Assembly (NCBI GenBank): GCA_934481375.1
Contig: CAKSPN010000001.1
Location: forward strand, 1-47,561
DNA from: an uncultured Clostridia bacterium
GTDB lineage: Bacteria > Bacillota > Clostridia > UBA1381
Length of the DNA: 47,561 bases
Direction of reading: 5' to 3'
The notes under the pieces: generated by a model
Told to the model about the DNA's origin: nothing
Seen by the model: only the letters and a program-made list of their open reading frames with translations
Databases searched by the model: none
Position numbers and translations under genes: made by a program
Shown here: piece by piece, positions 1-47,561 of the stretch
Numbering within the stretch: the stretch's first letter is position 1
Layout of the letters: each line of letters begins with the position of its first letter

Positions 1-65
1 CAACAGACCCAAATTGTGTCTCAATCTGAAATCTCCTGCTGAAATATTGCACTTGACTTGACAAT

Positions 66-136
66 CTACCCGATGCCTTCATCGCCCCGCAAAATATGCA
101 AACAAAAACGGCAGGAGACAAGCCCCTGCCCTACGG
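66..136. repeat. Family-1 composite intergenic repeat (module A variant + module B)
   Basis: Module A variant CTACCCGATGCCTTCATCGCCCC (66-88) and module B CGGCAGGAGACAAGCCCCTGCCCTACGG (109-136). Same A-then-B order as the copy at 42921-43001. Lies just past the 3' end of comM. Confidence 0.8.
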
Positions 137-149
137 CGTGCAGATACCG

Positions 150-1682
150 TTATTCAAAAAATTTTCGGTCTAAACTCCTGTACTGTATCGCCTCGGCGAT
201 GTGCGAAACGGTGATATTTTCCGACTCCTCAAGGTCGGCGATTGTGCGTGCAACCTTGAGTATTCTGCCATGCGCACGTGCGCTCAATCCGAGACTGTTA
301 AATGCGTTTTTTAAAAGCTCGTTTTCCGCTTTGCCTATTTTGCAGAATTCGTCGAGCATACCTGCGGTAAGCTGAGAATTGGAATAAATATTAAGCCCCT
401 TATACCGTTCAATCTGAATTTTGCGTGTTTTATTAACACGCTTTTTTATTTCTGCGCTTGTTTCGCCCTTTTTTCCCGAACTTAAGTCGCTGTAATTCAC
501 GCCCGTCACCTCAACCTGAATATCAATTCTGTCGAGGAGCGGTCCCGAAATTTTACTTCTGTATCGGCTTATCTGCGACGGCGTGCAGGTGCATTTGCGG
601 CGGCTGTCGCCGAGGTAGCCGCACTTACAGGGATTCATACTCGCCATAAGCATAATATTGCAGGGGTATGTAAGCATAGCGTTTACGCGCGAGATAGTCA
701 CTTTGCCGTCCTCAAGCGGCTGGCGCAGAACCTCAAGCACGTTTCTGTTAAATTCGGGCAGTTCGTCAAGGAAAAGTATGCCGTTGTGCGCAAGCGACAA
801 CTCGCCGGGTCGGGGTATTGTACCGCCGCCGGTAAGACCTGCCGCCGAGATTGTATGGTGCGGACTGCGGAACGGACGTTCCGAAACAATCGGCTGTTCG
901 GGCGACAGAACGCCTGCGATCGAATGAATTTTTGTAACCTCCATAGACTCGTCAAACGACAAATCGGGTAGTATTCCGCTCATACGCTGTGCGAGCATGG
1001 TTTTTCCCGTGCCGGGACTGCCTATCAAAAGTACGTTGTGATTTCCTGCGGCGGCAACTTCAAGCGCACGCTTGATGTTTTCCTGCCCCTTTACATCGCA
1101 GAAATCGAGAGCGGACAGACTCCGCTGTGAAAAATATTCTTCAAGGTCGACGGTGTGCGGCGCAAGGGGCGTTTCGCCCGAGAAATGCTTGCATATATCC
1201 TGCAGATTTTTTGCCGGATATACGCTTATCCCCTCCACCACCGCCGCCTCGTTTGCGTTTTCAAAAGGAACAAACACCTTTTTAAACCCTTGCTCGTATG
1301 CCGAGATAACTCTCGGCAAAACGCCGGGGACGGCGTTTATAGAGCCGTCGAGCGACAGCTCGCCTATAAACATAGTCTTTTCGGGGTCGGAAATTTCTAT
1401 CTGTTCCGTGGCGGAGAGGACGGAAATCGTTATGGGAAGATCGTATCCCGAACCCTCCTTTCGCCTGTTTGCCGGTGCGAGGTTTACGGTCACACGCTTT
1501 GACGGAAACCGCAGTCCCGAATTTTTGACGGCGGCACGCACACGCTCTTTTGCCTCACGCACCGTTGCGTCGGGGAGTCCCACTATTTCAAAGGAAACAA
1601 GCCCGTTTGATATGTCTGTCTGCACGCAGACGGGAAACCCGTCAATACCTTTAAGACCGCAGGAATATATTTGTGACAACAT
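150..1682 (-). CDS. comM: YifB/ComM family Mg-chelatase-like AAA+ ATPase
   Basis: N-terminus MLSQIYSCGLKGIDG is typical of the family. Walker A GSPGTGKT and Walker B ILFLDE are present. The ORF-track start at 1697 is a TTG. I prefer ATG 1682, which has GGAG 9 nt upstream and lies 4 nt after the tcdA stop. Confidence 0.9.
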   Translation of the reverse strand: MLSQIYSCGLKGIDGFPVCVQTDISNGLVSFEIVGLPDATVREAKERVRAAVKNSGLRFPSKRVTVNLAPANRRKEGSGYDLPITISVLSATEQIEISDPEKTMFIGELSLDGSINAVPGVLPRVISAYEQGFKKVFVPFENANEAAVVEGISVYPAKNLQDICKHFSGETPLAPHTVDLEEYFSQRSLSALDFCDVKGQENIKRALEVAAAGNHNVLLIGSPGTGKTMLAQRMSGILPDLSFDESMEVTKIHSIAGVLSPEQPIVSERPFRSPHHTISAAGLTGGGTIPRPGELSLAHNGILFLDELPEFNRNVLEVLRQPLEDGKVTISRVNAMLTYPCNIMLMASMNPCKCGYLGDSRRKCTCTPSQISRYRSKISGPLLDRIDIQVEVTGVNYSDLSSGKKGETSAEIKKRVNKTRKIQIERYKGLNIYSNSQLTAGMLDEFCKIGKAENELLKNAFNSLGLSARAHGRILKVARTIADLEESENITVSHIAEAIQYRSLDRKFFE

Positions 1683-1686
1683 TTTT

Positions 1687-2385
1687 TCATTCTCCAATCA
1701 AATCTTTTATTACCTCAGAGGCAATGGCAAAGCCTGCGGCGGGCGGAACAAACGCAACGCTTCCGGGAAGATGCCGTCCGTTTTCCTCGATAACCTTTTC
1801 AAGCTTTATGCTTTCCTCTTTTGAATATACCACCTTAAGCTTTTTAACGCCCCTTGCCTTAAGCTCTCTGCGCATAACACGCGCGAGGGGGCAGACGGAG
1901 GTTTTGTATATATCGGATATTTCAAAGCGCGTGGGATCAAGCTTGTTTCCCGTACCCATAGAGCTTATTACCCGAACGCCCGAGCGGTACGCACGGGTGA
2001 TTATTTCAAGCTTTCCCGTAACGGTGTCGATAGCGTCTATAACGTAATCAAACTCGGAAAAATCCATTTCCGTTTCGGGCATAAAGAATATTTTGTGCGC
2101 CGTAACCGCTGCATCGGGGTTTATATCCTCAATCCGCTCCTTGACGGCGTCGGCTTTGTATCTGCCGATGGTGCTTGTAAGCGCAATTATCTGCCTGTTT
2201 ATGTTAGATACCGATATGGTGTCGTTGTCTATTATATCTATCTTCCCCACGCCGCATCGGGCAAGCGCCTCGGCGGCGTATCCGCCCACTCCGCCCACGC
2301 CGAATATTGCAACGTGCGAATTTTTTAATTTTTCAAGCGCCGCCTCGCCGAGAAGCATTGCCGTTCTTTGAAATTTTTCGTCCAT
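1687..2385 (-). CDS. tcdA: tRNA threonylcarbamoyladenosine dehydratase (ThiF/MoeB-family E1-like)
   Basis: Rossmann motif VAIFGVGGVGGYAAEAL followed by IDNDTISVSNINRQ. The ~230 aa size fits TcdA/CsdL. GGAGG RBS upstream of ATG 2385. Confidence 0.85.
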   Translation of the reverse strand: MDEKFQRTAMLLGEAALEKLKNSHVAIFGVGGVGGYAAEALARCGVGKIDIIDNDTISVSNINRQIIALTSTIGRYKADAVKERIEDINPDAAVTAHKIFFMPETEMDFSEFDYVIDAIDTVTGKLEIITRAYRSGVRVISSMGTGNKLDPTRFEISDIYKTSVCPLARVMRRELKARGVKKLKVVYSKEESIKLEKVIEENGRHLPGSVAFVPPAAGFAIASEVIKDLIGE

Positions 2386-2529
2386 AAGTCCTCCGAAGAA
2401 AAAATTTATACTATAAATTTACATCAATTATCATACTTTGTCAAGGCTATATTGCGGTCTTTGGCTTTATGCCTGTTTTGATATAGTAAAATAAGGCAGA
2501 ATTTTTTACATTTTTGTGCAAAATATATA

Positions 2530-2558
2530 TTGAAAATACCTGCCATAAAAAGTATAAT
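2530..2558 (+). promoter_or_regulatory. Sigma-A-type promoter candidate for the beta-helix protein gene
   Basis: TTGAAA (2530-2535), 17-nt spacer, TATAAT (2553-2558), about 65 nt upstream of ATG 2622. Confidence 0.5.
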
Positions 2559-2621
2559 ATATTTGATTATGGCGGTTTAGCGCCGCATAATTGGAAAAAC
2601 ACTAAAAAGGAGAACGAGAAA

Positions 2622-4931
2622 ATGAAAATCAAAAAGTTTTTATCATTGCTGACAGTTGCTACAATGATGCTCACAACTTGCTCCGTTACAGCTTTGGCAG
2701 CCGACGGCGATGTTGCGCAGATTGGCAAAAATACATATGCAACATTGTATGACGCTGTAGATGCGGCAAATAGCGGAGACACAATCAAGCTTATCGGCGA
2801 TGCCGAAAACACAAAGCAATTATTAATAGGCAAGAATATTACTCTTGACTTAAACGGCAATAAGTTAAAATCCTCAAACGAAGAAGTCAAAAACATCTTC
2901 ATTGAGGGCGGAAAGTTTACGTTAACCGACAGTGTCGGAGGCGGAGAAATTTATTCCGATACCAAGTATACCGCTGCAGCAAGCCACGGTGTTATAGCTA
3001 TACAAAACGGCGAAATGATTATGAACGGCGGAACAATCAGAGCAGCCTTTGATGATCCGTATAATAACGGTAATTTTGCCGTTACCGTGCAGGACAATGC
3101 GACTTTTACTCTCAATAACGGTACAATCAATGCCGGATATTATTGTGTATCGGGAAACGGCACTTGCACAAATACAGTTATTAACGTAAACGGCGGTGAA
3201 ATGTATTCAACAATGGACTTTGCCATATATGCTCCGGCAAAGGGCGACAGTTCGGTAAACGTTACCGGCGGAACAGTAGCCGGCGCAGGCGGCGGCATTG
3301 CAGTGAGAAGCGGTAAGCTTAACGTTATCGGCGGCGAAATTTTATGCGATGGAACGGGAAACACCGGTAACTATGACGACGGAACGGGAAAAATGGATAT
3401 TTCCGCAATAAGCGTTGTATCAAATTACGGTGACGTCGACGCTAACATTTCGGGCGGCAAAATAATGGCTAAAGGTAACGCAAAGGTTCTCAATGTGGTA
3501 GCTCCTAAAAATACAGCCGATATGACTGTAACAGGCGGAACGTTTAGCACAGACGTAAGCGCATATGCTCCGGCAGACGCTGACATAAAAACAAACGCTG
3601 ACGGCTCAATTGTAGTTAATCCTGTTGCCGAAATAAACGGAGACTACTACTCAGCATTACAGTATGCGTTTGATGCTGCCTCAGATAACGATACGGTTAC
3701 GCTTACGGCAGATACCGATATAACAGGCGTCGGTGCAGAATTCAACAGCAAAACAATAACGCTTGACCTTAACGGACGCAACATAAAAACAGCTCACAAT
3801 CCCGACAGCACAATTAATGTAACCTATGGTTCTCTCACACTTAAAGATACACAGGGAACAGGTGAAATTTACTCTGTACCGAACGGCAGAAACTGGCCTG
3901 TAATCAACCTTTATAACTCTAATTTTGAAATGCTCGGCGGTAACATAGATGTTTCCCAAACAAACGATCCCGTAAATATGGGAAGCACTGCAATAGGCGC
4001 ATGGGTCGATTCAAATGTAATAATAACCGGCGGTAAAATCACGGCAGGTTGGTACTGCGTGGCAACAAACGGCTCTTTGGAAGGTGTTAATGACGGCAGA
4101 AACGCAACTATAACAATAAACGGCGGTACATTAATTTCAACAGCGGACTTTGCTGTTTATGCTCCGGCATACAACGGTAAAGTTACAATAACCGATGGTA
4201 CAATAACCGGCGCAGGCGGCGGTATTGCTATCAGACGCGGCAATCTTAACATTACCGGCGGCGTAATTACCTCGGAGGGAACAGGAGATACAGGTAACTA
4301 TGACGACGGAACAGGAAAAATGGATCTTTCCGCAGTAAGTATTGTATCAAATTACGGTGATATTAAAGCTACAATTTCCGGCGGTACAATAACGGCTAAG
4401 AAAACACCGAAAAACGCAAAAGTTCTTAATGTAGTATCTCCTAAAAATAGTATTGATCTTACTATCACAGGCGGAAGCTACAGCATAGACCCGAGTAAGT
4501 TTATCGACAGCGATAAGTACGCATCGGTAAAGGGCGAAACCTTATACACAGTTGAGGAACGTAACGAAAGCGTTTCCGACATAGCTGTAATGACAGAGAA
4601 GAGCAAGACAGTAGACGGAGAAAAGATATATCCGATAACAATCTTCTCGGGTCTTAAATATCTTGACTACAAGAACGCCGGTTTTGAAGTTACGGCAGAC
4701 GGCGAAAAGAAGAATGATATTACAACAACAACCGCTTACAACCAGATAAAGGTAGGCGAAACCACATATGACAAAACAAACTTTAATAACAGCAGTTATG
4801 TGTTCGGTGCAATCCTTAATCTTAAGGAAAGCGATAAGACTATCAAATCATTAATAATAAAACCTTTTGCAACAACACAGAACGGCAATAAGATTTACGG
4901 TACAGAAAGAACAGTAACTATCAGTGAATAA
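2622..4931 (+). CDS. Secreted repeat protein, predicted right-handed beta-helix, with internal tandem duplication and C-terminal beta-sandwich-like domain
   Basis: Start moved to ATG 2622 (RBS AAAAAGGAGAA). Signal peptide MKIKKFLSLLTVATMMLTTCSVTALA. Many GGxI/NGGT turns of the kind seen in beta-helix proteins. Two homologous ~300-aa halves. I see no LPXTG, SLH or cohesin/dockerin motif. Confidence 0.8.
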   Translation: MKIKKFLSLLTVATMMLTTCSVTALAADGDVAQIGKNTYATLYDAVDAANSGDTIKLIGDAENTKQLLIGKNITLDLNGNKLKSSNEEVKNIFIEGGKFTLTDSVGGGEIYSDTKYTAAASHGVIAIQNGEMIMNGGTIRAAFDDPYNNGNFAVTVQDNATFTLNNGTINAGYYCVSGNGTCTNTVINVNGGEMYSTMDFAIYAPAKGDSSVNVTGGTVAGAGGGIAVRSGKLNVIGGEILCDGTGNTGNYDDGTGKMDISAISVVSNYGDVDANISGGKIMAKGNAKVLNVVAPKNTADMTVTGGTFSTDVSAYAPADADIKTNADGSIVVNPVAEINGDYYSALQYAFDAASDNDTVTLTADTDITGVGAEFNSKTITLDLNGRNIKTAHNPDSTINVTYGSLTLKDTQGTGEIYSVPNGRNWPVINLYNSNFEMLGGNIDVSQTNDPVNMGSTAIGAWVDSNVIITGGKITAGWYCVATNGSLEGVNDGRNATITINGGTLISTADFAVYAPAYNGKVTITDGTITGAGGGIAIRRGNLNITGGVITSEGTGDTGNYDDGTGKMDLSAVSIVSNYGDIKATISGGTITAKKTPKNAKVLNVVSPKNSIDLTITGGSYSIDPSKFIDSDKYASVKGETLYTVEERNESVSDIAVMTEKSKTVDGEKIYPITIFSGLKYLDYKNAGFEVTADGEKKNDITTTTAYNQIKVGETTYDKTNFNNSSYVFGAILNLKESDKTIKSLIIKPFATTQNGNKIYGTERTVTISE
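2712..4500 (+). repeat. Intragenic tandem duplication (unit 1 2712-3623, unit 2 3624-~4500)
   Basis: Protein halves align from VAQIGKNTYATLYDAVDAANSGDTIKL / VAEINGDYYSALQYAFDAASDNDTVTL to GNTGNYDDGTGKMDISAISVVSNYGD / GDTGNYDDGTGKMDLSAVSIVSNYGD. At DNA level the 3' parts (about 3340-3540 vs 4270-4480) are much more similar than the 5' parts. Confidence 0.85.
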
Positions 4932-4946
4932 GGAGGCGGCGCAATA

Positions 4947-5123
4947 ATGAGAACATATATAAAACCTGAAATGACTCTTTGCGCATTTGACGCAGAGGAC
5001 ATTATAAGAACAAGCGGAGAGCGTGTAGGAATGGCTTTGGATGAGATTTATGATGTAACCGGCGAGGGCGCAAACATCAACTTTGCAAACGGCACAGACA
5101 TAACAATCAATCCGTTTAACTAA
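4947..5123 (+). CDS. Small acidic protein, 58 aa (below the ORF-track cutoff)
   Basis: Strong RBS AAGGAGG (4930-4936) lies 10 nt before ATG 4947. Hand translation: MRTYIKPEMTLCAFDAEDIIRTSGERVGMALDEIYDVTGEGANINFANGTDITINPFN, stop TAA 5121-5123. A terminator follows directly. Confidence 0.6.
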   Translation: MRTYIKPEMTLCAFDAEDIIRTSGERVGMALDEIYDVTGEGANINFANGTDITINPFN

Positions 5124-5136
5124 AACATAAAAAGCA

Positions 5137-5169
5137 AGGGGCTGTTGCAAAAAACAGCTCCTTTGTTTT
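5137..5169 (+). terminator. Rho-independent terminator
   Basis: AGGGGCTGTT-gcaaaa-AACAGCTCCT (one G:U pair) followed by TTGTTTT. Confidence 0.75.
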
Positions 5170-5189
5170 AACGGAAAGGGACAAACATA

Positions 5190-5660
5190 ATGTTAAGAAA
5201 ATTAATCTTGCTCCGCTTTGCCGAGCAGACAATCATCTGCGGAATACTGTCGTTTATATGCTCGCTCGTGTTTATGTCCGGCAAAGTACGGCTGACGGTA
5301 TTCAACTGCACAATGATTTTGTTTGCGGCAAGTATACTGTTCATCGTTGTGAACTCATATCTCTTGTGGCAATGCTATGTGGATATAAGCGACGCCAAGG
5401 CATATCTCAAGGTAAACCTCGGCGGATACGCCGTCTTTGCCGCTTTTAGTATGATTGCCGTTTTTATACTGCCGTCTGCGGAATACACGTGGGTTTTCGG
5501 CATAACAAAGCTGTGGGCGATTGCGTTCGGGTATTCGTTATCCAACCGATTGTCGGCAGTGATTTTTCACCTTATAATGCTCCTTATCGTGGCGGTATCG
5601 CCCGTGTTTATGAAACTGGTGAAAAAGGGCGTTAAATTTTACGATGACTGCGGAGAGTAA
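5190..5660 (+). CDS. Integral membrane protein, unknown function (about 5 TM)
   Basis: 156-aa ORF made of hydrophobic helices. RBS AAAGGGA upstream. No recognisable motif. Confidence 0.65.
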   Translation: MLRKLILLRFAEQTIICGILSFICSLVFMSGKVRLTVFNCTMILFAASILFIVVNSYLLWQCYVDISDAKAYLKVNLGGYAVFAAFSMIAVFILPSAEYTWVFGITKLWAIAFGYSLSNRLSAVIFHLIMLLIVAVSPVFMKLVKKGVKFYDDCGE

Positions 5661-5681
5661 AAGCTGAAAGGAATAAAAATT

Positions 5682-6347
5682 ATGAAAAAGATTTTAAGTA
5701 TACTGCTTGCCGTTCTTTTAACAAGCACGGCGGTATTTGCGGACGGTATGACGGTTGACGATAACGCCGCGCTTCCCGAATTTGATTTGGAAAGCATAAC
5801 AAAAAGCAACCCGTTTACCGATGTAAAGGAAAGCGACTGGTTCTGTAGCGGCGTTAATTTTGCATACAAAAACGGGATTATGAGCGGAACGGACGAGGGC
5901 GTGTTTTCGCCTTACGAAAGCCTTACCCGTGCTATGATGATAACCATGCTCTACCGCAAGGACGGCTCGCCCGAAAGTGCGGCGGCTGATTTTAGCGATG
6001 TTTTGCCCGGGAGCTGGTACGAAAAAGCCGTAGGCTGGGGAAATGAGAAGAAAATCGTTTCCGGCACGGGTGAGAAAACTTTCTCCCCGACCGACAGCAT
6101 AACACGTGAACAGCTTGCCGTAATGCTTTACAATTACGCAAAAGCAACCGCAAAAAATCTCCCCGAAAAGGGCGATCTCGCGACCTTTGCCGATTATAGT
6201 GACGTTTCCGAATGGGCGGCTGAGGCAATGGGATATATTGTCGGCGCAGGAATTATCGGCGGCAGCGAGAATAACTCGCTTTTGCCGAAAAATACCGCAA
6301 CAAGAGCCGAGGCGGCAGTAATGTTAAGCAGATTTTTCAGCGAATAA
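5682..6347 (+). CDS. S-layer homology (SLH) domain protein, three SLH repeats
   Basis: Signal peptide MKKILSILLAVLLTSTAVFA. Three SLH-type repeats: FTDVKESDWFCSGVNFAYKNGIMSGT, FSDVLPGSWYEKAVGWGNEKKIVSGT and FADYSDVSEWAAEAMGYIVGAGIIGG, each followed by a TR.. .. ML segment. Confidence 0.85.
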   Translation: MKKILSILLAVLLTSTAVFADGMTVDDNAALPEFDLESITKSNPFTDVKESDWFCSGVNFAYKNGIMSGTDEGVFSPYESLTRAMMITMLYRKDGSPESAAADFSDVLPGSWYEKAVGWGNEKKIVSGTGEKTFSPTDSITREQLAVMLYNYAKATAKNLPEKGDLATFADYSDVSEWAAEAMGYIVGAGIIGGSENNSLLPKNTATRAEAAVMLSRFFSE

Positions 6348-6359
6348 CCGCTGTTTTAA

Positions 6360-6392
6360 CCACCGCAGACAAAATGTTTGCGGTGGTTTTTT
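6360..6392 (+). terminator. Rho-independent terminator
   Basis: CCACCGCA...TGCGGTGG stem followed by TTTTTT, directly after the SLH gene stop. Confidence 0.75.
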
Positions 6393-6455
6393 GTGCGGAC
6401 GGCGTTTGCATTTTGCTGAACCGCATTTCGGGTCGATGAGAGCATCGACCCCTAC
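6393..6455. repeat. Family-1 intergenic repeat (linker + module A)
   Basis: GGGTCGATGAGAGCATCGACCCCTAC (6430-6455), preceded by a GCATTTTGC...CCGCATTTC linker similar to those at 40531-40560 and 42946-42974 (reverse orientation). Confidence 0.8.
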
Positions 6456-6533
6456 CGGTAATTGTTCGCATTTGCGAAAACCGAAAAATGCGCCGCACGG
6501 GGCAAAAAAAACCGCACCTGCGGTGTTTTTTTA

Positions 6534-6562
6534 TTGCAAACACAGCCTTTTTGTGATATACT
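6534..6562 (+). promoter_or_regulatory. Sigma-A-type promoter candidate for the metF operon
   Basis: TTGCAA (6534-6539), 17-nt spacer, TGA-TATACT extended -10 (6554-6562). Confidence 0.5.
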
Positions 6563-6615
6563 AAATGAAAATGGGCGCATTATGCCCGACCGCAGAAAAC
6601 AATTGGAGGGTCGCT

Positions 6616-7500
6616 ATGAAAATTACAAATCTGCTCAAAGAAAAAAAGTTTTCGCTGTCTTTCGAGATTTTTCCGCCCAAGACCGACGCCGCATATGACA
6701 GTGTGAAATACGCCTCGGAGGAAATTGCAAAGCTTAATCCGTCATTTATGAGCGTCACCTACGGCGCAGGCGGCGGCACAAGCAAATACACGCTCGAAAT
6801 GGCGAAAAACATAAGCGATACATACAACGTTCCGTCAATTGCGCACCTTACGTGCGTATCGTCCACCGAGCAAACGGTGCATACTATGATAAACCGCTTT
6901 AAGGACGCAGGAATTGAAAACATAATGGCGTTAAGAGGCGATATTCCGCCCGAAATGATGAACAGTGACAGGAGCGGCTGGCATTTCCGCCATGCAACCG
7001 ATTTGATTTACGAAATCAAAAAAATAAGCTCCGATTTCTGCATAGGCGGTGCGTGCTATCCGGAGGTTCACCCCGAAAGTGCGGACAGCCGTGACGATAT
7101 TCTTCACCTCAAAGAAAAAGCAGAGGCAGGCTGTGAGTTCTTTACCACGCAGATGTTTTTTGACAACAACCTCCTCTACAGATTTTTATACAAAATCCGT
7201 GAAGCAGGCATAACAGTGCCCGTAATCGCAGGTATTATGCCCATAACACGTGCAAACCAGGTTGAGCGTGCAATCAAGCTTTCAGGCTCGTTTATGCCGC
7301 AGAGGTTCAAGAGCCTTATCGACAAGTTCGGCGCATATCCCGACGCAATGAAGCAAGCCGGCATTGCATACGCAACCGACCAGATAATAGATTTATACGC
7401 AAACGGAATAACGCACGTACACGTCTATTCAATGAACAAACCCGACGTGGCGGCGCAGATTAAGAATAATTTATCGGATATATTGGGAAAAGATGCTTGA
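6616..7500 (+). CDS. metF: 5,10-methylenetetrahydrofolate reductase
   Basis: FSLSFEIFPPKTD and SVTYGAGGGT motifs typical of MTHFR. Start moved to ATG 6616 (GGAGGG RBS 6605-6610). Confidence 0.9.
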   Translation: MKITNLLKEKKFSLSFEIFPPKTDAAYDSVKYASEEIAKLNPSFMSVTYGAGGGTSKYTLEMAKNISDTYNVPSIAHLTCVSSTEQTVHTMINRFKDAGIENIMALRGDIPPEMMNSDRSGWHFRHATDLIYEIKKISSDFCIGGACYPEVHPESADSRDDILHLKEKAEAGCEFFTTQMFFDNNLLYRFLYKIREAGITVPVIAGIMPITRANQVERAIKLSGSFMPQRFKSLIDKFGAYPDAMKQAGIAYATDQIIDLYANGITHVHVYSMNKPDVAAQIKNNLSDILGKDA

Positions 7501-8149
7501 TAAGATTTTTGTGAAATTTTACGGCGATCTGCCGTACAACAGAAAAGAAATACTCCGCTATGCCGGCGTGAAAGAGGAGTCGGAGGAAATAGGTGCGCTT
7601 TTGGACGAATGTATCGGCGAATACAGCGCCTCGTTCAAGGTGTGCTACCGTGAATTTCCCGTTTCGCTTAACGGCGAAACGCTCGACCTCACGTTTGCAA
7701 AAACGGACAGCAAATCGCTCAAAATAAACTTAAACGGCTGTGACAGCATAATACTTTTTGCCGCAACGGCAGGCATTGAAACCGACAGGCTGATTGCCAA
7801 GTATGCTAAAATTGCGCCGTCAAAATCGGTTATATTCCAGGCGATAGGCACGGAGCGCATAGAAACGCTGTGCAATGCGTTTTGCGACGATTTTGCGGCG
7901 GAACTTTCGGGGAAATACACACGTCCGAGATTTAGTCCCGGCTACGGAGATTTACCGCTTGAATTGCAGAAAAATATTTTTTCCGTGCTTGACTGCCACA
8001 GAAAAATCGGCATTTCGCTTAACGACAACCTGTTTATGTCACCGTCAAAATCGGTTACGGCGATAATGGGAATAAGCAACACAAACTGCAGAAAACGCTC
8101 CGAAATGTGCGAATACTGCGAAAAAACAGACTGTAAACTGCGGGGGTAG
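7493..8149 (+). CDS. Stand-alone methionine synthase reactivation (AdoMet-binding) domain protein
   Basis: RPRFSPGYGDLPLELQ core resembles the MetH C-terminal activation domain. ATG overlaps the metF stop. Position between metF and a metH that lacks this domain. Confidence 0.75.
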   Translation: MLDKIFVKFYGDLPYNRKEILRYAGVKEESEEIGALLDECIGEYSASFKVCYREFPVSLNGETLDLTFAKTDSKSLKINLNGCDSIILFAATAGIETDRLIAKYAKIAPSKSVIFQAIGTERIETLCNAFCDDFAAELSGKYTRPRFSPGYGDLPLELQKNIFSVLDCHRKIGISLNDNLFMSPSKSVTAIMGISNTNCRKRSEMCEYCEKTDCKLRG

Positions 8150-8152
8150 GTT

Positions 8153-10561
8153 ATGAACATAAGAGAGGCAATAAAAAAATCAACGGTTTATCTTGACGGC
8201 GGAATGGGCACGCTCCTGCAGGAGCGTGGGCTTAAAGCAGGGGAACTCCCCGAGCTTTGGAATATTTCGCACCCGGACGTGATAACCGAGGTACACAAGG
8301 AATATTTCGACGCCGGCAGTAACATAGTAAACGCAAACACCTTCGGCGCAAACACGCTTAAATTTTCCGAAACGGAGCTTTTTGAAATAATAAAGCACGC
8401 CATAGAAAACGCAAAAAAAGCCGCTATGCTCTCGGGCGGAAACCAAGAAAAATACGTTGCGCTAGACATAGGACCCACGGGAAGGCTTTTAAAGCCTTAC
8501 GGCGATTTTGATTTTGAAGAAGCCGTAACAGTCTTTTCAAAAACCGTTGAAATCGGCGCTCAGTGCGGAGCAGACCTGATATTTATTGAAACGATGAACG
8601 ACAGCTACGAAACAAAAGCGGCGGCGCTTGCGGCAAAGGAAAACTCCGATCTGCCCGTATTCGTATCCAACGCATACGGCGAGGACGGCAAGCTTATGAC
8701 AGGCGCATCGCCTGCCGCAATGGCGGCTATGCTTGAGGGAATGGGCGTTGACGCAATCGGCGCAAACTGCTCGCTTGGACCGAAACAGCTTGCCGGAGTT
8801 ATAAAGGAAATAATAAAATACTCCTCCCTGCCCGTCATATTAAAGCCGAACGCAGGGCTGCCCGTAAGCGACGGCAACAGAACGTACTATGATGTCGGTG
8901 CGGACGAATTTGCGGAGGACATATACGCTCTTGCGCAATGCGGAGTGAGCATAATAGGCGGCTGCTGCGGAACAACGCCAGAATACATCAGAAAAGCGGT
9001 GGAAAAAACAAAAAATCTGCCGTTTAAGCCGATCGGGAAGAAAAGCCGCACGCTTGTATCGTCATACACGCATGCGGTGGAAATAAGCGATTACCCCGTT
9101 CTGATAGGCGAGAGAATAAATCCCACGGGCAAAAAGCGCTTTAAACAGGCGCTCAAGGAAAACGACATAGGCTACATTCTGCAAGAGGGAATAAATCAGC
9201 AGAACAAGGGCGTGCATATCCTTGACGTGAACGTCGGACTTCCCGACATTGACGAAACAAAAATGCTTACCGATGTTGTGTGTGAACTGCAGGCGGTTAT
9301 TGATTTGCCTTTACAGATTGACACCTCCTCGCCCGAGGCAATGGAGAGCGCTCTGCGCCGATACAACGGCAAAGCCATGATAAATTCCGTCAACGGCAAA
9401 AAAGAGGTTATGGACGCCGTCTTTCCGCTCGTGAAAAAATACGGCGGTGCGGTTGTTGCGCTCACGCTTGATGAGGGCGGTATACCCGAAACCGCTGAGG
9501 GCAGAATAGAAATAGCGAAAAAAATCCTCGCCGAAGCGGAAAAGTACGGCATAGAGAAAAAGGATATTGTGTTCGACACGCTGTGTATGGCGGTCAGTGC
9601 GGACTCACGTGCGGCGCTCACAACGCTTAAATCGCTCAATTATATACACAATGTACTCGGTGTGAACACCGTTTTGGGCGTATCGAATATTTCGTTCGGG
9701 TTACCCGCAAGGGGCGTTGTAAACGCAAATTTCTTTGCGTTTGCGCTTGAAAACGGGCTTACCTCGGCAATCATAAACCCGTATTCGATTGATATGTTAA
9801 AAACGTACTACACGTTCTTAACGCTCCACGGAATGGACAAAAATTGTCTCGGATATATAAATTTTGCCGAAGAATATGACATTTCGGCGTCCGCATCTGC
9901 TGAAAAAAAGGAAAAAACCGACAAATCCGCAGGGGCATCGGAATTACAGGACGCTGTTGTACACGGACTTAAGGACAAGGCGGCGGCTATCTGCGCCGAG
10001 CTTTTGAAAACCGTCCCTCCGCTTGAAATAGTAAACAACGAAATAATACCCGCTCTTGACATTGCCGGAAAGGGATTTGAGGAAAAGCGGATTTACCTCC
10101 CCCAGCTTTTAATGAGCGCCGAGGCGGCAAAGAGTGCGTTTGAAAAGGTAAAAAGCCTTATTGCCGCAGACGGCACGCAGGAGAAAAAATGCACCGTTGT
10201 AATCGCCACGGTCAAGGGCGACATACACGACATAGGCAAAAACATTGTCAAGGTACTGCTTGAAAATTACGGCTTTGAGGTTATCGACCTCGGACGCGAC
10301 GTTCCGCCGGAGGACATATGCGGAGCGGTGAAAAAACTGCACGCCCCCGTATGCGGATTGAGTGCGCTTATGACAACAACCGTTCCGTACATGGCGGAAA
10401 CGATAGAGCTTTTGAAAAAGGAAACGCCATGGTGCAGAACCGTTGTCGGTGGCGCTGTATTGAACAAGGAATACGCCGATATGATAGGCGCTGACAAATA
10501 CGCAAAGGACGCAATGGAAACAGTGCGATATGCGGAAACAATTTCGAAAGAAAACAAATGA
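8153..10561 (+). CDS. metH: Cobalamin-dependent methionine synthase (Hcy-, pterin- and B12-binding modules, no activation domain)
   Basis: N-terminal homocysteine S-methyltransferase fold (GGCCGTTPEYI), central pterin-binding region, and the B12-binding DxHxxG motif (GDIHDIGKNIV). Confidence 0.9.
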   Translation: MNIREAIKKSTVYLDGGMGTLLQERGLKAGELPELWNISHPDVITEVHKEYFDAGSNIVNANTFGANTLKFSETELFEIIKHAIENAKKAAMLSGGNQEKYVALDIGPTGRLLKPYGDFDFEEAVTVFSKTVEIGAQCGADLIFIETMNDSYETKAAALAAKENSDLPVFVSNAYGEDGKLMTGASPAAMAAMLEGMGVDAIGANCSLGPKQLAGVIKEIIKYSSLPVILKPNAGLPVSDGNRTYYDVGADEFAEDIYALAQCGVSIIGGCCGTTPEYIRKAVEKTKNLPFKPIGKKSRTLVSSYTHAVEISDYPVLIGERINPTGKKRFKQALKENDIGYILQEGINQQNKGVHILDVNVGLPDIDETKMLTDVVCELQAVIDLPLQIDTSSPEAMESALRRYNGKAMINSVNGKKEVMDAVFPLVKKYGGAVVALTLDEGGIPETAEGRIEIAKKILAEAEKYGIEKKDIVFDTLCMAVSADSRAALTTLKSLNYIHNVLGVNTVLGVSNISFGLPARGVVNANFFAFALENGLTSAIINPYSIDMLKTYYTFLTLHGMDKNCLGYINFAEEYDISASASAEKKEKTDKSAGASELQDAVVHGLKDKAAAICAELLKTVPPLEIVNNEIIPALDIAGKGFEEKRIYLPQLLMSAEAAKSAFEKVKSLIAADGTQEKKCTVVIATVKGDIHDIGKNIVKVLLENYGFEVIDLGRDVPPEDICGAVKKLHAPVCGLSALMTTTVPYMAETIELLKKETPWCRTVVGGAVLNKEYADMIGADKYAKDAMETVRYAETISKENK

Positions 10562-10564
10562 TTT

Positions 10565-10591
10565 CACGGCAGGGATTTGATCCCTGCCGTG
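10565..10591. terminator. Hairpin between convergent metH and the sigma-fusion gene (possible bidirectional terminator)
   Basis: CACGGCAGGGA-tttga-TCCCTGCCGTG, a perfect 11-bp stem. Flanking T/A runs are weak. Confidence 0.55.
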
Positions 10592-10599
10592 TTGTTTAA

Positions 10600-11871
10600 T
10601 CAGAGAATATAATCGGTGATGCAATCGTACCAGTGAACATAGGTTGTATCGTTTACGGTAAGCCTGTCGTTATTCGGGAGCTGCTCACTCCACGGCATTT
10701 TATAGCGGTCGACAGCCCAGTCGTCACGGTTAAATCTGCGCCAAAGAATTGTCCTTCCGTTCTTATCCAAAAACTGCTCCGATACTACACCGCAGCCACA
10801 GGCATCAATATTCATCACGCAGACGGTATCATAACTTTTTTCGCCAATCGTAACGGTGTAATGTCCTACGATGTCCAGCAGAAAATCTTTGTTTGCGCTT
10901 GAAACAATTGTGCCCGTTCTCTTAATATCGCCCTTGGGTACCAAATTGGTTTCATTGCCGCAATTATCTTCGCCAAATCCCCAGTCGGACAGAAATTCAT
11001 CACCGTCAAGGAATGTGATATAATTGCGGACATCGCCGTCATTTCTGAATGTTGCAAGATAACGGCAATGCGTGTCGGTGAGCTGTGCAACAAATGTACG
11101 GTTTATTGTTTTATTTTTATCGGAGCAGGAGGTTTCCCGTGCGGTCAGTTCCACGCCCTCAATGCCGTGAACCTTAGCTTTGCCGGTAACTTGCATATCG
11201 TATATATGGCTGCACTTTCGGGACGGAATATCATACGTACCCCAGGAAATTTTTTCGCCGAGCTTGGGTACTAAAAACCAACCCATAAGCTCCTCCCATT
11301 TAACCTCAAAAGGAGCTTCGGTACTTGCTTCGATTTTATATTCGGGAATAAATTCGGGTAATTTTTTCATATAGAGTTCTCCTTTCGATACATCAATGCG
11401 ATACGGATACTTACTTTTGAATTTTTGTTTTGCTGTATGCAGTCTGCTTTTTACGGTCCCGACAGGGATATTAAGTTGTTTTGCGATTTCCGCTTGCGGC
11501 ATCTCTTTCCAGAAGTAAAGGTAAAGGATCTGCTTATCCTTATCACCGAGCAAACTCAGCGTTGTTCTTACAGTATTAATTACGGAAACACCATGCCTGC
11601 CGTCCGATAGTTCCTTTTCTGTCAGCCCGTCAATCGGGATTTCGTACCGGGCGGCTTTTTTTCTGAAATAATCATTGCATTTGTTTCTTGCTATGCTGAT
11701 AATCCATGCTTTGAATGAGTCCTTATTCTTCAGCTGATGAAATTTCCGATACGCTGTAAGGAATACCTCCTGCAACACATCGTCCGCATCTGCTTTGGAA
11801 CTTATCCGAAATCTCACAAACCGTGCCACAGAAACACGCTCTGCTTCCAACAAGTTCTCAAACCCGTCCAC
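10600..11871 (-). CDS. ECF (group 4) sigma-70 factor fused in frame to a 256-aa soluble Cys-containing C-terminal domain
   Basis: Region 2 (DDVLQEVFLTAYRKFHQL...FKAWIISIARNKCNDYFRKK) and region 4 (MPQAEIAKQLNIPVGTVKSRLHTAKQKF) are present. Preferred start is GTG 11871, just downstream of GGGGGAG. The ORF-track start at 11973 lies inside the typA terminator. An internal AAAGGAG-8 nt-ATG at 11370 precedes the C-terminal domain. Confidence 0.8.
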   Translation of the reverse strand: MDGFENLLEAERVSVARFVRFRISSKADADDVLQEVFLTAYRKFHQLKNKDSFKAWIISIARNKCNDYFRKKAARYEIPIDGLTEKELSDGRHGVSVINTVRTTLSLLGDKDKQILYLYFWKEMPQAEIAKQLNIPVGTVKSRLHTAKQKFKSKYPYRIDVSKGELYMKKLPEFIPEYKIEASTEAPFEVKWEELMGWFLVPKLGEKISWGTYDIPSRKCSHIYDMQVTGKAKVHGIEGVELTARETSCSDKNKTINRTFVAQLTDTHCRYLATFRNDGDVRNYITFLDGDEFLSDWGFGEDNCGNETNLVPKGDIKRTGTIVSSANKDFLLDIVGHYTVTIGEKSYDTVCVMNIDACGCGVVSEQFLDKNGRTILWRRFNRDDWAVDRYKMPWSEQLPNNDRLTVNDTTYVHWYDCITDYIL

Positions 11872-11940
11872 ATCATCTCCCCCTTTTGTCTGTGTTTCAC
11901 TTATATAGACGGATACCGTTACCGAAAGGTTCATTTTCCG

Positions 11941-11982
11941 AAAAAACAACCGCCGATTGAATTTAAAATCCAATCGGCGGTT
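11941..11982 (-). terminator. Rho-independent terminator of typA
   Basis: On the minus strand: AACCGCCGATTG-loop-CAATCGGCGGTT (12-bp stem) followed by TTTTTT. Confidence 0.8.
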
Positions 11983-11988
11983 AATTTT

Positions 11989-13818
11989 TTATCTTCTCTT
12001 TTTTGCGGCTTCCTTGGCACGCAAATCTGTTTTTAAAATTCTCTTTCTCATACGCAGATTTTGCGGAGTTACCTCCAAAAGCTCGTCCTCTGCGATAAAA
12101 TCAAGACATTCCTCAAGCGTCATTTCTTTCGGCGGAACAAGCTTTAATGCGTCGTCCGAGCCTGACGCACGTGTATTTGTTGCGTGCTTTTTCTTGCACA
12201 CATTAACCGTTATATCCTCCAGTCTGGAGCTTTCGCCGACAATCATTCCCTCATACACTCTCACGTTCGGACCGAGGAAAAGCGTACCGCGCTCCTGTGC
12301 GTTGAACAAGCCGTAGGTAATCGTTTCGCCGTCCTCCCACGCAATCAGCGCACCTCTCGAACGTCCGTGATACTCGCCCTTTACAGGCTCGTAACATTCC
12401 AGAATACTGTTTACGATAGCCGTACCCTTTGTTGCGGTCATAATCTCGCTTCTAAATCCGATAAGTCCTCTCGACGGTATGAGAAATTCAAGACGTGTAT
12501 AGTTCTGCGCCGTCGGCGTCATATTTGTCATCGAACCCATTCGCTGAATAACCTTATCCATAACAACGCCTGTGCAGTCATCGGGAACGTCAACCGTAAG
12601 ACGCTCTATAGGCTCGCATTTTTTGCCGTCTATTTCCTTGAAAATAACAACCGGGTTTGATACCTGAAATTCATATCCCTCACGGCGCATATTTTCTATC
12701 AGCACCGAAAGATGCAGTTCGCCGCGTCCCGAAACGGTGAACGCCTCGGTGGAGTCGGTTTCCTCAACACGCAGGCTGACATTTGAGTCAAGCTCACGGA
12801 ACAATCTCTCACGCAGATGGCGTGACGTTACGAATTTTCCCTCTTTACCCGCAAGCGGACTGTCGTTTACGCTGAACGTCATCGAAAGCACGGGGTCGTC
12901 TATCTTTACGAACGGCAGCGCTTCGGGAGTATTCGTGTCGCACACCGTTTCGCCTATGTTTATATCGGTAATGCCCGATATTGCGACAACGTCGCCTGCG
13001 CCCACTTCGTCGGTAACTCCCTTTGTAAGCCCCTCAAATGTGTAAAGCTTTGTCGCTTTTGCGTGATCCACCTTGCCGTTATGGCGGCATATCGAAAGCG
13101 GCATACCCGTTGTGATACGTCCACGCTGTATCTTGCCGACAGCAATTCTGCCCGTGTAATCATCATAATCTATATTCGAAACAAGCATCTGGAACGGTGC
13201 GTCATCTTCGCAGTTCGGACATGGAATTTCTCTTAAAATAAGCTCGAACAGCTCCTTCAAGTCCTCTTTGGGATTTTCGGGATCATACTCCGCCGTTGCC
13301 CAGCCGTCACGTCCCGAAGCATATATTACGGGCGTGTCTAACTGTTCCTCGGTTGCGCCCAAATCAATGAACAAATCGAGTATTTCATCAACCACCTCAT
13401 ACGGTCTGGCATTGGGACGGTCAACCTTGTTTACCACGATTATCGGCTTAAGATTAAGCGCCAGCGCCTTTGAGAGAACAAATCTCGTCTGCGGCATACA
13501 GCCCTCGAATGCGTCTACCAAAAGCAGAACGCCGTCCACCATTTCAAGTCCGCGCTCCACCTCGCCGCCGAAATCGGCGTGTCCCGGAGTATCTATAATA
13601 TTGATCTTCACGCCCTTGTAATAAAGAGAGGTGTTCTTTGCAAGAATTGTAATTCCTCTCTCACGCTCAAGGTCGTTCGAGTCCATAACTCTTTCCTCAA
13701 CCGCTTCGTTTTCACGGAACGTACCGCTCTGCGCAAGCATTGCGTCAACGAGCGTTGTTTTGCCGTGGTCGACATGTGCGATTATTGCTATATTTCTTAT
13801 ATTTTCACGTTTTATCAT
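11989..13818 (-). CDS. typA: Translational GTPase TypA/BipA
   Basis: IRNIAIIAHVDHGKTTLVD G1 motif, DTPGHADFGGEV, NKVDR, and an EF-G-like domain order. Start moved to ATG 13818 (MIKRENIRN). Confidence 0.93.
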   Translation of the reverse strand: MIKRENIRNIAIIAHVDHGKTTLVDAMLAQSGTFRENEAVEERVMDSNDLERERGITILAKNTSLYYKGVKINIIDTPGHADFGGEVERGLEMVDGVLLLVDAFEGCMPQTRFVLSKALALNLKPIIVVNKVDRPNARPYEVVDEILDLFIDLGATEEQLDTPVIYASGRDGWATAEYDPENPKEDLKELFELILREIPCPNCEDDAPFQMLVSNIDYDDYTGRIAVGKIQRGRITTGMPLSICRHNGKVDHAKATKLYTFEGLTKGVTDEVGAGDVVAISGITDINIGETVCDTNTPEALPFVKIDDPVLSMTFSVNDSPLAGKEGKFVTSRHLRERLFRELDSNVSLRVEETDSTEAFTVSGRGELHLSVLIENMRREGYEFQVSNPVVIFKEIDGKKCEPIERLTVDVPDDCTGVVMDKVIQRMGSMTNMTPTAQNYTRLEFLIPSRGLIGFRSEIMTATKGTAIVNSILECYEPVKGEYHGRSRGALIAWEDGETITYGLFNAQERGTLFLGPNVRVYEGMIVGESSRLEDITVNVCKKKHATNTRASGSDDALKLVPPKEMTLEECLDFIAEDELLEVTPQNLRMRKRILKTDLRAKEAAKKRR

Positions 13819-13982
13819 AATATCATTACCTTCCGTGCCTTTCGGCGCAAATTTAACATATCTATTATATACCCTTTTTGCGGTAAACACAACACAACCC
13901 CTCAAAAAACGGAAAAATATACAAAATATCTATCAAATAAAAGCCGGTTAGCTGTTATATTGGCGACTTGTAAAAAATTGTC

Positions 13983-14011
13983 TTGAAAAATAAGGAAAAA
14001 AGTATTATAAT
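13983..14011 (+). promoter_or_regulatory. Sigma-A-type promoter candidate for the LytTR/kinase operon
   Basis: TTGAAA (13983-13988), 17-nt spacer, TATAAT (14006-14011). The ORF-track start at 13983 is this -35 box. Confidence 0.55.
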
Positions 14012-14042
14012 ATCAAATAGGATATATTTTGGGAGCGGCAAT

Positions 14043-14771
14043 ATGAACACGGATAAAATAAGATTTTATGTTTGTGACGATCAACAGGAGTTTATTGACG
14101 AAATCAAAAAACAAATGCGCTCGGTAACGGCCGGCGGCATTAATTACGGAACAAAGGATTTTACGGACGGTGCGGAGCTGATAGAGTATTATGCTCAAAA
14201 AAGAGCGGACGCTGTGCTTATTGACATAAATATGCCAAATATGAACGGTTTCTCCGTTGCGGAAAAACTGTACGAACTGGATCCCGATGTACTTATTGTA
14301 TTTGTTACATCGCACGAGGATATGGTTTTTCGTTCTTTTGAGTACCGCCCTGTCGGCTTTGTCAGGAAAAGTCACCCCGACGACCTGGAATTTGTTATGC
14401 CGAGATTGCTTAATAAAATAGATTCGGTGCGCAAAAAGCATGACGGACGCTTTGAATTTAAAACAAATTCATCTTCGCTCCGTTTGGATATGAATACCCT
14501 TATGTATATTGAGGCGGTGGGACACAATATATGCATAAAGCGTAACGGCTCCGATGACATTATGACACGGTGCAGAATATCTGACGCATACGATCAAGTC
14601 TACCCCATGCATATGATTCGCATAAACAGCGGAATAATTGTAAACTGTCGGTTTATATCGAAAATCACAAGCCGTGAATTGGTTCTGACAGACGGAACAC
14701 GGCTTAATGTGAGCAGAAGCCGACTGGATAACGTACGAGCGGAATTTCAAAAATATATAAGGAGCAAGTAA
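14043..14771 (+). CDS. LytTR-family response regulator (REC + LytTR DNA-binding domain)
   Basis: REC domain (FYVCDDQ ... AVLIDINMPNMNGF ... VFVTSH) and a C-terminal LytTR-like region (YIEAVGHNICIK ... RINSGIIVN). ATG 14043 with GGGAG RBS. Confidence 0.85.
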   Translation: MNTDKIRFYVCDDQQEFIDEIKKQMRSVTAGGINYGTKDFTDGAELIEYYAQKRADAVLIDINMPNMNGFSVAEKLYELDPDVLIVFVTSHEDMVFRSFEYRPVGFVRKSHPDDLEFVMPRLLNKIDSVRKKHDGRFEFKTNSSSLRLDMNTLMYIEAVGHNICIKRNGSDDIMTRCRISDAYDQVYPMHMIRINSGIIVNCRFISKITSRELVLTDGTRLNVSRSRLDNVRAEFQKYIRSK

Positions 14772-14773
14772 TT

Positions 14774-16072
14774 ATGTTGGAAACAATCTTTGAAGTAGGC
14801 ATCAATGCGCTCGAGATGTTTATTGTGGTATTTTTTATCACCCAATATCTCGGCTGTAAGTACACGGGGGCAAGGAAATATATAGGCTTTTTTACAACAT
14901 GGTTTGTGTTGTTTGCAGAGCTGTGCATTATGAACCATTATGTTACGCTTGAAACCATAGGCGCATACATACCGGTACTGATATATTTTGTATACGCCCT
15001 TATACAGCTGAAAGGCAGTATTGTGCTTAAAATATGGGTTGCGATACTTACACAGGCTATACTTTACGGAATAGCCATAGTTACAAATATGGTTTTCTGC
15101 AATTTGCTCGGTTATAACCCGGCACAGCTTATACATTCATTTAATGCAGTGAGAATTATATTTGTACTTACCACGAAGGTTGTACTTATAGTATTTGTAT
15201 GGGCAATGCTGAAATACAAGCAAAAAAACCCGATTGATGAGAAAACATGGCTTATGCTTATGTTTGTACCTGCAATATCGGTTATTTCTCTGGGATTTTT
15301 GCTTAAAGCGGCAATGCTTCATCATGATATAATGCAATACGTCGCTTTCGGAATGGTATGCATCGTTCTTGCGAATGTTATGATGTACTATTTCTTCGGC
15401 GTGCTTAACAAGGATTACGAAACAAGAATGAAACTTAATCTCTTAGAACAGCAAAACGCCGACGCAAAACGAAATATAGAGGCGTCGGAGGCGTTTGTAA
15501 ATCAGATGCGTGCGGTAAAGCATGATATAAAAAATCAGATGCTTATAATCCGCAAATATATCGAGGAGGGGAACTGCGATAACGCAAAGCAATATGTGGA
15601 CGATCTTATAGATACATATATCCCCGATATGCAGAGCTTTGTAAAAACCGATAATGAGGCGTTTGACGCAATAGTTAATGCGAAACTTGCAGTCTGCCGC
15701 CGCAAGCACATATATATGGAGGTAAAATACGACGATAACGCCTTAGACTGTATGGAGGATTTTGACATTGCGGTGCTTTTCGGAAATCTTCTCGATAACG
15801 CCGTAGAGGCGGCGGAGAAAACGAAGAAGAGACATATTTCCTTAACCGTCACCACGGAGGGCGAATATATGTCGGCGGTTATTTCAAACAGCATAAACGA
15901 CTCGGTGCTTGAAGAAAACAAAACTCTTCAGACTTCAAAGTCAAATAAGAAAAATCACGGAATAGGCTTAAGAACCGTTCGTGCCACCGTGGATAAATAT
16001 GACGGATTTATCGAATTCAGCGAGGAACACGGGGAATTTTTCTGTCACGTAATGATAGGCTTAAATCAATAA
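14774..16072 (+). CDS. AgrC/ComD-like (HPK10) membrane sensor histidine kinase, GHKL ATPase
   Basis: About six N-terminal TM helices. H-box VKHDIKNQM, N-box FGNLLDNAVEA, G-box KKNHGIGLRTV. Starts 2 nt after the regulator stop. Confidence 0.85.
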   Translation: MLETIFEVGINALEMFIVVFFITQYLGCKYTGARKYIGFFTTWFVLFAELCIMNHYVTLETIGAYIPVLIYFVYALIQLKGSIVLKIWVAILTQAILYGIAIVTNMVFCNLLGYNPAQLIHSFNAVRIIFVLTTKVVLIVFVWAMLKYKQKNPIDEKTWLMLMFVPAISVISLGFLLKAAMLHHDIMQYVAFGMVCIVLANVMMYYFFGVLNKDYETRMKLNLLEQQNADAKRNIEASEAFVNQMRAVKHDIKNQMLIIRKYIEEGNCDNAKQYVDDLIDTYIPDMQSFVKTDNEAFDAIVNAKLAVCRRKHIYMEVKYDDNALDCMEDFDIAVLFGNLLDNAVEAAEKTKKRHISLTVTTEGEYMSAVISNSINDSVLEENKTLQTSKSNKKNHGIGLRTVRATVDKYDGFIEFSEEHGEFFCHVMIGLNQ

Positions 16073-16082
16073 TATAAGTGCC

Positions 16083-16140
16083 GAGGTCAGCACCTCACAC
16101 TCCCAATAACAAAGCAGACAAACCGTTTAAGGTTTGTCTG
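16083..16140 (+). repeat. Family-2 structured intergenic repeat (H1 + linker + H2)
   Basis: GAGGTCAGCACCTC-ACACTCCCAATAACAAAGC-AGACAAACCGTTTAAGGTTTGTCT. A near-identical copy lies at 24748-24806. Confidence 0.8.
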
Positions 16141-16148
16141 CAGTCTGA

Positions 16149-16179
16149 AAGCTGTGGCAAAATATGCCGCAGCTTTTTT
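16149..16179 (+). terminator. Rho-independent terminator
   Basis: AAGCTGTGGC-aaaatat-GCCGCAGCTT (one G:U pair) running into TTTTTT. Confidence 0.7.
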
Positions 16180-16243
16180 GTGACTTTATAAAAACAGTGC
16201 GGAATGGACAACATATGTACTCCGAGCGGTGAAGTCCCCGGTA

Positions 16244-16271
16244 ACACAAATCTCTTTTACTGCATACTATA
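16244..16271 (+). promoter_or_regulatory. Possible SigK-type (late mother-cell) promoter
   Basis: AC (16244-16245), 17 nt, CATACTATA (16263-16271). This matches the B. subtilis SigK pattern AC-16/17-CATAnnnTA. It lies 54 nt upstream of the Cys-rich peptide gene. The motif is weak on its own. Confidence 0.3.
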
Positions 16272-16324
16272 CACTAACTGAAGGGCAATTTTGCCGTCAG
16301 ATATGTATAAAAGGAGGTTTTCTT

Positions 16325-16498
16325 ATGGGTTTATTCGGAAACAACTGCGGCGGCGGCAGCGATCAGTGGATATGGATTTTAATAATTATCGTTCTGGTGG
16401 TTTGCTGCTGCGGTGACGGCGGATTATTCGGCGGCGGAAACGACTGCTGTTGTGAGCGTGAGCGCAAGTGCTGCGACCCGTGCGATCCCTGCTGCTGA
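16325..16498 (+). CDS. Cys/Gly-rich single-TM micro-protein, 57 aa
   Basis: RBS AAAGGAGG is 8 nt before ATG 16325. Translation: MGLFGNNCGGGSDQWIWILIIIVLVVCCCGDGGLFGGGNDCCCERERKCCDPCDPCC (12 Cys, mostly in CCC/CC runs). A strong terminator follows. Confidence 0.7.
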   Translation: MGLFGNNCGGGSDQWIWILIIIVLVVCCCGDGGLFGGGNDCCCERERKCCDPCDPCC

Positions 16499-16505
16499 CA
16501 ATTGC

Positions 16506-16546
16506 AAGGCGGAGTGCTTTTGCACTCCGCCTTACAGTTTTTTTTT
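16506..16546 (+). terminator. Rho-independent terminator
   Basis: AAGGCGGAGTGC-tttt-GCACTCCGCCTT (perfect 12-bp stem), then ACAG and a run of nine T. Confidence 0.85.
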
Positions 16547-16652
16547 GCTGTTTACGAAAAATTTACAAAAAACAGTAGTAATCCTTGAAAAGATGTGTTA
16601 TAATAGATATAACTGTTTAATGACGGGCATTATATGCCATTAGGAGGTTACT

Positions 16653-19379
16653 ATGAATTTATTCGATAAATTGTTCGGAACATATTCGGACAGGGAATTA
16701 AAGCGTGTGCGTCCGATTGCGGACAAGGTAATGGCGCTTGAGGAGGATATGGCAAAGCTGTCTGACTCGGAGCTGAAAGCCAAAACGGGCGAATTTAAAG
16801 AGCGCATTAAGAACGGGGAAACTCTTGACGATCTTCTCCCCGAAGCATTTGCGGTTATGCGTGAAGCGAGCTGGAGAGTACTCGGAATGAAGCACTTCTA
16901 CGTTCAGGTACTCGGCGGCGTTATCCTGCATCAGGGACGTATTGCCGAAATGAAAACAGGTGAAGGTAAAACTCTCGTATCCACACTGCCGGCATATCTT
17001 AATGCATTGAGCGGAAAAGGGGTACATATAGTTACCGTAAACGATTATCTTGCAAAGCGTGACAGCGAATGGATGGGAAAGGTTTACCGTTTCCTCGGTA
17101 TGAGCGTGGGTCTTATTATCCATGACCTTAACAACGAACAGCGCCGCGAGGCTTATGCAAGCGACATAACCTACGGCACAAACAACGAACTCGGATTTGA
17201 CTATCTGCGTGACAATATGGTTGTCCACAAGGAAGAAATGGTTCAGCGCGGACACAATTATGCCATCGTGGACGAGGTGGACTCCATTCTTATAGACGAG
17301 GCAAGAACTCCGCTTATTATTTCGGGTATGGGTTCGGACGCAAACGACCTTTACAGAGTTGCGGATATGTTTGTAAAGCGCTTGAAAAAGCTTGTACTCA
17401 CCGAACATGATGACAAAACTCTCGATGTTGACGTTGACGCAGACTACATCGTGGACGAAAAAGCAAAAACCGCAACGCTTACCGAGCGTGGCGTAAAAAA
17501 GGCGGAGCAGGGATTTGGCGTGGAAAACCTTTCCGACCCGGAAAATATGCAGTTACAGCACCACATTAACCAGGCTTTGCACGCAAACGGCGTAATGCAC
17601 CGTGACCAGCAGTACGTTGTAAAAGACGGTCAGGTGCTTATAGTTGACGAATTTACGGGAAGAATTATGCCGGGCAGACGTTACAGCGACGGTCTGCACC
17701 AGGCTATAGAGGCAAAAGAGGGCGTTAAGATAGAAAATGAATCGAAAACGCTTGCGACAATCACATTCCAGAACTTCTTCAGACTGTACTCCAAGCTTTC
17801 GGGTATGACGGGTACTGCTCTGACCGAGGAGGAGGAATTCCAGCACATATACAAGCTTGACGTTGTTGCCGTTCCCACAAACAAACCCGTTATCCGAAAG
17901 GATATGCACGATTCCGTATACAGAACGGAAAGGGGCAAATTTATGGCAGTTATCAAGCAAATAAAGGAATGTCACGAAAAGGGACAGCCGGTGCTTGTCG
18001 GTACGGTAAACGTTGACAAATCGGAACTTTTAAGCGCATTATTAAAGCGTGAGGGCATAAAGCACGAGGTATTAAACGCAAAATTCCACGAAAAAGAAGC
18101 CGAAATAATCGCACAGGCAGGTAAAAAAGGTGCTGTTACGATAGCAACCAATATGGCGGGCCGTGGTACTGATATTATGCTCGGCGGTAATGCCGAATAT
18201 ATGGCAAAGCACGAAATGGCAAAGCAAGGCTTCAGCGAGGAACTTATTAACGAGGCTACAGGTTTTGCGGAAACAGATGATGAAGAAATCATAAACGCAC
18301 GTAACACCTTTAAGGAACTTAACGAAAAGTTCAAGAAGGAAATTCAGCCGGAGCGTGACGAGGTTAAGACTTTGGGCGGATTATTCATAATAGGTACGGA
18401 GCGCCACGAGTCAAGACGTATCGACAATCAGTTAAGAGGACGTGCCGGACGTCAGGGCGACCCCGGTGCATCGAGATTTTTCCTCTCACTTGATGATGAT
18501 TTGATGAGAATTTTCGGCAGCGACAGAGTTAAGGCAATGGTAAACGGACTCGGTCTTGAGGAGGACGAGCCGATCGAAGCGAAAATGCTCACAAGAGCGA
18601 TAGAAAACGCTCAGAAAAACCTCGAAAGCAGAAACTTTGATTCACGTAAGCACGTTCTGCAGTATGACGAGGTTATGAACGAACAGCGTAAGATTATATA
18701 CAAACAGCGCCAGATGGTGCTTGACGGCGAGGATATTCACGGCACGATACAGCAGATGATGGAGTCAATTATAAATTCGGCTGTGGACGATTATATAGGA
18801 ATTTCGGAAATTCCCGAGGAATGGAATATTCATGCTCTTACGGAGTTTGCCAACGCATATCTGCGTGCGGACGGAGAATTTGTGATTTCCGACTCCGACC
18901 TTGAAACAATAACAAAGAACGACGTAAAGAATATGCTTCTTGAAATCGCACAAAAGAGATATGCACAGCAGGAGGAAATATTCGGTCCGGCTATGCGTGA
19001 ACTTGAGAGAGTTATTATGCTCCGTGTTGTTGACACGCTTTGGATGGATCACCTTGACGAAATGGAACACGTTAAGCGTGAAATCGGCTTGCGTGCATAT
19101 GGTCAGCACGATCCCGTTGTGGAATACAGAAATGTCGGCTCGGAGCTTTACGAAGGAATGCTCGAGGCTATAAAGAGAGATACGGTAAGATACCTGCTCT
19201 TTGCAATGCCGAGAATTAAGATTGAACGTGAACAGGTTGCAAAGCCGATGGATACCGGCGGTGACGGCTCGCTTAAAAAGCAGCCGGCGAAGGCTGACAA
19301 AAAGGAAGTCGGCAGAAACGATCCGTGTCCGTGCGGCAGCGGCAAGAAGTATAAGCATTGCTGCGGTAAAGATAAGTAA
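16653..19379 (+). CDS. secA: Preprotein translocase ATPase SecA
   Basis: [10 protein letters not shown] Walker A, DEAD-like [19 protein letters not shown], and the C-terminal zinc motif [23 protein letters not shown]. Confidence 0.97.
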
Positions 19380-19384
19380 AAACA

Positions 19385-19418
19385 AAATGCGAGCCGATAA
19401 AGGCTCGCATTTGTTTTT
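19385..19418 (+). terminator. Rho-independent terminator of secA
   Basis: AAATGCGAGCC-gataaa-GGCTCGCATTT followed by GTTTTT. Confidence 0.8.
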
Positions 19419-19454
19419 ACATGGTTGCAAACCGCACCGCCCAAAACCAACACC

Positions 19455-19525
19455 GGTGCCGCTCCTGCCGAAAACGGGAGCAATGTATACAATTTTTCGG
19501 TAGGGGCCGATGTCTTCATCGACCC
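19455..19525. repeat. Family-1 intergenic repeat (degenerate module B half + module A)
   Basis: GCTCCTGCCGAAAA (19461-19474) and GTAGGGGCCGATGTCTTCATCGACCC (19500-19525). Confidence 0.7.
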
Positions 19526-19572
19526 GAAACGTTATTCTGTACGGTATGCGTTTCTACGGCATATGTGTGCTT

Positions 19573-20094
19573 TTATATTCTGTACACCCAATTGTCTTTT
19601 CTTGCCGGTGCATCGGGATATTCACAGTCAATATAGCCGAGGGCGCAGTGACCTATGCCCTCATAATCTCCCTCAATCCCGAGAGATTTTAATATTTCCT
19701 TTCCCTCCTCCGACTCAAATTCCTCTTTTGCACGGTGTATCCAGCAACTGCCGATACCCTGCTCGTGCGCCTCAAGCATAAGATTTCCCATAACAAGACT
19801 TCCGTCGTACACGGCTGTGGAGCGTGATTTATCCGCCAGAACAACAAGTATTGCCGGTGCGCCGTAGAACGGGTCAAAGCCCTCCTCCCAGCCGCCGATT
19901 TTCCTGTTCATTTCCGAAAACCTGTCACGCATTTTCTTATCCGTCACCGCTATTATTATCGGCGATTGCGCATTGCGCCCCGTTGCGGAGTACACGCCTG
20001 CCTCTATGATTTTTCCGAGGATTTCCTCCGGTATCGGGTCGGACTTGAATTTTCGGATACTTCTTCTTGTTTTTATCATTTCCAGAACGCTCAT
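19573..20094 (-). CDS. Nitroreductase-family FMN oxidoreductase
   Basis: N-terminus MIKTRRSIRKFKSDPIPEE is typical of the nitroreductase fold. 173 aa. GAGGTG RBS. Confidence 0.85.
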   Translation of the reverse strand: MSVLEMIKTRRSIRKFKSDPIPEEILGKIIEAGVYSATGRNAQSPIIIAVTDKKMRDRFSEMNRKIGGWEEGFDPFYGAPAILVVLADKSRSTAVYDGSLVMGNLMLEAHEQGIGSCWIHRAKEEFESEEGKEILKSLGIEGDYEGIGHCALGYIDCEYPDAPARKDNWVYRI

Positions 20095-20106
20095 AATATC
20101 ACCTCA

Positions 20107-20772
20107 TTAACCAAAATCCTTACTGCCGTCAAGCTTTTCCGTTTCGGAAAAGCCTTTGTTTGTGTTTTCCAAGAGCCAGTCAAATGCCTTTCCTTCGGCA
20201 TAAACCCTGTTCCAGCAATTATGCATACAATCCTCAAACACCGTAAGCTTTGCACTTCCTCCGCATTTGTTTACGGCGTCCGTCATTTTACGGCTTTCGG
20301 TGCATAAAACCACGTCATCGTCCGCACCGTGAAACGCCCATACGGGTACGTCCTTCAACCGTGCGGCGTTCCAGTACATTCCTCCGCCGCACAGCGGAAC
20401 AATTGCCGCAAAAATCTGCGGCAGAGTCATTGCCAACTGCCATATTCCGTAACCGCCCATGCTTACGCCCATACCGTAAAACCGTGATTTATCGGTAAAA
20501 TCCGCATTATAAACAAACTTTGCAAGGTCAATAATCTGCTCGAAAATCTCAAACCAGGTATCCGCATAACACTGCGGTGCAACGGTTATAAACGGAAATT
20601 TGTCACGCTGTTTGCGATATTCAAAATACGGATTTTCCGCCAGCTTGTCAAAATCATCTCCGCGTGTTCCCGCACCGTGCAGGAAAAAAATAACGGGATA
20701 TTTTTTTCCCTCCTCGTATCCGTCGGGCAGAGAAATGATATACTTTAATTTTTTATACTCTTTTTTGATCAT
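20107..20772 (-). CDS. Alpha/beta-hydrolase esterase (carboxylesterase / CE1-like)
   Basis: Oxyanion region FFLHGAG, nucleophile elbow GVSMGGYG, acid HGADDDVV, and histidine in DCMHNCW. Confidence 0.8.
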   Translation of the reverse strand: MIKKEYKKLKYIISLPDGYEEGKKYPVIFFLHGAGTRGDDFDKLAENPYFEYRKQRDKFPFITVAPQCYADTWFEIFEQIIDLAKFVYNADFTDKSRFYGMGVSMGGYGIWQLAMTLPQIFAAIVPLCGGGMYWNAARLKDVPVWAFHGADDDVVLCTESRKMTDAVNKCGGSAKLTVFEDCMHNCWNRVYAEGKAFDWLLENTNKGFSETEKLDGSKDFG

Positions 20773-21746
20773 AATGAAAACATCTTCCTTAATTCTTCCG
20801 TTAAATGTGCGGCAACAATTTTATGCCCGTCACGCAGAGGGTGGAGCGGTTCGGCGGGAATCCAACCGTCGGTATCTATAAAATACACACTGTCGCCGTT
20901 TTTCCTGTTAAATTCTTCAACGGTTGCTTTAAGCTCTTTCGGATACGCTTTGCAGAACGCCGAAAGCACAACAATTTTCGAGTCGGGATTGATTTTTCTG
21001 ACCAATTCCAGAAATTCCGCATATCTTTGCGTATATTCTTCAGCCGACGCACCTCTGTCGTTTGCACCGTGATTGATAACGATTATTTCCGAACCCTGCG
21101 CCTTTGCCGGCGAGCCTGCGAAATTATACGGATACGCCAATGCCGCTCTCGGCACGGAACCGCAGCCGCCGCCGCAAACACCCGTTGCGCCGTATCCCAT
21201 AATAACGGGTTTCATTCCGAGCGCCTCGGCTGTCAGATATGCATATGTAGCGGTTGAATCGTCCTGATTTGGGCGGTTGTACTGGTCGTTGTTTTTATCA
21301 AAATTATAGAATGCGTCTATCAAAACGCCCTCCGTAATCGAGTCGCCTATAAATTCGATTATTTTTCTGTCGTCTGCCGGCAGTTCCGCACCTTTTTCAA
21401 CTTCGACGCCCTCAAAGCTGAGCTTGCCGATAAGCGGTCCGTTCCAGCGATGGTGCATTTCGACAGCACCTTTATAAACCACCTTTATAAGATGTTCTCC
21501 CTCGGTCGGCGCTTCGACTCTTATAACGCGGTCAAGCGGTACTTCCACCTTTGCGCCGTTATCTACAGACACCCATATATGCGGAAACGGCTGTACGCTG
21601 AAGCCCGTATCAAAATGCATTACGGCGGCAGTGCCGCTGTATGCAATTTCTATCATACCGCCGGGAGCCGTGGTGACTTTGTTCTCACCGATTTCACCCC
21701 ATCTGCCGGTATATCTTATTGATTTATCGTTTGCTTTTAAAAACAT
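20769..21746 (-). CDS. SGNH/GDSL hydrolase with N-terminal beta-sandwich (CE2-like carbohydrate esterase architecture)
   Basis: Block I FIGDSITEG, block III VINHGANDR, block V DGH. About 140 aa precede the SGNH core. Start moved to ATG 21746 (GGAGG RBS). ATGA overlap with the next gene. Confidence 0.8.
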   Translation of the reverse strand: MFLKANDKSIRYTGRWGEIGENKVTTAPGGMIEIAYSGTAAVMHFDTGFSVQPFPHIWVSVDNGAKVEVPLDRVIRVEAPTEGEHLIKVVYKGAVEMHHRWNGPLIGKLSFEGVEVEKGAELPADDRKIIEFIGDSITEGVLIDAFYNFDKNNDQYNRPNQDDSTATYAYLTAEALGMKPVIMGYGATGVCGGGCGSVPRAALAYPYNFAGSPAKAQGSEIIVINHGANDRGASAEEYTQRYAEFLELVRKINPDSKIVVLSAFCKAYPKELKATVEEFNRKNGDSVYFIDTDGWIPAEPLHPLRDGHKIVAAHLTEELRKMFSL

Positions 21747-21793
21747 ATTTAAACCTCCGTTTTTTGTTACATTATACCATTGATAAAAAAAGA

Positions 21794-21836
21794 TGTCAAC
21801 AATTCTGTTGACAAACGGGCAATTAAATGTTATAAT
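21794..21836 (+). promoter_or_regulatory. Consensus sigma-A promoter overlapped by a perfect palindromic operator (probable TetR site)
   Basis: TGTCAACA-attc-TGTTGACA (21794-21813). Its right arm supplies the -35 TTGACA (21808-21813). A 17-nt spacer is followed by TATAAT (21831-21836). Confidence 0.65.
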
Positions 21837-21887
21837 AAAACAAACGTTGCAAAACAGATGTTTTATTACATTAAAGGAGGGCAAAAA

Positions 21888-22490
21888 ATGCCGCCGAAAC
21901 CTAAATTCACAAAAGAACAGATAGTAAGCACGGCGCTTAAGCTGGTGAGCGAAAACGGCGTGAATGCGCTTACGGCGAGAGAACTGGGGAATGCGCTCTG
22001 CTCATCGGCAAGACCGATTTTTACCGTATTCAGCGGTATGGACGAGGTGCGGAGCGCCGTCATTGCCGCCGCAGAGAAGAAATTCTCGGAGTACGCCGAA
22101 AAAACATCGGCGTATCCGCTGAGATTTAAGAGCGCAGGTATGCAGATGCTTTTATTCGCAAAAGGCGAGCCTAAGCTGTTTCAACTGCTTTTTATGCAGG
22201 AAAACAGCGGTGTAAAAAGCTTTGACGATTTGTTCACCTCTTTGGGGGATTTCGCAAACGAGTGCATAGACTATATTATAAACGATTACGGGATTGAGCA
22301 AAGCAACGCAAAACTTGTTTTTGAAAATTTGTGGATATACACATTCGGGCTCGGCTCATTATGTGCAACGGGTGCGTGCGATTTTTCGGAGTCGGAATTG
22401 AGCGAAATGCTCGGCACCGAATTTGCCGCAATGATGGCGCTTATTAAAAAGGATTTACCGCCTTTGGCGGAGAAACGGAGAGTATTATGA
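21888..22490 (+). CDS. TetR/AcrR family transcriptional regulator
   Basis: N-terminal HTH FTKEQIVSTALKLVSENGVNALTARELGNAL. 200 aa. ATG 21888 with AAAGGAGGG RBS. Confidence 0.85.
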   Translation: MPPKPKFTKEQIVSTALKLVSENGVNALTARELGNALCSSARPIFTVFSGMDEVRSAVIAAAEKKFSEYAEKTSAYPLRFKSAGMQMLLFAKGEPKLFQLLFMQENSGVKSFDDLFTSLGDFANECIDYIINDYGIEQSNAKLVFENLWIYTFGLGSLCATGACDFSESELSEMLGTEFAAMMALIKKDLPPLAEKRRVL

Positions 22491-23125
22491 AAAAATTATT
22501 CGGAGTTGTTTTGGGGGCACTGCTCATAGCAGGCGGTGTATTGTATGCATTTGACGTGCTGAATATAGTTAGCTTTGATTTTTCCCTTGACGGCTGGTGG
22601 ACTATGTTTATAATCATACCGAGTCTGTACAGCCTTTTAACGTCAAAAGACAAATCGGGAAGCATTATAGCGCTTGCAATAGGCGTGTTCCTGTTGCTTG
22701 CCGCACGTGATATTATCGATTTCGATATAATATGGAAGCTTATTTTGCCCGTAATTGCCATAGTTATCGGTATAAAGCTTATAGCGAAAGTTCTCGGCAA
22801 GGAAAAACCCAAGATGATTAAAGAAAAGATTGTTCAAGCCGAGGGGGTTTTTAAGGAAAACGAACATCGTTCCAAAATATGCGCTATTTTCGGCGGAACA
22901 AAATGCAATCTGATTGATGCGGAGCTTAAAGACGGAAGCGAGATAGATTTGCTTTGCGTCTGCGGCGGTGCGGAGATTATCGTTCCCGAGAACGTGGAAA
23001 TCAAAACGAACAATTTCTGCCTGTTCGGCGGAATTTCGGACAAAAGACCGCAAAGAAACATTGACAATCCGATAAAAGTTACAATAAACGGCTGCTGCAT
23101 ATTCGGCGGTGCGGAAATCAAATAA
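22487..23125 (+). CDS. LiaF-like membrane protein (4 TM + DUF2154-type C-terminal domain)
   Basis: Four N-terminal TM helices followed by repeated FGG strands (CAIFGGTKCNL, LCVCGGAEIIVPENV, FCLFGGISDKR, CCIFGGAEIK), as in LiaF/YvqF. ATGA overlap with the tetR stop. Confidence 0.7.
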   Translation: MKKLFGVVLGALLIAGGVLYAFDVLNIVSFDFSLDGWWTMFIIIPSLYSLLTSKDKSGSIIALAIGVFLLLAARDIIDFDIIWKLILPVIAIVIGIKLIAKVLGKEKPKMIKEKIVQAEGVFKENEHRSKICAIFGGTKCNLIDAELKDGSEIDLLCVCGGAEIIVPENVEIKTNNFCLFGGISDKRPQRNIDNPIKVTINGCCIFGGAEIK

Positions 23126-23139
23126 AGGGGGAATTTAAT

Positions 23140-23670
23140 ATGAAATCTTTAAAAACACTTCAGGGGTTATCAAAGGCGGGAAAAATTTTAAGCACGATTG
23201 CATTTGTATGCTGTATAATCGGCGCTTGCGGCTGTGTTATCGGTCTTTTGTGCCTGATAATCGGCGGAAGTACCGTAGCGGACTTTATTGAAAGTACGGG
23301 CAAAGTAAGCATAGGTACGGTTTATGCGTCAATTGTTATAGGGCTTATCCTGTGCATAAGCGAGATTATCGTTTCACGGTCGGCACGCCTGTATTTTATA
23401 CACGAACTTGACGCCGGTACGCCATTTACCTTTGACGGCGCAAACGAGCTTTTAAAGCTCGGTATAAAAACGATAGCCGTTCCTGCGGCGGCGGTGATTG
23501 TTTCGTACATAGCACAGGAAATATTTCAGCACTTTTTTGCAAATATTGCCGAGATGAATTTGAGCAATTCCGACTCGGTTGTTATCGGAGTTGCATTTAT
23601 TGTGATTTCGTTTATATTAAAATGCAGTACGGAGCTTGCGGAGGGCAAGAAAGAAGAAGAAAACATATAA
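23140..23670 (+). CDS. Integral membrane protein, unknown function
   Basis: 176 aa with four hydrophobic helices and an acidic tail EGKKEEENI. Starts 14 nt after the previous gene. Confidence 0.65.
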   Translation: MKSLKTLQGLSKAGKILSTIAFVCCIIGACGCVIGLLCLIIGGSTVADFIESTGKVSIGTVYASIVIGLILCISEIIVSRSARLYFIHELDAGTPFTFDGANELLKLGIKTIAVPAAAVIVSYIAQEIFQHFFANIAEMNLSNSDSVVIGVAFIVISFILKCSTELAEGKKEEENI

Positions 23671-23672
23671 AT

Positions 23673-23706
23673 GAAAAAACCGAACTCTGTGAGTTCGGTT
23701 TTTTTT
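23673..23706 (+). terminator. Rho-independent terminator
   Basis: A-tract, then CCGAACT-ctgtg-AGTTCGG, then a run of nine T. Confidence 0.8.
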
Positions 23707-23726
23707 GTTTGCGGAAACCGCCCCTC

Positions 23727-23760
23727 GCAGGGCAGGGGCTTGCTCCTGCCGAAAATGCAT
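23727..23760. repeat. Family-1 intergenic repeat (module B only)
   Basis: GCAGGGCAGGGGCTTGCTCCTGCCGAAAATGCAT. Its 20-nt core is identical to 40511-40530. Confidence 0.8.
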
Positions 23761-23882
23761 ACCGATGCGTTTGCGGTGATTGTGTTGTTTTTTTGCAAAA
23801 TTCAAAAGGTACAGGCTCTTTTTTTATGCTGTTGAATATAATATGTGTAAAGACATATTTTATAAAGAGGGGACTTGATTTT

Positions 23883-24110
23883 ATGAATTCAAAACTGGAA
23901 AACATATTAAAAGGCTTTAACTCAAATCAGCTTAAGGAAATAAACGATTTTCTCAATTCCGCACAGGGACGTAGCATAAAAAACAAATTAAACAGCGCCG
24001 ACAAAGAACGGCTTATGCGTGAATTTAACAAGTTGGACTCCGAAAAGGTGAAAAAGCAGATGCAGGGGTTAAATCCCGATGAAATTATGAAAATCATTAA
24101 AAATTTATAG
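23883..24110 (+). CDS. Small hydrophilic protein, 75 aa, unknown function
   Basis: ATG 23883 is preceded by AGAGGGGA. Lys/Asn/Glu-rich helical sequence MNSKLENILKGFNSNQLKEINDF... Confidence 0.55.
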   Translation: MNSKLENILKGFNSNQLKEINDFLNSAQGRSIKNKLNSADKERLMREFNKLDSEKVKKQMQGLNPDEIMKIIKNL

Positions 24111-24121
24111 AGGTGTTTTAA

Positions 24122-24412
24122 ATGGCAGACGCAATGGAAACCTTAAAGGGAATACTCGGCGACGACGCCGAGGACAAAATAAAAAGCGTGATGGGCTCGC
24201 TTTCCGCCGGCGGTACGGACAATAACAGCCTTGAATACGTTATGCAGATGAAAGATATTATGTCAAAGCTTGCAAACGACAGAAACGATCCGAGGTCTAA
24301 TCTTCTGATGTCTTTAAAGCCGTATATGCGTTCAAGCCGCCAAAAATCGATAGACAACGCCGTGCGGCTTTTAAATCTCACAAAGCTTACGGGAATAATG
24401 CGTATGAAATAA
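24122..24412 (+). CDS. Small hydrophilic protein, 96 aa, unknown function
   Basis: GAGGTG RBS 6 nt upstream. MADAMETLKGILGDD...LLMSLKPYMRSSRQKSIDNAVRLLNLTKL. Confidence 0.6.
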   Translation: MADAMETLKGILGDDAEDKIKSVMGSLSAGGTDNNSLEYVMQMKDIMSKLANDRNDPRSNLLMSLKPYMRSSRQKSIDNAVRLLNLTKLTGIMRMK

Positions 24413-24428
24413 AAAGGGGAGATGTACA

Positions 24429-24677
24429 ATGTACCGAAGCTACAGTATGAATAATATGCCGCAGCCGATTATGCACCGCAGCGAAAAACCGTCCGTGAAA
24501 CCGCCGCCGCCCAAAGAAAAACCTCCCGAAAAAAAGAGTGCGGGAGGTTTTTTGGCAGACCTGGCAAACGATGATATTATTCTGCTTGTCGTAATTCTCA
24601 TTCTGCTTATGGACGATTGTGACGATAAACTGCTCATTGCCGCACTGGGATTTATTTTCTTTTCGGATTTTTTTTAA
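24429..24677 (+). CDS. Small membrane protein, 82 aa (Pro/Lys-rich N-terminus, one or two TM helices)
   Basis: GGGGAG RBS 8 nt upstream. KPSVKPPPPKEKPPEKK followed by DDIILLVVILILLMDDCDDKLLIAALGFIFF. Confidence 0.6.
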   Translation: MYRSYSMNNMPQPIMHRSEKPSVKPPPPKEKPPEKKSAGGFLADLANDDIILLVVILILLMDDCDDKLLIAALGFIFFSDFF

Positions 24678-24721
24678 AAGTATAAAACAATCCGTATAAG
24701 GCGAAACTACATATATAATCA

Positions 24722-24806
24722 GCCTGTCCGCAGACAGGCGCAAAACTTGAGGTTAGCACCTCAAACTCCCAATAACAAAAAAGACAAACCGTTTAGCGGT
24801 TTGTCT
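24722..24806 (+). repeat. Family-2 structured intergenic repeat (H0 + H1 + linker + H2)
   Basis: GCCTGTC-cgca-GACAGGC (24722-24739), then GAGGTTAGCACCTC-AAACTCCCAATAACAAAAA-AGACAAACCGTTTAGCGGTTTGTCT (24749-24806). Confidence 0.8.
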
Positions 24807-24811
24807 TTGAA

Positions 24812-25228
24812 TTGAATATACAAAGGGCGGTAAGGCAAGTGGAATACGGATCGAGATTTTTTAAGTGTGTGGAATGTGAAACGTTGGTGGAGGCGCTCAA
24901 TCCGCAGTGCTGTGACGAGCTTATGTGCTGCGGAAAGCCCATGCTTATGATGCGTGCCGACACGGACGAAACGCTTGCGGAAAAGCACAAGCCGATAATA
25001 AAACGTGAAAACGGCTGTATGACGGTATGTGTGGGACGTGTTCTGCACCCGATGAGCAATGAACACAGCATTTTATGGATTGAAATAAAAGGCAAAAACG
25101 AATGTCGGCGTGTACATTTGAAAAAGGGTGACGACCCTATTGTGATATTCCGTGGTGTGGACGACGGAATACGCTACAAGGTATACGCATACTGCAACAA
25201 GCACGGACTGTGGTGTACACAGGCATAA
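24812..25228 (+). CDS. dfx: Desulfoferrodoxin (2Fe superoxide reductase)
   Basis: N-terminal desulforedoxin Cys set (FKCVECETLVE...CCGKPM). SOR centre motifs EKHKPII, HPMSNEHSILWIE and YCNKHGLW. The start is uncertain: TTG 24812 or GTG 24839. Confidence 0.88.
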   Translation: MNIQRAVRQVEYGSRFFKCVECETLVEALNPQCCDELMCCGKPMLMMRADTDETLAEKHKPIIKRENGCMTVCVGRVLHPMSNEHSILWIEIKGKNECRRVHLKKGDDPIVIFRGVDDGIRYKVYAYCNKHGLWCTQA

Positions 25229-25249
25229 CGGGATAACACCCGTTATGCC
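25222..25249. terminator. Hairpin spanning both stop codons of convergent dfx and the DMT gene
   Basis: GGCATAACGGG-ataaca-CCCGTTATGCC. The dfx TAA (25226-25228) lies in the left arm and the DMT stop (25243-25245) in the right arm. TCTTTTT follows. Confidence 0.6.
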
Positions 25250-26139
25250 TGTCTTTTTGTATGTCTTTTTATATTCCCCAAAACAATTCCCGATGAAATC
25301 AATGCAAATGCAGCCAAATACTGAATTTTAAAAATATCCTCGCCGAGGAGAACCGCCCCGAATATACATGCAAAAAGCGGCTCCGCAAATTTAATTATAA
25401 ACAGCTTTGACAGCTCCGCCGTGCGCTGAACATAATAGAAAAGCGTATAGCCTGTTATCGACGCAATGCAGATATATGCAAACACAAGCGTCGATTTTAC
25501 CGTGAATACGGGTATTTTTCCGCCCATTGCCGAGGAAATGATAAACAAAACGGCACCGCCGAAAAGCTGTGAAATGCCCGTTATCCAAAACGGTGAAACT
25601 TCTTTTGCGCTCCTGCCGCTTATTATCATTGAAATCACGGTGCAGACCGATGCGGAAATAATCAAAATATCGCCCGAAGAAAATCCGTGAAACGATTTCC
25701 CTGCGTTTATGGCAATTATTCCGCAAAATCCGAAAGCCGCACCGATTATTTTTGTCAGGGAAAATTTTTCGTCCTTTACGAACAAAAACGAAAAACACGC
25801 AAACAAAAGCGGTGCAAGCTGTTTCAAGATTGCCGTTTTTGCGCTGTCGGTTTTTGAAAGTCCCACATATGTAAAGCCGTAGTGCAGTACAATCGCAAAT
25901 ATTCCCATAAGGCATATATTGCAAATATTCCGCATTTTCGGCTTTGACTTTGAAAAGCACGCAAAAACGCATACGATTATACCGCACACGGCAAATCTTA
26001 ATGCCGCAAACATTAGAATATCGGCGGTATTGCCGGTATCAATTCCGAACACCCTGTAGCCTGTTTTTATAAACGGGAACAGCGAGCCCCAAAGCATCAT
26101 CACAATAAGCGGAAGAACTGTATTTTTTAATCTTCGCAC
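25243..26139 (-). CDS. DMT-superfamily (EamA-type) transporter
   Basis: About 10 TM helices arranged as two EamA-like halves. The start as listed is GTG 26139 and is uncertain. It overlaps the upstream gene by 13 nt. Confidence 0.8.
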   Translation of the reverse strand: MRRLKNTVLPLIVMMLWGSLFPFIKTGYRVFGIDTGNTADILMFAALRFAVCGIIVCVFACFSKSKPKMRNICNICLMGIFAIVLHYGFTYVGLSKTDSAKTAILKQLAPLLFACFSFLFVKDEKFSLTKIIGAAFGFCGIIAINAGKSFHGFSSGDILIISASVCTVISMIISGRSAKEVSPFWITGISQLFGGAVLFIISSAMGGKIPVFTVKSTLVFAYICIASITGYTLFYYVQRTAELSKLFIIKFAEPLFACIFGAVLLGEDIFKIQYLAAFALISSGIVLGNIKRHTKRQA

Positions 26140-27116
26140 ACTCTTAATACTACCTTTCCGACGTTTTCGCCGTTTTCCAGAATTTTATGAGCGCTATCGG
26201 CGTTTTCGATAGGCAGTACCTTATACACGGACGGCTTGATTTCGCCGCTTTCAAGCTTTTGCCAAAGCTTTTCGGTCAATTCCTTAAGTAATTTCGATTT
26301 TTCCTCCGAGGGGCGTTTTCTAAGCATACTTCCCACAATATGCAGTCCTTTGGTGAGTATCGGGCGCAGTTTTATATTTGTTTCCGTTCCGGCAAGCGTT
26401 GAGATGATTATCCAATATCCGCCCTCCGCCATATACGGCAGACTTTCGCCGAGTTCCTTTCCGCAAAGGCAGTCCATAGCCATATTTACGGGGCGTCCGT
26501 TTTCTTCTTCGGCTTTCAGGATTTCTGATACGCTTTGTTTTGACGAATTGATAATAATATCCGCACCGAGATTTTTTATTTTTTCCGCTTTCTCGTCCGA
26601 CAAAACAGACGTTATTACTCTTGCGCCGAATGCTTTTGCCATAGGTATCGCAACCGAGGCAAGTCCCGACGCTCCGGCAGGAATAAATGCGGTCTGACCC
26701 GCTTTCAGATGTCCCTCGTAGAATAAATTCAAATAACAGGTGGCGTATGCCTCGGGCAGGGACGCCGCCTCCTCAAAGGACAGATTTTTCGGCATATCCA
26801 TAACCATTCCGTATGGTACGCATACATACTCGGCATATCCGCCGCCGCCCAGAAGCGCACAAACCTTATCGCCGATTTTCTTTCCGTTTTCCTTTTTTGC
26901 GGTACCGCCCATATCCTCGATAACGCCCGAAACCTCAAGTCCGGGCCATTCGGGCCAGCCTTTCGGAGAGGGGTACGTGCCTTTTCTTTGCAGTAAATCC
27001 GCACGGTTAAGCGCCGCAGCGTGGATTTTTATTAAAATTTCATCATCTTTCGGAGTCGGTTTTTCAACCTCGCTCCACACAAGATTTTTGTTTTCATCAA
27101 CAAGCATTGCTTTCAT
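26127..27116 (-). CDS. Zn-independent MDR-family NAD(P)H quinone oxidoreductase-like enzyme
   Basis: IKIHAAALNRADLLQRKGTYP and GLEVSGVIE are typical of the QOR/PIG3 branch. Nucleotide motif IPAGASGLASVAI. Start moved to ATG 27116, 2 nt after the upstream stop. Confidence 0.8.
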   Translation of the reverse strand: MKAMLVDENKNLVWSEVEKPTPKDDEILIKIHAAALNRADLLQRKGTYPSPKGWPEWPGLEVSGVIEDMGGTAKKENGKKIGDKVCALLGGGGYAEYVCVPYGMVMDMPKNLSFEEAASLPEAYATCYLNLFYEGHLKAGQTAFIPAGASGLASVAIPMAKAFGARVITSVLSDEKAEKIKNLGADIIINSSKQSVSEILKAEEENGRPVNMAMDCLCGKELGESLPYMAEGGYWIIISTLAGTETNIKLRPILTKGLHIVGSMLRKRPSEEKSKLLKELTEKLWQKLESGEIKPSVYKVLPIENADSAHKILENGENVGKVVLRVCED

Positions 27117-27118
27117 AA

Positions 27119-27874
27119 TTAATCGGTTCCTTTCATAGATAATGTTCTTCCGCCGTCGCATACGTACGTCTGTCCCGTGACAAAGCGTGATTTGTCCGAC
27201 GATAGAAATTCCACAAGATTTGCAATATCCTCCGCAGTGCATTTTTCACCCAAAAGATTTGTTTTTGTTGCCCTGTCGCTGCTGTTGTCCTCCTCGGGGC
27301 GCATTACAACGCCCGGCGCAACGGCATTTACGTTGATTTTATACTGCCCGAGTTCCTTTGCAAGCGCCTTTGTCAGCGACATTATACCGCCCTTTGACGC
27401 CGCATAATCACAGCAGTTTGCCAAGCCGTTAATTCCGACCGCAGACGCAAAATTGATAATTTTTCCGCCCCGTCCCTGCTCTATCATAATTTTTGCGGCG
27501 GCACGGCTCGCCCAGAACGCACCGTAAAGATTAACCTTTAAAACCCTGTCTATAACGCTCTCCTCCTGCTCGACAAGCGGAACGTATCTTCCGCCTGCAA
27601 TCCTCGCACTTCCGCCTGCTATATGCACCATAATGTCAAGACCGCCGAAATCTTTTGCCGCCTTTCGGATTGCGCTCTCAATATCCTTTAAATCGGTCAC
27701 GTCGGAAACATAGCCTTTTGCGTTTCCGCCCGAAGCATTGACCTTATCCACGGTTGCCTTTACCGATTTTTCGCTTATATCGCACACCGCAATATTAATT
27801 CCCTCTTTTGCAAGCGTGAGCGATGTTTGTGTGCCGATATATCCGCCCGCACCCGTAATAAATGCTGTTTTCAT
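27119..27874 (-). CDS. Classical short-chain dehydrogenase/reductase (SDR)
   Basis: TGAGGYIG cofactor motif, HIAGG, and catalytic YAASKGG (YxxxK). Confidence 0.88.
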   Translation of the reverse strand: MKTAFITGAGGYIGTQTSLTLAKEGINIAVCDISEKSVKATVDKVNASGGNAKGYVSDVTDLKDIESAIRKAAKDFGGLDIMVHIAGGSARIAGGRYVPLVEQEESVIDRVLKVNLYGAFWASRAAAKIMIEQGRGGKIINFASAVGINGLANCCDYAASKGGIMSLTKALAKELGQYKINVNAVAPGVVMRPEEDNSSDRATKTNLLGEKCTAEDIANLVEFLSSDKSRFVTGQTYVCDGGRTLSMKGTD

Positions 27875-28506
27875 TGTTTATATTCCCCCTGTATTTTTTT
27901 AATAATTTCATCTGCAAGTATTCTTGCGCCTTTTTCGTTAAAGTGCGTCCGGTCGGCATAACAGCTTTCATCAAAGCGTTTTGCGACTGCGTATAAATCG
28001 TTAAACTCTGCTCCTAATCTGTCCATCAGCTTTTTTGCCTCGTTGTTGTATTTTTCTATTTCGGTGTTACGGCGCTCCCAGCCGTAAAATGAATTTTTTT
28101 CAATAACAGGCGTTGTTGCGGCAAAGATTATTTTGGCGTTGGGAAAGAATAATTTAATTTTTTTATGTACCCTTTCCAACATATATACATAATAATCAAC
28201 GGGCGTAAGCGGTTCATCGCCGTTCAGCCGCAAAACGTCCCATAAGCCGTTGTTCCAGTGAACCAAATCGATTTTTTCCACAGCCTTGCCGACGTATTCA
28301 AATATCTTTGCACGGTCACGCACATCGCAGACGGCTGTCATTGCCCCTGCGCCCATACGCATTATTTCCTTTGCGGTGTCCTCTGCATATTCCCCGTTAT
28401 AATCGCATACAATCACGTTTGCGCCCGACTTTGCAAAATCCAGTGCAATCTCCCTGCCGATGTTTTTCCCTGCACCCGTAACCATTACCGTTTTTCCTTT
28501 AAACAT
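27871..28506 (-). CDS. Chimeric ORF: SDR Rossmann N-terminus (~80 aa) fused to the C-terminal two-thirds of an SGNH hydrolase
   Basis: Residues 1-80 are KGKTVMVTGAGKNIGREIALDFAKSGANVIVCD...CDVRD, with no YxxxK downstream. From IDLVHWNNGLWD to DRTHFNEKG the sequence shows SGNH blocks III and V, but block I (GDS) is absent. Confidence 0.65.
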   Translation of the reverse strand: MFKGKTVMVTGAGKNIGREIALDFAKSGANVIVCDYNGEYAEDTAKEIMRMGAGAMTAVCDVRDRAKIFEYVGKAVEKIDLVHWNNGLWDVLRLNGDEPLTPVDYYVYMLERVHKKIKLFFPNAKIIFAATTPVIEKNSFYGWERRNTEIEKYNNEAKKLMDRLGAEFNDLYAVAKRFDESCYADRTHFNEKGARILADEIIKKIQGEYKQ

Positions 28507-28516
28507 TCCGTCCGCC

Positions 28517-29323
28517 TCACATTATTTTCTTCATATTATCAATTACCGTTCGTGCCGTTTTTAAATCAAGCTGTTCCATGGTACTGCCATCATTGTAGCG
28601 GTCAACGCAAAAAACCATATGCCCTCCCAAAATCGGGTTGACAATTCTCGACAAACTTCCCGAAATGCCGTTTGCGTGATAGCTGACGGCGGTTTTTACT
28701 TCTTTTTTGAGCATAGCCATAGTTTTAAAGCTTTCGATAAGGTCGTTTTCATTCTCCGCAAGGGTTACGATTTTTATAATATCGGGCTTGCGCTTTTCCA
28801 GAAACAGCGCCAGCTCGACAACCTGTTCGCAATTCATCGGAATTGCGGGGTGACAGGATAATAAAACCTCGGCGCCCATTGAATGAATTCTTTCTGTAAA
28901 TTCGCACTGCTTTGCTATTACACTGCCGTCGGTTACGATTTCTTTTGGATTTCCTTTTGTAAAGCTGTATTTGTCCTCGCCGAAAAAGGCGTCCTTTGAT
29001 TTTGCATCAAATGTGTAACCCTGCATATCAATGCCTGCCGCTCCGGCGGATACGGCGTCAAGAAAAGTTTTTACCCTCTCGTCCTCGGATAAGCCGCAGT
29101 CCGACCAGTCGTATTTTTTATTGTAATTTAAGGCAAGCACGGGCAGCTTTGATGCGCCTATAATTGTTTTTATATCCGCATTTTCAAGGCACGACATATG
29201 CAAATCAATCATATCCGCACCGTCATACATACAGTTTTTAATTTCCGCAATTGCCGACTGCGCCGATTTTTCCCGTATAACGCCCTCCAATGCCGGCGGG
29301 TTTATTTCGGTCAGCTTTTTCAT
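28517..29323 (-). CDS. Type I 3-dehydroquinate dehydratase-like TIM-barrel protein
   Basis: Aligns by eye to E. coli AroD: VLLSCH (His143 region), DIIKIV (Schiff-base Lys170 region), SYHANGISGSLSRI vs TMSMAKTGVISRL. Preferred start is ATG 29323 (GAGGTGG RBS). The ORF-track start at 29332 is GTG. Confidence 0.7.
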   Translation of the reverse strand: MKKLTEINPPALEGVIREKSAQSAIAEIKNCMYDGADMIDLHMSCLENADIKTIIGASKLPVLALNYNKKYDWSDCGLSEDERVKTFLDAVSAGAAGIDMQGYTFDAKSKDAFFGEDKYSFTKGNPKEIVTDGSVIAKQCEFTERIHSMGAEVLLSCHPAIPMNCEQVVELALFLEKRKPDIIKIVTLAENENDLIESFKTMAMLKKEVKTAVSYHANGISGSLSRIVNPILGGHMVFCVDRYNDGSTMEQLDLKTARTVIDNMKKIM

Positions 29324-29409
29324 TTTTACCACCTCGCCTAAATTATAGCACCAAAACGGATTGAGTAAATAGCAGTATTGATATTTTTATCAAATTTGAT
29401 ACTAAATAA

Positions 29410-29438
29410 TTGACATTAATATAAGTGTATGCTATATT
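29410..29438 (+). promoter_or_regulatory. Sigma-A-type promoter candidate for the AraC regulator
   Basis: TTGACA (29410-29415), 17-nt spacer ending in TGC, TATATT (29433-29438). Confidence 0.5.
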
Positions 29439-29461
29439 ATTAAGGGAAAGGGGTGTAAAAA

Positions 29462-30235
29462 TTGGACACCAATATTTTATCAGATTTGATTATAAAAAAT
29501 ATACATTCAATATATACGATGTATTCCGAAAAAAACGCAAACGGAAAAAGAAAAAGCAGACCCCTGTGGGCGGTTATAATCAAATACGAGGGCGAAACGA
29601 TATACACCTCGAACGGAAAAACCTACGTTTCCGACATCAATAACATTGCCGTTTTGCCGAAAGGCTGTGATTACGAGTGGCATTGCACCAAATCGGGGCA
29701 TTTTGCAATTATAGAGTTTGAATGTGAAAAATCGTGTTCGGGGATTTTTTCTTTCCCCGTCAAAAACGGCGAAATGTATCTTAAAGCAATCAAGAAAGCG
29801 GAAATCGGCAGAGCGGTAAAAAAACCGACCTTTATGCTTGACGAGATGAGCGTTTTGTACGGACTTCTCTCCTCGCTTATGAAAACTGCCGAGCAAAAAT
29901 ATCTGCCCTCCGATAAAAAGCAGAAAATACTCCCTGCAATCGAATACATTGCCGAAAATTACAACAAGGGCATATCAAACGAAAAGCTTTCGGCGGTTAC
30001 GGGACTTTCAACAGTTTATTTCAGAAAATTATTTAAGGAAACAACGGGACTTTCGCCCATCAGATACGTCCGCTCGGTTAAAATGAAAAAAGCCGAAGAA
30101 ATGCTTAAAAGCGACTACTCCTCTGTTGCAGATATAGCGTATTCGCTCGGCTACAACAACGTATACGAATTTTCGAGAGATTTTAAAAAGCACGCAGGCA
30201 TTTCTCCTTTAAAATACGCCAAAAATGAGCGCTGA
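29462..30235 (+). CDS. AraC/XylS family transcriptional regulator (cupin-like sensor + HTH)
   Basis: C-terminal double HTH (ISNEKLSAVTGLSTVYFRKLFKETTGLSP ... IAYSLGYNNVYEFSRDFKKHAGISP). TTG start with GGGGTG RBS. Divergent from the five-gene operon. Confidence 0.85.
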   Translation: MDTNILSDLIIKNIHSIYTMYSEKNANGKRKSRPLWAVIIKYEGETIYTSNGKTYVSDINNIAVLPKGCDYEWHCTKSGHFAIIEFECEKSCSGIFSFPVKNGEMYLKAIKKAEIGRAVKKPTFMLDEMSVLYGLLSSLMKTAEQKYLPSDKKQKILPAIEYIAENYNKGISNEKLSAVTGLSTVYFRKLFKETTGLSPIRYVRSVKMKKAEEMLKSDYSSVADIAYSLGYNNVYEFSRDFKKHAGISPLKYAKNER

Positions 30236-30354
30236 ACAAAGCTTGTTTAAAAAAGCATATTGCGCCGTTAAAAAAATTGTTGAATTTTTTTTGAAAAAGC
30301 TATGGAATTTTTCCGCAATTTAATATATAATAATAAGATAAATAGAATTTTTGA

Positions 30355-30404
30355 GCCTGTCTGCCGACAGGCGAACAAAGCAGACAAACCTCAGTCGGTT
30401 TGTC
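30355..30404 (+). repeat. Family-2 structured intergenic repeat (H0 + short linker + H2, no H1)
   Basis: GCCTGTC-tgcc-GACAGGC, GAACAAAGC, then AGACAAACC-tcagtc-GGTTTGTC. Confidence 0.7.
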
Positions 30405-30459
30405 AACGGTTCGGATTTTTATATGCAAGTCAAAAAAATTGGTTTTCGGAGGCGTTAAG

Positions 30460-30942
30460 ATGGAAGAGATTTTGAGAATTTTAGACAAGGAGCAGGGCAG
30501 AGTATCACGTGAAAAAATAGCGCAGATGCTCGGAATAAGCGAAGAAGAAGTTTCCGAGAAAATTCGTGAAATGGAAAAGCAGAACATAATTGTCGGCTAC
30601 AAAACAATTGTAAACTGGGACAAGACGGACATCGACCTTGTAACGGCGCTTATCGAGCTGAGAATAACTCCGCAGAGGGGCGAAGGCTTTGACAAGGTGG
30701 CGGAACGTATTTACAAGTATCCGCAGGTGCGTTCGCTGTTTCTTATGTCGGGCGCATACGACCTGGCGGTAACGATTTCAGGAAAATCGATGAAAGACGT
30801 GGCGCTGTTTGTCGCCTCCAAGCTGGCGCCGATGGATTCGATTATATCAACAGCAACGCATTTTGTGCTTAAAAAATACAAAGAGGAAGGAATTGTATTC
30901 GAGGACGATGAAAAGGATACAAGACAGGTAATAACTTTATGA
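30460..30942 (+). CDS. Lrp/AsnC family transcriptional regulator
   Basis: HTH REKIAQMLGISEEEVSEKIREMEKQNIIVGY plus a C-terminal RAM-like domain. ATG 30460 with GGAGG RBS. ATGA overlap with the aminotransferase gene. Confidence 0.85.
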   Translation: MEEILRILDKEQGRVSREKIAQMLGISEEEVSEKIREMEKQNIIVGYKTIVNWDKTDIDLVTALIELRITPQRGEGFDKVAERIYKYPQVRSLFLMSGAYDLAVTISGKSMKDVALFVASKLAPMDSIISTATHFVLKKYKEEGIVFEDDEKDTRQVITL

Positions 30943-32117
30943 TAAATCTGGATAATCTTATATCCCCGGTTGTGGACAGTCTGCCGCCGTCGGGGATAAG
31001 AAAGTTTTTTGATATGGCTGCCGAAATGGAGGACGTTATTTCCCTCGGCGTGGGCGAGCCGGACTTTACCACTCCGTGGACAATCCGTGAGGCAGGTATT
31101 TATTCGCTCGAAAAGGGCGAAACGCATTACACCGCAAATGCAGGTCTTGCGGAATTAAGAAAAGAAATCTGCAATTACACCGAGCGGAAGTTCGGCGTAA
31201 AGTATGATTACAAAAACGAAGTGCTTGTGACGGTCGGCGGCAGCGAGGCGATAGACGCAATGATCCGCTGTGTGGTAAGACCGGGCGAGGAGGTACTTAT
31301 CCCCGAGCCGAGCTTTGTCTGCTACAAGCCGCTTACGGTTATGGCAGGCGGCGTTCCCGTGCCGATTGAAACGAAAGAGGAAAACAATTTCCGTCTGCTC
31401 CCCGAGGAGCTTAAAGAGAAGATAACAGATAAAACAAAACTGCTTATTCTTCCGTATCCCAATAATCCCACGGGCGGAGTTATGTCAAAAGAGGATCTTG
31501 AGGCGATAGCCGAGGTTTTGAGGGACACAAACATTCTCGTGCTTTCGGACGAGATTTATGCAGAACTTCGCTACGGCGAGGAAAAGCATACAGTCTTTTC
31601 GGCAATTGACGGAATGAAAGAGCGCACTATCGTTGTAAACGGTTTTTCAAAGGCGTTTGCAATGACGGGCTGGCGTCTGGGATACGCAATGGGACCCAAG
31701 CGCATAATCAAGCTGATGACAAAGGTACATCAGTACGGAATTATGTCCTCACCCACAACGAGCCAGTTTGCGGCCATAGAGGCGCTTAGAAACTGCGACG
31801 AGGACGTTGAGGAAATGGTGCGTGAATACAATTACCGCCGCCGCTGTATAGTTGACGGTTTTCGTGCGATGGGGTTATCGTGCTTTGAGCCGCTCGGCGC
31901 ATTTTACGTGTTCCCGTGCATAAAATCAACGGGTATGTCGAGCGAGGAATTTTGTAACACGCTCCTTCAGGAGGAGCATGTTGCGGTTGTTCCGGGAAAT
32001 GCGTTCGGAGCAAGCGGCGAGGGCTTTGTCCGCTGTTCGTATGCGTATTCGATAGATAACATTCAGGAAGCACTCAAAAGAATAGAACGATTTGTTAATA
32101 AACACAGGAAAGGTTAA
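30939..32117 (+). CDS. Class I/II PLP-dependent aminotransferase (AlaT/AspB-like)
   Basis: PLP-lysine motif NGFSKAFAMTGWRLGY and LPYPNNPTG. Pairing with an Lrp regulator resembles B. subtilis alaR-alaT. Confidence 0.85.
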   Translation: MINLDNLISPVVDSLPPSGIRKFFDMAAEMEDVISLGVGEPDFTTPWTIREAGIYSLEKGETHYTANAGLAELRKEICNYTERKFGVKYDYKNEVLVTVGGSEAIDAMIRCVVRPGEEVLIPEPSFVCYKPLTVMAGGVPVPIETKEENNFRLLPEELKEKITDKTKLLILPYPNNPTGGVMSKEDLEAIAEVLRDTNILVLSDEIYAELRYGEEKHTVFSAIDGMKERTIVVNGFSKAFAMTGWRLGYAMGPKRIIKLMTKVHQYGIMSSPTTSQFAAIEALRNCDEDVEEMVREYNYRRRCIVDGFRAMGLSCFEPLGAFYVFPCIKSTGMSSEEFCNTLLQEEHVAVVPGNAFGASGEGFVRCSYAYSIDNIQEALKRIERFVNKHRKG

Positions 32118-32122
32118 GGTAA

Positions 32123-33748
<1,626 letters not shown>

Positions 33749-33796
33749 AGCGGACAGATAAATTGTCTGCGGTTTAAAATTAAAGAAGGTGTTTGT

Positions 33797-35533
33797 TTGA
33801 AAAGATATTGGAAATATATACGCCCCTATCTGCCGTTTTTCATACTCGGTCCGCTTCTGATGCTCAGCGAGGTTGCCGGAGAAATAGTTCTTCCAAAGCT
33901 TATGTCGGGAATGATGGACTACGGCGTAATGGAGGATTTGGGAACGCCGTACATCATCGGACAGGCGCTTAAAATGCTTTTATGCATACTCATTATGATA
34001 TGCGGCGGCACGGGCGGACATTATTTCTCGGTAAAAGCGTCGGCACATTTCAGCGCCGATTTGCGTAAAGATGTATTTTCACGTGTGCAGGAGTTTTCTT
34101 TCGGAGATATAGACAAATTCTCAACAGGTTCTCTTGTCACAAGACTTACAAACGATATAACCCAGCTTCAGAACGTCCTGAGAATGGGACTTATAATGGC
34201 AATGCGTGCGCCGGGTATGCTCATAGGCGGAATAATTATGGCTTGCAGTATAAACGCAAAGCTTGCGCTTGTTCTTGTAATTGTAATACCGCTTTTGACG
34301 GCGGCAATAGTATTGCTGATGAAAACGGCGTTTCCGAGATTTCAGATTATGCAGAAAAAGCTCGACAGCTTAAACTCGGGAATACAGGAAAACATCACAA
34401 ACGTGCGTGTGGTAAAATCGTTCGTGCGTGAGGATTTTGAAATAAAAAAGTTTGATAAATCAAACAGCGATCTCACCGACTCAACCTTAAGAGCGCTGAG
34501 AATTATAGTTGCGACAATGCCTGTTATGATGCTTGCAATGAACATAACTACTTTGAGTGTTGTATGGATAGGCGGTAAATTTGTAATAGGCGGCTCGATG
34601 AAGGTCGGAAGCCTTACGGCGTTTACGACCTACATTGTGCAGATACTTATGTCGCTTATGATGGTTTCCATGGTAATTCTCCAAAGCTCGAGAGCAACCG
34701 CCTCCGCATCAAGAATAACGGAGGTGCTTGATACAAAGAGCAGTCTTACGGATGATAACGCAAAAATGAAAGACAAAAAGGTTGAAAACGGCACGGTTGA
34801 CTTTAAAAACGTAAGCTTTAAATATTATGCCGACCGTGATGACGAAATACTTGAAGGTATATCGTTCCATATAGGCGCAGGGCAGACGGTCGGAATAATA
34901 GGAACGACCGGCTCGGGAAAAACGAGTCTTGTTCAGCTTATTCCCCGTCTTTACGACGTTGATTGCGGAGAAGTGCTTGTTGACGGCGTAAACGTAAAGG
35001 ATTACAGCCTTAAACACTTGCGTGACGGCGTGGGAATGGTACTGCAGAAAAACGTGCTTTTCTCAGGCTCGATAGAGGAAAATCTCCGCTGGGGCGATGA
35101 AACCGCCTCCGATGAGGAGATAAGAAAAGCCGCAGAGGCGGCACAGGCGGACGGGTTTGTAACATCGTTCACCGACGGCTACAAAATGGAACTGGGACAA
35201 GGCGGCGTAAACGTGTCGGGCGGTCAGAAACAGAGATTGTGTATTGCCCGTGCGTTGCTCAAAAAGCCGAAAATCCTTATTCTTGACGACTCCACAAGCG
35301 CAGTGGACACCGCAACCGAGGCAAAAATCAGAGAGGCTCTCTCAACGGAGCTTAAAGACACAACAAAGATAGTAATCGCACAGAGAATTTCGTCGGTTGT
35401 AAACGCCGATAAAATTCTCGTGCTTGAAAACGGAAGGCTTGTCGGTGAGGGAACTCACGAAGAGCTTTTGAAATCGAACAGCGAATACCGTGACATTTAC
35501 TATTCGCAGACAGACAAGGAGGTGGACGCATAA
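33797..35533 (+). CDS. ABC exporter half-transporter (TMD-NBD), heterodimer subunit 1
   Basis: Six-TM exporter domain. Walker A GTTGSGKTS, signature VSGGQKQR, Walker B ILILDDSTS. TTG start with AAGAAGGTG RBS. Confidence 0.9.
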   Translation: MKRYWKYIRPYLPFFILGPLLMLSEVAGEIVLPKLMSGMMDYGVMEDLGTPYIIGQALKMLLCILIMICGGTGGHYFSVKASAHFSADLRKDVFSRVQEFSFGDIDKFSTGSLVTRLTNDITQLQNVLRMGLIMAMRAPGMLIGGIIMACSINAKLALVLVIVIPLLTAAIVLLMKTAFPRFQIMQKKLDSLNSGIQENITNVRVVKSFVREDFEIKKFDKSNSDLTDSTLRALRIIVATMPVMMLAMNITTLSVVWIGGKFVIGGSMKVGSLTAFTTYIVQILMSLMMVSMVILQSSRATASASRITEVLDTKSSLTDDNAKMKDKKVENGTVDFKNVSFKYYADRDDEILEGISFHIGAGQTVGIIGTTGSGKTSLVQLIPRLYDVDCGEVLVDGVNVKDYSLKHLRDGVGMVLQKNVLFSGSIEENLRWGDETASDEEIRKAAEAAQADGFVTSFTDGYKMELGQGGVNVSGGQKQRLCIARALLKKPKILILDDSTSAVDTATEAKIREALSTELKDTTKIVIAQRISSVVNADKILVLENGRLVGEGTHEELLKSNSEYRDIYYSQTDKEVDA

Positions 35534-37347
35534 TGCCTAAAATGGGACCTCCGAAAAATGCAAAAAGAGGCAAGCCGAAAAATATGAAAGCGGCTATAAA
35601 GCGCCTTTTCGCTTATCTCAACGAGGATAAGCTTAAAATAGGCATTGCGTTTTTGTGCGTGCTTATAAGCTCGGCGGCAAACCTTGCCGGAACGTATATG
35701 TTAAGACCTATTCTGAATAATCTCGTGGCGGACGTGAGCGCTGCCGAGAGAGTCGGCGCACTTGCACTCGGACTGGGGAAAATGGCGTTTATATACGCCT
35801 GCGGCGTGGCGGCGACGTATTTACAGTCACGCCTTATGATAGCCGTATCGCAAAAAGCGATTAAAAAAGTCAGAGCAGACCTGTTCTGCAAACTGCAAAA
35901 GCTTCCCGTGCGATATTTTGACACAAACGCAACGGGCGACATAATGAGCCGATTTACAAACGATGTCGATACCATAGGCGAAATGCTCAATTCCACGCTT
36001 ATGCAGATATTCTCGGGACTTATAAGCCTTGTCGGCACGCTTGTGCTGATGTTCTACACAAACTTTATACTTTCGTGCGTAACAATCGTTATTGCTCCGC
36101 TTATGGCGCTTGCAGGCGGTGCGATTGCCTCACGTTCGAGAAAATATTTCTCGAAACAGCAGGCGGCGCTCGGTGCGGTGAACGGATATATCGAAGAAAC
36201 CGTAACGGGTCAGAAAGTAGTAAAGGTATTTAACCACGAGGAAAAAATAGTCGAGGAATTTTCCGACCTTAACGATAATTTAAGAAATGCGCAGATAAAG
36301 GCGCAGTTCCTGGGCGGAGTTATGGGACCCGTAATGAACGCAATGAGCCAGGTCAACTACACGCTCACCGCAACGGTCGGCTCGATAATTGCATTCATCA
36401 CAAGAGCGGGAAAATCCATTCCGCTCGCATCGCTCGATATAGGCGGACTGGGAGTGTTCGTAAACTTTTCACGCCAGTTCTCACGCCCGATAAATGAGCT
36501 TGCAAATCAGCTTACAACCGTTATGTCCGCACTCGCCGGAGCGGAGCGTGTGTTTGACGTAATGGATAAAGAACCCGAAAAGGAAACGGGCAAAAACCTT
36601 GTTCCCGAAAAGATTAAAGGCGACGTCATAATAGACGATATAACGTTCAGCTACAACCCCGGCAAAGTCATATTAAAGGACGTTTCGATATATGCGCACC
36701 CGGGACAGAAAATTGCGCTTGTAGGCTCAACAGGTGCCGGAAAAACCACGATAACAAATCTTATCACACGTTTTTATAATCTTGACAAAGGTAAAATTAC
36801 GGTAGACGGTATCGATATAAACGATATTAACCGAGAGTTTCTGCGCAAAAATATAGCCGTTGTATTGCAGGATACGCACCTGTTCACGGGTACGGTAATG
36901 GAAAATATCCGCTACGGCAGACCCGACGCAACCGATGAGGAAGTAATGGCGGCGGCGAAAACCTCAAACGCACATTCATTCATAAAGCACTTGCCAAAAG
37001 GCTATGACACTGTATTGAGCGGCGACGGCTCAAACCTTTCGCAGGGACAGCGCCAGCTTTTGAATATCGCCCGTGCGGCGCTGTCAAAAGCGCCCATACT
37101 GATACTTGACGAGGCAACAAGTTCGGTCGATACCAGAACGGAACGGCACATAAACGAGGGTATGGACGCGCTTATGGAGGACAGAACGACTTTCGTAATA
37201 GCGCACAGACTCTCAACCATACGAAATGCGGACGCAATTATGGTGCTTGAACACGGCGAAATAATAGAGCGCGGCGCACACGAGGAACTGCTTGAGAAAA
37301 AGGGCAGATATTACGAGCTTTACACGGGACTTAAGGAATTAGACTGA
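35533..37347 (+). CDS. ABC exporter half-transporter (TMD-NBD), heterodimer subunit 2
   Basis: TAATG overlap with subunit 1. Walker A GSTGAGKTT, signature LSQGQRQL, Walker B ILILDEATS. Confidence 0.9.
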   Translation: MPKMGPPKNAKRGKPKNMKAAIKRLFAYLNEDKLKIGIAFLCVLISSAANLAGTYMLRPILNNLVADVSAAERVGALALGLGKMAFIYACGVAATYLQSRLMIAVSQKAIKKVRADLFCKLQKLPVRYFDTNATGDIMSRFTNDVDTIGEMLNSTLMQIFSGLISLVGTLVLMFYTNFILSCVTIVIAPLMALAGGAIASRSRKYFSKQQAALGAVNGYIEETVTGQKVVKVFNHEEKIVEEFSDLNDNLRNAQIKAQFLGGVMGPVMNAMSQVNYTLTATVGSIIAFITRAGKSIPLASLDIGGLGVFVNFSRQFSRPINELANQLTTVMSALAGAERVFDVMDKEPEKETGKNLVPEKIKGDVIIDDITFSYNPGKVILKDVSIYAHPGQKIALVGSTGAGKTTITNLITRFYNLDKGKITVDGIDINDINREFLRKNIAVVLQDTHLFTGTVMENIRYGRPDATDEEVMAAAKTSNAHSFIKHLPKGYDTVLSGDGSNLSQGQRQLLNIARAALSKAPILILDEATSSVDTRTERHINEGMDALMEDRTTFVIAHRLSTIRNADAIMVLEHGEIIERGAHEELLEKKGRYYELYTGLKELD

Positions 37348-37368
37348 CAGGAAAGGAAAAGATGGAAT

Positions 37369-39513
37369 ATGAAAACATACCAGCTTATATATACTTCGGT
37401 ACAGCACAGCCTGTCCGACAGTTCGCTCGGTTTGTCAAATCAGTCGGGGCTTAGGGTCTACTCCTGTTCCCAGGGCGTGACGGAGGAAAACATACGGGAA
37501 ATAATAAAGTTTTCAAGCTACCGTCTGCCCAAGAACAACGAGATAACGTTTTCGGAAATAATCGGCGACCCGAAAATCCCCGATATGTTCCCGAAAGCGT
37601 TTCGGACACTGAGATTGTCCGACGGACGGTTTGCGGCAATACAAACGGTGTTTTCGGGAGTGGATTTTCAGGGCGAGCCGGATAATTTCTTTGCTCATGC
37701 ACTGATTTTTGACGATATTGACGACGGATTTTTCCCCGAACAATATATAAACAACAGCGTATTCAAAAAGTATCTGACCGCACAGGAGGCGGAATGTGAG
37801 CTTGTACATTATCTGCCGCCGCTTGACGTAACGCCCGATGAGGAAACCAAAAAGCATATTGAGGAGTTTATCTCCTCACACAAAAAAGAGCTTTCGTACC
37901 TTATCGAAAAGGCGCTTTCGGTGCTTGTTTCGGATAAAACCGAGAGCATATGCATAGCAAGTGCGGACGCCGATAAAACCGCCGATTACCTTATATCGCT
38001 CAAATGGCTTTTGCCCCGTGATATATCGGTAAATGTGGGAATTTCAACATATAATGTGTATCTCCCGTCGGGAAAACAGCCGCAGATAGTGTTCTACGGC
38101 ACAATCAAGGGAAAGAACAATATAACAAAACAGGCGGTCGAAACACGTGAGAACTGTATCTATACAGATATGGACAAAAAGGATTTTTCACAAACGGAGA
38201 TTTCTCCCGTGTTTGAATTTACCGTTGAGGATTTGCGCAAAGAGTATACGGAGTACAAATTCAGCTCCGTAACGCAGTTTACGGACTGGCTCGAAACTCT
38301 CAAAAACGTTTCCGCTCCGGGAATGGGAGCAAAGTTGTTGCGGCTTAAGGCATCGGCAGGCGATAAAGCGTTTGCAAAGCGTGTTTCGGAACTGTACGCT
38401 CATATAAATGATGAAAATATGAAGCTTGTCAGATTTGAAATATTAAAGGCGGCGTTCGACAGCATTTCATTGTTCCCCGATATTGAGGACGAGGTTTCGG
38501 AGGAATATGTCGGACAATGCGTTGATAAGCTGTGCGGAGGCGGAAATTATGATGTCTACGACCTCTTTGCAAACGGCGGCGGCAACATAGGCGGTGCGCA
38601 CAGACTTAAGGCGCACATCGGAGAATACATTGAAAAAATAAAACCCCGGCTTGAGGAGATGGGCGAAAAGAACAAGCGCATACTGCTTAATCTTTTTGCG
38701 GACATAAAGCACCGCACCGAAACGGAAACCTGGAAAGAGCTGTTCGGAGCGGACAGAGAAAAGCTCGGCGTGTTTGTTGAGCTTGCGTCGGTCATTATAA
38801 CAGGCTACGGCTTGGGAGCGTTCACCGCACCGTCCGAATGGACAGCGGAGGACATTGCCGAAACGGCGGCATACTTTGAGGCGTCCGCCGAGGACGAAAA
38901 AATAAAAGACAGCTGTATAAAATATATCTGCGAGCATGAGGACATAAACTGGGAAAAATACGGCATCACGATTACAGAGCGTGTGAAAACCAAAGACGAG
39001 CAGGAAACCGACATACGAAAAATACGGCGTATGCTCGCAAAGGTGGGATACATTCCGTACAAGCGCAATACCTACGATGCATTAAAAAGCGATGTACGGC
39101 GTGATATGAACCAAAACAGGTCGCCGCTCATGCTTTCCAAATTGCTTGACGCATACTATAGCTGGAAAACGGACGGAGAAAATCAGGCACAGGCGCAGAA
39201 AGATGCGCAAAAGATTGCAAAACTGCTTTTGGAAATGCGGCGCAGGGAAAAAACGTGCTATGATTTTATAATCCCCAAGCTGGCGCTTGAAATAGTTGAA
39301 ACGGACAGTCATTATCACGAGTTGATAATAAACGCCGAAACAATGCCCGAAAGCTTTTGGAACTGGTTTATAATCGGGTATAAGCGAAACGAGGGCAACG
39401 ACATTACAGCGCTTAATTACATTCGCATATATGAGGCAAGCAAAAGAAGATTTCTGCGTATGACGGCAGGAAAACCCTTAAGAGAAACGTTTTCAAAAAC
39501 AGAAGGAGTATAA
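37369..39513 (+). CDS. Large soluble protein of unknown function (714 aa) with a GAP1-N-like N-terminal motif set
   Basis: Long ORF with no competing frame, starting 21 nt after the ABC gene. N-terminus YQLIYTS...GLRVYSCSQGV...DNFFAHALIFDD. No TM segment and no P-loop seen. Confidence 0.75.
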   Translation: MKTYQLIYTSVQHSLSDSSLGLSNQSGLRVYSCSQGVTEENIREIIKFSSYRLPKNNEITFSEIIGDPKIPDMFPKAFRTLRLSDGRFAAIQTVFSGVDFQGEPDNFFAHALIFDDIDDGFFPEQYINNSVFKKYLTAQEAECELVHYLPPLDVTPDEETKKHIEEFISSHKKELSYLIEKALSVLVSDKTESICIASADADKTADYLISLKWLLPRDISVNVGISTYNVYLPSGKQPQIVFYGTIKGKNNITKQAVETRENCIYTDMDKKDFSQTEISPVFEFTVEDLRKEYTEYKFSSVTQFTDWLETLKNVSAPGMGAKLLRLKASAGDKAFAKRVSELYAHINDENMKLVRFEILKAAFDSISLFPDIEDEVSEEYVGQCVDKLCGGGNYDVYDLFANGGGNIGGAHRLKAHIGEYIEKIKPRLEEMGEKNKRILLNLFADIKHRTETETWKELFGADREKLGVFVELASVIITGYGLGAFTAPSEWTAEDIAETAAYFEASAEDEKIKDSCIKYICEHEDINWEKYGITITERVKTKDEQETDIRKIRRMLAKVGYIPYKRNTYDALKSDVRRDMNQNRSPLMLSKLLDAYYSWKTDGENQAQAQKDAQKIAKLLLEMRRREKTCYDFIIPKLALEIVETDSHYHELIINAETMPESFWNWFIIGYKRNEGNDITALNYIRIYEASKRRFLRMTAGKPLRETFSKTEGV

Positions 39514-39515
39514 AG

Positions 39516-40319
39516 ATGAACAGATTGTATAAAAAGATTTTTGCTTTCATTGTAACAACGATGGTAGTCGTTTCGGGAACAGCCGTACTTGCGGCATCGC
39601 CCGAGCCTACCACACGCCCCCGTCCCGAAAGTACGCAGACGGTACAGGCGGAAAATTCAGGCTCCGAGAGCGGCACGGGCGGAGCCGACAGCTCCAACGT
39701 TTCGATAACGGTAGAAACACCGTCACCGCAGAACGCCGCCTCAAACAAGCATTACACCACCAGAGGCGGTGCGTTCGGCTGGTTTTTGCTGTCGGTGCTG
39801 GTAAATGCGGTTTTAAGCTTTGCAATCGGAAACAGATTTTATAAGATGTCGAAGAAAAACAATCACGTAAACGCAGAAGTGCGTGCATTAAGACGTGACA
39901 TAGAGGAAAAGTTTAATGCAAACGTGGGCGGATTTTCGGAGCATGACGTTGAGGTTTCAAACTCAAACGAAAGCTATGCGCTTAACGAGGGCGGCATAAA
40001 GGCGAATGTTAAAAAATCTGAGGAGGAGCTTTCCGCCGAGGAAACGTTCAGACAGTGGGAAACAAACCTTGCAAAGCAGGAGGCTGAAAGACGTGAAGCG
40101 CTCCGTGAGGCGTTAAAGCCGAGAACGACAAGAGAGTTCGTTGAAAAAGAGGACTCGGCGGTAAGCGCAGGCAGACGTGAAAAATCGTACAAGCCCGAGC
40201 GTGAGCATACCGCAGAGGAAAGCATAGAGGAGGAGCAAGAGGAAGAAAGCACCTTCGGCGCAATAAAGAATAAGGCAAAGGAAATAATAACGGATATATT
40301 CCCGTTTCGGGAGGATTAA
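39516..40319 (+). CDS. Bitopic membrane protein: signal peptide, Pro/Ser/Thr linker, one TM helix, long charged tail
   Basis: GAAGGAG RBS lies inside the 3' end of the upstream gene, and the ATG is 2 nt after its stop. MNRLYKKIFAFIVTTMVVVSGTAVLAA, then the TM helix FGWFLLSVLVNAVLSFAIG, then about 165 aa of Glu/Lys/Arg-rich tail. Confidence 0.75.
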   Translation: MNRLYKKIFAFIVTTMVVVSGTAVLAASPEPTTRPRPESTQTVQAENSGSESGTGGADSSNVSITVETPSPQNAASNKHYTTRGGAFGWFLLSVLVNAVLSFAIGNRFYKMSKKNNHVNAEVRALRRDIEEKFNANVGGFSEHDVEVSNSNESYALNEGGIKANVKKSEEELSAEETFRQWETNLAKQEAERREALREALKPRTTREFVEKEDSAVSAGRREKSYKPEREHTAEESIEEEQEEESTFGAIKNKAKEIITDIFPFRED

Positions 40320-40326
40320 ACCAAAA

Positions 40327-40360
40327 CAACGGCTAAGTTTTAACTTAGCCGTTGTTTTTT
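40327..40360 (+). terminator. Rho-independent terminator
   Basis: CAACGGCTAAGT-ttta-ACTTAGCCGTTG (perfect 12-bp stem) followed by TTTTTT. Confidence 0.88.
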
Positions 40361-40383
40361 GTTCAAATATATCCGCAAAATCC

Positions 40384-40586
40384 GGTAGGAGACGATGCCT
40401 TTCATCGTCCCGAGCGGAAATTGCATTTTTGCGGGTTGGACATCAACCCCCACAGATACGTTTTCAATAACTGCAAGCCACATCGCCAAAAAACAACGCT
40501 CACGCCGTAGGGCAGGGGCTTGCTCCTGCCGAGAATGCACACCGCACAGGACAGCGTTTCGGGTTGATGAGGGCATCAACCCTTAC
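40384..40586. repeat. Family-1 repeat cluster (A variant ... B + A)
   Basis: GTAGGAGACGATGCCTTTCATCGTCCC (40384-40410), CCGTAGGGCAGGGGCTTGCTCCTGCCGAGAATGCACACCGCACAGG (40505-40550), GGGTTGATGAGGGCATCAACCCTTAC (40561-40586). Confidence 0.8.
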
Positions 40587-40638
40587 GGATTATGTAAACC
40601 GTGCAATTTTTCCGTATGCCTGCAATATACGATTACTT

Positions 40639-41913
40639 TCAAAACAGGATTTCCTGTATTTTTTTCACATCAACGTCACGCACTTCAACGTTATCCTTAA
40701 CCGCAACGGCTGCCGCAGCACCTGCACCGCAGCCTATCGCAAGGCATATCGGCATTGCACGGAAATTGGAGTGTGCCATATGCGTGCCGGAAATATTTCT
40801 GCCCGAAAGGAGCAGTCCGTCGATTCTTTCGGGTACAAGACAGCCGTAAGGAATTGTATACCCGTTCTTTTGCGTAAACTTGTGCTGAACGCCCGTCTTA
40901 TCAAGTCCCGAACCGCTGATATTATGAACGTCAAAATTAAAATATGCGTCCTCAACAACACGATCATCAAATATGCGTGCCTCGGAAATATCCTCCTCGG
41001 TTATCGTCTTTACGCCCTTGAAATGGCGTGTTTCACGTATGCCGATTAGCGACGCCGAGCTTATAGCAAAACAATTTTCATACCCGGGTGCAAACTCACG
41101 CAAGAATTTCACTATCGGCTCAATCTGCGCTCTGCACTGCAATTCGGCTTTTGTTAGCGCTTCTGCGTCCGTTCCGTCAATATCGATGCAGTTTGTCATA
41201 TTGCAGGTGATTATTCCGGGGAGCGTTGTCGGATATAAAAGAACATGACCTGTCGGCGCTTTAAGATGCTCCCGTGCCAGCGCTTGCAATTCGCCCTTTT
41301 CCGTTTGGTATGTGTCCTCAAAACTCCACAGCGTTACCGCATTTTCCGTATCAACTCCGCCCACCTTAAACATAAGCGTTGCCGGCTGCATTTTTCCGTC
41401 CGTTTCTCTGCCCTTAAAATATTCTGCGCCCGCTTTTGCGGCAATATCTCCGTCACCGCTTGCGTCTATTACAACCTTTGCTTTTATAAGTCCCGTTCCC
41501 GACTTGTTCTCAACTATTACGCCGCACACCTTGTTGTTCTCGGTAACAACTCCGCTTGCGAAAGTATATAATAAAATCCGCACGTTTGCCTCGGTGAGCA
41601 TTTCGGCATACAGTGCTTTCAGATTTTCCGGGTCGATTAAGTCGGTAATTTCATCGGAAAAAATATTTTTTTCGGCACTTTTTTGCAGGATTTCACTGTA
41701 AAGCTTGCTTTTTACGCTACCCGTCCAGTGGCTCATAAGTCCCGAGGTTGAAATTCCGCCCAATGCTCCGCACTGCTCGATTATCATAACGCTTACGTTA
41801 TTTCTTGCCGCCGCAACAGCCGCACCTATTCCGCCCGGACCTGCTCCCACAACGAGTACGTCCGTTTCGGCGATTACGGGGATTTTTTCTTCTTTGCGTG
41901 TATAGTATTCCAT
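40639..41913 (-). CDS. FAD-dependent oxidoreductase (GlcNAc/glycan-locus-type FAD_oxidored family)
   Basis: Dinucleotide fold DVLVVGAGPGGIGAAVAAAR. A second Gly-rich segment lies near the C-terminus. 424 aa. Confidence 0.8.
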   Translation of the reverse strand: MEYYTRKEEKIPVIAETDVLVVGAGPGGIGAAVAAARNNVSVMIIEQCGALGGISTSGLMSHWTGSVKSKLYSEILQKSAEKNIFSDEITDLIDPENLKALYAEMLTEANVRILLYTFASGVVTENNKVCGVIVENKSGTGLIKAKVVIDASGDGDIAAKAGAEYFKGRETDGKMQPATLMFKVGGVDTENAVTLWSFEDTYQTEKGELQALAREHLKAPTGHVLLYPTTLPGIITCNMTNCIDIDGTDAEALTKAELQCRAQIEPIVKFLREFAPGYENCFAISSASLIGIRETRHFKGVKTITEEDISEARIFDDRVVEDAYFNFDVHNISGSGLDKTGVQHKFTQKNGYTIPYGCLVPERIDGLLLSGRNISGTHMAHSNFRAMPICLAIGCGAGAAAAVAVKDNVEVRDVDVKKIQEILF

Positions 41914-41935
41914 AATTATATTCCTTTCAAAATCA

Positions 41936-41964
41936 TTGACTTTAAGATAATTATATAATATAAT
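41936..41964 (+). promoter_or_regulatory. Sigma-A-type promoter candidate for the PocR-AraC gene
   Basis: TTGACT (41936-41941), 17-nt spacer, TATAAT (41959-41964). Confidence 0.55.
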
Positions 41965-41982
41965 GAAAAAAATGCCTTAAAT

Positions 41983-42015
41983 AATCTGCACAAAAACTTA
42001 AAAATCCTGCACAAA
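41983..42015 (+). promoter_or_regulatory. Direct repeat AATCTGCACAAA / AATCCTGCACAAA (possible AraC-type binding sites)
   Basis: Two copies at 41983-41994 and 42003-42015. Starts are about 20 bp apart, between the promoter and ATG 42033. Confidence 0.35.
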
Positions 42016-42032
42016 TCGGAGCGTGAACGGCA

Positions 42033-42908
42033 ATGACGGAAAAAATAAAGAAATATCTTGATTTTTTAAACAACGAATATAAATTATCGGTTACAATCCA
42101 CGAAGCTGACGGCGCACTCGGCGGAATGGGAAGTCTTGCGCCGTACAATGTACACGGAAATCCGTACTGCCTTTACATAAAATCCTGCTGTGAAAACTGG
42201 AATAATTGCATACAACGTCAAAAGAAAGTGTTTGAAAAGTGTGCGGACGGCGCTTTTTTCGGGTCTTGCTGTTACGGAGTCGGGGAATTTGTCATTCCTG
42301 TGGAGCATAACGGGCGTATTTTGGGATTTGTGAGCGTGAGCGGTTATAAGGGCGATGAGAAGAAGCGTGATCACTCGGCGGAAAAATACGGACTGTCAAA
42401 AGAGGAAACAAGAAGAATTTACGAAAAAAGCCTGTCGGACGATATTCCCGATGCAGATTTTATAAAAACGCTTATAAATCCGCTGTGCGCAATGCTTATT
42501 CTGCGGACTATGGAAAAGCACGCCGAACCCGATAACGGCGGTGATTACATTTACGGGCATATCGTTTCGATACTGAACACCGAGTACAACAAAAAACTGA
42601 CAATCGGGGACATTGCCGCCAACTGCCATTGCAGCGAGTCGCACATAAGCCATTTGTTTAAGCTAAAATCGGGAATGACGATAAACCAATACCTTACGGA
42701 TATAAGGATAAAAAAAGCAAAAGCATTGCTTGCCGATACGGATATGAGTATATTCGATACGGCGTATTCGTGCGGTTTTTCGGACGCAAATTATTTTATT
42801 TCCGTGTTCAGAAAGAAGGTCGGTCTGCCGCCCGAAAGATACAGAAAAAGAGCGGTACGCAGCCGAAAACAAATACCGGTAGAGGTCGATGCCCCGTGCA
42901 GTGTGTGA
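42033..42908 (+). CDS. AraC family regulator with PocR-like N-terminal sensor domain
   Basis: Cys-rich N-terminal domain (NPYCLYIKSCCENWNNC...GSCCYGVGEFVIPVEHNGRILGFVSVSGY) resembles PocR. C-terminal double HTH. The last ~10 codons run into a family-1 repeat. Confidence 0.8.
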   Translation: MTEKIKKYLDFLNNEYKLSVTIHEADGALGGMGSLAPYNVHGNPYCLYIKSCCENWNNCIQRQKKVFEKCADGAFFGSCCYGVGEFVIPVEHNGRILGFVSVSGYKGDEKKRDHSAEKYGLSKEETRRIYEKSLSDDIPDADFIKTLINPLCAMLILRTMEKHAEPDNGGDYIYGHIVSILNTEYNKKLTIGDIAANCHCSESHISHLFKLKSGMTINQYLTDIRIKKAKALLADTDMSIFDTAYSCGFSDANYFISVFRKKVGLPPERYRKRAVRSRKQIPVEVDAPCSV

Positions 42909-43044
42909 TTTACGTAATTAGTAGGGTCTATGCCCACATCGACCCAAAATGAAATCCTGTGCGGTGTGCATTTTCGGCAGGAGCAAGCCCCTGCCCTACG
43001 GCATACGGTTTACATAATCTGTAGGGTCTATGCCCACATCGACC
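42878..43044. repeat. Family-1 repeat cluster (degenerate A, A, B, A)
   Basis: GGTAGAGGTCGATGCCCC (42878-42895, inside the CDS), GTAGGGTCTATGCCCACATCGACCC (42921-42945), CGGCAGGAGCAAGCCCCTGCCCTACGG (42975-43001), and a second A copy (43021-43044). The 37-nt blocks at 42908 and 43008 are direct repeats exactly 100 bp apart. Confidence 0.85.
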
Positions 43045-43056
43045 TGAAATACCCCT

Positions 43057-43881
43057 CTACGGCGTGCGCTTTTTCCGCAGACTGCTCGGCGTTACGCCCG
43101 TGTACTTTTTAAATATACGGCTGAAATAATTCACATCGTCAAATCCGACCATTGCCGATATATCCGTAATGCCTTCGGCGGTATTCTCTATGAGCAATCG
43201 TGCCTTTTGTATGCGCAGGCGGTTTATATACTCTGTAAACGAAATTCCCATCTCGTTTTTGAACATATGGCAGAAATAATACTCGCTCAAAAAACAACGC
43301 TTTGCAAAAAACGACGCCGAAAGCTTTTCATCATAGTGATCCTCCGCATACTGCATAATGTCGTTGAGCCGTTTTAACCGTGTCATACGTATTTCATATT
43401 CACGGTCGGAAATTTCGGCATTTCGGTAATTTCTGAAAAGGTGCGCCGCAAGATTGTACACATCTCCCTTTATCTTTAAATCCGAGCCGGGGAGTGCGTT
43501 TTTGTGTTCGTTAAAAACCTCGTTAAAATATTCCTTTATTTTCGGATCGGAGCATATTCTGTGTTCATAAACCGTGTTCGGATACTCCATATCACTGAAA
43601 AACGAGGGGTGCAGTATAATGCACCAGTATTCCGTTTTGTCATCTATTGAAATCGAGTGAATTTCGTTGGGGTTTATCACTATAAGCGTGTCGGAGAAAA
43701 CCTCAAAATCCTCCGTGCCGCAGTGTACCACGGTTTTGCCGTCCGTATCGGTAAAATACAAAAGCTCGGTGTTTTCGTGCCAGTGCGGAAGAATAGCTTC
43801 AAACGGTCTTTGATACAATAGCCGTATGGGATAATTATTCTTTTCCGCAGGTATCTTTTCATAAAATCCCGATTTTATCAT
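43057..43881 (-). CDS. AraC/XylS family transcriptional regulator (cupin + HTH)
   Basis: N-terminal cupin region (LPHWHENTELLYF) and C-terminal HTH pair (FAKRCFLSEYYFCHMFKNEMGISF ... VGFDDVNYFSRIFKKYTGVTP). Confidence 0.85.
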   Translation of the reverse strand: MIKSGFYEKIPAEKNNYPIRLLYQRPFEAILPHWHENTELLYFTDTDGKTVVHCGTEDFEVFSDTLIVINPNEIHSISIDDKTEYWCIILHPSFFSDMEYPNTVYEHRICSDPKIKEYFNEVFNEHKNALPGSDLKIKGDVYNLAAHLFRNYRNAEISDREYEIRMTRLKRLNDIMQYAEDHYDEKLSASFFAKRCFLSEYYFCHMFKNEMGISFTEYINRLRIQKARLLIENTAEGITDISAMVGFDDVNYFSRIFKKYTGVTPSSLRKKRTP

Positions 43882-44006
43882 TTTATCACCTCAAAGCAAT
43901 TTTGTGCTAAAATACAGCAAATTCGTTATTGATATTTCCCATACTTATAATATATAATAAAGCTAACGAAAAGTCAATACAAGACTCGAGAAAGAAGGTA
44001 TTAATA

Positions 44007-44984
44007 ATGTTAAAAGTAGGATTGATAGGTTACGGCGGAATGGGCAGAGCGCACACAGGCGCGTACGAGGCTATAAGCGATAGGGTAACTATAGCCGCCG
44101 CTGCCGATTTGCAAGAGGAAAAAAGAGCGGAATTAAAGGAAAAGTACGGTTGTGTGACATACGAAACAGGTATGGAACTTATAGAAAATGCCGATGTTGA
44201 TTTTGTCGACATTTGTCTGCCTACGTTCCTGCACGCAGAGCATGCCGCTGCGGCTATGAGAAAAGGATACAACGTATTCCTTGAAAAGCCGGTATGCCTT
44301 AACGAGGAGGAGGCAAAAATGCTTCTGGACGTTCAGAAAGAAACAGGCAAAAAAGTCCAGATAGGACAGGTTGTTCGTTTTATGAACGATTATGTATGGC
44401 TCAAGAACGTTGTTGACAGCGGCAAATACGGAAAAGTTCTTTCGGCAAACTTTATGCGAATGAGCGAAATGCCTACATGGGGCTGGAATGACTGGTACTC
44501 GGACGACGCAAAATGCGGCGGCGTAGGACTTGACTTACATATTCATGACGCAGACTTTATAAGATATACTTTCGGCGATGACATTAAAGATATAAAGGCT
44601 ATGGGCGTAAGAAACGCCGAAGGCAGACTCAGACATCTTAACGTTATGTTCGATTACGGCGACAAGACAATAAGCGCAGAATCTTCATGGGACTGCACCC
44701 CGTCATTCGGATTTCTTGCCTGCTACAAGGTTTATTTTGAAAAAGCAACCGTTGTATGCGAAAAGGGAAAGATTACTGTTTACGGTGACGAGGTAGAGGA
44801 AATAGACGTACAGGAGTCCGCAAAGGATTTGGGTATAAACATACCTGCAGTCGGCGGATATTCGGAGGAAATACGTTACTTTGTCGATGAAATACTGAAC
44901 GGAAACGGCAAAGAAATGGCTCCACTTTCAGAGGGGATTAAGTCGGCACAACTGGTTTGGCGTGAAATGGACGCTCTTAAATAA
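44007..44984 (+). CDS. Gfo/Idh/MocA family NAD(P)-dependent oxidoreductase
   Basis: MLKVGLIGYGGMGRAH Rossmann start and the EKP motif (FLEKPV). Start moved to ATG 44007. Confidence 0.85.
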   Translation: MLKVGLIGYGGMGRAHTGAYEAISDRVTIAAAADLQEEKRAELKEKYGCVTYETGMELIENADVDFVDICLPTFLHAEHAAAAMRKGYNVFLEKPVCLNEEEAKMLLDVQKETGKKVQIGQVVRFMNDYVWLKNVVDSGKYGKVLSANFMRMSEMPTWGWNDWYSDDAKCGGVGLDLHIHDADFIRYTFGDDIKDIKAMGVRNAEGRLRHLNVMFDYGDKTISAESSWDCTPSFGFLACYKVYFEKATVVCEKGKITVYGDEVEEIDVQESAKDLGINIPAVGGYSEEIRYFVDEILNGNGKEMAPLSEGIKSAQLVWREMDALK

Positions 44985-45002
44985 GAAAGGAAGTATACGA
45001 TT

Positions 45003-45824
45003 ATGAAAACAGGCGTAGTAGTATTTTTGGACGGAAAACTTGAGGAGCATTTCAAAAAAGCGTCTGCCGCAGGCTTTACCACATGTCAGCTTGTAGGCTG
45101 GGAGCTTGATAAATTTACGGAGGAATATGCCGAAAAAACCAAGGAATACGAGAAAAAGTACGGTATGGAGGTATCGGCGTTCTGGTGCGGCTGGTCGGGA
45201 CCGCAGAAGTGGAATTTCAAAGAAGGTCCGCATACTTTGGGTCTTGTGCCGGTAACTTATCGTGCGCAGAGAATAAAAGACTTGAAAAAAGGCTCGGATT
45301 TTGCTAAAATGATAGGTGTTACGGACGTAGTCACACATATGGGCTTTATTCCGGAAAATTCCATGACGGAGGAATATATGACTCTTGTTATAGCAATCCG
45401 TGAGGTTGCGGAGTATTTCAAGAATAACGGTCAGTATCTGCTTTTTGAAACGGGTCAGGAAACACCGACAACGCTTATGCGTACAATCCACGATGTCGGA
45501 ACGGGAAATATGGGTGTAAACATAGATCCGGCAAACCTTATCCTTTACGGAAAAGCAAACCCGATCGACGCTCTTGAAATTTTCGGAAAGCTTGTACGCG
45601 GCGTTCACGCAAAGGACGGACTTTATCCGACAGACGGCGAAAATCTCGGTACAGAAGTACCCGTCGGCGAGGGAAAAACAAACTTCCCGAAGTTTATAAA
45701 GCTTTTGAAAGAAATCGGCTATGACGGCGCCGTAACGATTGAAAGAGAAATATCGGGCGAACAGCAGGACAAGGATATTGCAAAAACAAAGGTATATCTT
45801 GAAGAACTGTTTGCCGCAAACTGA
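45003..45824 (+). CDS. Xylose-isomerase-like TIM-barrel protein (sugar phosphate isomerase/epimerase family)
   Basis: 273 aa. Pattern of metal-ligand-type segments (VVTHMGF, LLFETGQE, NIDPANL, VHAKD, TIERE) typical of the AP-endonuclease-2 / IolE-like fold. Confidence 0.75.
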   Translation: MKTGVVVFLDGKLEEHFKKASAAGFTTCQLVGWELDKFTEEYAEKTKEYEKKYGMEVSAFWCGWSGPQKWNFKEGPHTLGLVPVTYRAQRIKDLKKGSDFAKMIGVTDVVTHMGFIPENSMTEEYMTLVIAIREVAEYFKNNGQYLLFETGQETPTTLMRTIHDVGTGNMGVNIDPANLILYGKANPIDALEIFGKLVRGVHAKDGLYPTDGENLGTEVPVGEGKTNFPKFIKLLKEIGYDGAVTIEREISGEQQDKDIAKTKVYLEELFAAN

Positions 45825-45835
45825 AAGGAACAGCA

Positions 45836-46843
45836 ATGAATAAAATTTACGGAATTACTCTTATCGGCTGCGGAAAAATGGGGCATACGCACCTTAGCAG
45901 AATTTGCGAAAGGAATAATATAAGAATAAACTGCGTATGCGACCGCAATATTGAAAGGGCGGAGCATTATAAAAAGGTGTTCGGTGCGGCGAAAGCCTCG
46001 GACAATGCGGAGGAATGTATAAAAGACCCCGGCACGGATATTGTTATTATCGCAACGTATCCGTCAACGCATATTGAAATGCTTAAAATCTGCCTTGAAA
46101 ACGGCAAGCATGCGCTTTGCGAAAAACCGATTGCCGATACCCTTGAAAAGGGCGAGGAGTTTTACCGTCTGGTAAAGAGCCACCCCGAATGTAAGGTGCT
46201 TGTGGGTAATCTTCTGCGCCACTGCAGTGCATATCAGAAAGCGGCGGAGATGATACAAAGCGGAGTGATTGGAAAACCCGTTGTGATACGTCTGGTGCAT
46301 AATCATCATACAATGGACTGGGCAAGGTATAAAAATCTTATCGAGGAAACCTCGCCGCTTATCGACTGCGGCGTGCATTATACAGATATATGCCAGTGGT
46401 TTACGGGCGAGAAAATAGAACAAGTTTCGGCGATAGGCGCTTGCACGGAGCCGGATTTGCCGAAGGGCAAATACAATTATTCGATGATGACAATGCGCCT
46501 GTCGGGCGGTTCGGTCGCATATTATGAGGCAGGCTGGTCAAACACGCTCACAGCGGCGTCAACACGTGAATTTGCAGGTCCAAAGGGCAGTATTCGGATA
46601 ATGGACCCGAACGAGCGCCCCTCGCATCAGGAGGAGGGCGAGCTTATCGAGCTGTACCGTTATCCCGAGCGCAAATATGAGATAATAAATATAAACGAGG
46701 ACGCACGTCCTACGGATAAGCAGATAGAATATCTTATAAAGATGATTGAGGAGGACACTTCCGCCGTACCGAGTATGGAGGAGATTATGGAGTGTTTCCG
46801 TGCGCTGTTTGAGGGCGACAGGCAGATAAAAGAAATGCTGTAA
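45836..46843 (+). CDS. Gfo/Idh/MocA family NAD(P)-dependent oxidoreductase
   Basis: ITLIGCGKMGHTH Rossmann start and CEKPI motif. 335 aa. Starts 11 nt after the TIM-barrel gene. Confidence 0.85.
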   Translation: MNKIYGITLIGCGKMGHTHLSRICERNNIRINCVCDRNIERAEHYKKVFGAAKASDNAEECIKDPGTDIVIIATYPSTHIEMLKICLENGKHALCEKPIADTLEKGEEFYRLVKSHPECKVLVGNLLRHCSAYQKAAEMIQSGVIGKPVVIRLVHNHHTMDWARYKNLIEETSPLIDCGVHYTDICQWFTGEKIEQVSAIGACTEPDLPKGKYNYSMMTMRLSGGSVAYYEAGWSNTLTAASTREFAGPKGSIRIMDPNERPSHQEEGELIELYRYPERKYEIININEDARPTDKQIEYLIKMIEEDTSAVPSMEEIMECFRALFEGDRQIKEML

Positions 46844-46875
46844 TGAACGGCTCGCTTGCCAAAAACGGTTTTTAT

Positions 46876-46966
46876 GGGTCGATGTGGGCATCGACCCCTA
46901 CGGATTTATGGAAAACGCACGCCGTGCAGGGCAACGTTTAGGGTCGATGTAGGCATCGACCCCTAC
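46876..46966. repeat. Family-1 repeat cluster (A, degenerate B, A)
   Basis: GGGTCGATGTGGGCATCGACCCCTAC (46876-46901) and GGGTCGATGTAGGCATCGACCCCTAC (46941-46966) are direct copies 65 bp apart. Confidence 0.85.
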
Positions 46967-46985
46967 AAATTTGCACACCAAACAC

Positions 46986-47016
46986 AAAAAAACCGAGGTA
47001 AAACCTCGGTTTTTTT
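46986..47016. terminator. Bidirectional Rho-independent terminator
   Basis: AAAAAAA-ACCGAGGT-aaa-ACCTCGGT-TTTTTT between convergent genes. Confidence 0.85.
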
Positions 47017-47025
47017 ATGTTTATC

Positions 47026-47561
<536 letters not shown>

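Follow-up and report, generated by a model that had tools for sequence, protein, structure and literature searches.

The stretch of DNA analyzed here, referred to as the window, comprises 47,561 nucleotides from the genome of an uncultured Clostridia bacterium. Table 1 presents the features of the locus that concerns us. The initial annotation of this DNA had described a monocistronic unit, consisting of a strong ribosome binding site, an ATG at 16325 and a perfect 12-bp terminator, that encodes a peptide of 57 residues with 12 cysteines. On inspection all of these coordinates were confirmed. The coding sequence extends on the plus strand from the ATG to a TGA codon at 16496-16498 and its translation is exactly MGLFGNNCGGGSDQWIWILIIIVLVVCCCGDGGLFGGGNDCCCERERKCCDPCDPCC, in which cysteine accounts for 12 of the 57 residues (21%). 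The terminator of the gene consists of the perfect stem (16506-16533) with a loop of 4 nt, followed by ACAG and nine T residues that end at 16546. In addition, a second terminator was found upstream. A gene for a histidine kinase ends at 16072, and because the kinase operon possesses its own terminator (16147-16179) the peptide gene is monocistronic, a stand-alone unit with a promoter and leader of about 140 nt. A weak hairpin near the presumed transcript start may stabilize the mRNA. When judged by eye, several orthologue leaders also contain short hairpins of unrelated sequence. In place of the AAAGGAGG of the window the orthologues carry an equivalent AAGGAGG, and most of them are also followed by a terminator-like hairpin 3' of the gene. 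An Rfam scan of positions 16050-16660 returned only two matches, both at chance level, and revealed no riboswitch and no known sRNA.

Table 1. Features of the peptide locus, in window coordinates.
Feature	Position	Strand	Details
Intrinsic terminator that closes the preceding LytTR-regulator/histidine-kinase operon	16147..16179	+	13-bp stem, then U-run; -20.1 kcal/mol, z -5.8
-35 element GTAACAC of the predicted sigma-K-type promoter	16241..16247	+	diagnostic AC at 16244-16245
-10 element CATACTATA (form CATAnnnTA)	16263..16271	+	17 nt 3' of the AC
Weak hairpin in the 5' leader, near the inferred transcript start	16278..16300	+	-9.5 kcal/mol, z -2.5
Shine-Dalgarno sequence AAAGGAGG	16310..16317	+	gap of 7 nt from GGAGG to ATG
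Coding sequence of the 57-residue, 12-Cys peptide, including the stop codon	16325..16498	+	
Single predicted membrane helix, codons for residues 14-29 (QWIWILIIIVLVVCCC)	16364..16411	+	AlphaFold2
Intrinsic terminator of the peptide gene	16506..16546	+	-27.5 kcal/mol, z -6.9

The initial annotation had proposed a search for the peptide in related genomes, and a six-frame search of 61 such genomes identified homologues in 55, with 35 positives among the 36 genomes of the same family. For 24 distinct coding sequences the median pS was 0.75, a saturated value, and the median pN was 0.24; from the unsaturated pairs dN/dS was estimated to be about 0.18. Where Leu, Ile, Val or Gly is conserved, up to five different codons are used. 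It had been stated beforehand that conservation of the DNA in relatives, as opposed to that of the open reading frame, would speak against the proposal, and the values of pS and pN describe the opposite situation. Judged by these sequence comparisons, the 57-residue open reading frame is a real gene under purifying selection.

The family alignment takes the form MGLFGG-(C,G,N)-D-x-WIWILIIIVLV-CCC-GDG-LFGG-NN-CCC-(D/E)PCC...CC, in which M1, G5, W15, W17, I21, G36, C42 and C43 are invariant. The 64 distinct members that were collected have a median length of 52 residues and a median of nine cysteines (17%), and 49 of them carry the C-terminal CC. Only two members exceed the 12 cysteines of the window peptide. 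The cysteine density, which had been called unusual, is therefore high in a relative sense, near the top of a family that is itself rich in cysteine. Scans against Pfam and NCBIfam with the window peptide, 17 homologues and 10 shorter paralogues returned nothing relevant, and a profile search of the PDB gave no match at E<=10. The exact protein of the window was not found in a collection of 15 billion proteins. A word-indexed protein search recovered two homologues, and HMMER, run with the family profile against 1.84 billion cluster representatives, recovered 49 matches. The one source name encountered among these protein matches is "hypothetical protein [Oscillospiraceae bacterium]", and the named genomes that match are metagenome-assembled genomes of uncultured gut Clostridia, including Candidatus Avimonoglobus. 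There are also shorter relatives. One, of the form M-x-DCC..FDLDMILWVLIIIVIVTCMCNN, is found within the same family as an additional copy, and two others (MGCFFNGCGDDNNNWLLWIILIAVILCCCCGDN and MGCNNGLFGGFGNNSCLWIILIIILISCCCND) occur in sister families of the same order. No second copy was found in the window's own assembly, which is 87% complete, although a genome of the same species (G002) encodes a 35-residue type-B paralogue. We are dealing with an uncatalogued family of tiny membrane peptides rich in Cys, Gly and Asn, and as far as has been sampled its hosts are spore-forming, uncultured Clostridia of the gut that all belong to a single order.

The initial annotation had pointed to an AC, separated by 17 nt from CATACTATA (16244-16271), as a match to the pattern of SigK promoters. 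This match can be read directly from the DNA, it is conserved, and promoter models specific for this lineage agree with it, as follows. The orthologues share the promoter consensus (G/T)(T/C)(A/C)AC(A/C)-N14/15-G-CATAnnnTA, the first part of which, (G/T)(T/C)(A/C)AC(A/C), is the form taken by the -35 element. A strict motif, AC-N16/17-CATAnnnTA, was present in 15 of 23 distinct orthologue upstream regions, compared with a mean of 0.2 and a maximum of 3 in 1000 shuffles. With a looser version of the motif all 23 regions were matched, against a shuffle mean of 0.9, although one of these matches (L026), located 119 nt upstream at the edge of the region searched, is probably spurious. Within the -10 element the TA (positions 8-9) is invariant, which fits a promoter of the sigma-E/K type rather than one recognized by sigma-G.

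We named the sigma class by comparison with marker genes from the same lineage, namely dpaA for sigma-K, spoIIIAA for sigma-E and the genes for small acid-soluble proteins (SASP) for sigma-G. The SASP genes are targets of sigma-G. The dependence of dpaA on sigma-K and of spoIIIAA on sigma-E holds for B. subtilis as well as for C. difficile; the two classes of promoter have similar -10 elements and differ mainly at -35, where sigma-K promoters carry AC and sigma-E promoters ATA (PMC3789822). When a matrix derived from the peptide promoters was applied to 29 dpaA upstream regions, the median score was 15.3 bits and 22 of the regions exceeded the threshold of 8.4 bits, set at the 95th percentile of shuffles. 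With 29 spoIIIAA upstream regions the median was 2.8 bits and a single region exceeded this threshold (Mann-Whitney p = 2e-9 for the comparison of dpaA with spoIIIAA). When models trained on the marker genes were applied to the peptide promoters, the dpaA model placed 22 of 22 above the shuffle threshold and gave the window promoter 19.4 bits; the equivalent values were 1 of 22 and 7.0 bits with the spoIIIAA model, and 0 of 22 and 7.5 bits with the SASP model. In reading these proportions it should be borne in mind that CATAnnnTA is common to the anchors used in training and that related genomes are non-independent samples. The sigma-E promoters of this lineage read TTCTAAA or TCATATT-N14-(C/A)ATAxxAT and its sigma-G promoters GAATA-N17-yAAAATA. 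A strict-motif match that was encountered at a SASP gene was rejected as a coincidental overlap, since inspection of 29 SASP promoters identified GAATA-N17-yAAAATA as the real one. These models place the peptide promoter in the sigma-K class, that of the late mother cell.

The strict motif has about 37 matches in the window's genome, many of them likely due to chance. Among these, AC-N16/17-CATAnnnTA followed by a ribosome binding site lies upstream of dpaA and of a sigK-like gene, and the latter instance is consistent with auto-regulation. The same motif, again followed by a ribosome binding site, precedes the genes for a ZIP-family zinc transporter and for a protein of 306 residues with 18 cysteines (contig C75, 4499-5416) that received no family assignment. 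The genome encodes SpoIVA, scoring above the curated cut-off, a sigma-K-like factor (292.7 bits against the sigma-K model) with an N-terminus that we take to resemble the pro-sequence of pro-sigma-K, DpaA, and SASPs of the alpha/beta type. By this gene content (SpoIVA, a pro-sigma-K-like factor, DpaA and SASP) the organism is a spore former. SpoIVA was detected in 60 of the 61 relatives, and a comparison of its distribution with that of the peptide therefore lacks contrast; the one genome without SpoIVA (G058) also lacks the peptide.

An AlphaFold2 model, calculated with the family alignment, contains one helix at residues 14-29 with a pLDDT of about 70, and all other residues fall below 50. 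The mean pLDDT was 55, and outside the helix the values were too low for a fold search. In the model, then, the peptide is a single membrane helix with unstructured, cysteine-rich tails. Because the flanks of the helix are essentially devoid of Lys and Arg (the median count across the family members is 0) and carry Asp instead, the positive-inside rule cannot predict its orientation. The cysteines fall into four conserved clusters: a single N-terminal Cys, a CC(C) where the helix ends, a second CC(C) in the middle of the tail, which follows a Gly/Asn spacer, and an almost invariant CC at the C-terminus. The spacers between the clusters vary freely and include DP, EP and runs of N, as well as ERERK in the window peptide. 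The peptide has no lipobox of the form [LVI][ASTVI][GAS]C following a positive n-region, since in all of the members the first helix-end Cys is preceded by V, I or L rather than by G, A or S, and it has no n-region of a signal peptide.

The suggestion had been made that this peptide resembles the small Gly/Cys-rich, single-helix YjcZ-like peptides of spore formers. The resemblance holds for the architecture and for the predicted sigma-K regulation, but it does not extend to family membership. The relevant model, TIGR01732 (tiny_TM_bacill), was not matched at E<=10 by the window peptide, the 17 homologues or the 10 shorter paralogues in an hmmscan, and in a six-frame search of the window's genome the peptide locus was again not matched. 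Among 151 sampled genomes of the phylum only two, both Bacillus-like and from one genus, had matches above the cut-off of TIGR01732 (21.35 bits), and these two possess 11-12 copies each. We extracted and aligned true YjcZ proteins, for example MGFGGSCGGCGFAGGFALLVVLFILLIIVGAACFC, and a comparison of this alignment with that of our family using hhalign yielded a probability of 34.5% over 19 columns, all within the helix, with 16% identity. The two groups are alike in length (28-61 residues), in a Met-Gly start with a Gly/Cys-rich N-terminal stretch, in a single, very hydrophobic helix followed immediately by Cys, and in the presence of multi-copy paralogues. They differ in the core, which in YjcZ is GGFALLVVLFILLIIVG(A/C)(S/A)C as opposed to WIWILIIIVLV-CCC, and in their taxonomic range. 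They differ also in the tail; in YjcZ the helix-end Cys is sometimes followed by a Gly/Cys tail, whereas the tail of the window family is long, acidic, rich in Asn, Pro and Cys, and ends in CC. The yjcZ gene of B. subtilis has been assigned to the regulon of sigma-K (PMC517825). By eye, CATAnnnTA -10 boxes can be seen at several of the YjcZ genes that we retrieved. On the basis of these comparisons the peptide may be described as YjcZ-like in architecture and predicted regulation, but not as a demonstrable member of YjcZ.

A second comparison may be made with the cysteine-rich proteins that build the disulfide-stabilized surface layers of spores. CotY/CotZ, ExsY, CdeC/CdeM and CsxA are soluble proteins of 150-400 residues that self-assemble into lattices, whereas the window peptide has 57 residues, a predicted membrane helix and no folded domain. 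These proteins share a high content of Cys, late mother-cell expression and disulfides that have been either proposed or shown to stabilize the outer layers of the spore (PMC8546674, PMC7677010, PMC7333573, PMC4950064). Our Pfam and PDB profile searches detected no sequence similarity between the peptide and these proteins. Another small peptide family, that of C. difficile CD1980.2, is also membrane-associated, multi-copy and linked to sporulation. CD1980.2 and its relatives are 58-residue, sporulation-promoting membrane peptides that are reported to have no homologues outside C. difficile, are controlled by c-di-GMP riboswitches and act at the initiation of sporulation, and their published alignment marks hydrophobic and positively charged residues (PMC13724677). 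Kinship with this family was ruled out, since the window gene has no riboswitch and is preceded by a late, sigma-K-type promoter.

As a whole, these results favor the conclusion, to which we assign a probability of roughly 0.55, that the gene encodes a late-sporulation, membrane-anchored peptide of the spore envelope. We infer the timing and compartment of its expression, its location and its thiol chemistry, and the sequence of events would be the following. In the mother cell, at a late stage of sporulation, RNA polymerase containing sigma-K would produce the monocistronic mRNA, as the promoter class suggests. The single helix would insert into a membrane that faces the mother-cell cytoplasm, most plausibly the outer forespore membrane or else that of the mother cell itself, and the four thiol clusters would then be exposed. 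Once the reducing cytoplasm of the mother cell had been lost, these thiols might form disulfides that link the peptide to itself and to cysteine-rich coat proteins, so that it would serve as a membrane-anchored cross-linking element of the envelope. To this specific disulfide mechanism we give less than half of the probability assigned to the general conclusion. A consideration against disulfides is that the hosts are strict anaerobes, and exposure to oxidant after lysis of the mother cell would be needed. It may also be noted that soft-metal binding is an equally good fit to an acidic tail so densely supplied with CC and CxxC.

Metallothioneins and high-sulfur keratin-associated proteins possess tails with CC, CxC and CCxP-type spacings, which form metal-thiolate clusters or dense disulfides. 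These are eukaryotic proteins, or cytosolic soluble ones, that have no membrane helix. The low-complexity motifs CCDPCDPCC and CCEPCC of the window family recall such tails. The peptide might be a membrane-tethered metal-thiolate peptide of the late mother cell, which would load or buffer Zn(II), Cu(I) or another soft metal at the surface of the spore. In the window peptide 9 of the last 17 residues are Cys, with CC, CxxC and CCC spacings interspersed with Asp and Pro; the tails are predicted to be unstructured; and the combination of conserved cysteine clusters with variable spacers, described above, would suit this role. A strict anaerobe would keep the thiols reduced, and the ZIP-family zinc transporter gene appears to have a promoter of the same type in the same genome. 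Against this, the transporter promoter is a single motif match among the roughly 37, of which many are probably fortuitous. The peptide contains no His, the PDB profile search was empty, and no metallothionein or metal-binding model in Pfam or NCBIfam was matched by any of 18 members, although a failure to match Pfam metallothioneins must be read in the knowledge that such families are defined by composition. We regard a metal-binding role as unlikely, though as the likeliest of the alternatives.

Another possibility is that the peptide is a small regulatory subunit that modulates a late mother-cell membrane protein, with the cysteines serving in contacts with the partner or in redox sensing. 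There is precedent in the many one-helix micro-proteins of bacteria. Moreover, conservation is highest in the helix (WIWILIIIVL) and in the MGLFGG and CCC that flank it, as would be expected of an interface between helices, and the shorter paralogues consist of almost nothing except a helix and cysteines. However, no conserved partner gene lies alongside, the neighbors differ between genera, and the long tail is under selection for its content of Cys, which helix packing by itself does not explain. This role therefore seems to us distinctly improbable. More doubtful still is that the peptide damages membranes, in the manner of a holin or a type I toxin, and so aids the lysis of the mother cell when sporulation is complete. 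A small monocistronic product with one hydrophobic helix and predicted late mother-cell expression would be appropriate for this purpose, but its Cys-rich tails, acidic or neutral, are unlike the charged C-termini of holins and type I toxins. Furthermore, a search for an antisense promoter yielded nothing convincing (a single weak match on the minus strand, against 2.1 expected by chance), and there was neither an RNA match in Rfam nor a conserved adjacent lysin gene. We consider this role very improbable.

The genes that surround the peptide gene bear on several of these points. In the window, the gene lies 250 nt downstream of a pair that encodes an AgrC-like (HPK10-type) kinase and a LytTR regulator, and the loci at which this pair adjoins it (L002, L028) are confined to the same species. 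In two other genera secA is adjacent, in differing orientations, and the commonest recurrent upstream neighbors, found with many orthologues, are an rsmI-like gene and an ORF of 110 residues. A functional link to the kinase/LytTR pair or to secA was considered and ruled out, since the synteny is not conserved across genera. The flanking ORFs of 29 loci included no recurrent gene for a maturase, exporter, immunity protein or lysin. The varied neighborhoods argue against a quorum signal, the precursor of a modified peptide or a toxin cassette, and fit a structural or accessory gene that is regulated purely by its own promoter. A secreted signal or modified-peptide precursor, either an autoinducer for the AgrC-like kinase and LytTR regulator or a precursor of the SCIFF or bacteriocin kind, is scarcely credible: the kinase and regulator genes are close at hand and the peptide is rich in Cys, like the precursors of ranthipeptides and sactipeptides, but the adjacency is restricted to one species, a terminator separates the two units, the promoter is of a sporulation type, the listed flanking ORFs encode no AgrB, C39 peptidase or ABC exporter, no maturase-like neighbor recurs, and SCIFF, ranthipeptide and sactipeptide models in NCBIfam were not matched.

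Returning to the membrane-anchored peptide of the spore envelope, a more elaborate version may be considered, which we offer as speculation and believe to be improbable in its full form. The peptide might act as an oxygen-armed "thiol zipper", held reduced or capped with metal on the outer forespore membrane as long as the mother cell is intact, and locked by air into a covalent shell after release of the spore. Its partners would be remnants of the membrane and cysteine-rich coat proteins, for example the conserved 306-residue protein with 18 cysteines noted above. If this were true, exposure to air would be the trigger for the hardening of spores in anaerobes.

Spores are the route by which most of the strictly anaerobic Clostridia of the gut survive oxygen and pass between hosts, and outside of Bacillus and C. 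difficile almost nothing is known about the proteins of the spore envelope. Within a single order of uncultured spore formers of the gut the family described here is present almost throughout, and yet it is absent from Pfam and NCBIfam. It is usually overlooked by gene callers, as can be seen from the 49 representative clusters that were recovered and from the absence of the exact window protein among 15 billion. What is new is the uncatalogued family; the type of object, a tiny, one-helix, Cys/Gly-rich sporulation peptide under sigma-K, was already known, and to a specialist in sporulation the finding would be unsurprising. The YjcZ-style design, a tiny helix rich in Cys and Gly under the control of sigma-K, recurs in unrelated sequence families, and this recurrence suggests a function that is still to be discovered. 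The peptide is easily synthesized and offers students of spore biology in gut anaerobes a good candidate for a link between membrane and coat, or for an element of the spore that handles metal or redox chemistry.

The terminator of the 57-aa peptide gene differs between the window and the same-species genome G002 (locus L002) in its loop (16518-16521 in the window), which is TTTT in the former and AAAA in the latter; the stems are identical, and the difference is a flip of the hairpin loop. The two additional hairpins listed in the table are parts of a modular repeat and lie outside the peptide unit.

Features of the window, its own genome (G000) and related genomes considered in this section
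Feature	Location	Strand	Remarks
Two further hairpins	window ~16076-16095 and 16114-16141		between stop codon and terminator of the upstream kinase gene
306-aa Cys-rich protein, L178	G000:C75:4499-5416	-	18 Cys in CC, CCC and CxC runs
spoIVA pieces, relative G023	C6:20475-21683 and C6:47579-47860	common to both	model matches on one contig
Type-B paralogues	loci L033, L034, L036, L050, L052 (relatives)		30-39 aa, M.DCC..FDLDMILWVLIIIVIVTCMCNN
ZIP-family zinc transporter	G000:C155:3826-4605	+	own genome

Within the peptide family, the unit duplicates as a whole, since three members (P0038, P0045 and P0050) each consist of two complete modules fused in tandem into one protein of 79-114 aa, the module being a Gly/Cys stretch, a WIWIIII helix and a Cys/Gly tail. 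The shorter type-B paralogues carry the -10 element CATAnTATA without an AC at 16-17 nt; the place of the latter is taken by a GGACAA box, which is conserved and lies 24 nt upstream. This box resembles a SpoIIID-type site, and the likeness suggests that the type-B genes may be timed differently from the long form.

Two other genes of the window's own genome also lie behind promoter motifs. The gene for the 306-aa protein, for which neither Pfam nor NCBIfam has a family, is preceded by TTCAC-N17-CATATTATA, and the protein is kept in 36 of 37 relatives with 55-90% identity. In this order of gut Clostridia it is a candidate for a major coat protein of the Cys-rich kind. In one relative, G005, it was also seen as two pieces with about 6.4 kb between them. 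The full AC-N17-CATATTATA motif lies 24 nt upstream of the zinc transporter gene, a single motif match in one genome, and suggests that late mother-cell uptake of metal by this transporter is possible.

A search with the spoIVA model returned matches in two pieces, at separate places, in about 10 related genomes, the pieces covering model residues 1-403 and 399-492. In G023 they are 26 kb apart, an arrangement that looks like the interruption of spoIVA by a skin-like intervening element. If that is so, excision of the element would be needed during sporulation.

Follow-up and report, generated by a model that had tools for sequence, protein, structure and literature searches.

GAP1 proteins of the GAP1-N2 subtype, with their N-terminal (GAP1-N2, PF20013) and middle (GAP1-M, PF20014) domains, were described as part of DO-GTPase-centric systems (Kaur, Burroughs, Iyer and Aravind, eLife 2020; PMC7159879), and the family was assigned to predicted conflict systems. 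In these systems, the GAP1 gene is typically found directly downstream of the gene for the DO-GTPase or is fused to it, the two are said to co-evolve, and the N and M domains have been proposed as the contact to the GTPase (PMC7159879). GAP1 proteins have so far been known from comparative genomics only, and always as obligate partners of DO-GTPases in predicted conflict systems; a search of the literature yielded no study in which a GAP1 function was tested, and a PDB sequence search yielded no solved GAP1 structure. Another described arrangement with bearing on our data is that of type VI secretion in Acinetobacter, where TagF is under the control of TagZ, a single-pass protein; the membrane partner on which TagF of A. 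baylyi depends combines a short cytosolic motif that is conserved with an extracytoplasmic part that is variable and unstructured (bioRxiv 10.64898/2025.12.08.692957).

We analyzed a stretch of 47,561 nucleotides from an uncultured Clostridia bacterium of the UBA1381 lineage (referred to as the window throughout) that encodes a GAP1-like protein. The features considered are the following.

33797..37347, plus strand: two ABC half-transporter genes (578 and 604 aa), both with ABC_membrane and ABC_tran domains (Pfam)
37369..39513, plus strand: GAP1-like gene for a 714-aa cytoplasmic protein; ATG start, stop codon at 39511-39513 (ORF list, Pfam GAP1-N2 match, homologues, dN/dS, AlphaFold2 model)
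37369..37803, plus strand: GAP1-N2 domain, residues 1-145 (PF20013 match, secondary structure)
37804..38193, plus strand: GAP1-M-equivalent alpha/beta middle domain, residues 146-275 (hhalign to the canonical GAP1-M region)
38194..38793, plus strand: first helical region, residues 276-475 (hhalign reaches residue 474)
38794..39510, plus strand: second helical region, residues 476-714, clade-specific (outside the hhalign match)
39516..40319, plus strand: gene for the 267-aa partner (alignment, hydropathy, downstream conservation)
40323..40363, plus strand: intrinsic terminator, a perfect 16-bp hairpin followed by a U-tract, which closes the transcription unit

A sequence-only reading of this DNA had judged the 714-aa ORF at 37369..39513 to be a genuine gene, and its deep conservation, far above chance, and a dN/dS of 0.06 relative to a 98%-identical orthologue (L001) bear this out. 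The GAP1-like gene is under purifying selection, and these data rule out that it is a pseudogene or relic. Its ATG is preceded by an AG-rich stretch resembling a ribosome-binding site, and all GAP1-like homologues begin with a common MK(V/T)YQ sequence. The same reading had labeled the protein an orphan, which proved wrong: it has 231 matching clusters at 90% identity with lengths that are all about 710-720 aa, one of which alone comprises 4,732 member sequences, and 98 relatives are encoded in species-representative genomes. The named sources of these homologues are exclusively gut Clostridia, either uncultured or isolates (Ornithomonoglobus, Hominilimicola, UBA1381). Among 71 species-level GAP1-like sequences, conservation is at least 97% at 105 of the 714 positions.

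PF20013 matches residues 5-143 of the protein (E 9.2e-15, 55.3 bits; Pfam cut-off 24) and is likewise matched by all 24 aligned members of the GAP1-like family. Alignment with 39 canonical GAP1 proteins by hhalign extends over residues 1-474 with a probability of 99.96% (E 4e-39). The GAP1-N-like head motif was correctly recognized in the sequence-only reading; its elements YQLIYTS, RVYSCSQG, and NFFAHAL lie within the top-conserved region of the family. In the AlphaFold2 model (mean pLDDT 87), the GAP1-N2 domain adopts an alpha+beta fold with an antiparallel sheet core, and this is the best conserved part of the protein, with 33 positions conserved to at least 97%. At the level of sequence, the GAP1-like protein is a real, diverged GAP1 relative of the GAP1-N2 type.

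The middle domain (residues 146-275), which carries an invariant GISTYNVYxPS motif, is modeled as an alternation of strands and helices. PF20014 gave weak matches in 7 of the 24 family members (best E 5e-4) and no match at E <= 1 in the window's own 714-aa protein; hhalign aligns canonical, PF20014-bearing GAP1 proteins straight through this domain. As judged from these alignments, a GAP1-M middle domain follows the N domain in the GAP1-like protein. The earlier description of the remaining ~600 residues as helical is accurate for residues ~276-714, which are all-helical in the model, and inaccurate for the alpha/beta region of residues ~146-275. The first helical region (residues 276-475), which includes a low-confidence loop at residues 401-405 of the model, shows the lowest conservation, with a mean column entropy of 1.83 that is the highest of the four parts.

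The hhalign match ends at residue 474 of 714, and the final 240 residues match this clade only. A profile search of all proteins with residues 476-714 returned just short fragments of the same family, and the fold matches found by Foldseek for this region were generic alpha-solenoids only. It nevertheless contains 38 positions with at least 97% conservation and the motifs VGYxP (residues 559-563), HYH (648-650), and FWxWF (663-667); the invariant HYH/E cluster (residues 648-651) may represent an unrecognised metal or catalytic site, which would speak against a non-enzymatic protein. A Pfam model for GAP1-C was matched neither by the 714-aa protein nor by the canonical proteins scanned, and the canonical C domain is therefore poorly defined in the present data.

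In line with what had been read from the sequence, a regular-expression search detected no P-loop in the 714-aa protein, there is no convincing transmembrane segment, and above threshold the protein matched no family of known catalytic function. The top 19-residue hydropathy window (1.66, residues 466-484) corresponds to a helix within a confidently modeled helical domain. Nothing usable was found in NCBIfam, PADLOC, and PDB sequence searches with the single protein and with the profiles A1 and A3; the PDB matches of profile A3 were designed helical repeats, and we rejected them as composition-driven. We also discarded a Pfam match to HamA (E 0.006, 16.9 bits, below the cut-off of 25) that was seen in 1 of the 24 members, and took matches to CSN8/PCI and STELLO in two to three members as noise. 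A Foldseek comparison of the full-length model with viral structures gave nothing meaningful.

The gene downstream of the GAP1-like gene starts 2 nt past its stop codon, with a GGAG ribosome-binding site located inside the 3' end of the upstream gene, and encodes a 267-aa membrane protein without a P-loop. This gene follows the GAP1-like gene in about 70 of 74 loci, separated from it by ~11 nt in the median; it is hence a constant partner, as the two-gene-module idea of the sequence-only reading had anticipated. The partner possesses an N-terminal signal peptide (residues 1-27, VLA|AS site), a variable Ser/Thr/Pro-rich stalk, one conserved transmembrane helix (residues ~84-106), and a cytosolic tail with a conserved juxtamembrane motif (AEIRALRRDIEEKF) and a C-terminal KNKAKExLxDIFPF motif. 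Its ectodomain is hypervariable in both length and composition among the homologues, whose total lengths range from 137 to 352 aa. The 267-aa protein matches no family above cut-off in Pfam, NCBIfam, or PADLOC, and 59 of the 60 clusters of its homologues are devoid of a Pfam domain, while the remaining one carries a stray PF01168 assignment. We considered a degenerate form of the transmembrane-segment-bearing downstream DO-GTPases of canonical loci as its origin and dismissed this, as the partner HMM does not match those proteins. The RNA fold of the terminator behind the partner gene has a free energy of -22.7 kcal/mol (z-score of -8.0 relative to shuffled sequences). Scans of the window with Rfam and for tRNAs found nothing.

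With slightly less than even chances in our estimation, the GAP1-like protein is a diverged and domesticated GAP1-N2-type protein that forms a membrane-tethered adaptor module with its 267-aa partner. It has retained an N-terminal alpha+beta domain, an alpha/beta middle domain, and part of the helical region from the canonical layout, while the neighboring DO-GTPase and FnIII genes have been lost and a clade-specific 240-residue helical C-terminus has been added. The 267-aa type-I membrane protein, presumably translationally coupled to it, is its constant partner: the cytosolic motifs of the latter (the juxtamembrane helix and the C-terminal DIFPF) may physically contact the soluble GAP1-like protein and recruit it to the membrane. 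Together, the two proteins might function close to the membrane as an adaptor or checkpoint module without enzymatic activity, analogous to TagF under the control of TagZ. Such a module, usually co-transcribed with a heterodimeric ABC exporter, would represent a vertically inherited core-genome function of one gut Clostridia lineage and not mobile defence.

The adaptor or checkpoint parallel with TagF-TagZ could be coincidental since the fold similarity to TagF and DENN proteins is weak. Foldseek found no match below 1e-3 for residues 1-284; the best PDB match is TagF 9t0n (E 2.6e-3, probability 0.91), and its superposition is poor (TM 0.31-0.35, rmsd 7.9 Å over 255 columns, 11% identity). FLCN-FNIP2, C9orf72-SMCR8, and the P. 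aeruginosa TagF were the next fold matches, with probabilities of at most 0.23 for the other TagF and DENN matches, and the full-length model retrieved generic alpha-solenoids from the PDB in addition to TagF and DENN proteins. None of the papers searched connects TagF and DENN; the string "longin" in the eLife 2020 GAP1 paper is part of the word "belonging".

The GAP1-like gene is syntenic and single-copy within each locus, and the same upstream block is present in most of the 78 species-level loci inspected. The block consists of the genes for an AsnC regulator and an aminotransferase, (pyrG), ABC1, ABC2, the GAP1-like gene, and the 267-aa gene, followed by the terminator; variable housekeeping genes (e.g., MgsA, GNAT, glycogen genes, MinD) are located downstream. 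The whole seven-gene block is tightly packed, and adjacency alone is weak functional evidence here. In ABC1, an Asp replaces the catalytic Glu of the Walker-B motif (LILDDSTS) and ABC2 retains this Glu (LILDEATS); the exporter is therefore heterodimeric, and one of its ATP sites is degenerate. The gap between ABC2 and the GAP1-like gene (21 nt in the window, median ~27 nt across loci) leaves no room for a terminator, and there is no plus-strand terminator-like site between the stop codons of ABC2 and the partner gene; from this layout, the ABC pair is probably co-transcribed with the GAP1-like gene.

A functional link to this exporter would amount to a partner swap: held in place by the 267-aa protein, the GAP1-like protein would regulate the ABC exporter encoded upstream as an accessory factor, and the NTPase bound by the GAP1 N and M module would now be the nucleotide-binding-domain dimer of that exporter in place of the DO-GTPase dimer. 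The order ABC1-ABC2-GAP1-like-partner speaks for such a link, as it persists in most of the 78 loci, even where the identity of the GAP1-like proteins drops to 36-39%, and so do the short gap behind ABC2 and the cohesion of these four genes while pyrG varies upstream of them. The placement of canonical GAP1 genes directly after an NTPase gene points in the same direction, and longin-DENN-like folds are regulators of NTPases in eukaryotes (FLCN-FNIP, C9orf72-SMCR8). Nevertheless, we regard this explanation as rather unlikely. The ABC pair is dispensable as a neighbor because it is missing upstream in three loci, in two of which (L029 and L081) the GAP1-like/partner pair directly follows the aminotransferase gene, whereas unrelated genes are found upstream in the third (L054). 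Furthermore, the functionally unrelated pyrG and aminotransferase genes are packed equally tightly in the block, and the synteny may therefore reflect inertia within one lineage. The canonical Arg of the SGRxGN motif, a possible NTPase contact, is lost, and we know of no accessory protein of such a kind for any type-IV ABC exporter.

In all three canonical relatives that we looked up, GAP1 lies between DO-GTPase genes, with DO-GTPase2 and Fn3 genes flanking it and the boundary of the GTPase gene ~10 nt away from GAP1. Neither the six-frame ORFs of the window nor the 78 loci with flanks of +/-10 kb contain a DO-GTPase as assessed by phmmer (E <= 1) and an HMM built from six sequences; the sole match of the DO-GTPase search had an E of 0.0098 (in L008). 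FnIII proteins were likewise not detected by phmmer in the window or the 78 loci, in a search whose sensitivity is limited because the FnIII protein of L079 was the single query. The sequence-only reading had seen no gene for a GTPase, MoxR, vWA, or effector protein in the vicinity, and this stands as far as DO-GTPases, FnIII proteins, and those neighbors that were scanned with Pfam are concerned. Among the short GAP1-N2 proteins that we looked up in other lineages, no second GTPase-less GAP1 type came to light: P0187 (712 aa) is encoded between two DO-GTPase genes. Another such protein, P0252, lies on a 4-kb contig that is uninformative on its neighbors.

Since our inspection was confined to ~47 kb at the gene's own locus and to +/-10 kb per locus in the other genomes, a DO-GTPase gene may exist elsewhere in these genomes and would count against the adaptor view. 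The protein would then be a conventional GAP1 that regulates a distantly encoded DO-GTPase, perhaps together with FnIII proteins and effectors. The N and M domains, the proposed GTPase contacts (PMC7159879), are indeed the best conserved, yet we judge this proposal to be unlikely, as it is at odds with the direct downstream position or fusion typical of the co-evolving pair (PMC7159879) and with a GTPase gene ~10 nt from GAP1 in three of three canonical relatives versus none of the 78 loci here. The Arg of SGRxGN is present in at least 90% of the 39 canonical GAP1-N2 sequences but variable in the GAP1-like family, with Glu103 in the window's protein, according to a joint alignment with 24 family members; this feature was derived here and not by the authors of PMC7159879.

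A more far-reaching version of the exporter link, which we hold to be improbable, is that a GAP1 module, perhaps of a TagF/longin-DENN-like fold, swapped the DO-GTPase dimer for an ABC nucleotide-binding-domain dimer and is held by a single-pass anchor with a stalk that extends into the cell wall. If true, an NTPase regulator would have been retargeted between unrelated classes of P-loop NTPases, and the protein would, to our knowledge, be the first cytoplasmic accessory regulator of such a fold for an ABC exporter.

The NTPase-centered conflict system that the sequence-only reading had proposed does not agree with our data: no DO-GTPase or FnIII gene was detected in the window or within 10 kb in the 78 loci, the synteny with housekeeping genes is fixed, plasmid and phage collections lack the GAP1-like family, and neither protein matches any family of PADLOC-DB 2.0 at E <= 1. 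A mobile neighborhood with variable effectors was not seen, the same block being present in most of the 78 loci. The GAP1-like gene is not a defence island and sits in the stable core genome; the loss of the GTPase partner, this core-genome place, and the small membrane partner therefore suggest a repurposed variant. A self-contained two-gene defence system, in which the membrane protein detects invaders at the cell envelope, with the GAP1-like protein as effector or switch, would fit the origin of the latter in a family that has been assigned to conflict systems (PMC7159879), the hypervariable partner ectodomain, and the variability of residues 276-475, but is very improbable given the fixed chromosomal place without defence-island neighbors, the absent PADLOC, plasmid, and phage matches, the lack of a recognisable effector domain, a variable stalk that is a low-complexity Ser/Thr/Pro linker and not a diversifying folded domain, and the strong purifying selection.

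The GAP1-like family shows that the GAP1 scaffold is separable from its GTPase and that a decoupled GAP1 has become fixed in the conserved core gene set of a prevalent gut Clostridia lineage. It offers a simpler two-protein system for identifying the binding targets of the GAP1 N and M domains, and is a further example of how a component of conflict systems was domesticated for a role in the cell, one that is probably associated with the envelope. Should the ABC link be functional, it would constitute a new kind of transporter accessory factor.

With FLCN-FNIP2 and C9orf72-SMCR8, which rank near the top of the fold searches with either model (full-length or N-terminal), the GAP1-like protein shares an alpha+beta sheet domain and an alpha/beta domain. 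These proteins regulate small GTPases, in keeping with the genomic linkage between canonical GAP1 and DO-GTPases; however, homology is not demonstrated at a Foldseek probability of 0.16-0.21 for the N-terminal model and a TM below 0.25, and the locus is without a GTPase. TagF (PDB 9t0n, 6iz8, 2qnu) likewise consists of an alpha+beta N-domain followed by an alpha/beta second domain, and the combination of a soluble protein with a single-pass partner in TagF-TagZ is mirrored by the GAP1-like protein and its 267-aa partner. In contrast, there is no sequence-level signal between TagF and the GAP1-like protein, the helical extension of ~440 residues is missing from TagF, the membrane orientation of TagZ is reversed relative to the 267-aa partner, with its N-terminus in the cytosol, and the genomes studied here are of the Gram-positive type, with no T6SS genes seen.

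The closest comparison is that with canonical GAP1 proteins, with which the GAP1-like protein shares a homologous GAP1-N2 domain, the GAP1-M-equivalent domain, the first ~200 helical residues, and the motifs YQLxYTS and GNxFxHAL. The membrane-proximal setting and partners with transmembrane segments are also in keeping with GAP1-N2 systems as described. Unlike canonical GAP1, the GAP1-like protein is encoded without adjacent DO-GTPase, FnIII, HSP70, tubulin, vWA, and kinase genes, has lost the Arg of SGRxGN, and is ~130-190 residues shorter, with its last 240 residues being clade-specific. Instead, it has a new, dedicated type-I membrane partner, whose homologues belong to no Pfam family above cut-off, and resides in a stable core-genome block, whereas canonical GAP1 genes occupy mobile and variable neighborhoods.

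The gene designated GAP1-like, for GTPase-associated protein 1, starts 21 nt past the stop codon of an ABC half-transporter gene (ABC2) and is preceded by an AG-rich, ribosome-binding-like stretch.

37369-39513, + strand: GAP1-like gene, 714 residues, ATG start, sole long frame at this site in the ORF list

Relative to its 98%-identical orthologue in locus L001, we counted 70.5 synonymous and 17.5 non-synonymous differences; since this gives a dN/dS of 0.06, the gene is real and under purifying selection. Together with the at least 97% conservation of 105 of the 714 positions among 71 species-level sequences, this bears out the sequence-only reading that the frame is genuine. That reading had also described a protein devoid of a P-loop and of membrane-spanning segments; indeed, no Walker-A motif was found in the 714-aa sequence, and a TM segment is unlikely because the hydropathy peak (19-residue window 466-484, mean 1.66) coincides with a helix of the helical domain that is modelled with confidence.

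The motif pattern that had pointed to a GAP1-N-like head proved right, since Pfam GAP1-N2 (PF20013) matched residues 5-143 with an E-value of 9.2e-15 and 55.3 bits (cut-off 24). In an all-protein profile search, the next-best proteins after the GAP1-like family were 840-910 aa long and aligned over residues 1-230; nearly all those scanned contain GAP1-N2 and GAP1-M. Comparison of the family profile with a profile of 39 canonical GAP1 proteins gave a probability of 99.96% (E 4e-39) over query residues 1-474, and weak GAP1-M matches were present in 7 of 24 family members. GAP1-like is a true homologue of GAP1. Canonical GAP1-N2 domains retain the Arg of 'SGRxGN' in at least 90% of sequences; in the GAP1-like family this column of the joint alignment is variable, and the window protein carries Glu103. 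NCBIfam, PADLOC and PDB sequence searches were empty, and neither the all-protein profile search nor the profile-profile comparison detected a counterpart of the last 240 residues beyond the clade. This clade-specific C-terminal region contains an almost invariant HYH(E) cluster (residues 648-651, window 39300-39306) and an FWNWF motif (residues 663-667, window 39355-39369), which could form a metal-binding or partner-binding site; no family or fold match accounting for either was found.

An AlphaFold2 model built from the family alignment (mean pLDDT 87.1) and a separate model of residues 1-284 (pLDDT 89.3, pTM 0.89) delineate the following parts.

Residues 1-145: alpha+beta domain with an antiparallel sheet as base
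Residues 146-275: alpha/beta domain
Residues 276-714: all-helical

The claim that the ~600 residues following the head are helical is hence only partly right: it holds for residues 276-714 and fails for the modelled alpha/beta domain at 146-275. Foldseek searches of the PDB yielded no match below E 1e-3. The top match of the N-terminal model was Acinetobacter baylyi TagF (9t0n; E 2.6e-3, prob 0.91, 255 columns, TM 0.31-0.35), followed by weaker matches to FLCN-FNIP2, C9orf72-SMCR8 and P. aeruginosa TagF; with the full-length model, TagF, FLCN-FNIP2 and C9orf72-SMCR8 recurred amid generic alpha-solenoid matches. We regard this model-based likeness of the N-terminal part to TagF and longin-DENN proteins as a lead, not as established.

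GAP1-like is not the orphan it had been taken for. A word-indexed protein search found 231 clusters at 90% identity; all 120 of those listed comprise ~706-736 aa with PF20013 as their sole Pfam domain, except for one with an added PF20014, and their named sources are Oscillospiraceae, Clostridia, Hominilimicola or Ornithomonoglobus MAGs. A single one of the clusters comprises 4,732 member sequences. Relatives were encoded at 98 places in a scan of one genome per GTDB species (lowest identity 36%), from which 78 distinct loci were retained, and a HMMER profile search of 1.84 billion cluster representatives recovered only eight full-length clusters at 50% identity. On these results, the family is compact and confined to one lineage.

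GAP1-like lies in a closely packed block of seven genes, all on the + strand, of which the others are (ORF list, Pfam):

From 30400, + strand: AsnC-type regulator
From 30939, + strand: class I/II aminotransferase
From 32129, + strand: CTP synthase, pyrG
From 33797, + strand: ABC1 half-transporter
From 35533, + strand: ABC2 half-transporter
39516-40319, + strand: p267, the 267-aa partner

Between the ABC2 and p267 stops, a consensus scan gave no terminator-like site on the plus strand, and a hairpin with a perfect 16-bp stem and a U-tract (-22.7 kcal/mol, z -8.0) lies 3' of p267. In the translations, the Walker-B Glu is kept in ABC2 and replaced by Asp in ABC1. A replacement of this kind in one half usually marks a heterodimeric exporter in which one of the sites is degenerate, the type to which this pair would belong.

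The order ABC-ABC-GAP1-like-p267 is preserved in most of the 78 loci, with median gaps of ~27 nt (ABC2 to GAP1-like) and ~11 nt (GAP1-like to p267). pyrG occurs in part of the lineages and is missing from others, and the genes 3' of p267 are lineage-variable housekeeping genes (MgsA, GNAT, CapD-like enzyme, glycogen genes, class-V aminotransferase, MinD). In L029 (493-3839) and L081 (2-2526) the GAP1-like/p267 pair directly follows the aminotransferase gene without the ABC pair, which is also missing from L054 (1-3551), where unrelated opposite-strand genes lie upstream. Because of these exceptions, GAP1-like and p267 form the constant unit, as the proposed two-gene module anticipated, within a larger conserved block whose ABC pair is commonly adjacent to them yet dispensable. 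Set between the preserved order and the three exceptions, regulation of the upstream ABC exporter by the module appears unlikely; this natural variation is useful for testing such a functional link. In two lineages, small extra ORFs separate ABC2 from GAP1-like (L006:7242-8020 and L068:9145-9925); the second ABC gene of L068 looks split into a 462-aa part and an NBD fragment of 162 aa, suggesting that in this locus the transporter is decaying or has undergone a frameshift. About 3 kb 3' of the module in L086 (15454-21948; 2.4-Mb contig with P0054), integrase, Mob_Pre relaxase, transposase and primase-like genes represent an integrated mobile element that adjoins, and does not include, the conserved block.

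The window also contains repeats. A short palindromic intergenic element, GGGTCGATGCCCACATCGACCC, and its variants are present in at least five copies versus 0 expected by chance; it resembles a REP- or MITE-type repeat belonging to the source genome, and spurious ORFs arising from it share the peptide LCGVHxRQEQAPALR. Inverted 80-nt copies of this repeat (40504-40583 and 42923-43002; 88% complementary) flank a divergent gene pair, and the whole may constitute a small cassette of mobile or recombined origin; L071 has a related pair (66% and 41% identical) at another place on its contig.

6431-6451, ~40560-40583, 42924-42944, 43024-43044, 46877-46897, 46942-46962: palindromic element copies
40639-41913, - strand: FAD-dependent oxidoreductase
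42033-42908, + strand: AraC-type regulator

The three canonical GAP1 relatives whose contigs were inspected reside among GTPase genes. Their orders are Fn3, DO-GTPase2, GAP1, TM-bearing DO-GTPase (L079); HSP70, HSP70-vWA, Fn3, DO-GTPase2, GAP1, DO-GTPase2 (L083); and GrpE, HSP70, Fn3, DO-GTPase2, GAP1, ..., DO-GTPase2 (L085), in agreement with the published description (Kaur et al., 2020; PMC7159879). The downstream DO-GTPases (L079:12665-13762, L083:10551-12611, L085:10814-12214) have N-terminal TM helices; that of L079, with zinc-ribbon-like CxxC pairs ahead of its P-loop and no recorded Pfam match, belongs to the DO-GTPase family without being annotated as such. We used the GTPases and FnIII protein of these loci as phmmer queries, along with HMMs from six GTPases, and found no DO-GTPase or FnIII protein in six-frame ORFs of the window and the 78 loci bar one marginal match (L008, E 0.0098), in line with the earlier remark that no GTPase is nearby. 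Action on an unlinked GTPase is somewhat less probable still than regulation of the exporter, and some other target at the envelope is a further candidate. Since the defining contextual features of GAP1/DO-GTPase conflict systems fail, the conflict-system reading is not supported, and we file GAP1-like as a GAP1 variant rather than a member of those systems. No copies were found on plasmids or phages, and a stand-alone defence function of the pair is highly improbable.

p267 starts 2 nt past the GAP1-like stop, with its GGAG ribosome-binding site inside the GAP1-like gene. An alignment of 71 orthologues (137-352 aa) revealed, from the N-terminus onwards, a signal peptide (AxA-type cleavage site), a Ser/Thr/Pro stalk of low complexity and highly variable length, a single conserved TM helix (GGxFxWFLLSVxVNxxxSFxIGNRFY), a juxtamembrane motif that is likewise conserved (AEIRALRRDIEEKF), a variable stretch rich in acidic residues and a conserved C-terminal motif, KNKAKExLxDIFPF. 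Only one of its 60 homologue clusters (177-369 aa) has a Pfam domain, a stray PF01168. The p267 HMM gave no match to the DO-GTPases.

The most economical mechanism would be a membrane-tethered, non-enzymatic adaptor pair, in which p267, as a type-I membrane protein, presents its conserved short cytosolic motifs and thereby recruits GAP1-like; we tentatively favour this adaptor model. This clean, prevalent and GTPase-less lineage could render the biochemistry of the uncharacterised GAP1 family tractable. A precedent of like logic is provided by TagF, also the best fold match: in A. baylyi, it requires TagZ, a single-pass protein whose short cytosolic motif is conserved and whose outer part is variable and unstructured (bioRxiv 10.64898/2025.12.08.692957).
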